Origin: a virus
Lineage: Duplodnaviria; Caudoviricetes
Virus record (IMG/VR): IMGVR_UViG_3300042276_000119
Span: 1 to 64,000 of that record
Strand: one strand, 5' to 3'
DNA length: 64,000 nucleotides
Shown here: positions 1 to 64,000 of the stretch, in pieces
Layout of the letters: each line of letters starts with the position of its first letter
How positions within the stretch are numbered: position 1 is the stretch's first letter
Made by a program: the position numbers and the translations under genes
The notes under the pieces: generated by a model
The model's input: only the letters and a program-made list of their open reading frames with translations
Told to the model about the DNA's origin: nothing
Database searches by the model: none

Positions 1-218
1 AGATCAGGCCCGACTTCGATTTCAAGGATGCCAAGTACGTCCTGCAGGCGAATGATCAGATGCTCAAGACCTTGATGCAGAAGCACAAGGAGCTGGTCAA
101 CACAGAGCGATTCCAGAAGATCGAAGCGGCTGTGCATACGGCTATCGACAAACTGATGCCGACGCAGCGCGACCTGTTTGTGTCGGAGCTTAATCGGATT
201 CTGGGGGAGGAAGAGTGA
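1..218 (+). CDS. 3' end of a gene truncated by the window edge; possibly terminase small subunit
   Basis: Open frame from nt 3 (IRPDFDFKDAKY...ELNRILGEEE) to TGA 216-218; helical and upstream of terL. The function call is positional only. Confidence 0.45.
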   Translation, partial: IRPDFDFKDAKYVLQANDQMLKTLMQKHKELVNTERFQKIEAAVHTAIDKLMPTQRDLFVSELNRILGEEE

Positions 219-277
219 TGACTTCACCAACGCGGAGTACGGAGCTTAATCGGATTCTGGGGGAGGAAGAGTGATGA
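184..277 (+). repeat. 38-bp direct repeat (CGGAGCTTAATCGGATTCTGGGGGAGGAAGAGTGATGA) x2
   Basis: Identical copies at 184-221 and 240-277. Confidence 0.95.
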
Positions 278-326
278 TTCTGCCTCAATTTCCTCTGCAA
301 GAATCTCCCCTGCAAGAGGGCGTCCA

Positions 327-602
327 ATGACTTCAGTCCAGTGCCAGCATTACTCAAGTTTCGGGTATGCCTCGGGCATACCCACGTGGATCAAGTGCTC
401 CTACTGCGATGACTTCCACTGCACCATCCACCACGAGCATGTGGCCGATTGCGACTGTCCGAGGATTGACGTGTGGCTGGATTACGGGCTCGATCCATAC
501 GCTCCGCTGGAAAAGCATGAGCTTCAGCGGGTCGAAATCATGCTGAAGCAGAATCCTCCAGAGGATGAGGATGCCTTCGACCCCTCCGAGGAGCATTTCT
601 GA
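327..602 (+). CDS. Small Cys/His-rich hypothetical protein (possible Zn binder)
   Basis: ATGA overlap with the upstream mini-ORF; CSYC...HC...H...CDC; TGATG coupling to the next gene. Confidence 0.7.
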   Translation: MTSVQCQHYSSFGYASGIPTWIKCSYCDDFHCTIHHEHVADCDCPRIDVWLDYGLDPYAPLEKHELQRVEIMLKQNPPEDEDAFDPSEEHF

Positions 603-1099
603 TGTACGGCGAACTTCAAGGTTTGATGAACTCAGGCAGTTACAGCTTTGCTGAGGTGTGGTTGCTGAGCTTCTTTGCTTTGATGTGGGACTTTCCGATC
701 TTTTGGGCGGCGTTTCTGAGCGCGGTGTTCGGGCATTACGCTGTTCAGATGGTGAAGGCGTTGATTACGTTCATCACAATTCTTCCGATTGGCCATCGTG
801 GCGTCACAAGGTACAAGCAGTTCATGCTGATCTGGAGTTACGTCAGTGCTCAGCGCACGACCAAGATGCCGATAAGTACCATCACTCGCTCCCGCAAGAT
901 ATTCATTTTCGCTCACACGCTGATGAACCTGCTGCCAGGGTACTGGAACGTGAGGGACGCTGACTTTACCCAGCTGCATAAGCTGGTGGAGGGGTGGTGC
1001 CCATTTGGAGCGAAGGTGTGGCTGAACGGGGTGGCGATGAAGGTCACGTGGTACCCGAACTTCAACTGGGAACGTCGGGATGAGCATCTGAGTGTTTGA
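602..1099 (+). CDS. Hypothetical membrane protein
   Basis: Hydrophobic N-terminal segments; GAGGAG RBS; stop/start overlap. Confidence 0.65.
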   Translation: MYGELQGLMNSGSYSFAEVWLLSFFALMWDFPIFWAAFLSAVFGHYAVQMVKALITFITILPIGHRGVTRYKQFMLIWSYVSAQRTTKMPISTITRSRKIFIFAHTLMNLLPGYWNVRDADFTQLHKLVEGWCPFGAKVWLNGVAMKVTWYPNFNWERRDEHLSV

Positions 1100-1142
1100 C
1101 GTTGTGGAGTCTATATCGAATTTCAGGCTACACAAACAAGTT

Positions 1143-1295
1143 GGCCCCACAGGCGACCAAACCTGTGGGGCCGTGAAAGCTGGGGACCAACCCAGCTCCC
1201 TAACCAAAAGACCACTAGAACGACCAAGAACTAGCGGCAAAGCCAATATCGCACAATCAGCCTTTGCCATCAAGTTATTTGGTTAAACCATAAAT
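1143..1295 (+). ncRNA. Candidate structured RNA or leader with GACCAA-loop hairpins
   Basis: Perfect 11-bp stem 1143-1172 (loop CGACCAAA), 7-bp stem 1178-1197 (loop GACCAA), further weaker stems to ~1295; intergenic before terL. Confidence 0.5.
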
Positions 1296-1312
1296 AGGTA
1301 AAGGCAAAACTG

Positions 1313-3130
1313 ATGGCAGATACCGTTACAGAAGGCTTCCTCACACGCATTAACTCCCGCGTGGACTCGATAGAAGGGCAGGCGAAGCACTCCGAGTGGG
1401 TGCAGAAGCACACCAGCATTGAGGGCCGGCCATTCAGCTTTCAGGACCACGAGATGCAGCAGGAGATATTCGACGATCCTGCCTCCCGTATCGCTGTCAA
1501 GAAGTGCTCACAGATCGGCCTGTCAGAGCTGCAGGTGCGAAAACTGCTGACCATCGCGGCTGTTGCCCGGTACGTCCGTGTGATCTACACACTCCCGACC
1601 CGGCAGTTCGCCATGCGATTCTCGAAAGACCGTATCGACTCGACCATTGCTCAGTCAGAGACCCTGAGCGGGATGTTGAAGCGCGGCGCTGATGCTGCAG
1701 AGCAGAAGATTTTCACCAACTCAAACGTCATCTATGTCACTGGTACCTTCGGTGACGTATCTGCGATCTCAGTACCTGCTACCTATGTCGTAAACGACGA
1801 GTTGGACTTCTCCAACCTAGAAGTCATCGGCAAGATGTCATCGCGCCTGCGTCACGCCCCGATGAACAAGGATGGCTACCGTGGGTATCACTACAAGTTC
1901 AGCACTCCCACGCTGCCCAACTTCGGGGTGGCCGAGGCATTTGAATCCGGCAGTCAGGCGTACTACATGGTGCAGTGCGAGAAGTGCAATCACTATCAGG
2001 CACCGAGCTGGTACAAGGACTTTGTGATCCCTGGGTGGGACAACCCGCTCGATGAGCTGGATGGCCAGGTTGTCAGAATGCTCATGGACAGAGGCCTGCA
2101 CCAGAACGCCTATCTCAAGTGCGAGAAGTGCGGCCACGACCTACAGAACTCCCTGCTTGATCCTGCCAAGCGGCAGTGGGTGCGCAAGCACCCTGATCGG
2201 GTTGAGAGTTCCTACCAGATCAGTCCGTGGGATGTACCGACCTACAACACTCCCAAGTCGATCCTGACACAGTTCCCTGAATACGCACGTACCATGGACT
2301 TCTACAACTTCGTACTCGGCCTTGAGTATGAGGATGCTGATTCGGTATTCATCACTGAGAACTTCAGGACCCAGGTGCAGGCGCAGTGGAAGGCCTACAT
2401 CGAGGATCAGGTGGAGGTGGGTGCCCTCATGCGGATCATCTTCTCCAATGCGGTTGCCGGGATGGACGTAGGCAAGATTTGTCACTTCACTGTGGCCATC
2501 CCACAAGGCAAGTCGATGCACATCGTCTACGCGGAGGAGATTCACCACACCCAGGCCAAGCCAGCCAAAAACAAGATCATGGCCAGGATCGCCTATTTTG
2601 GCGTCAGGACGTTTTGTATGGACGCCGGGCCAGACATCACACTGGTACGAGAACTCACGTCCTGGGGCTGGATGAATGGCGTCAACGCCTATGCGGTGGA
2701 GTACGTGAAGAAAGTGGGCCTGAAGACCTACGAACTGCCGGATGATCCTGCTGCCGAACCGGTGGCCAAGGTCAACAGGACGAACATGTTCTCCGACCTG
2801 ATGAAGCTGCACAACACCGGCTACATCCAGTACCCGCGCCGGGATGCGGCGCCGATCATGGATGTGTTCAAGGAGCAGGTCACCAACGTCAAGAAAATCT
2901 CCCGGGAAGACGGTACCGGGGACATGATCGAGGTCATCGTGAAGACCGGCCCAGACCACTTCGGGCACAGTCTGAACTATACCTATTTGGCATTTCTGAT
3001 CGCGTCAGAAGGTGGACGGTCACATGTGGTCGGCGCGTTACCAGGGGTCTCCGGGGTGAAAATGCGGGACTCCGATTTCGACGAGGATGCTGAGCGCCTG
3101 AGAGACCCGTTGGCTGCGTTCAGACGGTAA
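1313..3130 (+). CDS. terL: Terminase large subunit (lambda gpA-like)
   Basis: gpA-type Walker A KKCSQIGLSE, Walker B VVNDELD, coupling motif FSTPT, CEKC..CEKC Zn ribbon, nuclease motifs AGMDVG and PDHFGHS. Confidence 0.92.
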   Translation: MADTVTEGFLTRINSRVDSIEGQAKHSEWVQKHTSIEGRPFSFQDHEMQQEIFDDPASRIAVKKCSQIGLSELQVRKLLTIAAVARYVRVIYTLPTRQFAMRFSKDRIDSTIAQSETLSGMLKRGADAAEQKIFTNSNVIYVTGTFGDVSAISVPATYVVNDELDFSNLEVIGKMSSRLRHAPMNKDGYRGYHYKFSTPTLPNFGVAEAFESGSQAYYMVQCEKCNHYQAPSWYKDFVIPGWDNPLDELDGQVVRMLMDRGLHQNAYLKCEKCGHDLQNSLLDPAKRQWVRKHPDRVESSYQISPWDVPTYNTPKSILTQFPEYARTMDFYNFVLGLEYEDADSVFITENFRTQVQAQWKAYIEDQVEVGALMRIIFSNAVAGMDVGKICHFTVAIPQGKSMHIVYAEEIHHTQAKPAKNKIMARIAYFGVRTFCMDAGPDITLVRELTSWGWMNGVNAYAVEYVKKVGLKTYELPDDPAAEPVAKVNRTNMFSDLMKLHNTGYIQYPRRDAAPIMDVFKEQVTNVKKISREDGTGDMIEVIVKTGPDHFGHSLNYTYLAFLIASEGGRSHVVGALPGVSGVKMRDSDFDEDAERLRDPLAAFRR

Positions 3131-3140
3131 CTCCAACCTT

Positions 3141-3191
3141 TGTCCAAATGTACATTTGACACTTATACACAAGGCAATGTACATTTGGACA
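3141..3191 (+). promoter_or_regulatory. xis/int promoter framed by a 16-bp inverted repeat operator
   Basis: TGTCCAAATGTACATT (3141-3156) and AATGTACATTTGGACA (3176-3191); TTGACA at 3156, TACATT at 3180. Confidence 0.7.
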
Positions 3192-3225
3192 TATACCAAC
3201 TAGCTTCTGACCAAAAGTGACCAAC

Positions 3226-3552
3226 ATGACCACACCTGTTAAAATGGATGTAATGCCGCACAAGGCATATTGCGACCTGATCGGCAAAGGCGATCAGTAT
3301 GTCAAAGGCAAGATCAAAGATGGCAAGTGGGAGGAGGGCGTACAGTTCTTCCGCGATCCCGATGGCCAGATTTGGGTTTCTCTATCAGGTGTGGAAGCGT
3401 GGGTGAAAAGCAGTATCCAACGGGCGTCCGGCCATACGGCTCAGGCATCCAAGTCCGTTTCAGCTGGGACAAGAAGCGGTACGAGCCAATCTGGCCGCGC
3501 AAGCCGAGCCCGAAAAACCTCGCAGCAGCCTCAGCCCTTCGTGCTGAGATAA
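3226..3552 (+). CDS. xis: Excisionase-like protein
   Basis: Winged-helix-like KIKDGKWEEGVQFFRDPDGQIWVSLSGVEAWV, directly upstream of and overlapping the integrase; ATG 3226 preferred. Confidence 0.75.
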   Translation: MTTPVKMDVMPHKAYCDLIGKGDQYVKGKIKDGKWEEGVQFFRDPDGQIWVSLSGVEAWVKSSIQRASGHTAQASKSVSAGTRSGTSQSGRASRARKTSQQPQPFVLR

Positions 3553-4544
3553 TCCTACGCGCCAAAAGCGGGATACTCTCACTGGAATATCTCGCTGACC
3601 ACTTCCCTGAATACGCCCACGCCAAAGAACACTCTGAAGCCAATCCGAAGTACCTCCTTTGCACCCTGGCACAGGATTTTCTCGATAACAGCGGGATGCC
3701 TGCCAACAGCAGAACGTCATACCGACAGCAGCTCAATGCCTACGTGATGCCAGAACTGGCTCAGGTAGATGTGCGCTATTGCACAGAGGGTGACCTGGTG
3801 GCATGGAGCCGGGCGCAGAAGTTCACCTCCCAGTCCGTGCGCAACATCGCCTACAGCGCCCTGAGAAAAGTCATGGCCCTGGCAGTGAGTTACGGGTACA
3901 TACCAAAGTCACCGGCTGAAGCATTAAAGATCACCAAAGATACCGACACCGAACCTGACCCTTTGACCCCAGAGGAGAGAGACACTGTGCTCGCCTGGCT
4001 GGAGAAGAAGTACCCTGGCCGGCAGAGGCCGATCTACCTGTACTACGTTCTGGGATTCTGGACAGGTATGCGGCCAAGCGAGATGATCGCACTGGAACAG
4101 CGGGACGTGATGCTCAGCACCGGACGAGTATCAGTGACGAAGCTCATTTCAAAAGGGCAGGTGCAGGCGTACACCAAGACCAAGAAAAACCGGATCGTAC
4201 TGATGAACGAATTCTCTCGCCAGGCGTTTGAGGAGCTGCTGGAATTGGGAAAGGGCAATCCTGTTTCCCATAGGCTACTCTGGACGTACCGGGCGCCAGA
4301 GGGATTCAAGAGCCTCACCACGTTCCGTGATCGGCTGAACCAGGCGTTCGTGGAGTCTGGTATTCGTGTCAGAAGCACGTATTCTATGCGCCACACCTAT
4401 GCGTCGGTGTGCCTCATGGCAGGCATCACGCCTGCGTTTGTAGCTCAGCAGTTGGGAAACACAGTGCCGGTGCTTTTGAGCCGGTATGCGAAGTGGATCA
4501 GCTCCGATGCCGACATGCTTGAAATGTCGAAATTGGGAAAATAA
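3399..4544 (+). CDS. int: Tyrosine integrase with N-terminal arm-binding domain (DUF3596-like)
   Basis: GVRPYGSGIQVRFSW arm domain; catalytic TGMRPSE, KTKK, YSMRHTYA, QLGN, RYAKW. GTG 3399 is a more plausible start than 3270. Confidence 0.92.
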   Translation: MGEKQYPTGVRPYGSGIQVRFSWDKKRYEPIWPRKPSPKNLAAASALRAEIILRAKSGILSLEYLADHFPEYAHAKEHSEANPKYLLCTLAQDFLDNSGMPANSRTSYRQQLNAYVMPELAQVDVRYCTEGDLVAWSRAQKFTSQSVRNIAYSALRKVMALAVSYGYIPKSPAEALKITKDTDTEPDPLTPEERDTVLAWLEKKYPGRQRPIYLYYVLGFWTGMRPSEMIALEQRDVMLSTGRVSVTKLISKGQVQAYTKTKKNRIVLMNEFSRQAFEELLELGKGNPVSHRLLWTYRAPEGFKSLTTFRDRLNQAFVESGIRVRSTYSMRHTYASVCLMAGITPAFVAQQLGNTVPVLLSRYAKWISSDADMLEMSKLGK

Positions 4545-4771
4545 TGGGAAACGAAAAATACCGACGCTTGTAACCGCCTGATATTAAAGGCGTTTTGAAA
4601 ACCTTTTGATAAGACATGGTTGTCAACGCTTACCCGTCTCGATCCACCACGACCCAGAAAACAACCACTTACCCATCGTTTCGGTTCGACACAGTGGGAA
4701 AATTGGGTTCAGTTTTGGGAAAATCGACCCCTTAAAAGTCCATTTGGGAAAAAATTTGGGAAACCGGGAAA
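4534..4771. other. Probable attP region with arm-type repeats
   Basis: TGGGAAA at 4534, 4545, 4695, 4716, 4745, 4757 (and CGGGAAA at 4765) flank a ~140-bp non-coding gap directly after int. Confidence 0.7.
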
Positions 4772-4812
4772 GGTCATAATTACCTGTCTGATAACCTGAT
4801 TTCTTGACAGGC

Positions 4813-4841
4813 TTGTACAAATGTACATTTGTACATAAAAT
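4813..4841 (+). promoter_or_regulatory. Portal-operon promoter overlapped by a 22-bp palindromic operator
   Basis: TTGTAC-N17-TAAAAT; perfect palindrome TGTACAAATGTACATTTGTACA at 4814-4835. Confidence 0.7.
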
Positions 4842-4870
4842 GGCGCTCATGTACTCCATGGTGATCGTCA

Positions 4871-6316
4871 ATGGCCGCAGTCTCGTCAGGTAAAAAGCAG
4901 CAAGTCATCTTGCCAAAGCGGCAGGTTGGCAAGGTGCGTTCCGGCACTCCTTATGCAGGGGAACGGGACTCTGACATCTCAAATCCGTATGAGCGGTTTG
5001 TAGAAGAGCTGTCCAGCGTCCTCCGTAAGCGAGGGGACTCCACAGCGATCATCCGGGCGCTCGCCGCCCAAGACGGCATGATGTCCACCGCCGTCTACTC
5101 CATGGTTCAGATTGCAAAAACCGAACACGATGTAATCGCCTACGACAGCGAGACCAACGCTGCGTCGAAGGAAGGTACGTTGATCGCCCAGTACATCATG
5201 GGACTGATGGATACCCTCAGCGATTACAGCAAGGGCTTCAACCACAAGCGCTCGATCAACGCCGTCAAGGAAACCCTCATCCGCGAGGTGGGCCTGACAG
5301 GCGGCTGCGCAGGTGAGTTGGTCCTGAATGATCAGATGCTGCCAGATCGCATCCAGGTCGTCGCCTACAACACCCTCAGCAAGAAGTCTGATGGTAAGGG
5401 TGCCTATTACCCGACTCAGAAAGCCTCCAGCGGTGGCGAGGATGTGAATCTCAACATCCCGACGTTCTTTGTGGCTGAGAGCAACCTGGAAGCAGAAGAC
5501 GCTTATGCGTTCTCACTGTTCCGCGCCGGCCTCAAGCAGTCGTTCATGTTGCAGGAATTCCTGGAGGACACTCGCCGTGGCGTTCGCAAAACCGGACACA
5601 GCCGTCTGGTCGCCAAGCTCATCACTGAGCAGATTGCGGCCACAGCCAGTCAGGAAACCAAGAACGATCCCAAGAAAATGGCGGCGTACCTGGCACAGGT
5701 CAAGGCCGATGTTGAGACAGCACTTGCCGGGATTGAGCCAGATGACGCAGTGGTGTCATTCGACTCCGTAGAATTCAGCGTGGAAGACACCGGGGGCAAC
5801 AAGTCTGACTACGCACCACTGCTGAAACTGCTCTCGAACATGACCGGCAGCTCTATGAAGACCCCAAGCTCCATCTCTGGTCTTCGCACAGACGGCTCTC
5901 AATCACTGAGCAATGCAGAGACGCTGACTTACCTCAAGATCGCCAAATCCCTCACCGCCCCGGTAGAAGACCTGATGAGTCGCATCCTGACTCTGGCCAC
6001 CAGGCTGTACGGTCTCCCGGTGTACGTGAAATTCAAGATGCGCGAGATCGACTTGCGCCCTGACAGTGAGCTGGAAGCCTACAAAACAGCTCGCCAGAAC
6101 AGAATCCTTCAACTGCTGTCGTTCGGCCTTATGGACGATGTTACCGCCCGGTGCGACCTCGGCATCCGAATCACTTCGGACATGACAGAGCTGGCAGGAA
6201 CCGGTTTTTACACCGCCTCCCAAGGTGAACCAGAAGCACCCGTAGATCGGGCAGATGCAATGGGCAAAGACCTGAATCCAGGTACACCGACCAAAGCAGG
6301 GGGCTCCGATCAGTGA
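4871..6316 (+). CDS. Portal protein
   Basis: 481 aa, helical, first gene of the head cluster before the protease; called from synteny and size. Confidence 0.75.
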   Translation: MAAVSSGKKQQVILPKRQVGKVRSGTPYAGERDSDISNPYERFVEELSSVLRKRGDSTAIIRALAAQDGMMSTAVYSMVQIAKTEHDVIAYDSETNAASKEGTLIAQYIMGLMDTLSDYSKGFNHKRSINAVKETLIREVGLTGGCAGELVLNDQMLPDRIQVVAYNTLSKKSDGKGAYYPTQKASSGGEDVNLNIPTFFVAESNLEAEDAYAFSLFRAGLKQSFMLQEFLEDTRRGVRKTGHSRLVAKLITEQIAATASQETKNDPKKMAAYLAQVKADVETALAGIEPDDAVVSFDSVEFSVEDTGGNKSDYAPLLKLLSNMTGSSMKTPSSISGLRTDGSQSLSNAETLTYLKIAKSLTAPVEDLMSRILTLATRLYGLPVYVKFKMREIDLRPDSELEAYKTARQNRILQLLSFGLMDDVTARCDLGIRITSDMTELAGTGFYTASQGEPEAPVDRADAMGKDLNPGTPTKAGGSDQ

Positions 6317-6341
6317 ACCTGAAATCTGAGGTAGACGGCCT

Positions 6342-7856
6342 ATGACGGGCAACATCTGGTTCGGGGATTACGCCAGCTACATGGGGTACCTCGACAAACT
6401 CAAAAAGATCGACGATCCGGCTTACATGGCCACCATGCGCAGCATGTGGGAGTCAGATCGCAAAGAACAGGATGAAGACGAAGAGTACGAATCCTGGCTG
6501 CTGGAGCGTCGTGGCAACACTGCTGTCCTGAATGTTGCCGGTGACTTGGTGAATACCAAGGCTTGGTACAACGAGTACCTGGGAATGGTCTCCTATGAGG
6601 AGATTCAGGAAGCCTTGGCAGAGGCGGGCGCCGACGAATCGGTGGACCAGGTGCTGATGCACTTCTCCACTGGGGGAGGCACCGCTTCTGGCATCAAGGC
6701 CGCAGGCGATTACATCGGGTTCTTCGACCAGAACGTGAAACCCGTCTACGGCTACACCGCCACTGCAGCCTTCAGCGCCGGTTACTGGCTCGCCAGCTCC
6801 ACCCGCAAAATCACTGTTGACGAGATGGGCCAGCTAGGCTCCATCGGCGCCGTGAACGTCCACGTCTCCTACAAGGGGATGCTGGATAAGAACGGCGTGG
6901 TCTACACAATTCTGCGCGAGGGCGAGTTCAAGGCGCTGGGCCACCCGGCTGAAGACCTGGATGAGAAATCCAAAGCCTACTTCCAAGACAAGCTGGCCAA
7001 GGCCAATTCCTTCTTTATCGAAGCCGTTGTCCGCAACCGCAACGTGTCCCTCGCTTCCCAAGCTGATTGGGGCGAAGGCAAGACTTTCTACGGGCGCGAG
7101 GCATTGAACCTCGGTCTCGCAGATGAGGTAGCGACCCTGCAGGATTTGCTGGGACGTTTTCAAGTATCCCGATCCGGCGACGGACGGACAATTTACGGAG
7201 GCACTATGCCTAAAGAAAAGCTGAAGGCCGAAGAGGCTCAGCAGGCTCCGGCCCCCTCCGATAATGGAGCGGTCGCCGGTCAGGGCTTGGCTGAGGGGCA
7301 CCGAGAGGCTGTTGCCGGTCAGGGCTTGGACGATCTGAACCCGGAGGGTCGTGCAGACCTGTCTGCTGAAGAACTGGCCAAGCTCGAAGCTGGCTTGCCA
7401 ATCGACGAGGGTCTGGTATCCAAAGTCGCCGCTAACACCACTTCTAACACCCCAGAAGAAGCCTCTGCCGGTGAGGAAGGCGAAGAACTGAGCACCCAGG
7501 CACCTGAAATGGGCGAAGAACTGAAGACGGTCATGGCAGAGCGAGATGCCCTCGCTGAGAAACTGCAGGCCGCTGAAGATTTGAATGCCCAGATGAAAGG
7601 CATTGTCCTTGAAGCTGCGAACAAAAAAGTGATCGCCATGGGTGGCATTCCTATGGACTTGGACTTCTTGGATTGCGCAACCGCAGTTCAGCATTACGAG
7701 AAAGTCGATACCAAGTTCAAATCAACTTTCAAGGTCGGGCAGCGTTCCGTGTCCACGGACACATCGAAGCCTGAAGTTGAAACCGGAGAAGGTCTCTCAG
7801 CCGCTCCGACATTTGCTGAGCGTGCAGTCGCTCATAAACGTAAGCAGCCTAAGTAA
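6342..7856 (+). CDS. S49-family head maturation protease with C-terminal scaffold region
   Basis: S49 motifs STGGG, AFSAGYWLAS, GSIGA, GEFKALG, ALNLGLAD; acidic coiled-coil C-terminus. Confidence 0.9.
   Translation: MTGNIWFGDYASYMGYLDKLKKIDDPAYMATMRSMWESDRKEQDEDEEYESWLLERRGNTAVLNVAGDLVNTKAWYNEYLGMVSYEEIQEALAEAGADESVDQVLMHFSTGGGTASGIKAAGDYIGFFDQNVKPVYGYTATAAFSAGYWLASSTRKITVDEMGQLGSIGAVNVHVSYKGMLDKNGVVYTILREGEFKALGHPAEDLDEKSKAYFQDKLAKANSFFIEAVVRNRNVSLASQADWGEGKTFYGREALNLGLADEVATLQDLLGRFQVSRSGDGRTIYGGTMPKEKLKAEEAQQAPAPSDNGAVAGQGLAEGHREAVAGQGLDDLNPEGRADLSAEELAKLEAGLPIDEGLVSKVAANTTSNTPEEASAGEEGEELSTQAPEMGEELKTVMAERDALAEKLQAAEDLNAQMKGIVLEAANKKVIAMGGIPMDLDFLDCATAVQHYEKVDTKFKSTFKVGQRSVSTDTSKPEVETGEGLSAAPTFAERAVAHKRKQPK
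7206..7856 (+). CDS. Nested in-frame scaffolding protein (lambda Nu3-like arrangement)
   Basis: GGAGG 7197-7201 before in-frame ATG 7206, exactly where the protease domain ends. Confidence 0.6.
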   Translation: MPKEKLKAEEAQQAPAPSDNGAVAGQGLAEGHREAVAGQGLDDLNPEGRADLSAEELAKLEAGLPIDEGLVSKVAANTTSNTPEEASAGEEGEELSTQAPEMGEELKTVMAERDALAEKLQAAEDLNAQMKGIVLEAANKKVIAMGGIPMDLDFLDCATAVQHYEKVDTKFKSTFKVGQRSVSTDTSKPEVETGEGLSAAPTFAERAVAHKRKQPK

Positions 7857-7891
7857 CGACTTAGAAAGCAGACACTCAAGAGGAAACAGCC

Positions 7892-8341
7892 ATGCCTGCA
7901 TTCAAGCACACAATGCTGACCACCACGCCGGCTGAGATGGACATTATCTCTGCAGCGATTGGTGATGATACCAACCAGGCCCGTTCCGAGCTGGATTACG
8001 GCAAAGCCGTGGTAAAGGGCGATGCCCAGAACTTCGTACTGGCCCCGGCCGATGCGGAGATTGAAGGCTTCATCGACTCCGTTCGTGGTGACACCGTTAA
8101 CGAAGGTTACTCCTTCGGTGGTATCCAGCGCCGCAAGCGCATCATCGCTGAAGTAGGTGCCAATCAGGGCGCAACTGCAATGGCCGTCAATGACTTTGTA
8201 GTCGCTGATGAGCAGGTACCGTTCGGCACCAAGGGCTATGCCCAGGTGAAGACAGGTACTCCGTCCAAGTTCCTGTGGCAGGTCTTGGCAATCGAAGGCA
8301 CTGGCGTAGCCGGTGACAAAGTGCTGCTGGAGCGCCAGTAA
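7892..8341 (+). CDS. Head decoration/cement protein
   Basis: 149 aa, beta-rich, between protease and major capsid gene. Confidence 0.65.
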   Translation: MPAFKHTMLTTTPAEMDIISAAIGDDTNQARSELDYGKAVVKGDAQNFVLAPADAEIEGFIDSVRGDTVNEGYSFGGIQRRKRIIAEVGANQGATAMAVNDFVVADEQVPFGTKGYAQVKTGTPSKFLWQVLAIEGTGVAGDKVLLERQ

Positions 8342-8384
8342 TTCACTGGCTCCCTAACCAAAGACCATTTTGAGGAACTGAAAA

Positions 8385-9566
8385 ATGCCTGAAGCTATTA
8401 TCAAGTACCGCGACACATCCGGTAAGCTGGTTGACAAGAAAATCGACCACACCCTGTACCAGGAAGCTGCCGACAAGAAGATGGACGTACCGACCCTGCT
8501 GATGCACAAGTGTGCAGACGCTGACCTGGACTACGGTACCCCGTTTGAGCAGGCCCTGCTGCACTCCGGCATCATGTCCAAGAAGGATCGTCCCGCTGGT
8601 ATGATCGCGCCTTCCATGAAGGATGTTCTGAGCGGCAACGTCGGCATCGACATGAGCGCTGTCCGTGCACCGGACGGTACCAGCAACAACATCAGTGCCC
8701 GTATGCTGTTCCCCCAGGTGATTCTGGAGACCATTCGTGACTACCTGATCGAAGACCAGTCCGACTTCTTGGATGGCTACAACCAGATGGTTGCGCTGAC
8801 TGAGAACGTGACATCTTCCCGTGTGGATCAGCCGACCATCGACACTCGTGCGAACGAGAGCGTGGATTCTCAGCAGATCGCTCAGCTGGCAGAACCGGCC
8901 AGCCTGGTAGCCATCACTGTTGGTGACACCAGTCACCGCATCCCGACCGACTCTATCGGTCTGATGGTGTCCGACGACGCGCTGGAAGCAACCAGCCTGG
9001 ACCTGGTGAACCTGGCGATGTCTGCCCACGCTCGTGGCAAGCGCATCCGCATGGTCGAAAACAACATCCGCAACATGGTTCTGGGTGACAAAGACCTGGG
9101 CATGTCTGCGCTGCCGACTGTACAGGCGAAGTCCTTCGACTCGTCAATCACCGCTGCTGGCAAGATCAGCCGCAAGGCGTGGATCAAGTGGCTGCGTTCT
9201 GAGTACCAGAAGCGCTCCCTGAACGGTGTGATGATGTCTCTGGACACCGCCATCGAACTGGACGAAACCCTGGTGGCCCTGAACCACAGCACCGACACCC
9301 GCGAAACTGCAGTGGGTTTCGGTATCAGCAACCTGAATATCGCTCCGCCGCGCATTCTGATTGTTGACGAATCTGTTGTGGGTGCAGGTACTATCGTCGG
9401 TCTGGATACCCGCTACGCGATCCGTCGCATGGTGAACGTATCTGCCAGCTACGAAGCCATCGAGAACTTCGTACTGCGTAAGGCCAAGGCATTCCGTGTT
9501 GACCACGGCGAGATGTCCCGCCGCCTGTACGACGATGCCTGGTCTGTGATGACCCTGACTGTATAA
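8385..9566 (+). CDS. Major capsid protein
   Basis: 393 aa, strongly biased codon usage, GAGGA RBS, followed by a hairpin; synteny. Confidence 0.85.
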   Translation: MPEAIIKYRDTSGKLVDKKIDHTLYQEAADKKMDVPTLLMHKCADADLDYGTPFEQALLHSGIMSKKDRPAGMIAPSMKDVLSGNVGIDMSAVRAPDGTSNNISARMLFPQVILETIRDYLIEDQSDFLDGYNQMVALTENVTSSRVDQPTIDTRANESVDSQQIAQLAEPASLVAITVGDTSHRIPTDSIGLMVSDDALEATSLDLVNLAMSAHARGKRIRMVENNIRNMVLGDKDLGMSALPTVQAKSFDSSITAAGKISRKAWIKWLRSEYQKRSLNGVMMSLDTAIELDETLVALNHSTDTRETAVGFGISNLNIAPPRILIVDESVVGAGTIVGLDTRYAIRRMVNVSASYEAIENFVLRKAKAFRVDHGEMSRRLYDDAWSVMTLTV

Positions 9567-9573
9567 GGCTGAA

Positions 9574-9601
9574 GGGGGTCGAAGGGCCCCCGACACACTT
9601 T
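9574..9601 (+). terminator. Hairpin or weak terminator after capsid gene
   Basis: GGGGGTC-GAAG-GGCCCCC followed by a delayed T run. Confidence 0.5.
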
Positions 9602-9619
9602 GCATTCGTTTGGTAGGAG

Positions 9620-9880
9620 ATGACCATGGCAACACGTAAAACAGCTGCTCAAAAGGCCGCTGAAGCTCAGGAACCTCAGGCTCAGGAGCCCCAGGTTCAG
9701 GTTGAGCCAAAGGCAGAACCTAAACCCGCCGCTGGCCTAGCCAAGTTCCAGATGGAACGTGGCGCATATCTGGTTCAGCCATCCACTGGCATCCGTATTT
9801 CTCTCAAAGAAGTGCGCGAGCTGAAGGATGACAGCTGGGCAGAACTGCAGGTGGGCGCTGGCCTGCTGAAGCGCGTCTAA
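9620..9880 (+). CDS. Small head-associated protein
   Basis: AGGAG RBS; low-complexity N-terminus; position after the capsid gene. Confidence 0.6.
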   Translation: MTMATRKTAAQKAAEAQEPQAQEPQVQVEPKAEPKPAAGLAKFQMERGAYLVQPSTGIRISLKEVRELKDDSWAELQVGAGLLKRV

Positions 9881-9889
9881 AGAGGAGCG

Positions 9890-10363
9890 ATGATGGATAT
9901 TCTTGGCGTTGTGACACTTGCGACAATCCGATCTACATTGGGCATGTCTGAGACTGATGCCTCCGATGCCGTCATCGCAAACCTCAACCTTCAGGATGAA
10001 GTCGAAATCGACTTGCAGAGCTGGTTGCCCGACTACCAAGCTGTAATCGACGATACTTGGAGTGCTCAGAGCGCAGAAGTACGTGCCTTTGTGTTTCTGC
10101 GTCTGAAAGCATTCATCAAATACTATGCCTCGGCGGTGCTCGCTGGCTCCGCGCCCGGCCTGCTGCTTCGTAGGATCAGTGACGGAGAGAACGAAGCACA
10201 GCGCTTCGACTCCGTAAATCCGGCCAAGCTGGCCGATGACTTGTATGCGAAAGCAGACGAGTTCCGTCAATCAATTGTCGATAAGATGAACCCGCTGGCA
10301 AGCGGCACATTCCCGCTGTTTGGCGTGGTCAGCCCGTCTTACGATCCGGTGGTTGGCGAATGA
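9890..10363 (+). CDS. Head-tail adaptor
   Basis: 157 aa, helical; synteny. Confidence 0.6.
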   Translation: MMDILGVVTLATIRSTLGMSETDASDAVIANLNLQDEVEIDLQSWLPDYQAVIDDTWSAQSAEVRAFVFLRLKAFIKYYASAVLAGSAPGLLLRRISDGENEAQRFDSVNPAKLADDLYAKADEFRQSIVDKMNPLASGTFPLFGVVSPSYDPVVGE

Positions 10364-11259
10364 ACCTGACCAGGGTTGCAAACCACTTCAACGCCAACGA
10401 GTTCGAGTACATGGACCCGGTAACTCGACAGTGGGTGGACGGTTTTGAGGGGCGGTTCGCAGCTGCAGACAGGTTCTTGTCCAACTTCAACCGGCCTACC
10501 CGAAAGCGGATGTTGAACTGTGCGTTCGACCTGAATCTTGAGCCGTATGACGTTATCAGGTCGAAGGCCACGAAAGAGGTCTACCTGCTTGGTGTCGCCC
10601 GTCGGGACACCCTATGGATGCAAGAGATCACTCAGCTGATCATCTGCCACATGGTAACCCCAGACCTGTCAGCCGGGATCGCGGTCGTAGAGCGTCCAAG
10701 TGTCTCTGGCACTGGCGACGACCTCGGTTGGGTCACACTGCAGCCGATCACCGAGACATACATCGACTTGGAACTGCGTACAACGGCCAAGGAGCCCGGT
10801 TCTAAGCAGGTGGAGCTTGGGCACTACTTCGGCTTTGCCGAGGCCAGAATGGACGTTAAAGACGGCGACAGGCTTACTCTGAACGGCGTGTACTACGTGG
10901 TGGACGAAGCTGCTTACGATTCAGGGTTCAGATTGCTACGACTGACGGATCGGGACGTTCACTATGTCGATATGGTGTTCACTATCAGTGCCGGTACCCG
11001 TACTTACGACCGCACCACCGGACAGTACACCAGCACACCGGTCACCAGAAACGTCAGCGGCATTCTGACAGACCTGCATGACTCTGATGACGGCTTCTCA
11101 AAAGACTCTGCGGACTACACCGAGGTGCGGATCGAGCTGGATCACATCGGGTTTGAGCCTAAACCCAATATGGCAGTGGAGCTGAACGGCAAGTCGTACA
11201 CGATCAGCTATGTCCAGCAGGCGGAATATCGCCGGCAGTGGATTGTGAGGATGAAGTGA
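10360..11259 (+). CDS. Head closure/neck protein
   Basis: ATGA-coupled; beta-barrel-like segments GDRLTLNGVYYVV and VELNGKSYTI. Confidence 0.55.
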   Translation: MNLTRVANHFNANEFEYMDPVTRQWVDGFEGRFAAADRFLSNFNRPTRKRMLNCAFDLNLEPYDVIRSKATKEVYLLGVARRDTLWMQEITQLIICHMVTPDLSAGIAVVERPSVSGTGDDLGWVTLQPITETYIDLELRTTAKEPGSKQVELGHYFGFAEARMDVKDGDRLTLNGVYYVVDEAAYDSGFRLLRLTDRDVHYVDMVFTISAGTRTYDRTTGQYTSTPVTRNVSGILTDLHDSDDGFSKDSADYTEVRIELDHIGFEPKPNMAVELNGKSYTISYVQQAEYRRQWIVRMK

Positions 11260-11837
11260 TGTCGAAGCTACTTTCTTCAGAGGTTACCCGGCGCCGTGGG
11301 GCCTACTCTAACCAGAACGAAGAATACCTTAAAAGTGTGACAAGGCGACTTACACGCGCCCCAAAAGAGATTCTGGAAGCTGCCATGAAGGAGGCAGCTT
11401 ACTGGGCAGTCACAGCCACTATTCAAGACTCAGGTAACGCTGCTTGGCACTGGTCTATAACTGGTTTTCGCCAGGCCGACGAAAGGACAGATCGTATGTC
11501 CCTAAGACAGAGATACAACGTGTGGCCAGTTGGTGACAGAGGGGATAAAGGGGCAAACAGATCAGAAGTGTTGGCCGACACTATACCCGCTATGAACCAC
11601 CAGATAGAAGATATGATCTACCGGCAGGGGCGAGTAGCGTTTACCCTTTTCAACCCAATAGATCCTGCCAGCAAGTACGGAGAGAGGGCCGGAATGGGTG
11701 AAATATCCCCAGAGATGCTAACTCACCACGCAATGGAGAAAGCTAGGGTGGCAGCGTCCAAGAAAGAGAATGAACTGCAGTCTTTCAACGACGGTACGGG
11801 TTCAAAACGGTACCAAGCCGGTGAGAGAGTCTACTGA
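11259..11837 (+). CDS. Neck/tail completion protein
   Basis: TGATG-coupled start at 11259; TIQDSGNAAWHW resembles the PVDTG..W motif of HK97 gp10-like proteins. Confidence 0.55.
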   Translation: MSKLLSSEVTRRRGAYSNQNEEYLKSVTRRLTRAPKEILEAAMKEAAYWAVTATIQDSGNAAWHWSITGFRQADERTDRMSLRQRYNVWPVGDRGDKGANRSEVLADTIPAMNHQIEDMIYRQGRVAFTLFNPIDPASKYGERAGMGEISPEMLTHHAMEKARVAASKKENELQSFNDGTGSKRYQAGERVY

Positions 11838-12268
11838 TGCCAACAACACTCCCACAAGTAAAACTGGCCCTGATCAACCACCTGCTCGACAACTGGCCGT
11901 CAACCCCCATCTGCGAGTCAGGTGCCGGTGGCGTAGACATCTCTGGGCAGGTGCAGGACAACCTGTTTGACAGTGAGTACGAATTTATTGAAATAGACAT
12001 CGGCCTCACCGCTCGCGGTGCGGCCGGCGTAAGCAGGCACTCCGGTACCCGTGTGCTTGCGTACCTTGATGTACAAATGTACATAATGCCTGGAAGTGGT
12101 ACCATGCGGTTGGCCGAATTGGAAAGCCAGCTATACCCGCTAGTTGAGAGGAAAACGATAGGCGGAGCGGAAATCCGTAACGCCCAAGGACAGTCCAAAC
12201 CCTACGAATTCCGTGGAAGGCTGACCAAGATCGTTTCATTCCCAATCGAGTATTTTGAAACAACCTAA
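11837..12268 (+). CDS. Tail terminator protein
   Basis: 143 aa directly before the tail tube; VQMYIMPGSG...VSFPIEY pattern. Confidence 0.6.
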   Translation: MPTTLPQVKLALINHLLDNWPSTPICESGAGGVDISGQVQDNLFDSEYEFIEIDIGLTARGAAGVSRHSGTRVLAYLDVQMYIMPGSGTMRLAELESQLYPLVERKTIGGAEIRNAQGQSKPYEFRGRLTKIVSFPIEYFETT

Positions 12269-12278
12269 GAGGTGACTT

Positions 12279-13304
12279 ATGAGTTTTACAGACTCGAATA
12301 CATCACAGCTGGCATACGCGATTGATGCGGCTACCACGCTGGCTGGCCTGACGGCAACTGAACTGAAGCCGATCAACATCCTGAACGACAACCTGAAGCC
12401 GACGATCAGTGCCAAGACTTCAGACGACATCCGTGACGACGGCCAGTATTCCACTGCCCGCACCATGGGTGGCTCTGCTGGTGGCGCTGTGAACATGAAC
12501 TTCCGTTATGGCGAGTACGATGACTTCCTCCGCGCTGCATTCCGCAACGATTGGGTGGAAGACACTGCCGACGCCACAGGCAAAACTCACGTTCTGTGGA
12601 ATGGTCTGGAGAAGGTGCCGTTCTTCTTCGAGCGTAAGCTGAAGCGTCTGGACGATGCCGGTAACGAGTGGAACGACTTCAGACGTTTCTTCTCTCAGTA
12701 CCTGTCCACAGCGACTCTGAATCTGCCGTCTGAAGACTGGGTTACGCTGAATACCAATTTCCTGGGGCTGGGCTTCGCCTACGACGAGCAGGACGCCTCC
12801 GTTGACCCGAAAGCGGGTGAGATCGCTGGCATCACCTACCTGGCCCGGGGCAACAGCGACCCCATCGACTCGTCCAACTCGATCACGTCCATGATCGTGA
12901 AAGACGAAACTGGCACGCCCATGGACCTGGTATTGGAGCAGGGCTCTGTCGAGTTCAACTCCAACCTGCGTGAAGACAAGGCAGTTGGTCATCGGTTCTC
13001 TGCCAACATCGGCTTTGGTCGATTCGGCTGCATGGTGAATGGTACGTTCTACTTCCGCAACCAGGCTGTTCTGGACGCGATGTGGAACGACAAGAACCTG
13101 TCCGTCGAAATCACCTTCACTGTGAACGGCAACGCCTACACACTGGTAATGCCTGCTGTGCGTGTGATGCAGAACGATGAAGACGTTCCGCAGGTGGATG
13201 TGACCATGCGTTCCCCGGTGCAGATGCAGGCGTTCCCGAAGACCGTTACGGTTGCGGGTGCTCCTGTAAACTGCACTGCTTACATTGTGCGTGTAGCAGC
13301 CTAA
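12279..13304 (+). CDS. Major tail tube protein
   Basis: 341 aa, beta-rich, biased codons, SDDIRDDGQ...GGAVNMNFRY; precedes the chaperone and tape measure. Confidence 0.85.
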   Translation: MSFTDSNTSQLAYAIDAATTLAGLTATELKPINILNDNLKPTISAKTSDDIRDDGQYSTARTMGGSAGGAVNMNFRYGEYDDFLRAAFRNDWVEDTADATGKTHVLWNGLEKVPFFFERKLKRLDDAGNEWNDFRRFFSQYLSTATLNLPSEDWVTLNTNFLGLGFAYDEQDASVDPKAGEIAGITYLARGNSDPIDSSNSITSMIVKDETGTPMDLVLEQGSVEFNSNLREDKAVGHRFSANIGFGRFGCMVNGTFYFRNQAVLDAMWNDKNLSVEITFTVNGNAYTLVMPAVRVMQNDEDVPQVDVTMRSPVQMQAFPKTVTVAGAPVNCTAYIVRVAA

Positions 13305-13338
13305 GGTTGCTGGTCAATAACTAGACAGCCGTTTCGGC

Positions 13339-13389
13339 TTGTACAAATGTACAAATGTGCTGTAGTATCTTATGCACATTTGTACATTT
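13339..13389 (+). promoter_or_regulatory. Promoter with TGTACA operators upstream of tail chaperone
   Basis: TTGTAC-N18-(TG)TAGTAT; TGTACAAATGTACAAATGTGC and TGCACATTTGTACATTT. Confidence 0.6.
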
Positions 13390-13409
13390 TTCTTTTATAG
13401 GGTAGACCA

Positions 13410-13847
13410 ATGGCATTTTGCATCCATAACACTGTCACTGACGAAAAAGCTGAAATCGAAGGCATCTGGATGGACTACGATGGAGGCAGTCGTGTGAAGC
13501 TGGCCCGCTTCAACAATGAAAAAGCCCAGCGTATGCGCATGGAGTGGTACCAGGAAAATAAAGCCCTGTTGGAAGCCCTGGCCGATAAAGGCGAGGAAGG
13601 CGAACAGCAGCGCGAAGACCTGTTTAAGGCTGGCGAAGCCAAGATCATGTCTGAAGCAGTTCTGCTCGACTGGGACGGCTTTGAAGACCTGGAAGGCAAG
13701 AAGGTTAAACACACTCAGAAGACCGCTGAACAGTACCTGCTGCTGTCCAAGGACTTCCGAAAGGACATGAGCATGATGTCCGGCAACCGCGACAAGTACC
13801 TGCTGAAAAACCTGCAGGACGACGTTGAGGCCGCAAAAAAGTCGTAA
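13410..13847 (+). CDS. Tail assembly chaperone (gpG-like)
   Basis: Between tail tube and tape measure; ends in the slippery GCA AAA AAG TCG TAA. Confidence 0.85.
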   Translation: MAFCIHNTVTDEKAEIEGIWMDYDGGSRVKLARFNNEKAQRMRMEWYQENKALLEALADKGEEGEQQREDLFKAGEAKIMSEAVLLDWDGFEDLEGKKVKHTQKTAEQYLLLSKDFRKDMSMMSGNRDKYLLKNLQDDVEAAKKS

Positions 13848-14191
13848 GCTGGTACGCTCGTCATGGGGATGTCAATCTGGCATCCCTTCACGAAGCCTGG
13901 AGGCGATGGGGTGAAAAGCCAAAGGTTCTTCAGGAGCACGACGAACTCCCTCAGCTACCGTCGCACTTCAACGAAGCCTTCCACGTTTTCAACTTCCTCA
14001 AGCAGCTAAGACCCTCCAATGAAACGGGCTACCAGCCTATCCCTCTCACCGATGTACAAATGTACATTTGTACCACGTTGCGGTATTCTGACCCCGTTTA
14101 TACCCGGTGGCTCACCGAGGTTGTCGTGGGCTGTGACGCCGCCGAACGCCGGGTAATTTCACAGAAGCTCTCAGAGAAGCAGGGTACTTAA
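13835..14191 (+). CDS. -1 frameshift extension (gpGT-like), absent from the ORF track
   Basis: A AAA AAG at 13835-13841; the -1 frame (VVSWYARHG...SEKQGT) stays open to TAA 14189-14191, 1 nt before the tape measure ATG. Confidence 0.85.
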   Translation, partial: KKVVSWYARHGDVNLASLHEAWRRWGEKPKVLQEHDELPQLPSHFNEAFHVFNFLKQLRPSNETGYQPIPLTDVQMYICTTLRYSDPVYTRWLTEVVVGCDAAERRVISQKLSEKQGT

Positions 14192-14192
14192 C

Positions 14193-17100
14193 ATGGCGTT
14201 TACTCTCGATATTGCGTTAGCTGGGCAGCAGTCTGTAGAGCGGGCTATCGAACAGATCGGGGGTAAGCTCAAAAAGGCGGGGCAGGAAGCAACTAGCCTA
14301 TCATTCGCTGCTGAGAAAGCCGTTAAGGTAATAGGCACTGACTACGCAAAGGCAGCGGCTACCGCAGGAGCTGCCACCGGCACCCTGAACGCTGGGCTTG
14401 AAGCAGAATCAAAGCTCCTTCAGAAAACCTGGCAGGAAACTCAGCGGTACAACAACGTCCTGAAAGACCAGCAGAAATTGCAGCAGCTGGTCCATAAGTC
14501 CTCCAAAGATTACAGCACCGCCCTCGAACAGCAAATCATGCAGATGAATCACGCAGGTATGCGTACAGCCTACTTGCGTGAAGCTGAGATGAAACTGGCT
14601 GAACAGCACAGGAAGCTGCAAGCCGAAGCCTCGCTGTTCAACACCACCATGGCTCAAACTGTACGAGGTATGGAAGCACAGCTAAAAGCCGCAAAGGCCA
14701 CTGAGGAATCCGACCGCAAACGGGCACAGCGGGTCAAAGACCTCACTGCCGAACTGAAACACCTCAGCACCCAAGAGGGCAAAGACGCACTGCTGCTTGA
14801 GCATAAAATCAAGCTCACAAAGGAAGCAGCGCTCGCTGAGACAAAGCGAAAAGAACGGATTGGTGCCCTTCGTTCTGAGCTTCGCTACCTCGCCTCTGAG
14901 GAAGGCAAGAAGGCAGAATCGCTCGCCCTTCAAGTAAAACGCTCGAAGGAAGCTGCTGTCGCTGAAGAGACTCGCAAAAATCGCGTCAAAGACCTGCGAG
15001 CAGAGATACGTTACCTCAACTCTGAAGAAGGCAAGCTCCAGACTTCTTTGGAGGCTCAGGCCAAACGCACCAAAGAGCAATCCCAGCTCGAAGAGAAACG
15101 GGCAAACCGCCTAAAAGACCTGCGAGCAGAGATACGTTACCTCAACTCTGAAGAAGGCAAGCTCCAGACTTCTTTGGAGGCTCAGGCCAAACGCACCAAA
15201 GAGCAATCCCAGCTCGAAGAGACTCGCAAAAATCGCGTCAAAGACCTGCGAGCAGAGATACGTTACCTCAACTCTGAAGAAGGCAAGCTCCAGACTTCTT
15301 TGGAGACTCAGGCCAAACGCACCAAAGAGCAATCCCAGCTCGAAGAGAGACGCAAAAATCGCATCAAAGACCTGCGATCAGAGATTAAGTACCTCAACTC
15401 TGAAGAAGGTAAGCTCCAGACTTCTTTGGAGGCTCAGGCCAAACGCACCAAAGAGCAATCCCAGCTCGAAGAGAGACGCAAAAATCGCATCAAAGACCTG
15501 CGATCAGAGATTAAGTACCTCAACTCTGAAGAAGGTAAACGTAAGGCTGTTATGGAGCAGCAGTTGCGTGGCCAGCGCGAGTTGGTGGTGGAGGAAGAGA
15601 AGCGCCGACAGACGCTGAAAAAGCTCAAGTCTGAACTCGACTACCTGAAAACTGCAGACGGTAAGCGCCAAGAACTGATGAAGTCGGAGCTTGCACTTCA
15701 ACGCCAGCTGATCCAACAAGGCGCAAAGCAGAACGCGGAACTTCGCTCCTCGGAAAACGCTCTCAAACGGTACAACTCTGAGAAGCAGCGAAGCATTGAG
15801 CTTGCCCGCCTAGAGTTGTCTGAAAAGAAAAAGGCTGACAAGGCATGGGCTGAAGAACAGCTTGGCATCAAGAGGACCACCACTGCGTTTGATTCTCACA
15901 ACGCGAGCATCAAACGCCTCCGAGAGGAGATTAAGTTTCTTCAGAGTGCTCAAGGTAAAGAATTTCTTGAATTAGAACGGCAGAGGCGTCTCCTAAAACA
16001 GACCCGTGACGAGCTTGTGAACGCAGGCACTGCCACTGACAGGTTCAGACGTAGCATTACGCAGCTGACGACATCGCTAAACCTTTCCAATCAGGCTACA
16101 GCTGGTTTCCGCGCTGGGTTGTCAGGCTTAGGCGCATCCTTTGGCATGTTTACAAGCTCAACTATCCTGGTTGCTTCTGCAATATACGGTACCACAGCTG
16201 CACTTCGGGAAAGCATCACTGCCGGCGCACAGTTTGAGTCCCAGATGGACCGTGTTAATGCCATCTTGGACTCAACCGGCAACAGCAGTGTGATCCTAGA
16301 GGACCATGTACGAAACTTAGCTAAAGAAACTATATTCACGGCGCGTGAGGTGTCTGACGGTCTGATGTACCTCGGCATGGCAGGGCTAGACGCCGAACAA
16401 GCTATCGAGGCGCTGGAGCCATCTCTTCGGCTTGCATCCATTGGTATGTTGGACATGGGCACTACTGCCGACATCGTGACCAACATCATGGTAGGTATGG
16501 GGCTGGAGGCATCTCAGATCGGAGGGATCGTCGATGACATGGCCACGGCGATCACTAGTTCCAACATGGACGTTCGCCAGCTCGGCAACGCCATGTCCTA
16601 CGTTGCACCCCTGGCCAGAGAAGCCGACATCTCACTGCAGGAGATCACTGCGTCTCTCGAAGTCTTGCACAACACGGGTATCAAGGCATCTCGTGCAGGT
16701 ACGGCGATGCGTACCTCCATGCTGGCGCTGCTGGCACCTACTGCCGAGGCAATGGAAGTCCTGCAGAGGTATGGGATTCGAGTAGACGATACCTCTGGAA
16801 GGATGCGAAATTGGACTGATCTGTTGACAGAGATGGCCGATGCCCAGATGACGCTCTCTGACATCGAGGCGATTGTCGGCAAACGTCAGGCAGCTGGCCT
16901 AAAGGCTATGGTTGACTCCGCAAAAGCAACAGAGGCAGCAGCTGAAAAAGCCAAGAAACTGGGCCTTGAAGTAGGCAAAACTGCATCAGAACTGAAGGTG
17001 CTGACGCAGCAGCTACACGAGAACGCAGGCGCCGCCAAGGTTATGCAGGGGGTCATGGAAGACAACCTGACAGGCGACTGGCTGAAATTTCTGTCTGCCG

Positions 17101-20100
17101 CTGAAGACAAATACATTGAGTTCTATGATCTGAATAAAGAGGAGCTGAGGTTCCTCGTTCAGAGAGCCACAGACTTTGTAAAGGCTTTCGATGTCACACA
17201 GGTAGATACCTTTTTCAGAACGCTCCTTAGTTATTTAGATGAGACCATAGAGCTGCTTGCGGCTATGAAAGCTGCCTCTGTTACCTCCGCTATGGGTAGC
17301 AGCATTGGCGCTGTGGTCGGGGGCATAGCCGGTGGTATCGTCACTAGAACCTCGGTAGGGGTGGCGGCTGGGGCTCAGATTGGGGCATCTGCTGGGCATT
17401 TCCTGGGTGGCGTAGCTGGTGGGGTCACAGCTGCTTACCAAACGGACAAGGGGCTGGACTCCCTTGCAGAGTCCATTTACGGCCCTGCTGGAGGCATGAA
17501 TAGAGAGGAACTTGCGCTTGCCAATCGAGTAGCCCGTTACCGTGACCTTGCCGTAGACGAACTGCTCAAGACTTACGATGCGTTGGAAGCCTCTGCAGAG
17601 ATAAACTCCAGGGCTTTAATCGAGGCTAGGGAAGCCAGAGACACTGCTTTAGCCATTGGAGACCAGGACAAAGCCTCTGAACTACTGGAACTTATAGACC
17701 AGCTCACCAGAAAGACAAAAGAGCTTGAATTGCAGTTGAGAGCTGCGGGGGTTGCCCGTGAAGAGTCAGGGCTGTTTGGCTCCAGGGCAGAATTAGAGAA
17801 TGAACTGGCCTTAGTTGACTCCCAAATTCAGATTGAAGTCGCACAGGTCGGCATCAAACGTGAAGCGGCCCTTAGGAACACAAAGGGAGCACCTGAATGG
17901 GTGCAGCAGTTCGAGCTGAAGGGGGCCGAAGAGGACCTTGTGGCGCTGATGGAACGGCGGGCGCTACTGCAGCAGAACTTGAACGCCTACAAGGCGACGG
18001 AGGTCGAAACTGAAGAACGACTGCAAAGGGAAACCGGAGAGACGGTTAACAACGCTGAGAAGGTCTACCAGTCTTACCTGAAACAGAACGCTGAGATTCG
18101 TGGGCAGGTTTCTGACCAAGAAAAACTAAATGCTATACGGCAACAGTACGCTGAAAAATCCAAGGAGATGGAAACTGCCCGGACCACAAGCCTACTAGAC
18201 ACAAAAACTCTGAAGAAAGAGTTGCTTAAACTCTCGGAGGAGGAGGTCAGGCTTACTGAAAAAATCCGACAGGCTAACGTCAAGATTACCGAGGACTCTC
18301 GGAGAGCCAACGAACAGGCATTCAAACGCATGGTTTCCGCCAAGCAGGAAGCCGAGGCAGTTCGTGACCAATACGCGGCCATTGAGTACCGGAACGAGGC
18401 TTACGAGAACGGGGTCTTGCTGCTAGACGATGAGAACTACGAGCGGGAACGCGCTATTCGCCTGCAGGAAGAGGAGATTGAAAACGCAGAACGTAACCTG
18501 CAGCTGAGGATAGACGAAGGGAAGATCACAGAGGAGGGCATAGCCAGCCTCAGAAAAGAGATTGGTTACCATAAAGACAAGCTTGGATATCTGAAACAGC
18601 AGAAGGTTGAGATTTCAGGAGCTCGCCGCTTTGCTGAACAGCAGGCGCAATCCCTGTCTCAGATGTACTCCACCATCGAGTCCGAAACCGTCGGTCTCCT
18701 GGAGCGTGGATTCAAAGACACCGAGAGCTTCTTCGATAGCATCGTAGGCTCATTCAAGCGAATGCTGGCCGAGCTGGCCTACCAAGCTGCTATCAAGCCG
18801 ATCATCGTCAACATGGTTGCCAGTGTCGGTGGCATGATGGGAATGGGGCCAGCAGCAAATAAATGGGCTGCTGACCAGGGTGTGACCGTTGGCGGCGGCA
18901 TGGGCAACCTTGTCGATATGGGCAAGAATGCCTGGAACTTCTGGAAGGGCGGCGGTCAGGCCGACGTAAGCTGGTTCAACGATTTTGCTACCAGTGGGAT
19001 GGGACAGTCGTTAGGGCTAAGCACTGCAGGCACTACGACCATTGCAACCGCGCTTCCAGGAGGTGGGCAGGCCCTGTCATCAGCGTTACCAGGGGTTGAA
19101 GGGGCACTAATGTCTCCGGTGGCACCACCAGCTGGTTCGTTCCAGGCCATATCTGGGGGTAGTCAGGTAGTGTCCTCCACAGCGCCAGTCATGTCTGAAG
19201 GCGCATCCCTTTTCAGCCAAGGCCTCTCATATTCCCCGTGGGGAGCAGTAGGGGGTCTGGCCGGGTCCGCGCTCGGCGTTGAAGGGTCTGGCAACATGTG
19301 GATTGACACGGCTATGACAACCGGAGGGTCCATACTGGGCAGTATGGCGGGTATCAGTATCGCCACTGCAATGGCTAGTGGGGCAGGAGGCGCCGCTGCA
19401 GGTGCGAGCGCTGGTTCAGTGGCAGGGCCTATAGGTGCAGCTATAGGCGCAGTTATTGGTCTCGCACTTGGAGGTGTGTTCGGCGGAAAACCCTCAAACA
19501 AAGAGGGTCGAGCTACCTACGATTTATCAACCATGGAAGTTGAAATAGGGGGGCAGACAGGTAAAAAGTTCAGCCAGGAGAACCGTGACTCTGCAGAGGC
19601 GCTATCCGAGCTTATTGCTACCAACATAATACCGTCACTTGAACAGCTTGGTGACACGGACATATCTGGCCAGTTTATAGTTGGGGTAGGCAACAGGGAC
19701 CCCATGCGATTCAGCTATAGGGAGCCAGGTTCAGAGCGAACAGGTAAGAATTGGGACTACGGATACGGGCGCGATAACTCTCAGGGCCATAGTTATTACG
19801 ATGCTGTCTCAGGCAACACACGCGATCCAGAAACCTATATAGATAATGTTACTAAGTTTTTCGCTGGGACCATAGCGGGTATTCCTCTAGGCGTATACGA
19901 CGCGCTGAAGAAAGCGGATGAAGGGTACATAGACACTATACGCAGAGTCGAGCTTGGAGCAGAGTTATTCAAAAACGCGGGAGATCAGTTCTCCTTGATT
20001 ACCCCGGATGTGTCTGCTTGGGTGCCGGAGACCGGCGTGGAAAATGGGCCTGACGAAGTTATAGCCAGATTAAGCGACAATTCATCCAGAGGGGATACTC

Positions 20101-22259
20101 TCGCAGGCTTAGGGGGGGTGATGTTTGACGAAGTTATAGCCAGATTAAGCGACAACTCATCCAGAGGGAATATTCTCGCAGTTTTACGGGAGATGCTGCC
20201 TACTGAGGGTTTGGATGATGTAACAGCTGATTTTGCCGAGAACTTCTTAACCGCCACTGCACAAAACCTAGAAGCAGCTATACAGGATTTCGGGGGCGTC
20301 TTCGGGGATGACCTGTCGGATGAACTAAAAAGTATAGTATCCACTGCGCTAGCCGACTTGAATGACTCCACTGGACTCTACGCACAATTGATGGGTGAGT
20401 TCATCACTGAAGAAATATATGCAGCGTTTAAGCAGGGAGAAGAAAACGTCTTTCAAACCACCTCCAGGGTGGTAACCTCGTTTGAAGTTCTAGTTCAGGT
20501 GTTTGATAAGCTCGGCCTCGAACTAGAAGAAGTCGGCATGGAAGGATTCGCCTTAACCGAAAAGATGATCGAGCTTGCAGGTGACTTTGAAACTCTGGCT
20601 GGCAATCTGGAATCCTACTACCAGAGCTTCTACAGCGAGGAAGAACGCGCCGCCAACGCGATGTCAGGATTGGTGGAATCCCTGGAGGCTCTGGGTTACG
20701 CGATACCCTTGACCAGAGAGGCGTTCAGAGCGTTGGTCACTGAGCTTGAAGCGGCCGGCAACCTTGAGGGCTTCAACACCCTGATCGAGAACAACCAGTC
20801 CTACGCTGCTTACTACGCGCAGATGGAGCAGTGGACAGCCTCTCTGTTCGAGACATACCGTAACACCATTGGGCGCGACCCCTCTGCAATGGAGCTGTAC
20901 CGGTGGCTGGATAAGCTGAAGACCGGAGAGGCCGTATTCAGCGATGTTGTTAAATCCCTCACCACAGGGCTATCAGAGGCTACTGAACACCTGACCTGGC
21001 AGGATGTTAAAACCTTCCAGAGCGGCGCACAGGACATCTACGACGCCTACCAGTACACCTTGGAAATCGCTCAGGAAGAACATGCCCTGACGCTGGATCG
21101 GATCAAGCAGGAAGAGAACCTGCTGAAATCCTTGCGTACTCTGATCGACAACCTGAAGCTCAGCGACATTTCCCCGCTGACGCCGGCAGAGCGACTGGCT
21201 GAGGCGCAGCGTCAGTATGCGTCTATTCTCACCGCTGTCGAAGGCGGAGACTTCTCAAGAGCCGGAGAGCTGGATTCCGCTGCTCAGGCTTACCTTGGTG
21301 AGGCATCAAGCTACTACGCCTCATCAGGTGCATACGAGAGTATTTTCAACGACGTTCTTGGTTCGCTTGAGAGCTTGGAAAATCAGTACGGCCAAGAGAC
21401 TGACTATGAGGCTCGAATTGAAGCTGCCAACAACGAGCTGCTGAACACCCAGATTCGGGCAGCTGAACTGCTGGATGCTCAGTTCAAACAACTCGCTGCA
21501 AGTGTCGGTCTCGAAGGCGATATCCTCTCAGCGATCCAGCTCCTGCCACAGGACCTGGCAACTGGCATAGGCGAAGTGGTGCAGGCTATCGCTGCTGGGC
21601 AACAGTTGAACCTGGAAGGTATTTCGTCTGAGGTTATAGCAGCCTACCAGACGGTACTTGGAAGGAACCCAGATGAACAAGGCGCCCAATACTGGCAGGG
21701 GCAGCTGGATTCCGGGGTATCCCTCGAAGAGATCGTGAAAGGGATGATCAACTCAGGAGAGTACCGTAGCGGCTCCGGTAAATCCTATGACGGGCTGAGC
21801 CTGACAGGGGTTTCTTCCGACGTAATCAGCGCTTACGTCGACCTGCTCGGCAGGGCGCCAGATGCTCAAGGAGCTTACTACTGGCAGTCTCAGTTGGACT
21901 CTGGCACCTCCGTGCAGGAGATGCTCGCTGCATTCAAAAACTCTGCTGAGTACAAATCCAACGGCTCCCACTTCGGTGGTATCGAATCTGTACCTTACGA
22001 CGGGTATAAAGCCATCCTCCATCGTGGGGAGAAGGTGGTTCCTGCTTCCCGTGCAAGGGCAGACGCTGACTCAGCCCTGGTTGCCGAGGTCCGGACGCTG
22101 CGAGAAGAAGTGTCCCGCCTGAGGTCTGACCAAGAGCGGCACACCCAAAAGATCACTTATGCCTCATACGACGCGGCAGAGCGAAGCTCCGACAAAGTAG
22201 CTGCATCGGTTAAGTCAGCCAAACCAAATACGACCAAGCACAAGGTAACTTTAAGATGA
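14193..22259 (+). CDS. Tail tape measure protein
   Basis: 2,688 aa; coiled coils; TP901-type core (FESQMDRVNA...TIFTAREV...GIKASRAGTAMR); C-terminal VPYDGYKAILHRGEKV. Confidence 0.95.
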   Translation: MAFTLDIALAGQQSVERAIEQIGGKLKKAGQEATSLSFAAEKAVKVIGTDYAKAAATAGAATGTLNAGLEAESKLLQKTWQETQRYNNVLKDQQKLQQLVHKSSKDYSTALEQQIMQMNHAGMRTAYLREAEMKLAEQHRKLQAEASLFNTTMAQTVRGMEAQLKAAKATEESDRKRAQRVKDLTAELKHLSTQEGKDALLLEHKIKLTKEAALAETKRKERIGALRSELRYLASEEGKKAESLALQVKRSKEAAVAEETRKNRVKDLRAEIRYLNSEEGKLQTSLEAQAKRTKEQSQLEEKRANRLKDLRAEIRYLNSEEGKLQTSLEAQAKRTKEQSQLEETRKNRVKDLRAEIRYLNSEEGKLQTSLETQAKRTKEQSQLEERRKNRIKDLRSEIKYLNSEEGKLQTSLEAQAKRTKEQSQLEERRKNRIKDLRSEIKYLNSEEGKRKAVMEQQLRGQRELVVEEEKRRQTLKKLKSELDYLKTADGKRQELMKSELALQRQLIQQGAKQNAELRSSENALKRYNSEKQRSIELARLELSEKKKADKAWAEEQLGIKRTTTAFDSHNASIKRLREEIKFLQSAQGKEFLELERQRRLLKQTRDELVNAGTATDRFRRSITQLTTSLNLSNQATAGFRAGLSGLGASFGMFTSSTILVASAIYGTTAALRESITAGAQFESQMDRVNAILDSTGNSSVILEDHVRNLAKETIFTAREVSDGLMYLGMAGLDAEQAIEALEPSLRLASIGMLDMGTTADIVTNIMVGMGLEASQIGGIVDDMATAITSSNMDVRQLGNAMSYVAPLAREADISLQEITASLEVLHNTGIKASRAGTAMRTSMLALLAPTAEAMEVLQRYGIRVDDTSGRMRNWTDLLTEMADAQMTLSDIEAIVGKRQAAGLKAMVDSAKATEAAAEKAKKLGLEVGKTASELKVLTQQLHENAGAAKVMQGVMEDNLTGDWLKFLSAAEDKYIEFYDLNKEELRFLVQRATDFVKAFDVTQVDTFFRTLLSYLDETIELLAAMKAASVTSAMGSSIGAVVGGIAGGIVTRTSVGVAAGAQIGASAGHFLGGVAGGVTAAYQTDKGLDSLAESIYGPAGGMNREELALANRVARYRDLAVDELLKTYDALEASAEINSRALIEAREARDTALAIGDQDKASELLELIDQLTRKTKELELQLRAAGVAREESGLFGSRAELENELALVDSQIQIEVAQVGIKREAALRNTKGAPEWVQQFELKGAEEDLVALMERRALLQQNLNAYKATEVETEERLQRETGETVNNAEKVYQSYLKQNAEIRGQVSDQEKLNAIRQQYAEKSKEMETARTTSLLDTKTLKKELLKLSEEEVRLTEKIRQANVKITEDSRRANEQAFKRMVSAKQEAEAVRDQYAAIEYRNEAYENGVLLLDDENYERERAIRLQEEEIENAERNLQLRIDEGKITEEGIASLRKEIGYHKDKLGYLKQQKVEISGARRFAEQQAQSLSQMYSTIESETVGLLERGFKDTESFFDSIVGSFKRMLAELAYQAAIKPIIVNMVASVGGMMGMGPAANKWAADQGVTVGGGMGNLVDMGKNAWNFWKGGGQADVSWFNDFATSGMGQSLGLSTAGTTTIATALPGGGQALSSALPGVEGALMSPVAPPAGSFQAISGGSQVVSSTAPVMSEGASLFSQGLSYSPWGAVGGLAGSALGVEGSGNMWIDTAMTTGGSILGSMAGISIATAMASGAGGAAAGASAGSVAGPIGAAIGAVIGLALGGVFGGKPSNKEGRATYDLSTMEVEIGGQTGKKFSQENRDSAEALSELIATNIIPSLEQLGDTDISGQFIVGVGNRDPMRFSYREPGSERTGKNWDYGYGRDNSQGHSYYDAVSGNTRDPETYIDNVTKFFAGTIAGIPLGVYDALKKADEGYIDTIRRVELGAELFKNAGDQFSLITPDVSAWVPETGVENGPDEVIARLSDNSSRGDTLAGLGGVMFDEVIARLSDNSSRGNILAVLREMLPTEGLDDVTADFAENFLTATAQNLEAAIQDFGGVFGDDLSDELKSIVSTALADLNDSTGLYAQLMGEFITEEIYAAFKQGEENVFQTTSRVVTSFEVLVQVFDKLGLELEEVGMEGFALTEKMIELAGDFETLAGNLESYYQSFYSEEERAANAMSGLVESLEALGYAIPLTREAFRALVTELEAAGNLEGFNTLIENNQSYAAYYAQMEQWTASLFETYRNTIGRDPSAMELYRWLDKLKTGEAVFSDVVKSLTTGLSEATEHLTWQDVKTFQSGAQDIYDAYQYTLEIAQEEHALTLDRIKQEENLLKSLRTLIDNLKLSDISPLTPAERLAEAQRQYASILTAVEGGDFSRAGELDSAAQAYLGEASSYYASSGAYESIFNDVLGSLESLENQYGQETDYEARIEAANNELLNTQIRAAELLDAQFKQLAASVGLEGDILSAIQLLPQDLATGIGEVVQAIAAGQQLNLEGISSEVIAAYQTVLGRNPDEQGAQYWQGQLDSGVSLEEIVKGMINSGEYRSGSGKSYDGLSLTGVSSDVISAYVDLLGRAPDAQGAYYWQSQLDSGTSVQEMLAAFKNSAEYKSNGSHFGGIESVPYDGYKAILHRGEKVVPASRARADADSALVAEVRTLREEVSRLRSDQERHTQKITYASYDAAERSSDKVAASVKSAKPNTTKHKVTLR
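14964..15538 (+). repeat. 126-bp (42-aa) tandem repeat, about 4.6 copies, in tape measure
   Basis: Units start at 14964, 15090, 15216, 15342, 15468; near-identical DNA. Confidence 0.95.
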
Positions 22260-23710
22260 TCTACCCAGAACTGACCGACTGGATAATGTCAGATGACGCG
22301 CTACCAACCCTGCTGGTGGAGGTGACTGTTACTGCCCAGCAGGGGTTAGATAAAACTCTGTACCTCTCCACCAGCGGGTATGTAACTCGGCCAACTGATT
22401 CGCCAGCATCTGAAGTATATATACCCTGCATCAACAGAATCGGTAGTGTTAAGGAGACTCTTTCCCTTACCGGAACTCCGGCCTTAACCGCTGGAGATAT
22501 AGAACTTAACAATAGTGAGCTGGATTTGGACCCGTGGCTGGACTACGTATGGAGCAACCGTGACATCAACGTCTATCTTGGGGATGTGTCATGGCCACGG
22601 GCACAATTCAAACTCGTGTTCTCGGGAGTAGTGGACGACCTCAGCGTAAGGGACCGGTACACACTCAATATAGAGCTGAGAAGCTCACTTGACAGACTGA
22701 ACTACCCGCTCAGTTCTGAATCCCTTGAGGACGGCACCCCTATACCTCTAGCGTTTGGGGAAGTCAGCAACGTCACACCCGTACTAAAAGACGCATCTAC
22801 CTTGCTGTACAAAGTGCATACCAGAGCAATCGGCGGCATAGCCGAGGTCAGGGACTCAGGAGTTCCGGTAGGCTTCACTGTGTCGGAAACAGACAGCTCC
22901 GAGTTCACGCTGAATAACCAGCCGTTTGGCACAATCACCTGCACTGTGCACGGCGACGCTGACCCTGTTTATGTCGACGACGCCGCCTCGCTGATACAGC
23001 GTATTGCCACTCAATTCGGCAACCCTTCAACGAGGCTACAGGAGAGTGACATTGACGCCTCTGCAATGAGCGGGTTCAGTGCTACGCACCCACAATGCGT
23101 TGGCCTGTATGCTTCAGGCACTGACAACACGCTTTCAGTCATGCAGGAACTCGCTGCAAGTCTAGGTGCAGGGGTGTTGGTCGATAAGTTCGGTAAACTG
23201 TCTATCTCCAGCTTGAACGACCCAACTGGCAACCCTGTTATGACGGTGACTGACTTCGACATTGAAGAAGGGTCTTTCTACCGAAGCGATAGGCTAAAGC
23301 CGATGCCAGCCAGGAAACTGGCGTTCAACCAAAATCATACTCCGCAAACCGATACCGCAGCAGGTATCCCTGAAGCCCACAGAAAAGAATGGGCAGAGGA
23401 ATGGAAGTATGTAACCGCCAAGAACGACACCGCTGCCGAGTTATTCAGAATATCCGATCCACCGGAGGCGGAGGCTACCAACCTGCAGGTTCACACCGAT
23501 GCCCAAGCAGAAGTCACTCGCCGGCTTTCCATGTTCGACAGACAGAGGTATATCGCTGAATTTGAGGGGCTTAGAAAACTCCTATTGGTCGAGGTAGGTG
23601 ACGAAATCCTGCTGGAGTTTAGTGAACTTGAAACGCCGATACCTTGTGTGGTCGTGTCCACGGAACCTGACTGGGTAGAGATGACAACTAAAATGGAGGT
23701 ACTGCTGTGA
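22256..23710 (+). CDS. Tail tip/hub protein
   Basis: ATGA-coupled to the tape measure; PIPLAFGEVSNVTP motif typical of siphophage tail-tip proteins. Confidence 0.7.
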   Translation: MIYPELTDWIMSDDALPTLLVEVTVTAQQGLDKTLYLSTSGYVTRPTDSPASEVYIPCINRIGSVKETLSLTGTPALTAGDIELNNSELDLDPWLDYVWSNRDINVYLGDVSWPRAQFKLVFSGVVDDLSVRDRYTLNIELRSSLDRLNYPLSSESLEDGTPIPLAFGEVSNVTPVLKDASTLLYKVHTRAIGGIAEVRDSGVPVGFTVSETDSSEFTLNNQPFGTITCTVHGDADPVYVDDAASLIQRIATQFGNPSTRLQESDIDASAMSGFSATHPQCVGLYASGTDNTLSVMQELAASLGAGVLVDKFGKLSISSLNDPTGNPVMTVTDFDIEEGSFYRSDRLKPMPARKLAFNQNHTPQTDTAAGIPEAHRKEWAEEWKYVTAKNDTAAELFRISDPPEAEATNLQVHTDAQAEVTRRLSMFDRQRYIAEFEGLRKLLLVEVGDEILLEFSELETPIPCVVVSTEPDWVEMTTKMEVLL

Positions 23711-26700
23711 CACTGCCAGTTAAGAATACACGCGGCTCAACGGTTATTGGGTCACAGGTTCGCCTGCTTCCGGTTGGACTTCCAGATAATGTGGTGCTGC
23801 CTGGGCTGAAACGCCTCGAATTGCACTCTGACCATCAGTTCTTCAGGTTCGATCAGTATGGTCAGTTCATACCGTTTGGGTTCGACGAGGTGACAGGAGA
23901 CCCGCTGCCAGGGGTTATCAACGTAACTGCTGAACTTATAGCGATCACGGGTGACGCGGTGTTCACCTGTAGCGACCCAAACATCACACTGGCCCCGATT
24001 TTGGACGAGAGTGTGGAGGTGGAGCCAAAACCGCAAATCGGGGTACAGGTTCAACTCTCTGACGTAGAAGCCGGGCCGTTGGTGATCACCTGCACGGTAG
24101 AGGACACCTCTACGTTCAAGTCAGCCCCTGACGCAGAGAACGAAGTGTTCACTGCATCGGTTGAGGTAAGCGCCCTGCGAGATGGCAGGGCGCCGTTCTC
24201 TGTGCGAATCAATGAAGGGCAGGGCACCACAGTGTACCCGTCATCCGGCGTAGGCAGCGCACTCGCTCCATTGGAGTTCTCTGCTGAAGTCACTGGCCTT
24301 AGCCCTAGTGTAACCGTCTACTACGCCTGGTACGTAGACGGGGCCCTAATGCAACATACCGAGTCAGAAACCCTGCAAGTGCCCACCCCTGAGAACTCCC
24401 AAGACTTCCCCTCGTCAGTGTCTGTGGAAATCCGGCAAGGGGCTCTTGATGGAGAGGTTCTGGGCTCGGACACAGCGTATCTGTCCAAAGTGGTCGCTGC
24501 TTCGTCCGGGATCACTGTAGCAATGAGCAATGAGTCTCATACAGTGCCCTTCAGTGGTGGGGTTGCGGACTACACTGGCTCTGGCACTACCATTGAAGTG
24601 TGGGAAGGCTCTGTAAAGCTATCAACTGGCTCAGGGGCCGGCACCTTCAACGTAGTCGCCACAGGCTCTGGACTCACCGTAGGGGCCAAAACAACAACCG
24701 CTGATGCTATCACCTACGGTGACCACTCTGCGCTCTCAGGGGCGCGTGGGGAGGCATTGTACGACATCACGGTTACTCGTCTCGATGGCAGTCAACTGTT
24801 TCTCTCTCGGAAACAGTCCATCACTGCTGCTACCCAGGGCGAGACCCCTAAAACTGCTTCACTGTCAGGTACCAGGACGGCAGGCGTCTACCAGCCAGAC
24901 GGCACTCAGCCGGACCCCAGGTATATCACCTTCACGGCGGCGGCTACCGGGGTCTCTGGCACGGTGTATTACCGTTGGCTGGTAAATGGGTCACAGGTAG
25001 CTCACTCCACATCCAGCTCTCGCTCTGTGTCTCTGCCTTCCACCAAAACATCAGACAGCTTCACTGTAAAAGTGGAGGTCAGAGAAGGCAGCTCCTCAAA
25101 TCCAGTAGTAGCTACTGACACTATAACAGTGCCACTGTTAAAGGACGGGGTTGATGGAGTAGGGTCTGATGGAACTGATGGTACAGACGGGTCTGACGGT
25201 ATCTCTGTAGCGCTGAGCAACGAGGCACATGTCCTGCCAACAACTGCAGCAGGTGTTGTTGACTACGTTGGCTCCGGCACCGACATCAGGGTATGGGAGG
25301 GATCTACCCCTCTAGTTTATGCAACCTCCGGTGCAGGTACTTTCTCTGTCACAGTCTCTGACACCAACGTGAATGTCGGCAGTGCGTCCACGGTGTCAAG
25401 CGTCATTCGGCGGTATGCAAACTGCTACAACATGACGGCGGATCGGGCGGTAGTCACATTCACTATCGCTGTCAGACCCTCTACTGGCGGCACTTTATCC
25501 TTCACCAGGTATCAGTCGCTTGCGAAGTCTACAGCGGGTAAGAGTGCCACAGTGACCAATAACGGGAACGGGACCTACACCCTCACTGACGGTAGTGGTA
25601 ACAGTGTGCTCATCAGCGATGGTGATCCAGGTACTCCGGCGCCTATACCAACGGTCACTGACAACGGCGATGGCACCTACACTATTTCAAACGGCGCTGG
25701 GCAGACAGTTGTCCTAAGGGAACCAGTGAAGGGGGTGGACTACTTCGACGGCAACGATGGGTCGTTTAAGAGCTTCATCTTCAGAAAGTCAGCAACCAAA
25801 CCAGCAACGCCCACTGGAGGGTCTTTCAACGGTTCAACGGAGTCCATACCTACCGGTTGGTACGACACCGCTGCGGGCACTGGCTATACGGAGAGCGACA
25901 CCGTATGGGTGTCTGAGCGCAGGTACACTCACAACGGTACCTCCTGGACTTATTCAGCCTGGTCTTCCCCGGCTGAGTTCTACAAGAAAGGCGCAACCGG
26001 CGATAAGGGAGACACCGGCGATAAGGGAGACGCCGGGGACAAAGGAGACACAGGACCTAGAACGGCGTCGTTCTTGATCTACTACCAGTCATCTGCGGCA
26101 TCAGCACCTGCCGCGCCTTCTGTCAGCAGTGCGTCTTACAATTTCGCTACCGGTGTCCTGAGCGGAGTTTCCACTTCTTGGAAGACAACGCCTCCGGTGT
26201 TCCAAGCTGGTAACAGCAACAAATACTGGTACACCAATATCACTGTCACTGAGGCTACATACCAAGGCTCACAAGGGTTCCAAATCGGCACCGTTAAACA
26301 GGGCATAGGCTTCTCTGGTCTGGTCACCTTCTCAGGGGAAACCCTGACGAACGGTACATCTTCGTTTACCTACACCCAGATCGACGGTGGGTGGATCAAG
26401 ACCGGGACGTTGGATGCTTCCCAAGTCAACGTGGTGAATTTGAACGCTGACAACCTGACCGCTGGCACCTTAACTGGCAGGACGATAAGAACCTCTGCAA
26501 CCGGCATGAGGTATCAGATAGATAGCTCAGACCACACGGCAAAATTCTACGACGCGTCCAACAGGGTGGTTTTCCATTCCGGGGCAGGGTATGAGCCCGC
26601 TGGAGCCAACTGGTTGAACAATGTCTCATTGGCCAGGGGGGACTATGTTGGTGGCGCAGGGGTTATAGGTATTGGCGGCAAATACGGACAACTGCCCCTT

Positions 26701-27219
26701 CCTGGGCTTATGGGAAAGTATGGTGGGTTTCCAACCACGATAACCCAAATTAGCAACGGAAGTGAGGTAGGTGTAACAGGTTTGGCCGAGGGCAGTGTTC
26801 AGGTAGGTGTAATGGGTCAGGCACGTTCCGGTGGCACGGGGATGTTCGCCTACGCATACGACTCTGGCTCTACACCTTTAAGGGTTGATGGCCCTGAAGG
26901 CGGAGCTTACGTAGACGGTGGCGACAACGGCACCTTGATCATCAGGGGTTGGTCAACCCAAAATAGGCGAATGACTCTGGTCACCAACATTGATACCCCT
27001 ACCGACTATCCCGTAGGCGGAGTTGTGTTGGCCATGCACCAGAATTTTGGCACAGCATATTCCTATGGAGATGCTATAGCTGGCAGCTACCTTAACCCTG
27101 CTAATGTAGGGGGCGCTCCAGGCGCACCACTGTCTGGAACTTACAGGTGCCTTGGTCACGCCTTAGCTGACGAGGTACCTTTTGAAGGTAGAATTACTTT
27201 GTGGGTGAGAGTTTTATGA
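23707..27219 (+). CDS. Long tail fibre / host-specificity protein
   Basis: 1,170 aa, Ser/Thr/Gly-rich, duplicated SNExH..P...GV.DY.GSGT.I.VWEG modules, collagen-like GDKGDT repeat (~25,990-26,055), C-terminal LSGTYRCLG..LWVRV fibre-tip motif. Confidence 0.8.
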   Translation: MTLPVKNTRGSTVIGSQVRLLPVGLPDNVVLPGLKRLELHSDHQFFRFDQYGQFIPFGFDEVTGDPLPGVINVTAELIAITGDAVFTCSDPNITLAPILDESVEVEPKPQIGVQVQLSDVEAGPLVITCTVEDTSTFKSAPDAENEVFTASVEVSALRDGRAPFSVRINEGQGTTVYPSSGVGSALAPLEFSAEVTGLSPSVTVYYAWYVDGALMQHTESETLQVPTPENSQDFPSSVSVEIRQGALDGEVLGSDTAYLSKVVAASSGITVAMSNESHTVPFSGGVADYTGSGTTIEVWEGSVKLSTGSGAGTFNVVATGSGLTVGAKTTTADAITYGDHSALSGARGEALYDITVTRLDGSQLFLSRKQSITAATQGETPKTASLSGTRTAGVYQPDGTQPDPRYITFTAAATGVSGTVYYRWLVNGSQVAHSTSSSRSVSLPSTKTSDSFTVKVEVREGSSSNPVVATDTITVPLLKDGVDGVGSDGTDGTDGSDGISVALSNEAHVLPTTAAGVVDYVGSGTDIRVWEGSTPLVYATSGAGTFSVTVSDTNVNVGSASTVSSVIRRYANCYNMTADRAVVTFTIAVRPSTGGTLSFTRYQSLAKSTAGKSATVTNNGNGTYTLTDGSGNSVLISDGDPGTPAPIPTVTDNGDGTYTISNGAGQTVVLREPVKGVDYFDGNDGSFKSFIFRKSATKPATPTGGSFNGSTESIPTGWYDTAAGTGYTESDTVWVSERRYTHNGTSWTYSAWSSPAEFYKKGATGDKGDTGDKGDAGDKGDTGPRTASFLIYYQSSAASAPAAPSVSSASYNFATGVLSGVSTSWKTTPPVFQAGNSNKYWYTNITVTEATYQGSQGFQIGTVKQGIGFSGLVTFSGETLTNGTSSFTYTQIDGGWIKTGTLDASQVNVVNLNADNLTAGTLTGRTIRTSATGMRYQIDSSDHTAKFYDASNRVVFHSGAGYEPAGANWLNNVSLARGDYVGGAGVIGIGGKYGQLPLPGLMGKYGGFPTTITQISNGSEVGVTGLAEGSVQVGVMGQARSGGTGMFAYAYDSGSTPLRVDGPEGGAYVDGGDNGTLIIRGWSTQNRRMTLVTNIDTPTDYPVGGVVLAMHQNFGTAYSYGDAIAGSYLNPANVGGAPGAPLSGTYRCLGHALADEVPFEGRITLWVRVL

Positions 27220-27722
27220 AAGGTTACAGAAATCCAGAAAGTTGGAATTTGTCGGAGTTCATCAACTGCGAACTATGGACTGGGGACGTGGACAGCTACG
27301 GAGACCCAACTGGTGCAGGGGAATGGGTGCCTTTTACACTGACACCTGACCACAACGACTTCCATTCAGTGGCTTCTATGGAGGTTAAGACGATAGCGCC
27401 ACCACGGGACTTGGCAGGAGAGCTTTCAGCCGCCCTGCGCCGGGGGGCTCCGTGGTCAGGGCTAAGGCTGGAGGCGTTTGACCCAGATTCCAGGCAACGA
27501 CTGATGGCGGCTGCCCAGCGGTGGACTGCTGTTGGCACCCTCCCTATGGCGGCTTCGGAGTTTAGTTATCCAACCGCGAATGGCGCAACGGCACTGATTC
27601 AGGGGAAGGACATTATGGAGGCCAGTCTTGCGGTGCAGGACTACGCTGAGAGCTGTTATGCCAGGTACAAAGAGTTGGCTGAGGACCCTACAGGTGACGT
27701 GCGCTACGGGTGGCCAGAATGA
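27216..27722 (+). CDS. Tail fibre assembly chaperone-like protein
   Basis: ATGA-coupled to the fibre; INCE...WVPFT N-terminus, DUF4376-like C-terminus ending GWPE. Confidence 0.65.
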   Translation: MKGYRNPESWNLSEFINCELWTGDVDSYGDPTGAGEWVPFTLTPDHNDFHSVASMEVKTIAPPRDLAGELSAALRRGAPWSGLRLEAFDPDSRQRLMAAAQRWTAVGTLPMAASEFSYPTANGATALIQGKDIMEASLAVQDYAESCYARYKELAEDPTGDVRYGWPE

Positions 27723-27784
27723 CCTTTGTGGGTGACTTTGCTCATGTGTTAATGTACATTTGCACATTATGAGAGGACTGTGCA

Positions 27785-28615
27785 ATGCGCCTTGTATATG
27801 ACAATTTGGCCGATTCAGCGACCCTAAGCGCAAGCAGCGTTTCTGGGTCGCTGGTGGTGGACAATATGAAGAACAACTACCGGGCGAAAGTCTGGAGGTC
27901 TACTGGCACGTCCGCCGTACTCACCGCTGTGTTCTCGGCTCCACAATTTGTCAGCATGGTTTCAATGCCATTTTGTAATCTGACATCCACAAGCTACATG
28001 CGAGTGAAGCTCTTTTCAGACGCTGCTGGAACTACTGCCGTGTACGACTCAGGCAACGTGCTTGCCGTCCCTCCCGCCTCATTCGGAAATTTTGGCTGGG
28101 GCTCTGAGCCTCTTGGGGTAAACCACTACACGTATTCTGGTGTAGGTGTGTACGCCACGCATTGGGTTACGGCAGGGCATGTCACATGCCGACGAGTTGA
28201 GATTTCGATCACCGACAGTCAGAACTCTTCAGGTTACATTGAAGCGTCAAGGCTGGTGATCGGAAGCCACTGGTCACCAGAAGTCACTGCTGATGTTGGG
28301 GTACAGCTGGGGTTTGATGACCGCAGCTCGCATTCAAAAACACAGTCTGGGGACACTCGCACCACCCTGAGACCTCGGAAGAAAACGCTGAATTTCAACC
28401 TTGGGTCGCTTACCGATCAGGAGGGGGCAAAGGTGTTCGGCATCCTGAACGGCATACCGCTAGGAAAACTCCTGTTTGTCAGCCTATTTCCAGAGAATCA
28501 GGACTCTGGAAAAGAGCAGGCTTACCAGATGTTCGGGCGCAGAAGTAAAGTCTCTGCAGTGGTGTTAGCGCAGTTCAATGCAGCGTCTCATGCTTTTGCC
28601 TTGGAGGAGATATGA
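27785..28615 (+). CDS. Virion/tail structural protein (distal-tail-like)
   Basis: 276 aa, beta-rich, GYIEASRLVIG..WSP motif; GAGGA RBS preceded by a TGTACA motif. Confidence 0.6.
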   Translation: MRLVYDNLADSATLSASSVSGSLVVDNMKNNYRAKVWRSTGTSAVLTAVFSAPQFVSMVSMPFCNLTSTSYMRVKLFSDAAGTTAVYDSGNVLAVPPASFGNFGWGSEPLGVNHYTYSGVGVYATHWVTAGHVTCRRVEISITDSQNSSGYIEASRLVIGSHWSPEVTADVGVQLGFDDRSSHSKTQSGDTRTTLRPRKKTLNFNLGSLTDQEGAKVFGILNGIPLGKLLFVSLFPENQDSGKEQAYQMFGRRSKVSAVVLAQFNAASHAFALEEI

Positions 28616-28827
28616 TCCAGAAACTATTTGCCCCGGAAGACAAGGACTACATAGACAAACTGAACCAGTTGTACACGGCATTTCTCGCTACAGGTTCTGA
28701 GGACATTGCACCAAAAGTCAGTGCCGACCCGAATAATCGTGCAGTTCTTGGCTCTGACAACGGGGTGTATGTATCAGATGACCTAAACCCTGACCCTCTC
28801 GCTTATTACATACTGGCCAGGAGTTAA
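28612..28827 (+). CDS. Small virion-associated hypothetical protein
   Basis: ATGA-coupled; VSADPNNRAVLGSDNGVYV. Confidence 0.6.
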   Translation: MIQKLFAPEDKDYIDKLNQLYTAFLATGSEDIAPKVSADPNNRAVLGSDNGVYVSDDLNPDPLAYYILARS

Positions 28828-28829
28828 GT

Positions 28830-29330
28830 ATGTCCTTAGAAACAAAATTGGTATCGCTGGCTCAGGCAGTTGGTGCTGACGTAAAGCTGCTGACGGACAG
28901 GCAAGGTTCTCTCACTGCCCTGTCAACTACCGACAAGACCAGCCTTGTGGGCGCCATCAATGAAATTTTCTCTGCGTTAGGCAGCTCAGGGGCTCAGATA
29001 GACGACAACGCTGGAGACGGGGCCGTTCTCGTAACTTGGTCAGCCAACCGCATCTATGACGCAATCGAAGCCGCCAAAGCCGCAGTTAAGAATGAGCTTA
29101 CCAACGGCGCCTCTGCAGCGTTGGACACACTTGCGGAGTTCGAGGCAGCGATAGGCAACGACCCTAATTTCGCTGCTACGATTTCCACTCAGATTGCAAA
29201 CCGGGTTCGTTTTGACTCAGCACAAACCCTAACCGCAGCGCAACAACTGCAGGCGTGTACAAATATTGGGGTTGGCAACCCTGACGTTGACCTCGCCAAC
29301 GCCTACACCTCTGCGAGGGATTCGGTTTGA
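28830..29330 (+). CDS. Virion fibre-associated protein
   Basis: LAQAVGADVK N-terminus; ALDTLAEFEAAIGNDPNFAATI tail-fibre motif. Confidence 0.7.
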   Translation: MSLETKLVSLAQAVGADVKLLTDRQGSLTALSTTDKTSLVGAINEIFSALGSSGAQIDDNAGDGAVLVTWSANRIYDAIEAAKAAVKNELTNGASAALDTLAEFEAAIGNDPNFAATISTQIANRVRFDSAQTLTAAQQLQACTNIGVGNPDVDLANAYTSARDSV

Positions 29331-29509
29331 GCACTAAACTAGAGCAGAGGCTTCTGGAATTGGCGCAGGTAATCGGCGCTGATGTTAAGGGACTAAAGGC
29401 GTCCCTCGCAGCAGGCACAGGATCAACCTCATCCAGAGTAGACGGCGGAAGAGCCGACACGGTGTACACGAGCGGCCAGGTGTTTGACGGCGGAGGTGCA
29501 AATGGCTGA
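29327..29509 (+). CDS. Small paralogue of the preceding N-terminus
   Basis: LAQVIGADVK; TTGA overlap; ends DGGGANG. Confidence 0.55.
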   Translation: MSTKLEQRLLELAQVIGADVKGLKASLAAGTGSTSSRVDGGRADTVYTSGQVFDGGGANG

Positions 29510-29855
29510 TGTGATACAGCTTAGGCGAGATTTTCTGCCTGCTTGGGAATCCGCCAACCCTGTGCTGGCTCAAGGCGAACTTGGGGTCGTACTTGATGAT
29601 AGCAGCGTGAAAATAGGCGACGGGATTACTCCTTGGGTTGACTTGCCAACTTATTTTTCCCCTGCGTGGATGGTAACCCTGCTGCAAGGGGTGTCCGAAC
29701 TGGACGGAAGGGCCACTGCCGTTGAGCAAGGGGTGTCCGAACTGGACGGAAGGGCCACTGCCGTTGAGCAAGGGGTGTCCGAACTGGACGGAAGGGCCAC
29801 TGCCGTTGAGCAAGGGGTGTCCGACATTGAAATTCTGGCATTGGCAGGACTATAG
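29502..29855 (+). CDS. Short fibre adaptor with Mtd-N/hyaluronidase-N-like domain and coiled-coil repeats
   Basis: IQLRRD...WESANPVLAQGELG...KIGDGITPW.DLP; GGAGG RBS before ATG 29502. Confidence 0.75.
   Translation: MADVIQLRRDFLPAWESANPVLAQGELGVVLDDSSVKIGDGITPWVDLPTYFSPAWMVTLLQGVSELDGRATAVEQGVSELDGRATAVEQGVSELDGRATAVEQGVSDIEILALAGL
29684..29824 (+). repeat. Perfect 42-bp tandem repeat x3.4
   Basis: GCAAGGGGTGTCCGAACTGGACGGAAGGGCCACTGCCGTTGA encoding QGVSELDGRATAVE. Confidence 0.97.
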
Positions 29856-29864
29856 GAGGGCCAA

Positions 29865-30131
29865 ATGGCTTTAGATTTCACGGCGTTTAACGCAACACTT
29901 CAAGGTCTTTTGGACTCAGAAACTGACCCAAAACAACTTTTACTGATAACCAAATCCCTGGAGAGCGCTGGCAACCACAGCGCTTTTGAAATTCGTATAG
30001 TGGCTATTGAAGACCAGCTAGGTGCTGCCCAACTTCAGTTGACTACGGTTGAAGGCCGTACATCTGACCTCGAAAAGGTCACGAGCAAGCCTTTCTTAAC
30101 ACAATATATTTTTGGAGCTATCCATGGCTGA
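29865..30131 (+). CDS. Small coiled-coil tail protein
   Basis: AGGAGG RBS; heptad pattern. Confidence 0.6.
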   Translation: MALDFTAFNATLQGLLDSETDPKQLLLITKSLESAGNHSAFEIRIVAIEDQLGAAQLQLTTVEGRTSDLEKVTSKPFLTQYIFGAIHG

Positions 30132-31371
30132 GACTTTGAAGATCGTATATGACGGAGAAATAACCGCCGAAGACGTGGAAATGGCAGATGCGGGAAAAAT
30201 TACCCTTGCCACAGCCGCCCCTGGGTCGCAGCTAATTGTCACTAACGCGCTCCTCTCAGGCGAACTGGCAAAACTGAAACCGTCGCTATCAGTCAATGGG
30301 TCATCATTCGGAAACGAAATTGAGTTACACGCTCTGAAAAACATGTTGGTTGACCAGGGTGAAACGGTAGAGTTGGATTTTTCCAGTATTGATTTAGGCG
30401 CTACCTCCTTGTGTCTGTCTACTTACGATTCGAGAACCGGTTACAACGGGTCACACTGCATCCTCGTCCCAAACTCTAGCGAGGTCGCCTCTGTACTAAA
30501 CGAAGCCATCCAATTTGAATTTTCAAGTTCTCAAAGCATTAATAACTTCAGCCGTGGATTTGTTTATAACAATTACGCCTGGTATTTCTACTACGATGGC
30601 AATAGCTCCAGCGGGTTATATCGCAGCACCTCCACCGTTGATATGTATCAGGATGGCGTAATCAACGAATGGACCTCTGCCCACACAGGTAACTACGGCA
30701 ACGGCGGTTACGACGGGAACCAATATTTCTACATGACGGACGCAAGCGAACGCTGGGTGCGTTATGACTTGCAAAACCTCCAAGTAGAATATGCGTCAGG
30801 AGTCCACTACGCTGTGTCTTCGTATGCTCAAAGTTCCGGGGATGCTGGCCTACATCTGGTGGTGCCGTCGTCAAGCTACGGTTCTAATGTAAGCGTCTAT
30901 AACTGGGATACTCAGCAGATTAGAAACTGGTCTTTGCCGTCCAGCCACAGCGCATCTAGCTTCGACTTCACTGATACGTGGGTAGACGCTCAGAACGACT
31001 GGGTATACTGGGTATACATCTACTACTCCACTGCATATTTCTATCGCATACCATACTCCACGATCATGGTTTCAGACGGAGGCGAGGAGTTCATCGGCTC
31101 GGTTAACCTGGCAGGATATATAACTGCTAACCAGTCTCGCAGAGTGCCTACTGTTAAGGGCGGTTACCTTTGGTTTGTTGGGCTAGGTGACAACCGGGTA
31201 TACAGATTGCCATTGTCCAACATTAACGCAGAGCCAGAGCTTGTGTTCTCAACAGATAGCCCTTACATCCAGTTTGTGAACATCTCCAGAGTCTCAGAAG
31301 ACACTCTCAGCTGGTCCGACTTTGCTGGTATGAAAGCCAAAGCAAGGCTTACAGCAGTGGAATTGCAATGA
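30124..31371 (+). CDS. Putative second receptor-binding protein (beta-propeller-like)
   Basis: Tyr/Trp/Ser/Asn-rich beta repeats, visibly lower GC, in the tail accessory cluster; GGAG RBS before ATG 30124. Confidence 0.55.
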   Translation: MAETLKIVYDGEITAEDVEMADAGKITLATAAPGSQLIVTNALLSGELAKLKPSLSVNGSSFGNEIELHALKNMLVDQGETVELDFSSIDLGATSLCLSTYDSRTGYNGSHCILVPNSSEVASVLNEAIQFEFSSSQSINNFSRGFVYNNYAWYFYYDGNSSSGLYRSTSTVDMYQDGVINEWTSAHTGNYGNGGYDGNQYFYMTDASERWVRYDLQNLQVEYASGVHYAVSSYAQSSGDAGLHLVVPSSSYGSNVSVYNWDTQQIRNWSLPSSHSASSFDFTDTWVDAQNDWVYWVYIYYSTAYFYRIPYSTIMVSDGGEEFIGSVNLAGYITANQSRRVPTVKGGYLWFVGLGDNRVYRLPLSNINAEPELVFSTDSPYIQFVNISRVSEDTLSWSDFAGMKAKARLTAVELQ

Positions 31372-31384
31372 TGGAGGGTGTGGT

Positions 31385-31594
31385 ATGGTATCTGTAAAAC
31401 TAACAGGGATTATTGGTGAAGTGGCCTATGTCGTGGACCCTTCCAAGATTTTGAAACTGGACGTTGAACCTGGAACAAGGATCAGGTTCAACGGCACGAA
31501 ACATGTCGTTGCCCATTCCCCTACCGAGGTAGGTGGGGGAACCGTCATCTCTAGTGACCTTGACGCAGTGAAACTAACCGGGGAATTAAGATGA
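31385..31594 (+). CDS. Hypothetical protein
   Basis: GGAGG RBS; ATGA-coupled to the next gene. Confidence 0.55.
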   Translation: MVSVKLTGIIGEVAYVVDPSKILKLDVEPGTRIRFNGTKHVVAHSPTEVGGGTVISSDLDAVKLTGELR

Positions 31595-32133
31595 TTGAAG
31601 TAGCTATAGCTGACAGAGAAGTGCATGTCACTTGTGACGACGGCAGGTTTCTCGTCTTACGAAATAACCCCATTACTGGTAAGGGCTTTGCCACTGACTC
31701 TGACGCTGATAATTTCTACAGAGAAGTTGTTGAACCGAGTATCGAGCAGTGGTTGCAGCGGCCTCCCTCTACATCGGACTTAATCGAAGCAAAAACTGCT
31801 GAAGTCCGGCATATAGCTGAGCAATATTTCACCGCAGAGGTAACCACCTCAGATGGAAAAGTCTGGCGTGGCGGCAAAGCCTCAGCGGAGTCCATAAAAG
31901 GTGCAGTTGAACTGGCGCAATTCGCAGGTATGACAGAGATTACTTTGAGGGATGCAAACCGAGAACCGCATGTTATGGCCTTGGAAACCGCTATGGGTGT
32001 AGCCGTAGCTATAGCAATGGACTACCAGATGAAGTTTCAGGCAGAAGAGGACGCCTTACTTGCTCTGAGCAGAATAGACCTCTCATCTGAGGATGCTATC
32101 CAGCAAATCGAAGCTGTAGAGCTGGTCGTATGA
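31591..32133 (+). CDS. DUF4376-like tail fibre assembly protein
   Basis: LRNNPITGKGF N-terminus; ITLRDANREPH and IQQIEAV C-terminus. Confidence 0.6.
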   Translation: MIEVAIADREVHVTCDDGRFLVLRNNPITGKGFATDSDADNFYREVVEPSIEQWLQRPPSTSDLIEAKTAEVRHIAEQYFTAEVTTSDGKVWRGGKASAESIKGAVELAQFAGMTEITLRDANREPHVMALETAMGVAVAIAMDYQMKFQAEEDALLALSRIDLSSEDAIQQIEAVELVV

Positions 32134-32633
32134 AGCTGATTATCGTCGCTGCGGCAGGGGCCTTGGTAACAGCCTGCTCCCTACAGCCCGCCAACACCCT
32201 GTCGGTTATCAGCTCAGCCGCCGACCTTTCGTACCACTACGAGTCAGGTCAAGCTGTGGAGTTTATCGACAACGCCACCCTGACCGATCTGGAAGTCACT
32301 GTGGTGCTTGAGGCGCTGGATCAGATAGACCGGTCTAAAGCCCGGCTCAAAGCGTTCACGGATGAGCCTGAGCGGTTTGTAACCGACATCACCCTGGTGA
32401 GCTTTGAATACGCCAAAATAAAGTCGTCCTACCTCAGCATCCGACAGGTTGTGCTGGATAATCGAGAAGAGTACACGCCAGAGGAATGGCGTGTGTTCGA
32501 GGAGTTCGACGCCGCCGCTGGCAATCTTGACCAGCGGTTTGCCAGCCTCGTAGCAGCGCTGGAGGCCAACACTGCATTGCAAACTGCGTTCAGGCTGGCT
32601 GACACCGCTGTAAAGATCGCAACTCTACTGTGA
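32130..32633 (+). CDS. Lipoprotein
   Basis: Signal peptide MKLIIVAAAGALVTA-C with lipobox. Confidence 0.75.
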   Translation: MKLIIVAAAGALVTACSLQPANTLSVISSAADLSYHYESGQAVEFIDNATLTDLEVTVVLEALDQIDRSKARLKAFTDEPERFVTDITLVSFEYAKIKSSYLSIRQVVLDNREEYTPEEWRVFEEFDAAAGNLDQRFASLVAALEANTALQTAFRLADTAVKIATLL

Positions 32634-32634
32634 G

Positions 32635-33210
32635 GTGACCATGGCCGAGATACAGATTGACCTGTTCCAGTATCGGTCCATACCGCAGAACTTCGGTAGA
32701 GTAGTCGCTGTAGATCAGGACAAGGACGCCATCCTACTGCGTGGAGGTCTTGACGCCTATGAGCTGAGCCCCAAGCCAAACGAGTGGCTGGTCACCAGGG
32801 ACTGGGCATTCTGGTCAACCAGACTGCAACAGGTGATCTACATCCCGGCTTGGTTCGTTACTGATTTGGCGTCTATCCCGAGGCTCGCAAGAATCCTGGT
32901 GCCCCGTGGCGAGAACGAGCGCATCCCGGCACTGATCCATGACTACCTATACGCACTGTTCGGGGAGAAGCTGGAAACACCCGTGAGGGAGGACGCTGAC
33001 GCTGTATTCCGGGACTTCTGCAAGCTGTGTGGGGTTGGACTGTTCCGCAGAAACGCGATGTACTTCGCGGTGCGGGGTTTTGGCTGGACCCACTACAGTG
33101 AGTCAGATGGAAGGTTCTTTGCTCCTATGGAGCATAGAAAATACTATTTGGAAGCGGCAGAGTGGGGTGTTCCTCCGCTTGATTCTGATCCACTTTCTGT
33201 CGGGTCGTAA
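32635..33210 (+). CDS. DUF1353-family protein
   Basis: PAWFVTDLASIPR...LIHDYLY...ADAVF...MYFAVRGFG signature. Confidence 0.8.
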   Translation: MTMAEIQIDLFQYRSIPQNFGRVVAVDQDKDAILLRGGLDAYELSPKPNEWLVTRDWAFWSTRLQQVIYIPAWFVTDLASIPRLARILVPRGENERIPALIHDYLYALFGEKLETPVREDADAVFRDFCKLCGVGLFRRNAMYFAVRGFGWTHYSESDGRFFAPMEHRKYYLEAAEWGVPPLDSDPLSVGS

Positions 33211-33225
33211 TGTGCAAATGTACAT

Positions 33226-33249
33226 CCCCGGCCAATGGCCGGGGCTTTT
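33226..33249 (+). terminator. Intrinsic terminator at the convergence of the two arms
   Basis: CCCCGGCC-AAT-GGCCGGGG-CTTTT. Confidence 0.8.
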
Positions 33250-33263
33250 CTGGGGATTTTGTT

Positions 33264-33872
33264 TCAGTGTGCAGCTTGGACTTTCTGACGTTCTGTGTAC
33301 CTGACCACCACGTCGGTTATACCGCCTAGATCAGTCTTCTCAGCTGCTCGCTCCGAAATACCTGCTTCCAGCTGGCCCAGTCTCAGCATGACCATCAGAA
33401 AGTCTGCCTGATCCTGCAAGTCCTTCAGAGAGCCGTTGTTGTCGATCACAACGTCAGCATCGCCCTTACGGAGCTGCATACTTTCCATAGGCTCAGGTAG
33501 CAGGTGCTCTGACCGGTCCACCCAGACCACTGCATCGAAGACGCCTGCTGCTTTACACGCTTCCAGTTCTTCCCGGTTGCGCACTCCGCAGTAGATGTCG
33601 TTGTCTTTTGTGACCAGACGAGCCAGGCGAGTCAGATCGCCCTCGTTAAAATCCCTGATCTCGTCGTGCATCCAGGGGCGGACTTCGCCACGGCGCTTGT
33701 ACAGGTCTTCGGGGGACACGAAGCCCAACCCGTGCTCAACGGACAGGTCAAACAAGAACTCTCTGCAGGCGATCAAACTGGAGGACTCAAAGCGCATCCC
33801 GTAGCGATCTCTCAACATTTCGCAGAAGGTGTCTTTGCCATGTCGGGCGTGGCCAATTACGAGTAGTTTCAT
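33264..33872 (-). CDS. dNMP kinase-like P-loop protein
   Basis: IGHARHGKDT Walker A, GVRNREE, ADVVIDNNGSLKDL. Confidence 0.75.
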   Translation of the reverse strand: MKLLVIGHARHGKDTFCEMLRDRYGMRFESSSLIACREFLFDLSVEHGLGFVSPEDLYKRRGEVRPWMHDEIRDFNEGDLTRLARLVTKDNDIYCGVRNREELEACKAAGVFDAVVWVDRSEHLLPEPMESMQLRKGDADVVIDNNGSLKDLQDQADFLMVMLRLGQLEAGISERAAEKTDLGGITDVVVRYTERQKVQAAH

Positions 33873-34195
33873 TACGAAGCCCTCTCTACACGGTATAGCT
33901 TGTCTGAGTCGGACAGGGCTTCTCCGCTTTCAGGGACCTCTGTGTAAGTCTCAAGCTGCTCTTTCAGTCGCTGGTTCTGATTCGTCAGCCTCGTAACCTC
34001 CTCCAGACACATGGCTTCTTGTTTGGACTCAGAGGCGATCAGCCACAACAGGGTTGAGTAGGCAACAACATCTGCCAATGTCCACCAGTCGAATCCGACG
34101 ATTGCCAGGTGCAGAACGCCTGCAGAAGCGTATGCCCACGCCAGAGCAAAGAACAGGTTCGCCCAGGTTGCGTGCTTCTTGATCCAAGTTTTCAT
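33872..34195 (-). CDS. Membrane protein with two TM segments and a coiled coil
   Basis: Hydrophobic segments; coupled to neighbours. Confidence 0.6.
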   Translation of the reverse strand: MKTWIKKHATWANLFFALAWAYASAGVLHLAIVGFDWWTLADVVAYSTLLWLIASESKQEAMCLEEVTRLTNQNQRLKEQLETYTEVPESGEALSDSDKLYRVERAS

Positions 34196-34401
34196 GCTTC
34201 CGCTCCCTTGGAATTGATCTGCGCCATCACCTCAGATTGGCTGCACAGAGCCGTCAACGACTCTCCGTTGTGCAGTGTGATCTGGCACCGGTTGTTGGCG
34301 TAGGTGTCATCTGAAATCATAGCGATGGCGTCTACAGCGAGGGTTACGGTGCCGACCATGCCGGCACCAAGGTTTCTGTTCACTGAAATGAACTTGCTCA
34401 T
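34192..34401 (-). CDS. Small hypothetical protein
   Basis: ATGA-coupled on both sides. Confidence 0.6.
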   Translation of the reverse strand: MSKFISVNRNLGAGMVGTVTLAVDAIAMISDDTYANNRCQITLHNGESLTALCSQSEVMAQINSKGAEA

Positions 34402-35777
34402 ACGGCCACCTCTGCCTTGATCGCAGGGTGTGGGTCGTAGAACTCGACACTGAAGTCGCTAACCTCGTAGTTACCAATGGACTTAGGCTCGAAAACCAGC
34501 TTTGGCAGTTCACGAGGCTTTCGGCTCAGCAGTTCCATAGCTTGCTCGAAATGATTGTGGTACAGGTGTAGGTCGCCAAACGTGTACGAAAGGTCTCCTA
34601 CTTCAAGGCCGCACTCTGCGGCGATAATGTGGGTAAGCAGGGCGTAGGATGCGATGTTCACTGGCACCCCGAGAAATATATCAGCTGACCTCTGGTAGAC
34701 TTGGCAGCTGAGCTGCCCGTCACACACGTAAAACTGGATAACTGACCCATGACAGCAAGGCAACTGTGCGTGTTCCATTGCTGGCGTAGCCCAAAGATTT
34801 ACTACGTGCCGGCGCGACTCTGGGTATTCTTTGATGTTGGCTATTAACAGTTTGAGCTGGTCTAACTGCCGAAATCTCTGCACCTTGCCAGGTTCTTCGG
34901 ACGTGTATTTGAACTCTGACCAGCCGTGGTGTGTGTGCAACTTCCCGTTTAGGCATCTATGAACTGCTGACAAATTCAATCCGAACAGTCTTTTTGCCTC
35001 CCCTATTGAAGGGAACAGTATGTTCTCGCCCTCTGGACTAACAGCGGTGAATGCCCTCTGGTTTGACACGTTGAAACCTTGCTCGTCATGCGAGGCCCAG
35101 CAGCAGGTCTCTTTTGAGTACCTGTTACTCGCGTGAAGTATGTCCTTGTCTATGCTGTAGTCTTTTGGGAAATGTTTCTTCAGCGTGTAGCCTATGAGAG
35201 TCTTGGCATCCTCAAAGAACTTACCAAAGTTCAGCCATTCCGGCGCAACATGAACCCCTACAGCTCCGTACGCTGCGTAACTTCTGCAGGTTGGGTCGTA
35301 ACATCTGCGAAGCATGTTTCTCCACACCTCTTTGAGCATCGCTTCTTCCGGCTCTACCCCATGGTGTGGCTTGCGTTTAAATTCGCCCAGGTCACCCACT
35401 CCGTAAACGAGCCCTTCTTTTGGCTCCGGCACGTAGGGCTCGAAAGTTTTCACTTCTGTAAGGAACCACCAACGGGCGTACCGGTACTGCTCCCCGTAGA
35501 TTGGTCCAAGACTGCCATCTGCCTTTTGCCAGGGCGTCCACCAATGCCTGACACTTTTTGGCAAGTCCTGTGTGTTCGTCGAGCCAGACAAGAACCACAG
35601 CAATTCTGCTACAGTGCCGCCTACAAACATTTTCTTCGTCGTCAGCAGCGGGAACCCTTGGCTCAGATCGAACCGCACCTGCCGACCGAATACAGATCGG
35701 GTGCCGGTGCCGGTGCGGTCACCACGGTCTTTGCCGTTGGTCATCACGTCTTCAAGCAGCGTGTGATATTGCTTCAT
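34398..35777 (-). CDS. thyA: Thymidylate synthase ThyA with in-frame HNH-type endonuclease/NUMOD1-like insertion
   Basis: DRTGTGT, FPLLTTKK, ELLWFLSG, LGPIYG, SRR, LPCCH, YQRSADIFLGVPVNIASY, GDLHLY.NH; ~200 extra residues at aa ~101-303. Confidence 0.93.
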   Translation of the reverse strand: MKQYHTLLEDVMTNGKDRGDRTGTGTRSVFGRQVRFDLSQGFPLLTTKKMFVGGTVAELLWFLSGSTNTQDLPKSVRHWWTPWQKADGSLGPIYGEQYRYARWWFLTEVKTFEPYVPEPKEGLVYGVGDLGEFKRKPHHGVEPEEAMLKEVWRNMLRRCYDPTCRSYAAYGAVGVHVAPEWLNFGKFFEDAKTLIGYTLKKHFPKDYSIDKDILHASNRYSKETCCWASHDEQGFNVSNQRAFTAVSPEGENILFPSIGEAKRLFGLNLSAVHRCLNGKLHTHHGWSEFKYTSEEPGKVQRFRQLDQLKLLIANIKEYPESRRHVVNLWATPAMEHAQLPCCHGSVIQFYVCDGQLSCQVYQRSADIFLGVPVNIASYALLTHIIAAECGLEVGDLSYTFGDLHLYHNHFEQAMELLSRKPRELPKLVFEPKSIGNYEVSDFSVEFYDPHPAIKAEVAV

Positions 35778-35959
35778 AGTTTGCAGGCGCCTCCAGCGCA
35801 GTCGTCGAGGTCCATGGACTCCAGCTCTTCCTTCTCGGCCAGGGTCTTTTTCAGGGCACCTGCAACGTCGTCATCTTCCTGGTAAGTGCCTTCGCTGTCT
35901 TCGTAGCTCTTGAACCATCCGAGGATGGTTCTGAGTTCTGCAATGGTCAGGTCGTTCAT
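35774..35959 (-). CDS. Small acidic protein ending CAGGACKL
   Basis: AAAGGA RBS; ATGA-coupled to thyA. Confidence 0.7.
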   Translation of the reverse strand: MNDLTIAELRTILGWFKSYEDSEGTYQEDDDVAGALKKTLAEKEELESMDLDDCAGGACKL

Positions 35960-35986
35960 GTAGTGGTCCTTTGGTTAGAGAGTTGG

Positions 35987-36226
35987 TTACTTCAGTTTTC
36001 GGTTCGCAGTGATTCGCTCGTAGTCATCACGGCAGTCTGAGTCACAGAAGAGCTTCACCTGCCGGTCCTGCATCTCGAAGGGTTCGTCACAGTTGTAGCA
36101 AATGCCTTTCGGGCTGAGCTTTGGCCCCGTGTTCAGCTGCGCTCTGGCGTTTGCGATGCCCATGTCGACAGTGCGTTGAATTTCAATGTCAGCCCTGTCG
36201 GCTGGGTCTCCGAAGTGAATACTCAT
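35987..36226 (-). CDS. TraR/DksA-like Zn-finger protein
   Basis: DPADRA (DxxDxA) tip motif plus CYNC...FCDSDC; coupled start 36226. Confidence 0.7.
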   Translation of the reverse strand: MSIHFGDPADRADIEIQRTVDMGIANARAQLNTGPKLSPKGICYNCDEPFEMQDRQVKLFCDSDCRDDYERITANRKLK

Positions 36227-36573
36227 GGATACGTCCACTCAAATTTTCCAGTTATCTTGTTGCCAAATTCGTCAATGTAGGTTGGCGTTGCATCTTTGCT
36301 GCGTTCCCAGTGTTCTCGGTGCACCAGAAGCAGAACAGGGTGATCCATCTCCCAGATGTGCCCACTCTCGAAGTAGGGGAATCTGGTTCCGGCGGGTACT
36401 TTGATCAGCAGAGGGCAGTCAACAGGTGGGAGTTCCTTGTTCAAATGCAGGTCGGTGCCAGGCAGCAGGAATCCCGCCACCGGCAACTCTGGGTGTTTCA
36501 TCGCCTTGAAATACATCAGTGGAGCCTGGCCAGGCTCCCCGAGTTCCAGTGCGCAGTTAGGACACCGCTGCAT
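36223..36573 (-). CDS. Hypothetical protein
   Basis: GGAG RBS before ATG 36573 (MQRCPNC), shorter than the ORF-track call. Confidence 0.6.
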   Translation of the reverse strand: MQRCPNCALELGEPGQAPLMYFKAMKHPELPVAGFLLPGTDLHLNKELPPVDCPLLIKVPAGTRFPYFESGHIWEMDHPVLLLVHREHWERSKDATPTYIDEFGNKITGKFEWTYP

Positions 36574-37189
36574 AGCGAGACTCCAGCGCTTGGTACAGCC
36601 CATCCACATCTGAAAACTCTGCAGCGAGTTCCACCAGGTGCTCATTGTCTTCACGACCGTCAGCCCAGACCTTGGTGTACTCGCCGCGAGTCTGGCCGTG
36701 ATTGATACGGAACCGGTTGAGGGTGTACTTGATGAAGTAGGCTTCGGCAATTTCACTGAAGCTGAAGCCGCAAGCTACGCACAGTTTGGTGAACCAGAAC
36801 ACGTCGAATTTGCCTTTCGTGGCTGCCTTCGCAAGGTCCCTGGCGTACTTGGCAACAGAACCCGCTGCAAGGTCTCCAGAGGGCCGTTCAGCCCCTGCAA
36901 CCATGTTGGCGACTGCTTCTGCCGCTGCGTCCTGCATCAGCAAGACAGACAGGCCGAAGTGCATGATGTCCACCAGTTCCAGTTTAACCTGCTCCGTATC
37001 GCACACCTGCTTGCGGTAGTGGAAGATGCTGCCATCGTGGTTGAGCAGTTCGCCGGTTTCGATCCAGATGTAGTCTGCGAAAGGGTGGCCTTTGGTGCGC
37101 CACTCGGGGCAGTCGTATTGTGCATTCAGAAAATCCTGCGCTTCAAGAAGCTGTTCAATGGTCTTTGTGCAAAGGTGCATTTTGTACAT
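36557..37189 (-). CDS. dut: Dimeric (all-alpha) dUTPase
   Basis: Q..LN, ETGELLNH, ELVDIMHFGLS, YFIKYTLNRFR..HG...G.Y.K.W.DGREDNE motifs. Confidence 0.88.
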   Translation of the reverse strand: MYKMHLCTKTIEQLLEAQDFLNAQYDCPEWRTKGHPFADYIWIETGELLNHDGSIFHYRKQVCDTEQVKLELVDIMHFGLSVLLMQDAAAEAVANMVAGAERPSGDLAAGSVAKYARDLAKAATKGKFDVFWFTKLCVACGFSFSEIAEAYFIKYTLNRFRINHGQTRGEYTKVWADGREDNEHLVELAAEFSDVDGLYQALESRYAAVS

Positions 37190-37199
37190 CCTTGGTTGT

Positions 37200-37224
37200 T
37201 AAAAACCCCGGCAATGCCGGGGTC
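37200..37224 (-). terminator. Intrinsic terminator after sbcC
   Basis: Minus strand GACCCCGGC-ATT-GCCGGGGTTTTT. Confidence 0.8.
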
Positions 37225-37248
37225 ATGGATCAGATTTTGTGGCCGAAC

Positions 37249-39414
37249 TCACTGGCCGACGTGAATCACGTTCTGGGCCGCAAGCTGCTCAAATGGCCGA
37301 TGGGTGATCATAACACACTGCCCACCGATGCCCATCAGTGCGCCTGCCAGTTGCAGAGCATTCTGATCATTCATTGCTTCAGTCGGTTCGTCAAGTATCA
37401 GTAGGCCGGTGTTGCCGTACAACGCTGCAGACAGTCCCACTCGCATGGCCACGCCGATGTGACCTTTCTGGGCACCGCTGCAGTTTGCGATGGGTACCCA
37501 CTTTCCGTTTTCCTCAGCAACAAACCCGCCGTTCTCGTCTCTGGCGATACGTCGAATTGCACCGGCAGTGCTGATGGCCACCTTGGCGCTGGCAACGCCG
37601 AGAATCTGATCCCACACCTGCTTCAGGTACTCAGTGCGGGACTCGACCAGGAACTTTTCCAGGCGTTTGTGGCGGTCAAGGTCCTCGGCAGTTCGGCGCA
37701 GCTGATCCAGTTGTTGAGTAAGCTGTTCCAGCTTATTACCAACGCCAGCCAGCTCCACTGACAGAGTTCGCAGGTGGCCAGACAGTTCAACCTGCTGTGG
37801 GGCCAGCTTTGCGATCTTTGCCGCAGTGTCTTCACGCTGTTGCTCTACGTCCCGCAACTCTTGGCGCCGGGCATCCAGTACATCAGGTAGGCATCTTGGC
37901 CCACGCTCTGTGACCTGTACCGCCGTGTCTCGCAACTTGGTGCGAAGCTCATCTACTCGCTTGCTGAGTTTGGCGCGATTTCGAGCAAGCTGTTCGGCGC
38001 CGGCAATCCTGGCTTCCAACTCCGCAGCGGTACGCTCCATCTGCTCGGCCTGTGCGGTGGCGTCGGCAGGGTTGCCCACCTCCATCTGCTCTAATTCCTC
38101 CAGGCGCATCTGTGCAGCGTTGTACTCTGCTGCTTTCATGCCACTGAGGTAACGTCCGTATTTCTTCTCCAGACCTTGCAGTCGCTCCACTTCCCTCTCG
38201 GTCTCGACGCGAGCAGATTCAACCTCCTGCAGCTGGGTAACCGCCAGGTCGATCCGCCCCTGGATCTCTGCAGGGTTATGATCATCGAATGGGCGGTCAC
38301 ATGCACTGCACACACCGGCTTTCAGCTCCTGTTTCAGCTTGGCGATGTGTTTCTGCAGCGTTCTCACCTCCTGGTACGTATCTGCATCAGCCCTTAGAGC
38401 CTCCTTAATCTGCTCAGCCGGAGGAACCCTGCTGGCCAAAACCTCTTCCTCATCAGTGGCTTCGCGCAGCTTTGGCAACTGCTTCTCCAGCTCAGCTTTG
38501 CGGTCGAGTGTATTCTGCCACTGCTGGGCGAGCTTGCGGGCTTCCTTGGCGCCTTTCCGCATAGCCTCGGCATCGGATTCGTCTTGGCCTAGGTCAGGCA
38601 CCTCAGGCAACGCCGCCAAGTCTTCTTCTGCCGATTCGAGTGCAGTTTGATACTCCTGACCCTGGAACCTCAGGTTCTCAAGCTCCTGCTGCTCACGCTC
38701 CAGTGCGCTGATTCTCGACCGTAGTGAAGTCTCGGCCGCTTTCAGCTGGTCGTCGTCAGTGCGGTACGTGGCGAGGGTACGTGAGAGTGAGTCCAACTCC
38801 CCCTCTGACTTGGCGATCTCTTGCTCCAACTCTGCCTGGCGGGTTTGCAGCGGGGCGATCTCTGCCTTAACTGCCTCGGGGTCGGATGATGCCGCGCTGG
38901 CCTTCAAAACGCCCATCTGGTGACGAACGGCAACCAACACACTGTCGATTACCTCCGCCCCTGAAAACGCCTCTACGCGCTTCTGGAGGGCCGTAGCGCC
39001 GAATGTCAGTACGCCGGCTGTCTCGCCCTGCATAGACAGGATGAACAGCGCGAAGTCTTTGAAGGCCAGGCCCAACAGTTCTTCGATGAACTTGGTGCAG
39101 GTGGTGTTGCCGGAGGCTACGATGTTGCCGTCCAGCTCGACCGCGCCGTTCCTAAGGTCTCTGGTAATAGTGTAGACATCCTGATCGTGCTCGATCACCA
39201 TCTTGATCTTGAAGTTCTTCTGGCCCCATGTGGGGATGTCCTCTTTCTTGCCGGGGATCGCAGTGAGTCCGTACAGGCCGGTCACGACGGCATGGAGCAG
39301 GGTGGTCTTGCCGGCCCAGTTGTCACCGATAATAGTGTTTAGCCCGTCAGTGAAGTCGGCGCGGAAGTCGCGCAGCTTCTTGAAATTCTGTACTTCGATG
39401 CTGATGAGTTTCAT
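37249..39414 (-). CDS. sbcC: SbcC/Rad50-like ATPase
   Basis: GDNWAGKTT, Q-loop SMQGE, CSAC zinc hook, CSGAQK signature, LILDEPT, ITH. Confidence 0.92.
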   Translation of the reverse strand: MKLISIEVQNFKKLRDFRADFTDGLNTIIGDNWAGKTTLLHAVVTGLYGLTAIPGKKEDIPTWGQKNFKIKMVIEHDQDVYTITRDLRNGAVELDGNIVASGNTTCTKFIEELLGLAFKDFALFILSMQGETAGVLTFGATALQKRVEAFSGAEVIDSVLVAVRHQMGVLKASAASSDPEAVKAEIAPLQTRQAELEQEIAKSEGELDSLSRTLATYRTDDDQLKAAETSLRSRISALEREQQELENLRFQGQEYQTALESAEEDLAALPEVPDLGQDESDAEAMRKGAKEARKLAQQWQNTLDRKAELEKQLPKLREATDEEEVLASRVPPAEQIKEALRADADTYQEVRTLQKHIAKLKQELKAGVCSACDRPFDDHNPAEIQGRIDLAVTQLQEVESARVETEREVERLQGLEKKYGRYLSGMKAAEYNAAQMRLEELEQMEVGNPADATAQAEQMERTAAELEARIAGAEQLARNRAKLSKRVDELRTKLRDTAVQVTERGPRCLPDVLDARRQELRDVEQQREDTAAKIAKLAPQQVELSGHLRTLSVELAGVGNKLEQLTQQLDQLRRTAEDLDRHKRLEKFLVESRTEYLKQVWDQILGVASAKVAISTAGAIRRIARDENGGFVAEENGKWVPIANCSGAQKGHIGVAMRVGLSAALYGNTGLLILDEPTEAMNDQNALQLAGALMGIGGQCVMITHRPFEQLAAQNVIHVGQ

Positions 39415-39444
39415 GGTCTGGTCCTTTGGTCTTTTGGTCAGTCT

Positions 39445-39630
39445 TCAGGCTGATGTAGCTTTCCAGGTAATTGCCACTACCTCTCTCTGGACTCGTTCGT
39501 CCCCAATGCCTCGGGGTAGCTGTCTGGTTTCAAACTCCACTGATTCCAGATGAACATTGTGCTCTTTTTCTACCTGTTTAAACGCCGCTTCCAGGATTTT
39601 ATGGGTAGAGTTCGGCTCGCCTATGATCAT
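39445..39630 (-). CDS. Small hypothetical protein
   Basis: AAGGAG RBS before ATG 39630. Confidence 0.55.
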   Translation of the reverse strand: MIIGEPNSTHKILEAAFKQVEKEHNVHLESVEFETRQLPRGIGDERVQREVVAITWKATSA

Positions 39631-39646
39631 TTTTAGCTCCTTTTGG

Positions 39647-39916
39647 TCAGTCTTTGTCCGGTACGACATACGATTTGGTCACCGTCACTCTGCCGTGAGT
39701 TCGCTCGCCAAAAGCGTCTACCGGGGGCAAAGTGGGCGACAGCGTGAACTTCCTCAAAAACACTGCAAGTGGCCTGGCCCATACATTGCCGTCCACGTCC
39801 CGGTACACCACCTCGGTCTCCCAAGACTCTGCCTTTTCGTTGGCTACGCAGATGATCTTGTACAGTCTCCCGCTGTGGTGCTGCCAGACTTGGTTTGTGA
39901 TTGGGGTTTGCATCAC
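39647..39916 (-). CDS. DUF1653-like protein
   Basis: WQHHSGRLYKI..VA...VVYRD.DG.VWARPL..F..KF. Confidence 0.75.
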   Translation of the reverse strand: MMQTPITNQVWQHHSGRLYKIICVANEKAESWETEVVYRDVDGNVWARPLAVFLRKFTLSPTLPPVDAFGERTHGRVTVTKSYVVPDKD

Positions 39917-40164
39917 TGTACCTCCTGCTTCATCAGCATATACGGGCCCTTCCTACTGATAAACGCATTGAACTCTGTCCCAGATAACCCTCCTTGGACT
40001 TTAGTAGTGTGCAACAGTAGCGCCTTGGCCAACTTGTACCCTGCCTCAAAATCCATCTCGAAGTGCTCCTCGAACCGCGAGGGGAGGTAGTCGTCGTCCT
40101 CCCGTTGTTCATCGGTGATGTCCAGAATCTCTGCTACCAACTCTTCAAAATCGAAAATGTCCAT
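39913..40164 (-). CDS. Hypothetical protein
   Basis: GGAGG RBS; TGATG coupling at 40164. Confidence 0.6.
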   Translation of the reverse strand: MDIFDFEELVAEILDITDEQREDDDYLPSRFEEHFEMDFEAGYKLAKALLLHTTKVQGGLSGTEFNAFISRKGPYMLMKQEVQ

Positions 40165-41213
40165 CACTGTACCTCCGCCCGATAATGGTTCCACAATTCG
40201 CCCAAGTCAGACCCAGACAAATCCGAACTGATCTGCGCCTCAAGATCGTGAATCTTGCCGCCCTCACTGGCCTCTGACACCAGAATGTCGGTGGTATAGC
40301 CAACTCGGTTGCGTACCATCAACCTGCCCATGGCATCGAACCAGCGGGTCACATACTCTGCCAGCTCTGGGCCGTGTTCCGGGGCTATGGTGCCGACTAG
40401 ATCGACGAACTCACTGTGGATGTTTGGCGTTGGCCACTCTGAAGGTTCGCCTGAAATTTCGATCTCGGCGTAGCCCATGTGGGCGTCCCAGATCAGGTGT
40501 TTCTCCAGCTTGCCGTGAGTGTAGGTCCACAGGTACTTGTCGCTGATGTCGCCCATGCTGGTGGGGTAAGTGTTGCCAAGGTTCACGAACCGGCCACCCA
40601 AGTGGGTTGAGTGGGCATGTTCGTGTCCGTTCAGAATGTATTCGTACCCGGCATCCAAAAGCTGTTGTGCCTGCTCACGGGTGATGTTCAAACTGGCATC
40701 GTCGTGTGTGGCACGTTCACTGTCGAAGTTGCAGTGGGTGATGACCAGCCCACCTATCGGGTTGTTGAGCGCAGCCTGGATAGCTTCGTCGAACAGCTGC
40801 TGCGTGGCGTGGTGAGGGATCAACGTGATATTGGTGCCACACTTGGCAGCGCCTTGCTCGATGCGAACACCTCCGACCGGTGGGATCACAACGGTACCGT
40901 CACATCCGCTCAACTCGTCCAGCAACTGCACTGTGCTGACCTTGTTGGCTCGGTTGGGTAGGTCGTGGTTGCCGGCGAGGATCACATCGCATTTACGCAT
41001 AACCTGCAGTCCTTGCAGGATCGCGGCTTCGTCGTTGGTGTCCTTGTCGAACAGGTCTCCGGCGATAATTTTGGTCACCCCGGGCCCGTTGTACGTGCTC
41101 AAGTTGTTGTCGAGCTGCTTGAACAACGTCTGTTTCAGGTGCTGCCGGCTGGCCACAGTTGTGTTTGCACCTCGGTTCGTGCCGAGGTGCGGGTCACTCA
41201 TTATGACGATCAT
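40164..41213 (-). CDS. sbcD: SbcD/Mre11-like metallophosphoesterase nuclease
   Basis: SDPHLG, AGDLFD, AGNHD, NGHEH; start 41213 follows the ACCA leader motif. Confidence 0.92.
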   Translation of the reverse strand: MIVIMSDPHLGTNRGANTTVASRQHLKQTLFKQLDNNLSTYNGPGVTKIIAGDLFDKDTNDEAAILQGLQVMRKCDVILAGNHDLPNRANKVSTVQLLDELSGCDGTVVIPPVGGVRIEQGAAKCGTNITLIPHHATQQLFDEAIQAALNNPIGGLVITHCNFDSERATHDDASLNITREQAQQLLDAGYEYILNGHEHAHSTHLGGRFVNLGNTYPTSMGDISDKYLWTYTHGKLEKHLIWDAHMGYAEIEISGEPSEWPTPNIHSEFVDLVGTIAPEHGPELAEYVTRWFDAMGRLMVRNRVGYTTDILVSEASEGGKIHDLEAQISSDLSGSDLGELWNHYRAEVQ

Positions 41214-41260
41214 GGTCTGGTCCTTTGGTCTTTTGGTTAGGGGCCAGAGGCCCCATGGTT

Positions 41261-41491
41261 TCACTGCACCTGCATAATCAGGTCCAGAGGGCGATCTTCC
41301 GCCATTCGCAGAGCCTCGTTCCGAGTCTCATATGTGCCAGGCAGTTTATGGTAATCCAAACTTCCGTTGTCCTTTGGGTACACCAAGGTGATTCCGAACT
41401 CCTTGCCGACCCGATCGACCAGAAAAACGACATCCATTTTATCGGCCAGTCTGATTGATCGGCAGAAATCATAATTCGGGGTACTACTCAC
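41261..41491 (-). CDS. Hypothetical protein
   Basis: AGGAGG RBS; GTGA overlap. Confidence 0.55.
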   Translation of the reverse strand: MSSTPNYDFCRSIRLADKMDVVFLVDRVGKEFGITLVYPKDNGSLDYHKLPGTYETRNEALRMAEDRPLDLIMQVQ

Positions 41492-41778
41492 GTTGCATTC
41501 CTCCTGAATGAATCAAAGTCATCGAACGCTTTGTCAACGTCGGCCAGGTTAATAACCCCGGTAAGGCTGATAACCTGAGTGCAGGTTCCAGAACCTCTGC
41601 GATGGGGGAACCAATAGGCATCGCAATGGCAAAGTGTCGTCTTGTGCTCTTTTCTCAATCTGTAGCTGTCAACGGAGTATTCACCGCCACAGCTACAGCG
41701 TTTTGGCACCTTGTAATCTGCGGGGTGCCGTTTAAAACTTCTCCGGCCCCTGCAGCGTTTGCAGCGGCATGGGTACAT
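41488..41778 (-). CDS. Small Cys-rich Zn-binding protein
   Basis: CRCKRC, CSCGG, CHCDAYWFPHRRGS..C. Confidence 0.7.
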   Translation of the reverse strand: MYPCRCKRCRGRRSFKRHPADYKVPKRCSCGGEYSVDSYRLRKEHKTTLCHCDAYWFPHRRGSGTCTQVISLTGVINLADVDKAFDDFDSFRRNAT

Positions 41779-41817
41779 ATCAAAGGTCCTCTCGGAATCT
41801 TAGATGTCCTCGGAATC

Positions 41818-42987
41818 CTAGACATCCTCTCGCAATCCGAGGGCTACTGGCTGCAGCGGTATGCCGTCATCAGATAACGCGAAGAACTTGATCGTAGCGA
41901 TCTTGCCGATCACGTCATCGCGCCGCTGCCACCAGCGGTCTTTCTCGTACATGTCGCCAGGCGCAGTGGCCTCAAACTGCTCGAAGTTGTCCGCAACCAA
42001 TTGCCACACAGCTACCTCAAGCCATCTGTCTTCAGCTGCCAAGTAGCGTGGACTGCCCTTGGTGACGCCGACGATTGTGAACTCAGCATCCTGGTAGTCT
42101 TTGAGCTTCAACAGGTTGCGGCTGCGCTTATCATCTTCGTACCCGGCTGTACCGTGACGAAGGATGGCCCCTTCATAACCTGCCGCAACTGCTTGGGCTT
42201 GAAGCTGTTGAGCTTCTGCGACACTGGTTATTTTTACAGTATTTAACAACCGTATGAACGATCCGTCAATATCTTCTGATGAAAGATAATCCTTCAGCAT
42301 CTCCAAGCGGTGTTCATACGCCATGTCCTTCACGCAGTCGTAGACGTGGTACACCAGCTGTGTGGACTCTTCACGAGGCCGTTTGACCAACGATCCAATC
42401 TGCTGCAGGGGTGTACCGTGGCAGTAGAGTTCTCCGTCAAGGTGCAACGAGTAGCCAAGTTTGTTTTCCAGCGCCTCAAGCTGGTCTTTAATGTGAGGCA
42501 GGTTGATCTCCTTGCCTTGACGGCTGTAGAGAACTCCGTCCTTGTACATCGCCCGGTGGCCGTCCAGCTTGTACTGGCCGAAACAGTTCGCCCAGTCGAT
42601 GCTCTCAGGCTTCACCTTGCTCCACACGGTAGCCAGCATGGGCTTGGCCAGGCCCAGGGAGTTGGTGGCCTGGGCGCCTGCCTCAGGCATGACCAGGGTG
42701 TACCCCTTGTCTTCCTGCTTGCGAATGCGGCTGGCCATTTCGGACATCGCCTGTTCCCAGGGAGTCGTCTCGTTGGCCCGGCCAATGTTCTTGCCTTTCA
42801 CTGGCACACGGCTACCCGTCGCCTTGCCATCCAGGGTCTTGGCGTGGCTGATCACCAGGTATGCCTCGTCGCCACCATCTGGCATCTCGACGTTGATGTT
42901 CCAGTAGCCCACGCTGTTGGCGTGGGACTTGTACAGGGTCGTCTGTTCGCTGGCGTTCACCAGCTGAGTCATGGTCTGTGCGGTCAT
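41818..42987 (-). CDS. ATP-dependent DNA ligase
   Basis: KLDGHR, LDGELY, VYD, YEGAILR, LLKLK; WGR-like N-terminal extension. Confidence 0.92.
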   Translation of the reverse strand: MTAQTMTQLVNASEQTTLYKSHANSVGYWNINVEMPDGGDEAYLVISHAKTLDGKATGSRVPVKGKNIGRANETTPWEQAMSEMASRIRKQEDKGYTLVMPEAGAQATNSLGLAKPMLATVWSKVKPESIDWANCFGQYKLDGHRAMYKDGVLYSRQGKEINLPHIKDQLEALENKLGYSLHLDGELYCHGTPLQQIGSLVKRPREESTQLVYHVYDCVKDMAYEHRLEMLKDYLSSEDIDGSFIRLLNTVKITSVAEAQQLQAQAVAAGYEGAILRHGTAGYEDDKRSRNLLKLKDYQDAEFTIVGVTKGSPRYLAAEDRWLEVAVWQLVADNFEQFEATAPGDMYEKDRWWQRRDDVIGKIATIKFFALSDDGIPLQPVALGLREDV

Positions 42988-43451
42988 GTGGTCAGTATCT
43001 CTAACATCTTTTGGTCAAGTTGGTCCCAGGGGAATTCGTCTATAAGGCCGGACTTCGGCAGTGGTGTGCCTTGGGCACGACACACTGCAAGAGTCATACC
43101 GTCCCACACCTCTATCATGTTTCGGGGCTCCGAATAGAACCAGAAGGTGTAGTGTTCACCGAGGTCACACCACTTCCGTGCAAAGGCACACTGCTGGTCT
43201 CGCACCATCTGAAAGCAGTTACGCAGTGAGTTGTGTTTCTCGCTGGCCTTCACTTCCACAAAATGTGTGTGCGAGAACGGAGTTGCCTTCACCATGAAAT
43301 CCGAGGGTTGAGCCCGGACGAACCTGGCGGCTTGGCGGGTGTCCACAAATTCGTGAACGAGCCCACACGATTCAAAGTGTTTTCGGAGCCGGTCCCAGGA
43401 CTCTGCCTGGAACCAGTCGCCTATGTTGTTCTTTGCCATACGTCCTCCCAA
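42984..43451 (-). CDS. PD-(D/E)xK nuclease, probable Holliday junction resolvase
   Basis: PSDF...FVEVKAS; between polymerase and ligase. Confidence 0.7.
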   Translation of the reverse strand: MGGRMAKNNIGDWFQAESWDRLRKHFESCGLVHEFVDTRQAARFVRAQPSDFMVKATPFSHTHFVEVKASEKHNSLRNCFQMVRDQQCAFARKWCDLGEHYTFWFYSEPRNMIEVWDGMTLAVCRAQGTPLPKSGLIDEFPWDQLDQKMLEILTT

Positions 43452-43461
43452 AGGAGCGGCG

Positions 43462-46400
43462 TTAAGCCGCTCTATTTGTAGCCCGCTCCCACAGGTGCAG
43501 GCGCTGCTGGTTTTCTTCCCAGGCCGCTCGTGCCGCCTGTTCGATCACCTCACGTTCCGGCAGTCGTCCCAGCTCTTTCACCTTGCCCCAATCAGGGCCG
43601 ACGGAGAACTCAGGCACCTGCGGCACCACATGCCCCGGAGGAGTGGCCTCGGACATCAGCTCGTTCATCTCAACGCAGTAGTCCCACACGTCATCAACGT
43701 GAACCCAGGACACTACCTCGTCGTAGATCGGAGCGAAGAACACCATCCGCAGGCGCTGGATCAAGCCACGCTGCCAGATGCCGGTCAGGACTTTCTTCAG
43801 CATGTCTGCAGCGGTGCCCTGGATTTCAAAGTTCGCACCCTGACGTTCCATACGACTGCGCTTGCCGGCTTCCTTGCTGAAGATGTCATCCGTCATGTGG
43901 CGGCGGGTGCCAAACGTTGTCTGGGTGAAACCGTAGGCACGGGCAAAGTCAGCAGAGCGTTCCTGCCAGATGCCGATGCCGGGGTAGGTGGCGTGGGCGG
44001 CTGACAGCAGTTGTTCTGCTTCTTCGACCGGCACTGTCAGGTTTCGAGACAGGGTTTCGGCCCCGGCACCGTATGACAGGCCGAAGTTTGTACCCTTTGC
44101 CTTCTTGCCACGCACCTTGCTGTAGTCCTTGTGATTAGCGTGACCTTCATCGTTGTAGGCTTCGATGAAGGTCTCGTAATCCACGCCGATGATCCCTGAT
44201 GCGGTCATGCCGTGCAGGTCTTTCTCATCTTCAGTGCGGTGGTAGTACGTGCCGTGCTCAGTGCGGGTGACCCCATACACTGACAGCAGGTTGGTATCCA
44301 TCGTCTGGCAGGCCATGATGCGAAGCTCCTGGCCAGAGTAGTCGATAGGCACTGCCACGTAGTCAGGGTGCGGCGGCAGGAACAGGCTTCGCATACGAAG
44401 TCCACTGTCACGCCGAGTTTCGCCCTTCGACACCTGTAGGATGTTCGGCGCACCTCCGGCAGGGCGGCGGGTCACCGTTCCGCAGTTGCGGACAGACGGA
44501 TGAATACGGCCGTCTGTCGGTCGGACCCAGTTCGGGTACGGCTTGTGGTACAGGCCGAGACGGGTGAGTGCCGCTTTCGCTTCAAGGACCAGGTTCAACA
44601 CCTCTGCCTTCCACTCGTGCTCGCCTTCGCAGTCGTTTGCCAAGGCCATCTTGATCACCTTGTCATCGGTGCCGGGGGAGCCTTCAAGCCCGAGGTTCAT
44701 GCGCGAGGACCCTACCTGAGGCTTGGTCCGCAGTCGTAACGGCAGAGCCAGCTTGCAGTACAGTAGTTCCTGCATCTGGTTTGGTGAGTTAAGCGACAGC
44801 TCATCGCCGTACTCCGAGATTTTCGGCTCGAAGAACTGTGCACAAAACTCGCACAATTGTTCGTAGGCTTCACCCTCGCGCTTGTTCAGCAGTTTTGAAG
44901 AGGCGCCCAGGAGCGTGACGAACTTCTGCTGCTGGGGCGTCAGCATCATCACTTCTTCGGTTTCAAAATCAACGCTGTGCTTGGCCAGCCACTCGGATAC
45001 AGCAGCCTGTGTGACTTTCTCAAGAGGGTCCATGCCAAGGGCATTGGTGACTCTCTCAAACTGCTTCACCGTAGGGGTGAACACCGGAGGAATCTCATCA
45101 CGGCCATAGGGGACATAAGGCACTGCCGCCTGCAGCTTGGTCTCCCAACGCTGCAACGCTGCGTCTGTCTGCTGACGAATCCAGACAGCCTGCTCGGTGT
45201 CCATGTTCTTGCCAGCCTCAGCCTGCTTCTTGTACTTCGATCTGAGGAGCTTTTTCTGGATCGGCTTCTCTGCCTCGATCAAACCCTCGACGCCGCTGTA
45301 GTCAAGCTGTGGGCCGTCCAGGCAGTGTTCTGAAAGGATCGCCCGAATCTTCTCGATAGCTTCCTGTGAGACGCGCTCGTCGTCTTCGCGGATACGGGAC
45401 ATCAGTTCAGTGTCCATCACCACCCCTTCCATGAACGCCTGCATCAACACGTTGGCTGTGTACAGCTCATTCTCTTCGTAGAAGTCGATGGTGCCTTCCA
45501 GCTGCAGGACCATGTGCATGAAATCGAACAGGTAGGCAGTGACAACGCCATCGTCCACGCCGTAGCTGAACACCTGCTCAGGTGTCAGTTCGGACATGTT
45601 GCTGACGCCGGCCGCTGCCAGGGTGTCCATGTAGCTGACTTGATCGTAGTTCAGGATCGACTTACTCAGGTACTTGAGGCCGGAGCGGCTGTTCTCGTCC
45701 ACGTAGCTGGACATGATGTTGGTGTCGTACAGGCCTTCCAGCTCGATACCCGCATTGGTCTTGGTCACCGTCATCTCAAACATGGCGTTGTGGGCAACGA
45801 GAGGTTTGTTCTCGTAGGCGAACATTACCAAGTCGATCAGGGTTTCGAGTGGTAGGTTGTGATCGCTCTTGTGACCCACGCTGACGTAGACAGAGGATTC
45901 AAGGTTCTGACCGAACGTCAGGACGCCACCCGTGATTTTCTGGCTGAGCACGTCCACGTAATCAGGGTCGTTCAGTCGGTAGCACTCAAACTGCTGGTCA
46001 TCCCAGGATTCATAGTCGAACGTGACGAAGGGCGATTTCAGAATTTCGTTCTTGATCGCTGCAATGAATCCGGGGTCGTATTCCTTCTGCGTGAGCAGGT
46101 ATGCCACGGGGAGGAACGGTTCAAACACGCTGAACAGGTCCTGGCAGTTGGCCGAGGCCAGTAGCTCCTGTACTTTTACCCGGTCGGCAACCCGGCGAGT
46201 CCACAACATCTTCGGCAGTTTCTTGCCGGCCGGCTTCCAGCACAGTTCTGGGTGCAGCTTGGCAACCTGCCACTGACGGCGGAACTCGTCCCAGTTGTTG
46301 ACCAACAGCTGCAGGGATTTGAGGCCGGTCAGCTCCAGCGCTTGCTGGATAGGCTCGATGTCCTTGGCCTCCACTGCCGCTTCGATCTCCTTGATACCGT

Positions 46401-47076
46401 CATACCCAACAGCGTTTACCAGCTCGTCCCACTTGGCAGGGCCGAAGCCTGGGACGCCTTTGTAGCCATCAGACGTGTCGCCCAGCATGGCTTTGCTGAT
46501 CGAGATGCAATTCTCTGCAGAGTTGAGCGGGAAGGTGTCTTTGTACCAGTCGTCGTCGGTGAAGCAGTCTTCTTTCAGGTTGACGATGGTGTCTTCGTTC
46601 ACAAGGGCCAGCAGGTCGGAGTCTACGGTGCGGACCTGCTTGATGCCCTTGAGGTTTCCGCACAGGTAGGCAATCACGTCGTCGGCTTCAACACCGTCCG
46701 CACCCACCTGCATGACGCCCAGGCGCTTGTACAGCTCGACCAGCAGCTTGTGCATACGCTCCATCTGCTCGTCTTCAATCTCGCAACGCTCCCGCTCGCC
46801 ACGCTTCTGCTTGTATTCAGGCAGCAGGTTCTGGCGGTATTTGATGCCCATGTCGTGGGCCACGATGATCTGTCGGGGAGCGTACTCGGCCAGCGCCGGC
46901 TCCAGATACCGTTCAATGAACTTGGCAAAGGTAAATTCTGCGGTAGGCACTACCTTGTCGCGGACGGCTGAGAAGATACCCTCCTGGTCGCCACCGGCAT
47001 GGTAGATGTGTTTGTAGCAGGCTTTATGGTCAAGGATCAGCCAGGACTCTGGCTTGTAGAGTGGTTGCTTACGCAT
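43462..47076 (-). CDS. polA: Family A DNA polymerase with 5'-3' and 3'-5' exonuclease domains
   Basis: EADDVI, DSDL, GDTSDGYKGVPGFG (5' nuclease); DYES, AHNAMFE, YGVDD (proofreading); DYSGQELR, R..AKGTNFGLSYG, YDE (polymerase motifs A/B/C). Confidence 0.95.
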   Translation of the reverse strand: MRKQPLYKPESWLILDHKACYKHIYHAGGDQEGIFSAVRDKVVPTAEFTFAKFIERYLEPALAEYAPRQIIVAHDMGIKYRQNLLPEYKQKRGERERCEIEDEQMERMHKLLVELYKRLGVMQVGADGVEADDVIAYLCGNLKGIKQVRTVDSDLLALVNEDTIVNLKEDCFTDDDWYKDTFPLNSAENCISISKAMLGDTSDGYKGVPGFGPAKWDELVNAVGYDGIKEIEAAVEAKDIEPIQQALELTGLKSLQLLVNNWDEFRRQWQVAKLHPELCWKPAGKKLPKMLWTRRVADRVKVQELLASANCQDLFSVFEPFLPVAYLLTQKEYDPGFIAAIKNEILKSPFVTFDYESWDDQQFECYRLNDPDYVDVLSQKITGGVLTFGQNLESSVYVSVGHKSDHNLPLETLIDLVMFAYENKPLVAHNAMFEMTVTKTNAGIELEGLYDTNIMSSYVDENSRSGLKYLSKSILNYDQVSYMDTLAAAGVSNMSELTPEQVFSYGVDDGVVTAYLFDFMHMVLQLEGTIDFYEENELYTANVLMQAFMEGVVMDTELMSRIREDDERVSQEAIEKIRAILSEHCLDGPQLDYSGVEGLIEAEKPIQKKLLRSKYKKQAEAGKNMDTEQAVWIRQQTDAALQRWETKLQAAVPYVPYGRDEIPPVFTPTVKQFERVTNALGMDPLEKVTQAAVSEWLAKHSVDFETEEVMMLTPQQQKFVTLLGASSKLLNKREGEAYEQLCEFCAQFFEPKISEYGDELSLNSPNQMQELLYCKLALPLRLRTKPQVGSSRMNLGLEGSPGTDDKVIKMALANDCEGEHEWKAEVLNLVLEAKAALTRLGLYHKPYPNWVRPTDGRIHPSVRNCGTVTRRPAGGAPNILQVSKGETRRDSGLRMRSLFLPPHPDYVAVPIDYSGQELRIMACQTMDTNLLSVYGVTRTEHGTYYHRTEDEKDLHGMTASGIIGVDYETFIEAYNDEGHANHKDYSKVRGKKAKGTNFGLSYGAGAETLSRNLTVPVEEAEQLLSAAHATYPGIGIWQERSADFARAYGFTQTTFGTRRHMTDDIFSKEAGKRSRMERQGANFEIQGTAADMLKKVLTGIWQRGLIQRLRMVFFAPIYDEVVSWVHVDDVWDYCVEMNELMSEATPPGHVVPQVPEFSVGPDWGKVKELGRLPEREVIEQAARAAWEENQQRLHLWERATNRAA

Positions 47077-47107
47077 TGGTCTATCCCTTTATGGGTTGGT
47101 CTTTTGG

Positions 47108-47539
47108 TCAGTCGCAGCTGGAAGAGCTGCTTGAAGAACTTGAACTGCTGGAGGCGCAGGAACTTGAGGAATGGCTCGAACTGCCCGATACGCTGCTGAT
47201 TGCCAGGCCACCGTCAGAGAAACTACTGATTGAAGCATTGTGATTAGTGTCAGTGGCTACTCTGACTGGCCGGGCAGGTTGCTTGTATCGGGTCGCAGTG
47301 TGTTTCGCTGAAGCGGGCTTATCTGTCTTGGCTACGGCTTGTAGGCTTCGAGTTCGGCGGATAGTATCTGCCTCAGCTCGGAACCACTTCAGGTCGGAAG
47401 TAAGGGCTTCAATTCTGAGCCTGGCATCTACCAGTTTATTTCGAGCGTCAGCGGCTATCCCGCTGAGTACGAGGGTTGTCACACCGAGCACACACACTGC
47501 AGCTGTGCCAAGGTCAATTCCTGTGTTCGGGTCTGTCAT
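47108..47539 (-). CDS. Membrane-anchored protein with Ser-rich tail
   Basis: N-terminal TM, coiled coil, poly-Ser ending SCD; ACCA leader upstream. Confidence 0.7.
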   Translation of the reverse strand: MTDPNTGIDLGTAAVCVLGVTTLVLSGIAADARNKLVDARLRIEALTSDLKWFRAEADTIRRTRSLQAVAKTDKPASAKHTATRYKQPARPVRVATDTNHNASISSFSDGGLAISSVSGSSSHSSSSCASSSSSSSSSSSSCD

Positions 47540-47563
47540 TGGTCTGGTCCTTTGGTCTTTTGG

Positions 47564-47638
47564 TGGTGGCCCCGAGGAGAATCAAACTCCAGTCGTCTCG
47601 GTTATGAGCCAAGCTGCTTTATCATAAGCTACAGGGCC
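47564..47638 (-). tRNA. tRNA with CAT anticodon (Ile2-like or Met), atypical
   Basis: GGCCCTG/CGGGGCC acceptor, loop CTCATAA, encoded CCA; short D-loop, T-loop TTTGATT. Confidence 0.8.
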
Positions 47639-47639
47639 T

Positions 47640-47715
47640 TGGCACCCTCGGCAGGACTCAAACCTGCAACCAACGGAGTAGAAATCCGATGCTCTTTCGA
47701 TTGAGCTACGAGGGC
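47640..47715 (-). tRNA. tRNA-Arg(TCT)
   Basis: GCCCTCG/CGAGGGT acceptor, GCTC/GAGC D-stem, loop TTTCTAC, GCAGG-TTTGAGT-CCTGC, CCA. Confidence 0.88.
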
Positions 47716-47724
47716 TTTAAAGGT

Positions 47725-47935
47725 AAGTGGATCACACTGCCGGTGTCTTAAACGCCCGGCGCACCAACAATTGGTAAGGGAGTAACGGCAGATGAACCAC
47801 TTGGGGTGTTGGGTCGGCTGTAAGCAGAACGCCTATTCCGACAACACTGACTAGATGTTAAGTAGAAAAAGTTTAAGTTCTTCCGACCCAACACTCCGAG
47901 TGATTCAGGCTCTGACCGGCCGAAGCCGGTCAGAG
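47725..47935 (-). ncRNA. Candidate structured RNA(s) upstream of the tRNAs
   Basis: Long stems: AAGTGG..CTGCCG/CGGCAG..CCACTT (47725-47802), GTGTTGGGTCGG/CCGACCCAACAC (47806-47894), cUUCGg hairpin 47910-47935. Confidence 0.5.
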
Positions 47936-47949
47936 AAAAACTCTACCGA

Positions 47950-48747
47950 TTACTTGGCGAGTTTGAAGTTCCACGGGTAGAACCCGTTGTTACCGTGCTT
48001 CACCTTCTTGCCGACAGATGCTTCGATCTCGAAAGCGTCGAAGCCACCGTACAGCTTGGCACCGCGAGCCATGACACCAGCGAAACGGCCTTGGCCAGAC
48101 TTCGGGATGGACAGCATCACTGTTTCGCCTACCAGCTCCTGAGCCTGCTCAGAAGTCGGGTCTGCTTCAAGGATGGTCGCTACCACGTCAACGTATTTCT
48201 TGATGACGGGACGGTAGTTTTCTTCGCCGGAGTCAGCAGCCCACTGTGCCAGCATAGCCTCAGCAGATGTGCCATCAGCCTTGGTCATGCCAGTGGCGTC
48301 GTAGGTCATGTAGTGCTCGGCATCGTCATCATCAGTTTCTGAGATGCGGTAACGAGCACGAGTGCTTTCAGCCTGGAAGACGAAAGACTTACCCAAGTTG
48401 GATTCGTCATCGCCCAACATCTGGAAGAAGCCTTCACCAGGCAGGTTGATTACCGGGAAAGAGAACGCATCAAGTTCCAAGCCTTCAAAGCCCTGTTCAG
48501 CAGCGACTTTGGTGAAGTTGTAGCCACCCAGCATCGGCGCCGCTGCGGCAGGGCGAGCTGCTACTGCGGTGTTTGCCTGGACGGCCGGGGCTTTCACTTC
48601 TTCAACATTGACTGCTTCAGCTACAACTTCCTCAGCAACGGCTTCAACACCAGCTGCGGAGACTTCCTGAATGGTTTCCTGTGCAACTTCCTGAGTGACT
48701 ACAGTTTCAACTTCAGTCGCGGTTACGGTCGGTTTTGCAAGTGCCAT
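47950..48747 (-). CDS. Highly expressed replication-module protein, possibly ssDNA-binding
   Basis: Own promoter and ACCA leader, biased codons, Ala/Glu-rich N-terminus, beta-rich core; function inferred from context only. Confidence 0.5.
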   Translation of the reverse strand: MALAKPTVTATEVETVVTQEVAQETIQEVSAAGVEAVAEEVVAEAVNVEEVKAPAVQANTAVAARPAAAAPMLGGYNFTKVAAEQGFEGLELDAFSFPVINLPGEGFFQMLGDDESNLGKSFVFQAESTRARYRISETDDDDAEHYMTYDATGMTKADGTSAEAMLAQWAADSGEENYRPVIKKYVDVVATILEADPTSEQAQELVGETVMLSIPKSGQGRFAGVMARGAKLYGGFDAFEIEASVGKKVKHGNNGFYPWNFKLAK

Positions 48748-48829
48748 GATATTCACCTTTGGTCTTTGGTTAGGGACTTTCAATTTCATTTTCATCGTCT
48801 TGCCTACCGTCAAATGCGATAGGTACAAG

Positions 48830-48883
48830 TATTTAAATGCAGAATGTACATTGTGTCAATATGTACAAGTGCATATTTTGCAC
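48830..48883 (-). promoter_or_regulatory. sigma70-like promoter with TGTACA operators
   Basis: TTGACA (48859-48854)-N17-TTAAAT, flanked by TGTACA copies. Confidence 0.6.
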
Positions 48884-48892
48884 ATTACGCTG

Positions 48893-50458
48893 CTACTCGC
48901 CCATAAGTTCGTGAAGCAGCTTACGTTTATCACGCATCACCTCGTTGTTTACGAGGTCTTTCTTCAGGAGGGTACGGACGTGCCCCCCGGAAATCGTCTT
49001 CATCACCCGGAAGAAATAGGCGATGACTTGGTGTTTCTGGCCCGAGCGGTCTGCCCTGGCGATGGCCTGATAGGCATCTTTGGGTACCGTGGGCACCTCT
49101 GCAAACAGGATGTAGTGCGCTGCACTCTGCAGGTTCAACCCGGCCCCACCAGACTGCCAGTTGACCACTATCACCCTGCAGCTGTCGTCCTCCAGAAACT
49201 TCTTCCGGTTGGCATCTTTATCTGCAGATGTGCCGTTGATCACAGCAGGGTTGAACTGCTCGTAGTGCTTGGCCAGCGCCGCCACCGTTGCCTTGTAGTA
49301 AGCAAAGATGATGACCTTCTTCTTGCTCAGGTCGATACCTTCGATCACTGTATCCATGCTCTGACGTAGAGCATTTGCAGGTGCCTTCTCAGTGTACATC
49401 TCTGGCACGGACACCAACTGCTTCGCCAACTGCCGCATCTTGGAGTCGTTGATCGCGTCGATTCTGCCTTCTGGCAGGTCGAGCATCCTCTGCTTGATCA
49501 CCTGGTCGTAGAGCTTCTTGTGAGCGGTCTCCAGATGTACCTTCACCTCAATGATCTGGGGTTCTGATACCGTCCTGAACACCTCGCTGGAGACCCTCAC
49601 AGCATTCTGATACAGGTTCTCGTGCAGTAGGTCCAGGTTCTTGAATCCAAGCACATGCCTGAACTTGCTGTCATTGTCGAGTATGACATGTTGCCGGTCG
49701 AAAGCCCGCTTTGACGGGTACGCCTCCGGGGTTTTCAGTCTGATCAAGCCGAACGTGTCCTCCGGGGTGTTGCCGGATGGAGTGCCGGTGGCCAGGTACA
49801 AGATGTGCTCGCCCACCGTGTCGGTGACATACTCCCAGAACCGCTGGTGTATCTGACTGCCGGGGTTCTTCAAGGCGTGGGCCTCGTCAGCGATGAGTAC
49901 GTTGTAGCCGGCCCGTTTCAGTGTGTCCCAGTTTGGGTTGGGTACTTTGACCTTCTTGGGTCTGGGCCGACCCTCTTCTTTCACCATTTTGGTGTGCGTC
50001 TTTCGCTGATCTGAGTACTTCCTGAACATCTCGTAGGACATAATCAGGATGTCAGGCCAGCCGTCTTCGTCCCATTGGGCAATTAATTGCTCCCGCTTTT
50101 TGACAGGTTCGTCGAGCAGGTGGATTTTAAGGTGGTCGTGAATCCCGACGAAGAAATCAGCGAACGTCTCAGCGAACTGGCCGCACAGCGTGGGCGGCAT
50201 CACCACACACACTTTGTTGCCATAGAACGCATAGGTCACCGCAGCGAACTGCATGGGAAAGGTCTTCCCAGTGCCTGGGTCAGAGAAGTCAGCGAACCGC
50301 TCGTAACGAAACATCTGCTGCATCGTCTGAAACTGCCAGGGGAACGGCTGGTATGGCAGTTTGACTTGCTTGGCCCACTGAGGGGCGTCGGTGATACCGA
50401 CGCCGCACATCAGGTCATAGAGAGCAGTCTCTGCAGGTTGCACAGCGGCTTCACTCAT
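48893..50458 (-). CDS. SNF2-like SF2 helicase
   Basis: DPGTGKT, IADEAH, ATGTP, SGGAGLNL, QAIARADRSGQ. Confidence 0.9.
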   Translation of the reverse strand: MSEAAVQPAETALYDLMCGVGITDAPQWAKQVKLPYQPFPWQFQTMQQMFRYERFADFSDPGTGKTFPMQFAAVTYAFYGNKVCVVMPPTLCGQFAETFADFFVGIHDHLKIHLLDEPVKKREQLIAQWDEDGWPDILIMSYEMFRKYSDQRKTHTKMVKEEGRPRPKKVKVPNPNWDTLKRAGYNVLIADEAHALKNPGSQIHQRFWEYVTDTVGEHILYLATGTPSGNTPEDTFGLIRLKTPEAYPSKRAFDRQHVILDNDSKFRHVLGFKNLDLLHENLYQNAVRVSSEVFRTVSEPQIIEVKVHLETAHKKLYDQVIKQRMLDLPEGRIDAINDSKMRQLAKQLVSVPEMYTEKAPANALRQSMDTVIEGIDLSKKKVIIFAYYKATVAALAKHYEQFNPAVINGTSADKDANRKKFLEDDSCRVIVVNWQSGGAGLNLQSAAHYILFAEVPTVPKDAYQAIARADRSGQKHQVIAYFFRVMKTISGGHVRTLLKKDLVNNEVMRDKRKLLHELMGE

Positions 50459-53270
50459 CGTAGCCCTCCTCATCCTCCTCTCGGAAGTTGTTGATCTGGA
50501 TGCCCTTTGTGCGCATTCCGAGCAGGTCCATCCGGGTTACAGATGTACCTTCCCGAGTCGGGTGTGGTCCGTCGCCAAGGTGGTAGTTCTCTCCACGCAG
50601 CAGTGTGCGCAGTTGCCCGGCGTTGGCCACCACTGGTCGGTCTCCAATACTGCGGGAGAACTTGGCATACATCGGGAACGCCAGCTGGGTGTCTACCATC
50701 AGTTCGTTGCCACGTCGGAAGTAGTGCAGGCCAGGTATCAGGCGCTCTGCTACGCTCGACGGCTGCGCAGCCATGGTGGACATGGCTTCGATAACGATAT
50801 CGGACTCTGAACGGGACTTCTCCTTGCTGATGTTGTCCTGCTCTTCGCAGAGCCATTCCAACAGACCGTCAATCAGTTCCTGAATCTCATCGTGTACACC
50901 CAGCTCCAGCGTATCAGTGACCGTCTGCAGCCACTCCAGACCGGTCAGGACCACCGTGTAGGAGTAGTGTGCCCGGGTACCTACTGCAGTAGGTACCCGA
51001 GGAGCGTACTTGGCCATAATGGTGTGCACCGGTCGCTGCGTGGTTCTCAGTGCGGTTGCCACCATCTCTTTGCCCAGATCAGCCAGCCTGTGCCGCATCT
51101 CGAACGCATACATGAAGTTGCTTTCGCGCCCCGGCACCTCTCGCTGCCGCTGTGACATTCCCACCATCACGGTACGCTGCCGAAGGGCAGGGCGCTCTGG
51201 CGGTTGCTCAGACAGGTACAGGATGGGGCCGGTCAGCTTGACCTTGCTCACCGCTGCCCCGCGATCAGGACGGGAGGACAGGGTGCCCTTCGACTCTTCC
51301 AAGCCAGCCCAGGCGGCTTTCGCCACGCCGACGAACTTGTCGTACACCCGGCGCGGCACCAGTGATGGGTTCACCTCGTCGATGATGCGCACCACAGTGG
51401 TGGAACTGGCTACCATTGCAGTGATCGCATACGGCGTGGTGGTCTCCAAGTCCAGCGGGCTGTCCCGCATTTCGTAGTCACAGCCGTGGAGGTAACCCAT
51501 CAGGTGCGCTGTTTTGGATTTACCGGAGCCGGCGTTGCCGTAAAGGTTCAGCAGAGGGAACTGGTTCAGTTTGGTGATGATCTGCTGCTTCAAGAAGCAG
51601 GCCACTGTCCAGCCCAGACACTGTGCCACTACATGAGGGTCGTTGATCTTGCACAACGCTCTCAGTGTGTCGGCCATCTCCTGGTCCTGGTTCTCTACTC
51701 CGCTTGCAGCGAACAGGGTTGGTGGGGCCTGGATGTTGTCCACCACCAGCTTGTGGGTGCCTATCTCTGACGAGCTGGTCAGGGAGAATGAAGGCTCCAC
51801 ATACACCATGCTCTTGCTCGCCCCGATCCGATACCAGTGGAATCCACTGGCTTTGACTTCGTGAATTTCGCCTATCATGTCGATGTCTCTGAAAATGCTG
51901 TGACGAAGGCGCTGTATCTCAGCGTCGTTTGCGTACACTGCGCAGTTGCCAATACCATTCATGGCTCTGATCAGGCTGGACCTGCTGTTCCACGCATCAT
52001 CTGGAATCATGTGGGTGTGACTGCAGGAATGTCCCTCTCGGTTGAGCCAGAGCACCTTGGCAGATACCCCGGTGCGGAGCTTGCCGCTTTCCTCGGTCTC
52101 TGCTGTGTAGAAGGTGGTAGGTTCGATAGTGAAGGTGGTCAGCTGCTTCTCGCCGGCTTTGAACATCGCAAAATAGCCGGTTGGCCTGGCTTCAATGAAG
52201 TCCAACTCGCCCATCTCGACTGATTCGCCGTCCTGGGTTTTGCAGATGAGGCAGTCGCCACAGGGTCGGATTACCTTGAACAGGGCTCGGCGGCTGAAGA
52301 CGAAGTTCTGATCCTTAAACGCTCGAAAGATGGCCCCTTTGATGTGGCGCAACCGGTCAGCCTCGCTCCGGTAACTGCCGGAGGTCACGTTCTTGGCCAT
52401 CGTTCTGGCCAGGGCCATCCAGCCGTCCCGGTCGTCAATCGTGTATTTAACTTTGACGAACGCAGCCAGCTGCATCGCTGCCTGGTTGAAGTTCGAGCCG
52501 TCCTTATCGCCCTTGGTGATCAGTTTCTGTATGCAGCCGTCCTCTGCAGAGAATTCAGCCAGCAGTTCCTCGTCTATCTGCTCATGGCCTTGGAACTCCA
52601 TGATCTGCTGGTGGACGGCTTTCTGCGCTTGGTCGAACAGGTTCGTCAGGCCGAGAGATGGCATCCCGGAATACTTGTACTCAAGCTCGCGGGACTCACT
52701 GCACAGCTTTTCGTACTTCTGTGGGTTGAGCTGTTCCAGCTCGGCAAAGGTCAACGGGACCTTGTACTGCCCGTTCTCTCGCTGGACGTTGGGGGTACGC
52801 CACATCCGGCCACGACCGCCGCTGTAAACCACCATGTCGAGGTTTTCAACGAAGAGCGACTGTGCCATCTCCCTGTAAATCCAGGGCAGGGCGACAAAGC
52901 ACTTGGTCTTGCCTTGGCCAAACACCTGCTGGTCGATCAGGATGTGGAAACCCTTTTTGCCTGTGGCCCAAATCTGCAGGTCTTGCGGCTGTACACCCTC
53001 TGCCATCAGGTGGGAGCACAGCTCAATAGCCGACTGGATAGAGGCGTTGATGTCTTGCGAGTCGATGTCGAAGTAAAGTGGCCCTCGGTACCGCAGCGAT
53101 TTCGTGTCGAAGTCCTCGTCGTTCTCCGCATATTCGATCATCTGGCCAACCGCCAATATGGTCGTCATCGGCGCAGCTTCGATCATGTGAGCCCACTTGT
53201 TATCGTCCGGGCAGGCCCGCCAAGCGGTCTTCTTCTCTGTGGTGGTTTGGATGTATTTGTACATGGTCAA
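50451..53270 (-). CDS. AEP primase fused to a P-loop helicase
   Basis: YFDID and TGKKGFH (AEP), CGDCLIC, GNAGSGKS Walker A, IIDE Walker B. Confidence 0.85.
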   Translation of the reverse strand: MTMYKYIQTTTEKKTAWRACPDDNKWAHMIEAAPMTTILAVGQMIEYAENDEDFDTKSLRYRGPLYFDIDSQDINASIQSAIELCSHLMAEGVQPQDLQIWATGKKGFHILIDQQVFGQGKTKCFVALPWIYREMAQSLFVENLDMVVYSGGRGRMWRTPNVQRENGQYKVPLTFAELEQLNPQKYEKLCSESRELEYKYSGMPSLGLTNLFDQAQKAVHQQIMEFQGHEQIDEELLAEFSAEDGCIQKLITKGDKDGSNFNQAAMQLAAFVKVKYTIDDRDGWMALARTMAKNVTSGSYRSEADRLRHIKGAIFRAFKDQNFVFSRRALFKVIRPCGDCLICKTQDGESVEMGELDFIEARPTGYFAMFKAGEKQLTTFTIEPTTFYTAETEESGKLRTGVSAKVLWLNREGHSCSHTHMIPDDAWNSRSSLIRAMNGIGNCAVYANDAEIQRLRHSIFRDIDMIGEIHEVKASGFHWYRIGASKSMVYVEPSFSLTSSSEIGTHKLVVDNIQAPPTLFAASGVENQDQEMADTLRALCKINDPHVVAQCLGWTVACFLKQQIITKLNQFPLLNLYGNAGSGKSKTAHLMGYLHGCDYEMRDSPLDLETTTPYAITAMVASSTTVVRIIDEVNPSLVPRRVYDKFVGVAKAAWAGLEESKGTLSSRPDRGAAVSKVKLTGPILYLSEQPPERPALRQRTVMVGMSQRQREVPGRESNFMYAFEMRHRLADLGKEMVATALRTTQRPVHTIMAKYAPRVPTAVGTRAHYSYTVVLTGLEWLQTVTDTLELGVHDEIQELIDGLLEWLCEEQDNISKEKSRSESDIVIEAMSTMAAQPSSVAERLIPGLHYFRRGNELMVDTQLAFPMYAKFSRSIGDRPVVANAGQLRTLLRGENYHLGDGPHPTREGTSVTRMDLLGMRTKGIQINNFREEDEEGYDE

Positions 53271-53530
53271 ACCTCCATCTGAGTTGCGGTGAGTTTCTTA
53301 ACGAATAGCCTGCGGTCTACCAACGAGGTCTGAAAATCAACTTGGGGTTTAAGGCCCCGACGCTGCAGGTAGTGGATGGTACCCACCTGCCGGGATCGGC
53401 CTGCGTTCACTGTGTCTGCGGTAAGGACTTCCACTACTGTGCCTGGATCGACACTTGAATACCGCTCAGCAAAGGCTTCGTAGTCAAACCTGGGCTGAGT
53501 GAAGACAGGGTTACTCATAACAATACTCAC
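53267..53530 (-). CDS. Small hypothetical protein
   Basis: TTGA overlap with the primase gene. Confidence 0.6.
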   Translation of the reverse strand: MSIVMSNPVFTQPRFDYEAFAERYSSVDPGTVVEVLTADTVNAGRSRQVGTIHYLQRRGLKPQVDFQTSLVDRRLFVKKLTATQMEV

Positions 53531-53563
53531 TAATGCCCCGCACCCTTGGATGCGGGGTGCAGG

Positions 53564-54889
53564 TTATACAGCGATAAATTTCTTGCGATTTACATACAGC
53601 TCGTTGGCCGGTCGTGTAGCGCCAACGTAGAGGAGCTTCAATTGCTCCTGCAGGACTTTCTGTTTCTGGATGTCGATCACGTCAAGGAACACGGTGCCGA
53701 AGGTAGAGCCCTGTGACCGGTGAACCGTGATGGCGTAGCAGTGTTTAACCTGGTGGACAGATTCTTTCACCTCCCAGTACATCCCCCAGTCGCCAGTCTT
53801 TTTGGCGTAGGCAGCGATATCTCTCAGGTGTCCGTAGAACTCGTCCTGGTGGTTACGGTGAAGTACATGCACCACAACGTCTCTTGCCTGGGAGTGCAGA
53901 GGTTCGATCACCAGCGTCCACACTGGAAATAGCAGGGAGCTGTTGAACGCGCTGGGCACCACGTCCTGCTCGACAGCTTTAACAACGCATTCTTCATCTG
54001 TAGGGAGCAGTATGTTGCCGTCATCATCTTTAACCACGTCTGTGGTCACCACCCGGTCACCAACGATGAACTGCGGCACCTTTTTGCCGTGCCAGTGTTG
54101 CCTGAAGGCGTGGTTCAGTTCGTCCACACGGCGGTTGGTCCATGCCAACATGCGGCACTTGTCGGTGTCTTCCGGGTCAATGCGATCCAGGGCCAGCTTC
54201 ACAAACGCCGGTCCGAGCGCGGCTTCCACACCTGAACCATCGCTGCCTCTCGACTCCTCGATGGCGGGGAGTCGCTTGCGGTTGTCGATGCAGGAGCGGA
54301 GCTGGTTGGCCAGGGTCAGGATCGGACCGGAGTAGCGCTCAACCTTTGTGAGGGTGTAGGAATCGCCCATATCGAACGCTTCGCAGCGTTGCTCCATAAC
54401 CGGTGGCAGCTGGTAAGGGTCGCCCATGAACAGGATTTTTGTTGGGGTACCCACCACGGCGTCTTCGAGAATGTCCAGCGCCCGGCTCGGGCACATGGAG
54501 GCTTCATCGACTACCACAATGTCGTAGTTGCCGATCTTCGCTTTGCCGGCCCGGACAATGGATTTGCGCTCCTCGTTGGGCAGCACGGCCAGGCCCAGGG
54601 CAGAATGCAGGGTGGAGCAGTCGTACATAACGCCGTATGCGGATGCCATCTTGGCCAACACCCTTACAGCCTTGTTGGTTGGTGCACACAGCAGAATCTT
54701 GCAGCCTTTCTCACGGTAGGGCTCTAAAACGTGAAAAACCGAAGTGGACTTGCCGGTACCGCCTCCGCCTTGCAGCGAGAAGTAACGATTACTGCCTCGG
54801 GCGGGTAAACCCTCGACAACCTTGGTGCTGAGAAACGTATCAATCTTCTGGGTAGCCTCAAGCTGCCCATCATTGAGTTTGATGGTCAT
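53564..54889 (-). CDS. Dda/RecD-like SF1B helicase
   Basis: GGGGTGKS, APTNKA, VVDEASM, GDPYQLPPV, YAITVHRSQGSTF, LYVGATR; start 54889 after the ACCA leader. Confidence 0.92.
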   Translation of the reverse strand: MTIKLNDGQLEATQKIDTFLSTKVVEGLPARGSNRYFSLQGGGGTGKSTSVFHVLEPYREKGCKILLCAPTNKAVRVLAKMASAYGVMYDCSTLHSALGLAVLPNEERKSIVRAGKAKIGNYDIVVVDEASMCPSRALDILEDAVVGTPTKILFMGDPYQLPPVMEQRCEAFDMGDSYTLTKVERYSGPILTLANQLRSCIDNRKRLPAIEESRGSDGSGVEAALGPAFVKLALDRIDPEDTDKCRMLAWTNRRVDELNHAFRQHWHGKKVPQFIVGDRVVTTDVVKDDDGNILLPTDEECVVKAVEQDVVPSAFNSSLLFPVWTLVIEPLHSQARDVVVHVLHRNHQDEFYGHLRDIAAYAKKTGDWGMYWEVKESVHQVKHCYAITVHRSQGSTFGTVFLDVIDIQKQKVLQEQLKLLYVGATRPANELYVNRKKFIAV

Positions 54890-54921
54890 GGTCGTTCCTT
54901 TTTGGTCTGGTCTTTTGGTCG

Positions 54922-54971
54922 TGTACAAATGTACAAAGGCACATTAAAGCGTTAGCACGTCAGTAAGTCAA
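54922..54971 (-). promoter_or_regulatory. sigma70-like promoter with downstream TGTACA operator
   Basis: TTGACT-N17-TTTAAT, then TGTACATTTGTACA near +1. Confidence 0.65.
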
Positions 54972-54992
54972 CGCAATAATGTTTCGGAGGTG

Positions 54993-55265
54993 TTACGGGA
55001 ATGTAACGTCGTGGATGCGATCTGAGATGAGTGTCAGTTTAGCGTAGGTCTGAAAGTCTGGAGCTATAGAGTGCATTGCGAGTTCTGACGAATCATCAAT
55101 AGCTATTGAGTCCCCACCTATATACACCCACTGATCTTCCTCAGTTTTGTCTGGCTGAGTAATCTTCAGATTTGCACCACCGTTGAGGTGGTCCACTTCT
55201 TTGAGTTGGTATTGGGCACCGTCAATCTTCAGGGTTTGCCCGATCTTGATAGAGATGTGAAGCAT
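54993..55265 (-). CDS. Small beta-rich protein with CsrA-like N-terminus
   Basis: MLHISIKIGQTLKIDG resembles CsrA MLILTRRVGETLMIG; AAGGA RBS. Confidence 0.45.
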   Translation of the reverse strand: MLHISIKIGQTLKIDGAQYQLKEVDHLNGGANLKITQPDKTEEDQWVYIGGDSIAIDDSSELAMHSIAPDFQTYAKLTLISDRIHDVTFP

Positions 55266-55500
55266 ACGCGTTCCTTTTGGCTATGGCTTGCTGTTCTGCA
55301 AGTCTGAGGTGTTTTCGTTGGTAGTACCAATTCACAAAGAAGGTTGCCATGCCTAAGACAACCCCGAATGCGAGGGCGTTGTTGTTCAAGAAATCCAGCA
55401 TACCCGCTGCAGTGAGTCCACCACTGGCTGTGTACGAAACTCCAGTGCTAACTTTAGCTGCAAGGGTAGTCGTGTGTTCTGATAGAGTAGGGCCTGCCAT
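55222..55500 (-). CDS. Holin (class II-like)
   Basis: TGVSY.ASGG...GVVLGMATFFVNWYYQRK; coupled to the endolysin. Confidence 0.85.
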   Translation of the reverse strand: MAGPTLSEHTTTLAAKVSTGVSYTASGGLTAAGMLDFLNNNALAFGVVLGMATFFVNWYYQRKHLRLAEQQAIAKRNAYASHLYQDRANPED

Positions 55501-55988
55501 TATCGAACCACCTCTACGTGAGGGAGGTCAATAAATGACTGGTCCAAACGGTCGTGATCTCTGTCCCAATCGTCTCCGAAGCGTAGCTTTACGCCGTGCA
55601 CCTTACCGAACGCCATGAGAACCCCCTTCATCGTGGCGTATTCCTGCAGGACGAGTTCCCAGATGCGTTTTTCAGTTTTGCCGGTGGCTTTGGCAAGCGC
55701 TTTGATCTGGTCGGGGTGCCCGGAGAGGGCGGATGAAACCCGGATACCTGCCAGGTTTGTGACGTAGGGCCATAGGTCTACAGCGTCTGATGGGTAGGTG
55801 TTGTGTTTTCCGTTTGGCCACTTTACCTTGGTAACACCTTTGGCAAAGTACCGGTCTTGGGTCTCTTGGTCACGGTGACCTTCAATCATGGAGAAGTTGT
55901 AGACCTGAATAGCAGAATCTACTATCAACTTCAGCTCATCGCAGAGGGTTTCCCGTACTTCTGATGACTTGCGACCGAATGAAAACAT
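55500..55988 (-). CDS. Endolysin, M15 peptidase (T5-like L-Ala-D-Glu type)
   Basis: EGHR...Q, KH....DAVDL, RFGDDW...FIDLPHVE Zn-peptidase motifs. Confidence 0.9.
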   Translation of the reverse strand: MFSFGRKSSEVRETLCDELKLIVDSAIQVYNFSMIEGHRDQETQDRYFAKGVTKVKWPNGKHNTYPSDAVDLWPYVTNLAGIRVSSALSGHPDQIKALAKATGKTEKRIWELVLQEYATMKGVLMAFGKVHGVKLRFGDDWDRDHDRLDQSFIDLPHVEVVR

Positions 55989-56066
55989 GGCGGGCTCGTG
56001 TGTTGGTTGTTCATAATGTACAAATGTACATTTTGCAACCGAACTTTTCCACCCTACGTTTTTGGG

Positions 56067-56432
56067 CTATTTGACCAGTTTGAGTACCGGTCGAGGCCGC
56101 TTGCTGTCGCTTTCCCTTGTAGCTTGCGCCGTTTTCTTCCTGTGCAGGTTCATAGCATGTCTTGCTGAATTGGCCATTCCAGAGTGAATTATTTCCATCA
56201 GCAAGTCTCGCGGTTGCAGGTTGTGCTGTCTGGCGTGACTGATCAGGATTGCCCAATCCATTGGACTGAACGACTCCACGATGTCCCTGGGCAAAACGGA
56301 TTCGATGTCCAGCAACAGGCGCTCCACTGCTGGCAGCAGGCTTTCAACCGTGTAGGTCTTGCCTTGCTGGGCCGCGCTCATGCTCATGCACTCACATATT
56401 TGGGTTGTCAGTCTTCTCATGGGTCCTGCCAA
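56067..56432 (-). CDS. Hypothetical protein
   Basis: In operon; ends RPRPVLKLVK; start uncertain. Confidence 0.55.
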   Translation of the reverse strand: MAGPMRRLTTQICECMSMSAAQQGKTYTVESLLPAVERLLLDIESVLPRDIVESFSPMDWAILISHARQHNLQPRDLLMEIIHSGMANSARHAMNLHRKKTAQATRESDSKRPRPVLKLVK

Positions 56433-56793
56433 ATGGCAAATGGACCACGTTTCCCTTTACAGTGGGCTTGAGGCTCGGTGGTTCGGGTACAAGGTACACG
56501 TCATCCTTCAAATCGGAAAACTGTCTCGCACCTATTACCAGCAAGTCTGTAATGAAGGCTTTACCGCTCATACCTTTGACCATTCCGGCCGGCAGCGCGT
56601 TGATGATGTGGTTCCATTCAGGTTGGGTAAGCTCCATCTCCAGAAGTACCTTCCACAGTTGTGGACCCACCCAATTTCTCATTCTGTGGAACGCGGCTAT
56701 CGCACCACCTCTACCTTGTCCGATCTTTGCTTCCCACTGTGCAAGAAACAGGGTCTCTATTTCTCTTTCAGTGTGTTTTTTGGCCTCAGTCAT
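56392..56793 (-). CDS. Hypothetical protein
   Basis: ACCA leader plus AGGAG RBS. Confidence 0.7.
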   Translation of the reverse strand: MTEAKKHTEREIETLFLAQWEAKIGQGRGGAIAAFHRMRNWVGPQLWKVLLEMELTQPEWNHIINALPAGMVKGMSGKAFITDLLVIGARQFSDLKDDVYLVPEPPSLKPTVKGNVVHLPFGRTHEKTDNPNM

Positions 56794-56816
56794 TGGTCGC
56801 TCCTGTGGTCTTTTGG

Positions 56817-57047
56817 TTATCGTTTACCTTGTGCTCTTTCTTCAAACAGCTTGTCCAGTGCCTCAATAATTATGGCTCTCATCGTGGTGCCTTCTACGGC
56901 GGCTATGACCTTGAGCTTATTTCTGTAGCTCTCTGGTACGTTAACAGGTATTCGTATGTCTGCTCCTGTGCCGCCTTTACCTCCTTTGGAGTTGCTTTTC
57001 GCCTGTTCTAGCAGGGCTTTCAGTTCTGTGTTAGCTGTGTCTGACAT
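56817..57047 (-). CDS. Ribbon-helix-helix DNA-binding protein (ParG-like)
   Basis: Flexible N-terminus, then RIPVNVPESYRNKLKVIAAVEGTTMRAIIIEALD; GGAGG RBS. Confidence 0.85.
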   Translation of the reverse strand: MSDTANTELKALLEQAKSNSKGGKGGTGADIRIPVNVPESYRNKLKVIAAVEGTTMRAIIIEALDKLFEERAQGKR

Positions 57048-57086
57048 GTGGCCTCCGAGTACCTATCTTATCCGACAGATAGGCTA

Positions 57087-57437
57087 TTAAGTAAAGCTGA
57101 ACCTATTACATCGCCTCGTCCTTTTTGACAGATGAATAAACTCGCTTCTTTTAATAAAGATTGTATCCCTCGCCAGAAATTCTGACTGAGACAGCATGGA
57201 CACAGTAGCAGTGGTGAGGTCTATCTGGTCAGCTCTCACATTTGGCAACCGATTGTCGGATTCTCCCGCAGTGAAATTGCCGTAGACCTCAAGTTGGTAG
57301 GGTAGGGGTTCGTCGGTGTTACCTACGAATGTGACGCTTCCGTGTACCTCAGCCCACACTCTACCGTACCCGTCAACGCGGGTTTCCACGCTTCCGGGGC
57401 CGTCGAGATACTGGGTTAAATTGGTACACGAAATCAA
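57087..57437 (-). CDS. Hypothetical protein
   Basis: 116-aa ORF filling the gap; TTG start. Confidence 0.4.
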   Translation of the reverse strand: MISCTNLTQYLDGPGSVETRVDGYGRVWAEVHGSVTFVGNTDEPLPYQLEVYGNFTAGESDNRLPNVRADQIDLTTATVSMLSQSEFLARDTIFIKRSEFIHLSKRTRRCNRFSFT

Positions 57438-57509
57438 GGAAACACCTACTAGCTATTGCCTATTTGTACATTTAGCTACTGTGTACAAATAGTGTAGATG
57501 TTTCATTAG

Positions 57510-58187
57510 TCAGTCGTCAATTAATTGGTATAACCAAAGCGATAGTTTATTGACAGTGTTATGGGATATTGGTGCGTATTTTTCACTCAGGTACGTGGCT
57601 ATTTTTCGAGTGGATTTACCCTTTGCCCAATGCAAATCTGCGAGTTCCGCAAGCGCCTGTTGGTACCAGTCAGACTCCTGCAGGTACTTCACACCCTGCA
57701 GCTCTATGACTGTGTGACCCCAGGGTACGTAACCGCCCATGAACCGGCCTTCCTCTGAATGGGCGACCTTTACATCTCGGATACGCTCGGCAATCCGACT
57801 GCGCTCAAAGTCAGCCACTGCAGCGAGAATGGTGTAGATCAGCTTACCTACCCCGTCACCCGTCACTTCGCCACCCATGTCCATTATATAGAGGCGAATG
57901 CCTTGCTCTTTGAACCGGTTGATCGAGTACAAAGCATCTTCAGAATTGCGGAACAGTCGGTCAAACTTGGCAATCAGCAGATGGTCACCTTCCTTCAACA
58001 GGTTGATAAGTTGTCCACCGGCCGGCCGTTCAGCCAGTCGTACAGAACCTGACACACCTTCATCAGCGAAGTGCTGGTCAACTTCCATCTGCATGGTGGT
58101 GGCGTAGGCCCGCAAAGTATTCTCTTGCACCTTGAGGGACATGCCCTGGGTCCCGGTAGAAACTCGGGCATAGGAGTAGACGGCCAT
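57510..58187 (-). CDS. Serine recombinase (resolvase family)
   Basis: YARVST..Q, DEGVSG...RP, GD.L...KFDRLFR, ADFERSRIAER; C-terminal HTH-like region. Confidence 0.92.
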   Translation of the reverse strand: MAVYSYARVSTGTQGMSLKVQENTLRAYATTMQMEVDQHFADEGVSGSVRLAERPAGGQLINLLKEGDHLLIAKFDRLFRNSEDALYSINRFKEQGIRLYIMDMGGEVTGDGVGKLIYTILAAVADFERSRIAERIRDVKVAHSEEGRFMGGYVPWGHTVIELQGVKYLQESDWYQQALAELADLHWAKGKSTRKIATYLSEKYAPISHNTVNKLSLWLYQLIDD

Positions 58188-58189
58188 GC

Positions 58190-58633
58190 CTACTGCCCCT
58201 GGCCGGTCAGGATTGACGACGGCAGTTTTGACACGCTCAGCATCCGGACTGCAGCGACCTCTGCATGGGCCTCTGCCCGGTAGCGTTCGCGGTCTACAAA
58301 ACTGACTTCGTTGAACCCTTCTCGAAGGTTGCGCACCACCCTTACAACTGACTCAGGTGACAGTGTGCAGATGCGGGCAAGCTGGAAATGGAGGTAGGGG
58401 TGCTTGGCGGCATACTTCGGAGCGAACTTCTTGATCCACTCGATGTACTTGGCCGCTTTGAATTCGGTGATCACTCGCTGCTGAGCTTCTCGTTCAGCGT
58501 CGTACTTTTTGCCGGGCGGGATGAAATCCAGAGGGAGGCTCAGTGCTTCCAGTTCAACCATCTGCACCATGTCCTCAATGTCGCTAATGATTTGCCTTTC
58601 GTTTTCAACTCGGCAGTTTGGCATGTTCATCAC
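58190..58633 (-). CDS. Hypothetical protein
   Basis: 147-aa ORF with GAGG RBS, adjacent to the resolvase. Confidence 0.6.
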   Translation of the reverse strand: MMNMPNCRVENERQIISDIEDMVQMVELEALSLPLDFIPPGKKYDAEREAQQRVITEFKAAKYIEWIKKFAPKYAAKHPYLHFQLARICTLSPESVVRVVRNLREGFNEVSFVDRERYRAEAHAEVAAVRMLSVSKLPSSILTGQGQ

Positions 58634-58981
58634 TTATGTACCTCAGTGTAACGGTGTAACGGCGGTTTTGGTGTACATCTCTGTCACCCCGCAAATGCGC
58701 CGTTACACTCATGGTCAGTTTGTACCAATGGTCTTCTGGTCGAAGGTGGGTGCCTGGGCCGAAGCCCAGGACTTTTGGAGGTCGCACATGTCAGGGTGCT
58801 CATGTACAAATGTACAATTGCACCTTAGCTATTGTCAACCTTCTTCAACAACTGCTGACAATGCTTCTCCAACTGCCGGCCATCCTTACTCAACAGTTCT
58901 ACGCCAGTGATCAAGATGCGCTCTCCTTCCCCGTACTAGAAGTACGGGGAAGGAGAGCGCGAACCGCGCAAGCGGTTCTTG

Positions 58982-59010
58982 TTGACAGGCTAAATATACA
59001 CAGTTACTAT
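58982..59010 (+). promoter_or_regulatory. tnpB promoter
   Basis: TTGACA-N17-TACTAT. Confidence 0.8.
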
Positions 59011-59016
59011 TCGGAC

Positions 59017-60174
59017 ATGACTACCGTACACCGTGCCTACAAATACCGCTTCTATCCGACGACCGGGCAAGCCGAACAGCTTGCCCGGTCGTTCGGGTGT
59101 TCGAGGTACGTGTACAACCACTTCTTGCGGCTGCGTACCGATGCCTGGTACGAACGGCAGGAGCGAATAGGGTATACCGACACCGCCAAGCTGCTTACTG
59201 CGCTCAAGAAGGAACCGGGGACTGCCTGGCTTCAAGAGGTGTCGAACGTCTGCCTGCAACAGTCTCTGCGCAATCTCGACACCGCCTTCAAGAACTTCTT
59301 TCAGGGTCGAGCCAAGTATCCGACCTTCAAGAAGAAGACGGCGCGTCAGTCTGTTCGCTATACCACCAGCGGGTTCTCCTGGCGAGATGGCCAGATCAAA
59401 CTGGCCAAGCAGAAAGAGCCGTTGGATATCCGCTGGAGCCGTCGCTTTACCGGCACGCCTTCCAGCGTAACGGTCAGCAAGGACAGCGCGGATCGCTACC
59501 ACATCTCAATTCTTGTCGAGGAAGATGTGGCAGCGTTGCCGTTCAGCAAGAAGGAAGTAGGAATCGACCTGGGGCTGACCCACGCGGTCATCACCAGCGG
59601 CGGCCAGAAGGTCAACAACCACCAGTATTTCAAGCAGTCCGAGAAGAAACTGGCTCGCGCGCAGCGCAGCCTGTCACGCAAGAAGAAAGGGTCAGCCAAC
59701 CGGGCCAAGGCGAAACTCAAGGTCGCGCGTATCCACGCAAAGATAGCCGACCAGCGCCAGGACTTCGCGCACAAGCTGACCACGCAGCTCCTTCACGAAA
59801 ACCAAGTCGTAGCTGCGGAAAGCCTTCAAGTGAAGAACATGCTCAAGAACCGCTCGCTGGCGAAAGCCATCAGCAACGTGGGGTGGCATCAGATCACCAC
59901 CATGCTGGGTTACAAGGCCGAGTGGTACGGACGAGACTTTGTTCAGATCGACAAGTGGTACCCTTCAAGCAAGCGTTGTCACGCCTGCGGCCATATATCC
60001 GATGCCATGCCGCTAACAGTCCGCGTCTGGGACTGCCCTACCTGCCATGCGCATCACGACCGCGACATCAACGCTGCCAAGAACATTCTCAAGGCGGGCA
60101 AGGCCATTCTGGCCGGTGCCGACAAGCTGCGAGAGCACGAGCAGAAAACTACCGTGGGGCGCGCGGGAGGTTAA
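59017..60174 (+). CDS. tnpB: RNA-guided endonuclease TnpB
   Basis: RAYKYRFYPT HTH, RuvC-I GIDLG, RuvC-II AESL, CHACG..CPTC Zn finger, RuvC-III DRDINAA; true start 59017. Confidence 0.96.
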   Translation: MTTVHRAYKYRFYPTTGQAEQLARSFGCSRYVYNHFLRLRTDAWYERQERIGYTDTAKLLTALKKEPGTAWLQEVSNVCLQQSLRNLDTAFKNFFQGRAKYPTFKKKTARQSVRYTTSGFSWRDGQIKLAKQKEPLDIRWSRRFTGTPSSVTVSKDSADRYHISILVEEDVAALPFSKKEVGIDLGLTHAVITSGGQKVNNHQYFKQSEKKLARAQRSLSRKKKGSANRAKAKLKVARIHAKIADQRQDFAHKLTTQLLHENQVVAAESLQVKNMLKNRSLAKAISNVGWHQITTMLGYKAEWYGRDFVQIDKWYPSSKRCHACGHISDAMPLTVRVWDCPTCHAHHDRDINAAKNILKAGKAILAGADKLREHEQKTTVGRAGG

Positions 60175-60312
60175 GCCTGTGGAGTCTGTGTCAGCCTCTG
60201 CGGGCAATCCCAAGGAGCAGCGGACTATGAAGCAGGAAACTGGAAGGCAACAACCAGGAATCCCCTTCCTTCAGGGATGGGGAGGACGTCAAACTGATCT
60301 CCTGTTCTGGCG
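60140..60312 (+). ncRNA. omegaRNA/reRNA scaffold plus guide
   Basis: By analogy with characterised TnpB systems: right-end sequence up to TCAA, guide = flank ACTGATCTCCTGTTCTGG; 5' boundary approximate. Confidence 0.65.
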
Positions 60313-60538
60313 GTTCTTTAAAATCGGCATCCAACCTTTCAGGGTCGAGAGGATGCCAATGCTGCAACTGGTGTTGTTGTCGGCGCCGGTCGTGCTCGTC
60401 CAGCGCCCGGAGGTCACTTGCCTCCAGTTCGATGTCGATGTTCATCCATACCTCCGGTCTTTACCAACGGGGATAGGGCAGGGAGCCACATCAGCAGTGT
60501 TGCGGTGCCCACGATTGCGCTCGCTGTGAACGCGGCTT

Positions 60539-60700
60539 TTACAAATGGGTGCATCGTTTCTCCCGTTTAACAGGTTCTTGTATACGTGCCAGGTAGGTGT
60601 CGATCACAAACTCCCACGGCAGTTCTGGGTTGCTGGCCTTCGACACCTTCAGAGACTCAAGCATGCCGATCTGCACCTGCTTTATCTGTTCAGTTGTCAT
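60539..60700 (-). CDS. 53-aa hypothetical protein (not in ORF track)
   Basis: GGAGG RBS; MTTEQIKQVQIGMLESLK...CTHL*. Confidence 0.5.
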   Translation of the reverse strand: MTTEQIKQVQIGMLESLKVSKASNPELPWEFVIDTYLARIQEPVKREKRCTHL

Positions 60701-60703
60701 ACG

Positions 60704-60982
60704 TCATACCTCCAGATGGAACGTGTTTCTGAGTACGCCTGCCAGCTCGGTCTTGCGAACCTGAAGGCTTGTTACCGCTCCTTGCAGTGCGATCTCACTC
60801 GTACTGCGGCGTTTCCCCAAAGGGATGGAGTCGCCTACCCTGTGGCCGGTGTACAGCGCCAAGTTGCAAGAGTTTGAGCGCACTTTGGCTTCCAGCTCGC
60901 GCAGTTCATCGCTCAGCTCCGTGTACTCCTCCCACAGTTCTTTCGTTTGCAGGAAGCGATCGAGGTTCGGGGTCTCACTCAT
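60704..60982 (-). CDS. Hypothetical coiled-coil protein
   Basis: GGAG RBS before ATG 60982 (MSETPNL). Confidence 0.6.
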   Translation of the reverse strand: MSETPNLDRFLQTKELWEEYTELSDELRELEAKVRSNSCNLALYTGHRVGDSIPLGKRRSTSEIALQGAVTSLQVRKTELAGVLRNTFHLEV

Positions 60983-61457
60983 GGTCGGCTCTCCACTCTG
61001 CCGGCACGTCATAGCCGGATTCACTGCCATCCAGGGTGTCGAGGATGCAGGCGCCTGGTACACAGGGGCTGGCCAGGCGACCCTTGTCGGTTGTGACGGG
61101 GGACTCGAAAATCCAGAAGTTGAGGGCTCCGCCCAGCCAGCTGGACTGATAAGAAACACCTTCGTAGGTGCCGGTGACGATCCACTCTTCAGTATCTGGA
61201 ATATCGTCTTCCCAGTCCTGGCAATTGTCTTCAAGCCAGCGCCTTGCCTCGAACGCGTCCTCCGGTGACGTACCTTTGGCAAGGAATCCCTCGTTAACTG
61301 CGAAGTTAACCATCACCTCGTTTTCTGTATGGTTCACTGCTTGCATACCATGCAGCAGTTCAAAAACCACTTCCTGGTCCAGCTGGTTGGCAGAGATGTA
61401 GCCGTAAGCAACCCCTGTTTTCGGATTGCGATTGAGCATTTCCAGTTGTGCATTCAT
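60975..61457 (-). CDS. Hypothetical early protein
   Basis: ACCA leader plus AAGGA before ATG 61457. Confidence 0.7.
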   Translation of the reverse strand: MNAQLEMLNRNPKTGVAYGYISANQLDQEVVFELLHGMQAVNHTENEVMVNFAVNEGFLAKGTSPEDAFEARRWLEDNCQDWEDDIPDTEEWIVTGTYEGVSYQSSWLGGALNFWIFESPVTTDKGRLASPCVPGACILDTLDGSESGYDVPAEWRADHE

Positions 61458-61525
61458 GGTCGTTTCCTTTTGGTCTTTTGGTTGTGCCCCAGGCACCGTG
61501 CCGGAGCTGATTGGTTACAGACTGT

Positions 61526-61744
61526 TCACAAAAACACGTCGTTATCGAAGGCCCATTCCTCGGTTTCTTCGGTCAGGATGATGTAGTATTTCAGCTTTTC
61601 CGGGGCCACTTCATGCTGGGCCTGGCCAGTGGCATTGCCGCTATCATCCAGGGTGTACAGTGAGAATGTATCGTCCGTCTCCCACCACACCTCTACAAGT
61701 TCACCACCGCAGCTAAGCTGGGCCTGGCCGACATACTCGTTCAT
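61526..61744 (-). CDS. Small acidic hypothetical protein
   Basis: GGAGG RBS; ATGA overlap (MNEYVGQ). Confidence 0.55.
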   Translation of the reverse strand: MNEYVGQAQLSCGGELVEVWWETDDTFSLYTLDDSGNATGQAQHEVAPEKLKYYIILTEETEEWAFDNDVFL

Positions 61745-62634
61745 GCCGCCTCCTTCCATTCCTGTTCCTCTGAGCCGTTCACAACGATCCGGTAGTTCTC
61801 CCAGTCTTCCGGCCAGTGATCCACCATGCCCATCTCGTTCCAGTCGGAGCCATAGTCGGCGCTGAAGAATCCCCAACAACTGCCAACCTCTTCACCCCCT
61901 TCAGGGTTGTAGCCCTCGACGTGCTCGTAGATGGTGAATCCGTATATCTGCCCGGTCAGGTACTGGTCATAAGTCTTGACCTCCCCTTCAAGATGCTTGC
62001 GGGCAGATTCGATCACCTTCTTGGTCAGGCGGGTGTTGCCACAGTTCTCAACTGCGGTGGTCCCGGTGCAGAAAATCCAGCCGACCTGACCTGAATCCCA
62101 AGGGCAGGAGAAACTTCCGGTGGACATGGTGATTCCCGAGTGGTCATAGAGATAGAGAGGCAGGTAGATCAGGCGATTGTCAGGGCTGACAAGGTGCTCA
62201 TAGCGGTCATACACTTCAAGGGCAGCGGCGTAATCAGCCGGACTATCACCGATCCAGAAGGGGTTCTCAGTCGTGCCCCAACCTTCACAGTGCGGGCACT
62301 CGGATTCCTCGTGCATTCCAGCGCTATCCGGCTCGGAACAGCCGCGAGGGCAGGGCACCTCGGCATCGTCAGCAGAGTAGTTGCCCTTCAGCGCCGGCCG
62401 GCGCTTCCACATGATGTCGTTCAGTGCGTTTTCCAGTGCTTCACGGAACTCGTAGGGGCCGTCGGTGCCGTAGGCACTGCCTGCCTGAGTGCGGGTCTCG
62501 ACATCGCCCAGGTTGTAGCGGCTGTGCCAACAGGCCATGATGCCTACGTTGTCGTAATCAACACGCGGGTTCAGCGGGTCGCTATCCTGCTTGATAACGA
62601 TAGTGCGCTGCATTTTTACGGTCTTGGTAGCCAT
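61741..62634 (-). CDS. Acidic phage early protein of unknown function
   Basis: LPLYLYDHSG...CPWDSGQVGW..EVKTYDQYLTG..SCWGF motif pattern; ACCA leader. Confidence 0.75.
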   Translation of the reverse strand: MATKTVKMQRTIVIKQDSDPLNPRVDYDNVGIMACWHSRYNLGDVETRTQAGSAYGTDGPYEFREALENALNDIMWKRRPALKGNYSADDAEVPCPRGCSEPDSAGMHEESECPHCEGWGTTENPFWIGDSPADYAAALEVYDRYEHLVSPDNRLIYLPLYLYDHSGITMSTGSFSCPWDSGQVGWIFCTGTTAVENCGNTRLTKKVIESARKHLEGEVKTYDQYLTGQIYGFTIYEHVEGYNPEGGEEVGSCWGFFSADYGSDWNEMGMVDHWPEDWENYRIVVNGSEEQEWKEAA

Positions 62635-62663
62635 GGTCGTAATTCCTTATGGTGGTCTTTTGG

Positions 62664-63569
62664 TTACGCTGCAAACACCCTGACGCTGTTATGCAGCGGT
62701 TTGTAAAACTCTATCAAGCGGTTCTCAAGGTTTCTTAGGCCCTGCAATTCAGGTCCATAGGCGTGGTCGTAAAAATGGATATGCACCATCGCTTCAGGAT
62801 GTCTCTTCATTACATGCTTTAGCTTGTGGTGTTGTGCTACGTTTCCTACCCTCCTAGAAAGCATTGTTGACATCCCTACGTATAGCGGTGTCGTGCCCTC
62901 AAAAACTATGTAGATACCAGGCCCGTCCCTGTTGAACCTTTTTAAAAACCTGATTGGCGTGGATATGTCAGCTAACTTGACTCCGCACCCGTTCAGCCAA
63001 CCTAAAGATGGGACCTCTACCTCTCTCAGAGTCACGCAATTTGAGTCAATATGTGAATTTTTAGCTACATAACTGGCCAATTCATTTTCAGATATACCTG
63101 AGCCTAGCTCGCCTGAAGACAGGTGCCTGACGCTATAAACTATAGGCCAGTGTCCCTCTTGCTTTTTGCAGAGGTGCCGCACTATCTCCAAAGCCGTAGG
63201 GTGTTCTGTGCAGGGAGTCTCCTCATAGTGTTCTGTGCAGGAAGTCTCCTCATAGTGGTGGAACGATGGATGGCCAATTTCCCAGTTTCTTTCAATATGC
63301 CTTTCCCAAAGTCTAGGGTCGTCAACCCTCACTGTACTCAGTGAAGCAAACTCCTTGAAAACGGAGGCTAGTAACGAACTCCTGCTAAGTCTTGGGCACT
63401 TAACTTCCAAAAAGAAAGTTAACTCAGGGTAGCATCCTACCAAGTTGGCCTTTTCTTCTTCAAAAGCATCTACTGGCCTCAGTGGTGAATGTTTAACCGT
63501 TACCACTTTACGGATTGAGCCCGAGGGGCCAGGCTTGATTGTATGCGTAACTATGATCGCGGTACCCAT
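62664..63569 (-). CDS. Protein with C-terminal GIY-YIG nuclease domain
   Basis: GIYIVF...LYVGMS..LSRR...LENRLI..YKPLHN; visibly lower GC; 27-bp tandem repeat 63201-63257. Confidence 0.7.
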   Translation of the reverse strand: MGTAIIVTHTIKPGPSGSIRKVVTVKHSPLRPVDAFEEEKANLVGCYPELTFFLEVKCPRLSRSSLLASVFKEFASLSTVRVDDPRLWERHIERNWEIGHPSFHHYEETSCTEHYEETPCTEHPTALEIVRHLCKKQEGHWPIVYSVRHLSSGELGSGISENELASYVAKNSHIDSNCVTLREVEVPSLGWLNGCGVKLADISTPIRFLKRFNRDGPGIYIVFEGTTPLYVGMSTMLSRRVGNVAQHHKLKHVMKRHPEAMVHIHFYDHAYGPELQGLRNLENRLIEFYKPLHNSVRVFAA

Positions 63570-63579
63570 GTTTAACCCC

Positions 63580-63903
63580 TCAAGGTTCGTATGAAGTAAT
63601 GCCGTGCTCCTGCAGTCGGCACAACCTCAGGTGCTTGTCTGCAAATGCGAGGATGATTCGGTTCTGGTCTGCAGGGTAGGCGTACAGCGGGTACCGGCTG
63701 GCGTCTTCAGCGAAGGGTGAATTCGCATACTCCCAACGAAGTTGCCGGGCCTTCATCACCTCAACCGCTTCTGCTTCAACAGCGTGGCAAGGGTCCATAA
63801 CAGGCTCTGGCGGGGCGCTGTCCTCGGTCCATGCTGTTGGGGTGAGGCCAACTGAAAAGATCGCCACGGCGGCGAGTAGCGTCCTCATGTGTGACTGCTC
63901 CAT
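63580..63903 (-). CDS. Putative secreted hypothetical protein
   Basis: Signal-peptide-like MRTLLAAVAIFSVGLTPTAWT; start uncertain. Confidence 0.5.
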   Translation of the reverse strand: MEQSHMRTLLAAVAIFSVGLTPTAWTEDSAPPEPVMDPCHAVEAEAVEVMKARQLRWEYANSPFAEDASRYPLYAYPADQNRIILAFADKHLRLCRLQEHGITSYEP

Positions 63904-64000
63904 TGCGGTTCGTCTTCTGTGCCGTGGTTGATCAGGGCACCTACCAATGGGTGACCACCTTTGTGGTTGCTCAGGTTGAGGTAGTACCACTCGGGGTCGT

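Follow-up and report, generated by a model that had tools for sequence, protein, structure and literature searches.

An endonuclease-like domain retained in frame and without splicing in a phage thymidylate synthase

The window analyzed here, a stretch of 64,000 nucleotides from the record of a Caudoviricetes phage, encodes at 34398..35777 on the minus strand a thymidylate synthase (ThyA) of 459 amino acids, a single open frame that carries an in-frame insert. The frame is an open stretch of 490 codons with 0 internal stops, as a first-pass annotation made from the sequence alone had claimed in stating that both junctions are in frame. This is the only place in the 75,283-base phage record with a match to PF00303 and the sole thymidylate synthase found; no ThyX was found in the record. 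PF00303 matches the protein in two stretches (E 5.3e-91, 304.9 bits, cut-off 24.3), TIGR03284 scores 305.6 bits (cut-off 108.35), and phmmer against the PDB pairs residues 1-99 of Escherichia coli ThyA with amino acids 1-99, and residues 107-264 with amino acids 303-459. The gene is made up of an N-terminal ThyA segment (35478..35777, minus strand; amino acids 1-100, matching E. coli ThyA 1-99), the insert (34869..35477, minus strand; amino acids 101-303), which corresponds to a complete endonuclease-like protein of the free-standing type, and a C-terminal ThyA segment (34398..34868, minus strand; amino acids 304-459 plus stop, matching E. coli ThyA 107-264). Some 203 residues of insert thus occupy the place of a 7-residue loop of the E. 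coli enzyme; the annotation had proposed about 200 residues in place of a short loop, with exactly these boundaries, and the motifs it quoted (WRNMLRRCY, YGAVGVHV, IDKD, YSKETCCW and FPSIGEAKRLFGLNLSAVHRCLNGK) are all found in the translation. The catalytic cysteine and the dUMP- and folate-binding residues of E. coli ThyA, which we take to be R21, Y94, R126', R127', C146, H147, Q165, R166, S167, D169, N177, H207, and Y209, all have their counterparts in R21, Y94, R322, R323, C342 (codon at 34752-34754), H343, Q362, R363, S364, D366, N374, H404, and Y406, and these 13 positions are at least 90% conserved among 22 insert-bearing ThyAs. The insert-bearing ThyA retains the full set of catalytic residues, so that the motifs are intact as first described, and enzyme function is predicted.

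To interrogate whether the insert is removed, we searched for introns and inteins. No intron family of Rfam, group I included, was found at E<=10 in 33500-36800, the only match at this threshold being a snoRNA match of 16.9 bits outside thyA, and no Hint or intein family of Pfam was found at E<=1 in the ThyA protein. The junctions lie at R99/Y100-A101 and R302-Q303/L304 (QYR/YARWW and VQRFRQ/LDQL); as the annotation had noted of Cys/Ser and His-Asn, there is no Cys, Ser, or Thr at the start of the insert and no terminal His-Asn, nor is there a nucleophile after it, and intein chains match the insert model with Z of only 2.0-2.1 in a structure search. The intein reading was rejected on the missing Hint family and the unfitting junction residues. 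The intron reading was likewise rejected: besides the lack of an Rfam family, protein homology spans amino acids 119-306 and, since it fills the entire insert, leaves no space for a ribozyme core, and the frame is kept in 75 clusters of related ThyAs. Compared with the related contig L006, the insert frame has 11 synonymous and 5 nonsynonymous changes (dN/dS 0.12), and judged from these substitutions the insert is translated under purifying selection. An endonuclease hidden in another frame, of the ShiLan type, was rejected as well, as the four alternative-frame or antisense open reading frames scanned (35133-35885 and 34831-34962 on the plus strand, 34720-34956 and 35392-35598 on the minus strand) have no Pfam match at E<=1.

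Contigs of one RNA library cover the interior of the insert and extend across the 3' junction, a weak indication given that the library may hold DNA; at the 5' junction no contig of this library bridges by 31 nt or more. Two joints in the RNA evidence (34568 to 35631 in X20, and 34658 to 35674 in X24, the latter with 424 other letters between) were considered as splicing and rejected; they contact conserved ThyA motifs only and skip more than the insert, and are therefore read as insert-less thyA genes of other organisms. Stretches of X24 that lack coverage are uninformative. That an unrecognized intron, intein, or translational bypass nevertheless yields a mature ThyA without the insert has its precedents, thyA being known as a gene in which group I introns of phages typically settle (as in Bobb and beta22, in an excerpt of PMC4528723) and inteins being reported from actinophage thymidylate synthases (in the accessible part of 10.1101/2025.01.02.630785). 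Against the negative Rfam and Hint searches, two junctions without nucleophile, homology with no room for a ribozyme, a conserved and constrained frame, and a bridged 3' junction, we consider such removal very improbable, and the annotation's proposal of a splicing-independent insert stands.

Given that the source is an uncultured viral contig, the fusion could in principle derive from a mis-join during metagenomic assembly. This is practically negligible and already refuted by independent records with the same architecture: the contig L006 (95% amino acid identity), a contig of 1673 nt from a different run that spans 34398-35683, and cultured phages with complete genomes (UE-S1, KP13-7, 015DV002, and Kioshi), all with the insert inside thyA. 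A search with the insert region shows how widespread the arrangement is, as it yielded 76 proteins of which 75 are ThyAs that share this insert; this, together with a match to phrog_2081 at E 2.3e-41, indicates that the insert is not a product of chance. At least 75 metagenomic ThyA clusters (90% identity) carry it at the same site, with insert identities of 41-58% across 74 of them. Beyond these, the top 150 representatives at 50% identity include 62 long proteins, of which 51 are ThyAs, most of them split near Pfam positions 104-108 (range 87-109) and a few being fragments or split elsewhere. A word-indexed search with the insert alone returned 4 proteins, and a related-locus search with the ThyA protein alone 2 loci.

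The insert is predicted to fold on its own with a pLDDT of 94.4, which, with the catalytic residues kept, agrees with the annotation's view of a tolerated surface-loop domain. Three modules can be distinguished. The first is helical (35172..35351, minus strand; amino acids 143-202), with the signature W..M..RCY / YG..G.V...W.....F, of which R, C, G, and W are conserved in 84, 81, 84, and 84 of 85 sequences. The second is a beta-beta-alpha motif (35073..35162, minus strand; amino acids 206-235) consisting of a DYSI strand, D210-K211-D212, Y220, C225, a CCWA strand, and a helix with E232-Q233; in the model these form strand, loop, strand, and helix (strands 107-110 and 126-129, helix 130-135 in insert numbering). 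The third is a predicted DNA-binding module of the I-HmuI type (34893..35072, minus strand; amino acids 236-295) with a small beta sheet and a helix-turn-helix, where PF22083 (I-HmuI NUMOD-like) matches amino acids 245-287 with 38.6 bits (cut-off 27), a family also found in 69 of 81 family members scanned. The annotation had seen a NUMOD1-like helix-turn-helix here; a DNA-binding module does lie at this place, for which PF22083 is the more exact label. The C-terminal half of the insert superimposes on residues 116-174 of I-HmuI (VIA Z 8.9, rmsd 1.5, 59 aligned residues, 29% identity), and Foldseek matches the whole insert to I-HmuI (1u3e_M; E 1.9e-5, 118 columns), which phmmer against the PDB reaches only at E 0.54.

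The assignment of the remaining part to the HNH nucleases is less direct. The PHROGs matched by the insert (phrog_2081, 374, 953, and 3377) are annotated as "HNH (homing) endonuclease", a label that is an annotation and distinct from a test of HNH membership. No Pfam HNH model (PF01844, PF13392, and relatives) matches the ThyA-insert protein at E<=1, none occurs among the 25 listed of the 59 families matched by 81 family members, and NCBIfam has 0 families for the insert. With the N-terminal 138 residues of the insert, Foldseek gave no match at E<=0.001 and VIA no second family above chance; the best solved match is PacI (Z 4.4, rmsd 3.4, 84 aligned), and CAD scores Z 2.0. At the position matching the general-base His of HNH enzymes, which comes after the first strand and next to the conserved Asp, 80 of 85 insert-family sequences have Lys (Lys211 here), 4 have Arg, and one has a gap, with His in 0 of the 85; by motif and model, Lys211 would be the equivalent of that histidine. 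The reading of the core as DKD was accurate, and the broader description of the insert as phage-HNH-like holds with respect to the PHROG match, but not to the Pfam models shown or the base position. Other parts of the motif are strongly retained: the tyrosine is invariant in 84/85, the first turn of the helix has at insert position 133 an Asn in 58/85 and a Gln in 26/85 (Gln233 here), preceded by Glu in 51/85 (Glu232 here), and the D-K-D / Y / N-or-Q constellation as a whole is kept in 78-84 of the 85, while 14 insert residues are invariant across 23 sequences. HNH nucleases have a metal-binding Asn or His where the helix begins, and a metal role is predicted for this position. As a Lys is found where HNH enzymes have their catalytic His, the nuclease activity is only putative, and the insert may be regarded as the candidate nuclease partner of what was termed a "bifunctional ThyA-nuclease".

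The D-K-D beta-beta-alpha family comprises about 15,000 representative clusters, and free-standing relatives of the insert occur in 187 phage records, at up to 2 places per listed record. The Bacillus phage Chotacabras encodes one of these (gp46, 240 aa, 34% identity, E 3e-25) two genes upstream of an insert-less thyA, and the related Bacillus phages Kioshi and 015DV002 have the module inside thyA. These distributions bear on an alternative in which an old endonuclease insertion has lost catalysis and now serves ThyA as an attached DNA-binding domain, which might hold dTMP synthesis close to DNA under replication or act in the control of expression, its presence and absence being due to ordinary homologous recombination between co-infecting phages or to in-trans mobilization by other nucleases. 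The missing catalytic His, the lack of a Pfam HNH model among the families shown, and the fact that the sole strong structural match is the DNA-binding part of I-HmuI would all fit such a domestication, for which SMAD MH1, described in part of PMC3384342 as a beta-beta-alpha fold with DNA binding kept and catalysis lost, offers a model; in the domain tree, moreover, 70 of 81 free-standing forms fall in one clade apart from the embedded forms. On the other hand, the free-standing relatives keep the same D-K-D/Y/N motif as the embedded inserts and are scattered like homing endonuclease genes, some of them beside thyA. A motif free of chemistry would not be expected to be invariant in both lifestyles, which weakens the domesticated reading.

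Insert-less thyA alleles were found in L010, L011, L013, and the E. coli jumbo phage Turkey5, the last being syntenic with the insert-bearing UE-S1. L010 and L013 have a neighboring dNMP kinase 100% identical to the one found here, yet their ThyA is insert-less and 280 aa long. In a blastn comparison with L010, homology of 83.7% extends up to 35573 and resumes from 34738; the tract that cannot be aligned (34739..35572, minus strand) comprises the insert with about 95 nt of upstream and 130 nt of downstream thyA, and non-alignable tracts surround the insert in two phage groups. Compared with the insert-bearing L006, a low-divergence tract is seen at 34608..35687 (minus strand; about nt 91-1170 of thyA), with 0-7 differences per 90 nt inside and 13-21 outside, where the ends of the gene are much more diverged; dS is 0.04-0.17 inside and 0.46-0.63 outside, a 3- to 10-fold reduction for the insert with its flanks relative to the ends of the gene. 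The thyA sequence that travels with the insert on its flanks amounts to about 100-260 nt.

The two sides of the gene also differ in their relationships. In its distal part, thyA shares 83% identity with L010 and 58-64% with the remaining insert-bearing ThyAs, whereas in its proximal part the values are 52% with L010 and 67-74% with the others. The distal tree supports a lineage clade (99.6; alternative rejected with p-AU 0.0096) and the proximal tree a clade of the insert type (97; lineage clade rejected with p-AU 3.4e-8), the groups for the AU test having been named after inspection of the FastTree trees. The proximal segments of most insert-bearing ThyAs form this clade of their own, while those of UE-S1/KP13-7 and 015DV002 still group with their own lineages. 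We conclude that the insert and flanking thyA are exchanged together by within-gene recombination, which the conflicting phylogenies formally support, and the insert-less alleles in near-identical phages suggest that the insert is still moving between genomes, as predicted for a selfish, mobile element. It should be noted that identity along the genomes of these phages is often mosaic.

The insert shares with homing elements a fixed site with presence and absence in close relatives, coconverted flanks, and a history in conflict with that of its host gene. Since mosaicism is common, a recombination tract centered on the insert is in itself no proof of nuclease-driven conversion, and it also fits the domesticated alternative, as does the long codivergence of the insert with proximal thyA seen in the insert identities and the insert-type clade. 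A separate observation is that such a proximal clade would also be expected of an allele type that is old and inherited stably, and that ordinary recombination has shuffled. Speaking against domestication are the centering of the low-dS tract between two lineages on the insert, and the coexistence of plus and minus alleles in phages with a 100% identical neighbor gene; all in all, we regard loss of catalysis as unlikely, if the most serious of the alternatives.

The explanation we favor, with modest confidence, is that of an in-frame, unspliced element of the homing type, a putative nuclease, that is tolerated in a ThyA loop. The loop that follows the YG.Q.R motif of thyA holds, in frame, a complete gene of a homing-endonuclease family with its helical, HNH-like beta-beta-alpha, and I-HmuI-type DNA-binding modules. 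Spliced neither as RNA nor as protein, this gene is translated into an additional domain of ThyA. The embedded domain would nick or cut insert-less thyA near the codons for YGKQWR...IDQ, the target in an allele of the L010 type surrounding the codons for LGPIYGKQWRSWDRGPYAPIDQI, and the insert-bearing allele would be spared, its site being split by the insert. Repair from the insert-bearing allele during co-infection would then copy the insert together with its roughly 100-260 nt of flanks, that is, homing with coconversion. Catalysis would need Lys211 or Tyr220 as general base in place of His, with Asp210 and Gln233 holding the metal, for which PacI is a precedent as an active beta-beta-alpha nuclease without a His base (PMC3384342, in the excerpt available). 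A bolder extension, possible though short of probable, is that the D-K-D family as a whole represents an active His-less branch of the HNH nucleases using Lys or Tyr, whose ThyA-embedded members would follow a third, splicing-free homing lifestyle besides introns and inteins, with the nuclease produced as a functional domain of the very enzyme that it interrupts, and whose present spread among phages that occur together would proceed by gene conversion.

For insert-less phages in the same cell, the break could in addition be a handicap. An active nuclease kept mainly as a weapon against the thyA of such competitors, with spread by conversion secondary, would be in line with the occurrence of both allele types in closely related phages and with the competitive advantage that an intron-encoded endonuclease confers in phage PhiPA3 according to part of PMC11620839. 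The data here do not separate benefit from drive, though, and this reading rests on the same putative nuclease activity as the homing-type element; we consider it quite unlikely.

Textbooks ascribe the persistence of homing endonuclease genes in essential genes solely to their removal by an intron or an intein. In the present case, a whole protein of an endonuclease family remains in the mature enzyme, the only thymidylate synthase of the phage, and the arrangement is common, being found in 75 clusters (90% identity) and in another 51 representatives (50%). If the domain cuts DNA, it would reveal a splicing-free lifestyle for selfish nucleases and a catalytic HNH variant without His; if it does not cut, a selfish element has turned into a domain of a metabolic enzyme. 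As cultured E. coli and Bacillus phages exist with both allele types, the question is open to bench experiments. That a folded domain of 200 residues is accepted by this ThyA loop is also useful to protein engineering, and the case serves as a warning for annotation that long "thymidylate synthase" genes can hide a second function.

A group I intron with its endonuclease is well known from the thymidylate synthase gene of phage T4 (td/I-TevI). Similar introns with endonuclease genes are described for the Bacillus phages beta22 and Bobb (partial text of PMC4528723); they share with the present case a selfish endonuclease gene inside a coding sequence and coconverted flanks, but are spliced out as RNA, whereas the present insert shows no detectable ribozyme and is retained in the protein. 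I-HmuI, from the SPO1 DNA polymerase intron (PDB 1U3E), resembles the insert in its C-terminal DNA-binding module, the beta-beta-alpha unit before it, and its monomeric, extended, modular build. It differs in being intron-encoded rather than in frame without an intron, in using His75 as general base (PMC3384342, in part) where the insert has Lys, and in that the N-terminal helical module of the insert is without a counterpart in solved structures. Free-standing phage "HNH" proteins such as Chotacabras gp46 have the same order of modules over their whole length and the same invariant residues, but possess their own start and stop; the insert lacks both and is made together with ThyA as one protein. 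For the N-terminal part, the HNH-type restriction endonuclease R.PacI (PDB 3M7K) gives the best structural match (Z 4.4-5.1 over 84-92 residues, a Z in the chance range), and its Tyr, which appears from part of PMC3384342 to replace the His base, recalls the near-invariant Tyr of the insert family; it is a zinc-bound homodimer, whereas in the insert no zinc site is evident and just two cysteines are conserved. The IPA-HNH homing endonuclease of ICP1-like phages is similar by description, in the excerpt of PMC10448857 (Barth, Dunham and Seed 2023), as a divergent HNH-like domain that Pfam HNH misses and that is coupled to a domain for DNA binding; it is abundant in phages, where it lies close to essential genes and at boundaries of genetic exchange; its DNA-binding domains are of the AP2 type, to which the insert with its I-HmuI-type module has no match. 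A literature search of openly accessible articles returned no account of a ThyA that carries an endonuclease-like insert in frame. The nearest published cases are two insertions in DNA methylase genes of actinophages, the ShiLan domain and a lone LAGLIDADG domain (Gosselin et al. 2023, PMC9957025, and Arsenault et al. 2025, PMC11855218). As far as the accessible portions of these papers describe them, these too are patchily distributed in-frame insertions at a conserved site of a phage enzyme gene, without a detectable intron or intein, and are predicted to form a domain or loop of their own that leaves the host enzyme undisturbed. They differ in their host gene, a methylase rather than thyA; in the case of ShiLan, in an HNH endonuclease hidden in another frame, while the insert in ThyA is itself the endonuclease-like protein; and in having canonical HNH or LAGLIDADG motifs, whereas the ThyA insert is I-HmuI-like with D-K-D.

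The thyA gene of the window phage (34398..35777, minus strand) is a 459-aa ORF carrying the insert at 34869-35477 (aa 101-303), in frame and with coordinates exactly matching those of the first-pass annotation. The 490-codon open frame around thyA contains no stops, and Pfam searches match the thymidylate synthase family PF00303 in two stretches (E 5.3e-91), with PF22083 'I-HmuI NUMOD-like' as one additional domain at aa 245-287 (38.6 bits vs. a cut-off of 27); the NCBIfam model TIGR03284 gives 305.6 (cut-off 108.35). In a search of solved structures, Escherichia coli ThyA residues 1-99 align with aa 1-99 and residues 107-264 with aa 303-459, so that approximately 203 residues replace seven in E. 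coli. The residues that we take to be catalytic in E. coli ThyA are kept without exception in the alignment, and 22 insert-bearing ThyAs conserve each of them at 90% or more, in agreement with the earlier claim of intact catalytic motifs. This is the sole thymidylate synthase of the 75,283-base viral record, in which PF00303 occurs at one place and no ThyX was found. The gene sits within a minus-strand replication and nucleotide-metabolism block: DNA polymerase, resolvase, ligase, SbcCD-like proteins, MazG-like protein, DksA-like protein, thyA, and dNMP kinase. Two gene calls of the block should be noted. The 1204-aa DNA polymerase ORF (43462-47076, minus) is longer than is usual for family A-type phage polymerases, with an exonuclease-family match at aa 37-232 and a polymerase match beginning only at aa 342. 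A 177-aa ORF without a PHROG match (36223-36756, minus) overlaps the 210-aa MazG-like NTP pyrophosphohydrolase (36557-37189, minus) by 200 nt; probably one start call is wrong or the shorter frame is no gene.

An intron is ruled out on three grounds. Rfam searches of 33500-36800 at E<=10 returned no intron family, the only match being a snoRNA of 16.9 bits outside thyA; a phrog_2081 match spans aa 119-306 (E 3e-41), and because protein homology fills the insert there is no space for a ribozyme core; and the insert is translated under constraint, with 11 synonymous and 5 nonsynonymous changes (dN/dS 0.12) against the 95%-identical contig L006 of a close relative. An intein is ruled out likewise: No Hint or intein family of Pfam matches the protein at E<=1, and the junction residues (GEQYR/YARWW at the 5' end, VQRFRQ/LDQL at the 3' end) are unfit, lacking Cys/Ser/Thr nucleophiles and His-Asn of the intein type. 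The absence of both, as first annotated, therefore holds. An out-of-frame nuclease gene like that of the ShiLan insertion was also rejected, because four other-frame or antisense ORFs at thyA have no Pfam match. One antisense ORF of 250 aa (35133-35885, plus), which runs across the insert and the N-terminal half of thyA, has no Pfam match at E<=1 and probably arose by chance from base composition. Among contigs of one RNA library aligned to the thyA region, one (34778-34952) bridges the 3' insert junction and another (34935-35415) lies inside the insert; because none bridges the 5' junction, and such a library may contain DNA, they lend weak support to an unspliced transcript. Removal of the insert by an unknown kind of splicing is thus very improbable.

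The insert is an entire protein, a member of a large phage family. Residues 62-239 of Bacillus phage Chotacabras gp46 ('HNH endonuclease', 240 aa), a free-standing gene, match aa 112-290 with 34% identity (E 3e-25), and an exhaustive phmmer search with the insert recovered 14,957 representative clusters at E<=0.001, 784 of them at E<=1e-10. When 145 of the best 150 representatives were sorted by length, 83 were short (<340 aa) and 62 long; 51 of the long ones are ThyAs, mostly split near Pfam positions 104-108 (range 87-109), with a few fragments or proteins split elsewhere. Longer ThyA-insert proteins (520-564 aa; e.g., P0020, P0024, P0025, P0044, P0059, and P0073) carry an extra module of approximately 70 aa ahead of the insert (alignment A1 columns ~200-275, pattern ...G..TVIKE...R..F.VKFHDTG....V.Y..VQ...), as does gp46 at its N-terminus; the window insert is without it and is therefore a shorter form of the element. 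One 362-aa protein (P0259) fuses the endonuclease-like module to an RNase_T exonuclease domain, and one short family member (alignment A3) has a weak DHFR_1 match (E 1.3e-4), hints of other fusions or of neighbors in a thyA-DHFR locus.

The AlphaFold model of the insert (pLDDT 94.4, 36-sequence alignment) superposes residues 136-195 on the DNA-binding region of I-HmuI (VIA Z 8.9, rmsd 1.5, 59 residues, 29% identity), and Foldseek matches the C-terminal part to I-HmuI at E 1.9e-5. A DNA-binding module of the NUMOD kind thus stands, with PF22083 as the match in place of the NUMOD1-like helix-turn-helix first annotated. Folded alone (pLDDT 94.5), the N-terminal 138 residues have no Foldseek match at E<=0.001, and their best solved match, the HNH restriction enzyme PacI (Z 4.4), is unconvincing. 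A strand-loop-strand-helix unit occupies insert residues 107-135 of the model. Across 85 sequences (the window insert, 83 short family members, and gp46), the strand is followed by Asp (83/85), Lys (80/85; Arg in 4), and Asp (78/85), the loop holds Tyr (84/85) and Cys (83/85), and the first helical turn has Glu (51/85) and then Asn (58/85) or Gln (26/85). In I-HmuI, His ending the first strand acts as the general base and Asn at the helix start holds the metal (PMC3384342). By position, the insert family appears to keep the acidic and amide ligands, with Lys replacing His. No Pfam HNH model matches the window protein, and none was among the 25 families listed of 59 matched across 81 family members. 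Since a tyrosine appears to stand in for His in PacI, and SMAD MH1 domains still bind DNA after losing catalysis (PMC3384342), either an active or a catalytically lost insert is possible by analogy. A domesticated, nuclease-dead domain is a possible but less favored explanation.

The insert has a patchy distribution at a single site. A search with the insert region returned 76 proteins, 75 of them ThyAs with the insert (285-564 aa; 41-58% identity in the insert, the window's own cluster excepted), and cultured phages bear it at the same site: E. coli phage UE-S1 (Asteriusvirus) and Klebsiella phage KP13-7 (ThyA of 517 aa in both), and Bacillus phages 015DV002 (564 aa) and Kioshi (L030 1856-3502; 548 aa). 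An artefact is therefore barely conceivable. Of 3,712 ThyA-matching phage records, 11 cover at least 80% of the query; tblastn with the insert alone found 187 phage records, the majority being phages of Staphylococcus, Vibrio, Bacillus, Enterococcus, and Lactococcus. On a tree of 213 domains (132 embedded in ThyA, 81 free-standing), switches between the two states number 10, compared with a mean of 65 after shuffling, and a single clade unites 70 of the free-standing forms; the embedded inserts are therefore mostly one old, diversified lineage, not repeated captures. The distal partition of the Kioshi ThyA shares 23-38% identity with other ThyAs (45-86% among themselves), and this protein may represent another branch of the ThyA superfamily.

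Insert-less alleles occur in near-identical phages. Four IMG/VR contigs come from close relatives of the window phage. Two of them, L010 and L013, encode a dNMP kinase with 100% identity to that of the window and a 280-aa ThyA without the insert; the ThyA of L011 is also insert-less, and that of L006 bears the insert. In blastn, the window aligns with L010 at 83.7% identity as far as thyA nt 205 and resumes at nt 1040, leaving unalignable the insert with ~95 nt upstream and ~130 nt downstream. With L010, the window shares 83% identity in distal thyA (aa 1-48 and 376-459) and 52% in proximal thyA (aa 49-99 and 304-375); with other insert-bearing ThyAs the relation is the opposite, at only 58-64% distally and 67-74% proximally. 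IQ-TREE phylogenies, calculated excluding Kioshi, conflict accordingly, and FastTree agrees: In the distal tree, the window groups with L006, L010, L011, and P0085 (support 99.6; alternative rejected, p-AU 0.0096), and in the proximal tree it and L006 cluster with four ThyAs bearing the insert (support 97; lineage grouping rejected, p-AU 3.4e-8), the groups having been named after the first trees had been seen. Against L006, dS is 0.63 and 0.46 at the gene ends, 0.17 in the 5' flank, 0.09 in the insert, and 0.04 in the 3' flank. The insert has thus been exchanged together with its flanks.

Comparable pairs occur elsewhere. Escherichia phage Turkey5 (L008 2501-3430), a jumbo phage syntenic with UE-S1, has a 309-aa ThyA without the insert; flanks and gene ends share 76-77% nucleotide identity, and UE-S1 aa 91-418 are unalignable. 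At the loop bearing the 250-aa insert in UE-S1, Turkey5 has ~40 extra residues (CWEDYKFSAVTEEIQELKDKGYKVLDYTGSHGVVMKR), which may stem from a loop expansion of unrelated origin or be all that is left of an insert after decay. In the Bastillevirinae, the module lies two genes upstream of thyA in Chotacabras and within thyA in Kioshi and 015DV002. Mosaic identity is common along the genomes of the window phage and its relatives, which exchange short segments often: Over 33700-39431, identity to L006/L016 and L010/L018 shifts abruptly from block to block (e.g., 100% over 180 nt upstream of thyA with 65-80% nearby, or 94.7% beside 83.7% against L010). By their proximal segments, most ThyAs with the insert fall into a clade to themselves, and a similar pattern would result from an old allele type shuffled through ordinary recombination; the proximal segments of UE-S1 and 015DV002 still cluster with their own lineages.

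The absence of intron and intein, the constraint, and the insert-less alleles support the first-pass reading of an unspliced, tolerated selfish element, which as a homing-type element in a ThyA loop we hold to be somewhat better than an even prospect. It would need no splicing because the site, a surface loop of the small-domain region, would tolerate a folded domain; modeled strands at both insert ends (4-8, 186-191, and 198-202) would, if paired, fit a domain placed into a hairpin. The product of the interrupted gene would bind the uninterrupted allele and nick or cut it near the YGKQWR...IDQ codons, and repair templated by the interrupted allele would carry the insert across along with adjoining thyA sequence. 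A mainly competitive role appears improbable.

No in-frame endonuclease-like insert in ThyA was described in the literature searched. The nearest published cases are in actinophage DNA methylases: a lone LAGLIDADG domain outside any intein, predicted as its own domain (PMC9957025), and the ShiLan insertion, which reads in frame, has neither intron nor intein, and conceals an HNH gene in another frame (PMC11855218). The divergent IPA-HNH genes of ICP1-like phages, also missed by Pfam, are set apart from the window insert by their AP2 domains (PMC10448857). What the window contributes is a naturally occurring group of near-identical phages, some with the insert and some without, together with formal evidence that it travels along with its flanks. 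We regard the insert as a variant on a recently described type of insertion; from the methylase cases it differs in its host gene, in its nuclease family, and in that the in-frame product is the element itself.

Follow-up and report, generated by a model that had tools for sequence, protein, structure and literature searches.

ORF90, an acidic protein of 90 residues encoded beside the lysis genes of an uncultured tailed phage, is predicted to have a strongly diverged CsrA fold that is built from a single chain and lacks the key arginine. All positions refer to the window, the first 64 kb of a 75,283-bp IMG/VR record. Both the fold and the evolutionary link to CsrA are supported by computation. 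ORF90 has lost CsrA determinants and is conserved on one presumed face, and on balance it is thus probable that the protein is a diverged, one-faced binding module of CsrA fold, which has changed its ligand and is made with the lysis proteins. It would be produced together with these proteins as the last gene of an endolysin–holin–ORF90 unit and would form a monomeric beta-sandwich in which one chain supplies the core of the interlocked CsrA homodimer. As judged from strand positions, residues 1–48 would stand for CsrA strands 1–5, of which strands 1–4 are detectably homologous, and residues 53–90 for strands of the partner subunit. The determinants of GGA binding, namely the C-terminal helix, the R44-equivalent Arg and the positive charge, would have been lost on the way.

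The sequence-only reading had placed this gene at 54993–55265, and we recovered it there, on the minus strand, with the same sequence; it encodes 90 residues. Genes are ordered endolysin, holin and ORF90, followed downstream by the helicase gene (Table 1). The final 44 nt of the holin gene overlap the ORF90 start. The same order (recombinase ... endolysin–holin–ORF90) is retained in L020, a metagenome contig of a relative with 73% identity, where the CCAAAAGGAAC context of the ORF90 Shine-Dalgarno sequence is also unchanged. The 15 C-terminal residues of the holin, which overlap ORF90, differ between the window and L020, whereas the N-terminus of ORF90 encoded by this overlap is unchanged. Other genes of the phage include one for a 2688-aa tape-measure protein and a leftward replication module with DNA polymerase, SbcC-like nuclease, primase and Dda-like helicase. 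A megablast search of positions 54000–57000 against phage GenBank gave no match, and Rfam over the window returned two tRNAs and nothing else.

Table 1. Positions of ORF90, of the neighbouring lysis genes and sites, and of the terminase leader in the 64-kb window.
Feature	Position	Strand	Description
Three hairpins, GACCAA in loops	1143..1240	+	terL 5' leader; -59.1 kcal/mol, z -5.9, 0/200 shuffles
Large terminase (terL)	1313-3130	+	phrog_675 E 1e-104
Helicase leader ACGACCAAAAGACCAGACCAAAAAGGAACGACC	54890..54921	-	GACCA-repeat leader; one base differs in L020
Second TGTACAAATGTACA palindrome	54922..54935	.	between ORF90 and helicase
ORF90	54993..55265	-	90 aa, acidic, all-beta; single-chain CsrA-dimer-like predicted fold
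Holin, 92 aa	55222..55500	-	PF16080 E 1.5e-11; PF04971 E 9.5e-09; phrog_20 E 3.2e-16
Shine-Dalgarno AAGGAA of ORF90	55271..55276	-	5 nt 5' of ATG, within holin CDS; read from sequence
Endolysin, 162 aa	55500..55988	-	phrog_465 E 5.8e-19; first gene of three-gene unit
TGTACAAATGTACA palindrome	56017..56030	.	upstream of endolysin; upstream boundary of endolysin-holin-ORF90 unit

The three genes are bracketed by TGTACA palindromes and therefore look like one unit. The 14-nt palindrome TGTACANNTGTACA was found in 14 copies at no more than one mismatch, against 0.11 expected, and it may well be a regulatory site.

Two very large protein database searches yielded seven homologues of ORF90 with 90–95 aa and 61–97% identity, the more divergent ones being P0003–P0007 (61–68%). 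The phmmer search of 1.84 billion representatives gave one close relative; its three other matches, P0008–P0010, were repetitive or low-complexity proteins and were dropped. A tblastn search of ORF90 against 50,697 phage GenBank records gave no match at E <= 1, a scan of genome contigs for relatives found none, and a helicase-based search for the locus retrieved solely relatives of 97–100% identity. ORF90 is a genuine conserved gene under purifying selection and not a chance ORF. Compared with the 73%-identical copy in L020, dN/dS was 0.154 for the whole gene, 0.065 for residues 61–90 and 0.50 for residues 37–60.

From sequence alone it had been proposed that the N-terminus of ORF90 parallels strands 1–4 of CsrA. 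Profile comparison agrees with this, and the similarity of ORF90 strands 1–4 to CsrA is suggestive rather than conclusive. For this experiment a CsrA alignment of 12 sequences was used, consisting of E. coli K-12 CsrA and the phage CsrAs found with it. In hhalign, residues 1–40 of the ORF90 family were aligned to CsrA 1–39 with a score of 28.7, a P value of 2.7e-5 and a probability of 74%. The probability was 85% when the N-terminal half of ORF90 was used alone, and 59% in a second run (P 9.3e-5). As a control, alignment columns were shuffled. The real score was reached by none of 200 shuffles of the CsrA columns and by none of 200 shuffles of the family columns (mean 10.0, sd about 2.2, maximum 18.5). 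It lies 8 sd above these 400 shuffles, in an alignment that runs from N-terminus to N-terminus over 38 columns. Because shuffling breaks the alternation typical of beta strands, the control is on the lenient side. The reversed alignment reached a score of 11.4.

HMM searches gave weak echoes of the same relationship. The phrog_8397 family, annotated as 'CsrA-like regulator', was hit by 4 of the 8 family members (best E 0.11), and PF02599 by one of the 8 (E 0.066). ORF90 itself had no match to PF02599 at E <= 1, and thus did not reach the Pfam gathering cut-off of 27 bits; nor did PF02599 match anything in the whole phage genome at E <= 10. A search of the family profile against PDB sequences at E <= 10 returned seven chains, none of them CsrA. 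The second half of ORF90 had been proposed to be a second copy of the first, and the sequence comparison did not bear this out. The N-terminal half aligned with the C-terminal half over 9 columns at P 0.04, and the C-terminal half with CsrA over 14 columns at P 0.028, so that hhalign showed neither a repeat nor a similarity of the second half to CsrA. The lack of a significant HMM match and of CsrA similarity in the C-terminal half would fit a protein that resembles CsrA by convergence or only trivially, that is, an orphan with a generic beta-sandwich. The same could be said of weak PDB-sequence matches to ricin-B-type lectin repeats (E 0.004). The hhalign score and the N-terminus to N-terminus alignment speak against such an origin. 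A ricin-B lectin was also considered as an identity for ORF90 and was rejected, as the match, which involves a QxW-like stretch, lacked significance, a trefoil would need a longer chain, and the model does not show that fold.

The structure was predicted with AlphaFold2 on the 8-sequence alignment. The resulting ORF90 model is all-beta with a pLDDT of 90.9 and a pTM of 0.82, and the ESM Atlas model of the protein has a pTM of 0.74. Strands were predicted at residues 2–7, 11–14, 17–25, 30–36, 42–48, 53–57, 60–67 and 74–81, with a short bridge at 87–88. The predicted protein thus has 8–9 strands and no helix, and it is modelled confidently as a monomer. A Foldseek search of the model against PDB gave nothing at E <= 0.001. 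The best match was an archaeal S-layer domain (3u2g, TMq 0.61), and CsrA chains were absent from the best 50 PDB matches listed. However, one CsrA chain taken alone does not form a compact domain, and for this reason the PDB result is not decisive for a likeness to CsrA. In BFVD, seven entries matched at E <= 0.001. The first of these was a 114-aa 'Carbon storage regulator' with a TMq of 0.78, and the others were unnamed proteins of 85–200 aa. Near neighbours in the ESM Atlas included a 94-aa cluster, 69% of whose members carry PF02599 (TM 0.75), and an 88-aa cluster named 'carbon storage regulator family' (TM 0.77). S-layer, DUF11 and ResB domains were likewise among the nearest Atlas neighbours, and the ORF90 sandwich could therefore be a generic one. 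A second Atlas search limited to named clusters added nothing.

As a control experiment, the natural tandem CsrA–CsrA fusion P0022 was folded and then searched against BFVD. The beta core of this model was confident, and its first strands (2–7, 11–14, 18–26 and 29–36) lie near the corresponding strands of ORF90. All 17 of the best BFVD matches of the tandem CsrA model were within the best 19 matches of ORF90. One bridging entry of 88 aa, A0A6G5YEX0, had TM values of 0.76/0.78 to ORF90 with an rmsd of 2.0, and a target-normalised TM of 0.87 to tandem CsrA with an rmsd of 2.3. Since tandem CsrA retrieves the same viral structures, ORF90 appears to mimic the core of the CsrA dimer with one chain; the structural link from ORF90 to the dimer is transitive and runs through predicted models throughout. 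From these models we conclude that ORF90 falls in a structural class, as distinct from a curated family, of small phage proteins whose single chain reproduces the core of the CsrA dimer. Members are all-beta proteins of 80–115 aa with a fold like a covalent CsrA dimer, and the ORF90 model shares these features, with a TMq of 0.68–0.80 to the best BFVD entries.

The earlier suggestion that one chain takes the place of the CsrA dimer is in line with these predictions, namely the shared BFVD matches, the strand positions and the Atlas cluster that bears PF02599. The check by AlphaFold and Foldseek thus largely supported a CsrA-like fold, with a confident all-beta model and CsrA neighbours in BFVD and the Atlas, though no PDB match was significant. 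For a generic sandwich, the S-layer domain as best PDB fold and the ResB and DUF11 neighbours in the Atlas have to be counted in favour. Against it stand the near-identical positions of strands 1–4 in tandem CsrA, the viral structural neighbours that are all common to the two models, and the CsrA-annotated clusters among the nearest Atlas models. We consider it unlikely that the resemblance to CsrA arose by convergence or is trivial.

We then compared ORF90 with CsrA at the positions that matter for RNA binding. Strand 1 reads MLHISIK in ORF90 versus MLILTRR in CsrA, so that R6 and R7 are replaced by I6 and K7. The sequence-only reading had noted that the TRR and HREE motifs are missing, and this was correct also for HREE, which ORF90 does not contain. 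R44 is one of three invariant columns in the CsrA alignment (12 of 12 sequences), and a passage in PMC7366521 describes it as essential for RNA binding by CsrA. In the global hhalign alignment, the equivalent position of ORF90 is the variable Q45. When the second half is anchored by predicted secondary structure, in our reading the equivalent would be the invariant F89. Arg is found at neither of these two positions of ORF90. In addition, ORF90 has a pI of 4.72 and a net charge of -7. All 8 family members are acidic (pI 4.72–5.14, net charge -4 to -8), compared with a pI of 8.16 for E. coli CsrA. Judged from sequence, the acidic charge argues against GGA RNA binding by ORF90. The predicted structure also departs from the CsrA pattern of about 60–75 aa, five strands with a C-terminal helix and an interlocked homodimer.

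Conservation within the ORF90 family is unevenly distributed. Invariant positions make up 9 of 12 in residues 1–12, 6 of 24 in residues 13–36, 2 of 24 in residues 37–60 and 18 of 30 in residues 61–90. Residues 1–12 are identical in 7 of the 8 sequences. Segment 37–60 is variable in sequence but acidic in every member, with 5–7 Asp or Glu residues. In CsrA, each RNA-binding face is formed where strand 1 of one chain meets strand 5 of the other. From the strand positions and the short turn at 49–52 in the model, ORF90 residues 1–48 probably correspond to CsrA strands 1–5. Residues 53–57, 60–67, 74–81 and 87–88 would then be strands 2', 3', 4' and 5' of the partner, with strand 1' missing. With this assignment, the two conserved segments, namely strand 1 and the C-terminal 30 residues, would come together at one RNA-binding face, and the variable acidic segment 37–60 would lie in the region expected at the second face.

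The likeness to the CsrA/RsmA/RsmE family (PF02599) concerns the first four strands, which occupy the same positions and have the pattern MLxxSxKxGQTLxI in ORF90 versus MLxLTRRxGETLxI in CsrA, and the predicted sandwich, which resembles the dimer core. CsrA is also phage-borne, with 99 phage records matching E. coli CsrA by tblastn. In contrast to CsrA, which consists of two chains of about 61 aa, ORF90 is one chain of 90 aa, lacks the C-terminal helix and stays below every HMM threshold. To our knowledge, all descriptions of CsrA present it as an obligate interlocked dimer that has two RNA-binding faces.

Closer in size and predicted fold are single-chain CsrA-like phage proteins of 80–115 aa, represented by the BFVD entries A0A6J5RUQ1 ('Carbon storage regulator') and A0A6G5YEX0 and by the 94- and 88-aa Atlas clusters. 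Their TM values to ORF90 are 0.68–0.80 for the best dozen BFVD entries and 0.75–0.77 for the Atlas clusters. However, they have no detectable sequence similarity to ORF90, with 9–20% identity in structural alignments, and 69% of the members of the 94-aa cluster still carry the Pfam CsrA signature, which ORF90 lacks. The natural tandem fusions P0022–P0030 (139–172 aa) likewise hold two CsrA halves in one chain with a predicted CsrA-like core. They are the nine best-scoring fusions from a search that took in CsrA proteins of at least 138 aa. In contrast to ORF90, they retain two full and recognisable PF02599 domains, each with its helix and its HRxE motif, and they are longer by about 50 residues; in ORF90 a single half can be recognised, and helices are absent. 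A tblastn search with E. coli CsrA and Bcep22 gp54 returned canonical copies (about 60 aa) and forms of the phage F116 type with 123 aa, and no single-chain form like ORF90.

[quoted passage not shown] Unlike ORF90, the YqeH domain belongs to a large cellular GTPase, and a swap of segments relates its topology to that of CsrA. The 3ec1 structure was not among the best 50 PDB matches listed for the ORF90 model. In PMC7366521, 30 phages with csrA alleles are reported, which were found by PSI-BLAST. A full-text literature search returned no paper on single-chain CsrA-like phage proteins in the texts it covered, and the nearest was the YqeH note (PMC2954204).

Small phage proteins that appear to rebuild the CsrA core in one chain thus form a class that is visible in structure databases, and ORF90 would be an extreme member of it, which has kept the fold and one conserved face and shed the arginine and the positive charge. 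It therefore illustrates the extent to which this scaffold can diverge, and it may represent a change of ligand.

The ligand and the role of ORF90 we infer from these features. In rough terms, a protein partner is a tentative first choice as ligand, an RNA other than GGA a slightly more doubtful one, and some other ligand, or none, less probable again. If a protein were bound, an RNA-regulator fold would have been recruited to the lysis module. A related explanation makes ORF90 an accessory of lysis, a cytoplasmic regulator that binds, for example, the basic cytoplasmic tail of the holin or the endolysin and tunes the timing, with the CsrA fold as a mere scaffold. It would account for the position of ORF90 as third gene of the palindrome-bracketed unit, overlapping the holin gene, for the gene order kept in L020, and for the pairing of an acidic protein with a holin tail rich in Lys and Arg. 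However, neighbourhood alone is weak evidence, ORF90 matched no PHROG lysis family, and the corresponding genes of the distant phages PMBT3 and SHOU24 are unrelated to it. ORF90 contains no transmembrane segment (maximum Kyte-Doolittle value 0.59 over 19 residues), and neither a Cys nor a lipobox. Having neither a hydrophobic segment nor a Cys, it is neither a spanin nor a membrane antiholin, and these two identities, which call for a transmembrane segment or a lipobox Cys, were ruled out. A complex prediction of holin with ORF90 scored 0.00, below the mark at which it would give a verdict. A role confined to lysis is a rather improbable account of the protein.

The sequence-only reading had gone further and connected the protein with ACCA leaders of replication and early genes. 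Such A/C-rich leaders with a GACCA motif do exist. GACCAA occurs 59 times against 37.8 expected, a number reached in 0 of 100 shuffles. At least two GACCA-type copies were found in the region -45..-1 at 10 of 75 heuristic gene starts, compared with 0.5–1.2% of background windows. A near-uniform leader, CT(G/A)ACCAAAAGACCAAAGGACCAGACC-ATG, precedes the SbcC-like nuclease and phosphoesterase genes, and shortened or variant leaders precede the polymerase, 143-aa, 265-aa, helicase and 297-aa genes. The motif was also found before two structural-module genes (8385 and 22256). It is consequently not restricted to early genes. Since the Shine-Dalgarno sequence is part of the motif, the simplest reading is a shared, unstructured A/C-rich region of translation initiation.

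The second element of the proposal was a decoy RNA with GACCAA in its loops. The three hairpins are real (Table 1), with GACCAA at 1155, 1185 and 1222. They lie between an upstream co-directional ORF and terL, in a region that also includes a linear CTAACCAAAAGACCA core. No plus-strand promoter-like or terminator-like site was found in 900–1500, and no Rfam family matched the hairpin region. Lying in the terL leader and having neither a promoter nor a terminator of their own, the hairpins look like the leader of terL and not like a separate decoy RNA.

Protein, leaders and hairpins had been combined into a circuit. In it, ORF90 would be a translational regulator of altered specificity, made late alongside the lysis proteins, that binds the GACCA leaders by one face, with the hairpins acting as a buffer. 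Its fold descends from an RNA-binding family, the conserved segments would form one CsrA RNA-binding face, and the presumed face bears the invariant residues H3, S5, K7, Y74, K76, R83, H85 and F89. On the RNA side, the motif covers the ribosome site of 10 or more genes in the mRNA-sense orientation, the hexamer is displayed in three hairpin loops, and L020 has retained both ORF90 and the helicase leader. In its functional logic the circuit, if true, would be an analogue of T4 RegA, a small phage protein whose targets are the ribosome-binding regions of numerous phage mRNAs; a kinship in sequence or fold is not expected. However, the net charge is negative in the entire family, the R44-equivalent positions are without Arg, the hairpins resemble one more regulated leader, the motif extends to structural-module genes, and it can be explained by translation initiation. 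We found no link that ties ORF90 to the leaders or to the hairpins, and the circuit is unsupported.

Co-occurrence was examined in related phages. All relatives with the leader motif that were examined also carry ORF90, but these are the 97–100% identical phages and L020 and represent one narrow lineage, so that co-occurrence speaks neither for nor against the circuit. A scan of viral contigs with 20-mers of the leader matched solely the near-identical lineage, and a scan with 16-mers gave 53 stretches, mostly single matches that were taken for chance. Pseudomonas phage PMBT3 and Vibrio phage SHOU24, whose helicases are 31–35% identical, have neither an ORF90-like gene beside the helicase nor a repeated leader. 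The PMBT3 gene upstream of the helicase and the SHOU24 genes between endolysin and helicase are unrelated to ORF90. We regard the circuit as quite unlikely. A sharper version holds that ORF90 is a monovalent RNA binder of CsrA fold that was re-targeted from GGA to GACCA(A) and, produced along with the lysis proteins, tunes or shuts down the translation of at least 10 leader-bearing mRNAs, with the terL-leader hairpins as the site of highest affinity; we consider this very unlikely. The mRNAs concerned would include those of DNA polymerase, helicase, SbcCD-like nuclease, a capsid-module gene and terminase.

These accounts differ in what the protein would mean. If ORF90, the probable one-faced module, still bound RNA, it would be a minimal one-site CsrA scaffold with a new specificity. 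If this held together with the uniform GACCA leaders, the phage would possess a self-contained, Csr-like translational control orthogonal to that of the host.

A promoter-like sequence was noted by eye downstream of ORF90. The pair TTGACT–17 nt–TTTAAT (54971–54943, minus strand) precedes the second palindrome. It was not called by the consensus scan because its -10 element has no A at position 2. The intergenic region between ORF90 and the helicase gene, which includes the palindrome and the promoter-like hexamers, is conserved in L020.

Two repeated sequence elements were found throughout the window. The first is the palindrome TGTACANNTGTACA, which occurs in 14 copies at one mismatch or fewer, compared with 0.11 expected, and most commonly takes the form TGTACAAATGTACA. 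Operons start directly downstream of most copies, and this holds for the structural as well as the replication/lysis modules. A transcription regulator acting across the whole phage probably uses the palindrome as its operator or promoter element.

The second element is a nearly uniform A/C-rich leader with two to four GACCA/AACCAA repeats, in which the Shine-Dalgarno sequence is embedded (consensus CT[G/A]ACCAAAAGACCAAAGGACCAGACC-ATG). The 45 nt upstream of heuristically called gene starts in the window were scored, and the leader was detected at 10 of 75 starts, versus about 1% of background windows. Three hairpin loops in the leader of the large terminase gene (terL) display GACCAA, the same hexamer as in the A/C-rich leaders. 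In the distant cultured relative Vibrio phage SHOU24, two genes have an inverted repeat, TTGGTCTGAGACCAA, directly 5' of their ribosome sites, at about 1895-1925 and 10470-10500. GACCAA thereby recurs in this phage, set in a hairpin or operator.

In L020, a metagenome contig of a 73%-identical relative, the helicase locus (4144-5107) was compared. Its promoter-like region is conserved, as are the GACCA leader and the opening helicase codons. After these codons the helicase frame stops early, and it is followed by a 314-aa ORF in a different frame. This ORF carries a HELIH motif that, by reading, appears zincin-like. The arrangement resembles a mosaic junction located at the leader cassette.

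Positions of the repeated elements and of further genes, in the window unless another phage is named
Feature	Position	Strand	Match or source
Palindrome sites	3141-3191, 4814-4835, 12070-12083, 13340-13386, 14053-14074, 27753-27766, 33211-33224, 54922-54935, 56017-56030, 58803-58816
Starts of genes with GACCA leader	8385, 22256, 35959, 39414, 41213, 47076, 47539, 48747, 54889, 62634
Further GACCA-leader stretches	3205-3235, 1143-1295
tRNA gene	47567-47638	minus	Rfam RF00005, 44.2 bits
Adjacent tRNA gene	47643-47715	minus	Rfam RF00005, 63.1 bits
Tape-measure protein, 2688 aa	14193-22259	plus	phrog_9696, E 1.3e-71
Serine recombinase/resolvase	57510-58187	minus	PF00239, E 4e-33
CsrA-type proteins, 123 aa	301-672		Pseudomonas phages AUS531phi (L011), BR228a (L013), F116 (L014)

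The tRNA pair is located within the replication module. The tape-measure gene also matches 15 other tape-measure families, and its product is unusually long for such a protein. A few genes separate the serine recombinase/resolvase from the lysis unit downstream of it; the recombinase is kept in L020 and may be relevant to the phage lifestyle.

Among the CsrA sequences collected for comparison, natural CsrA-CsrA tandem fusions of 139-172 aa (P0022-P0030) retain both HRxE motifs. Some were found on several contigs from several sources (P0025 on five contigs). An AF2 model of the P0022 tandem (pLDDT 80) folds back into a CsrA-like core. The 123-aa Pseudomonas phage proteins begin with a canonical CsrA domain and extend beyond it by about 70 residues at the C-terminus. 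Their annotations vary between 'bacteriophage control infection protein', 'carbon storage regulator' and 'regulatory protein'.
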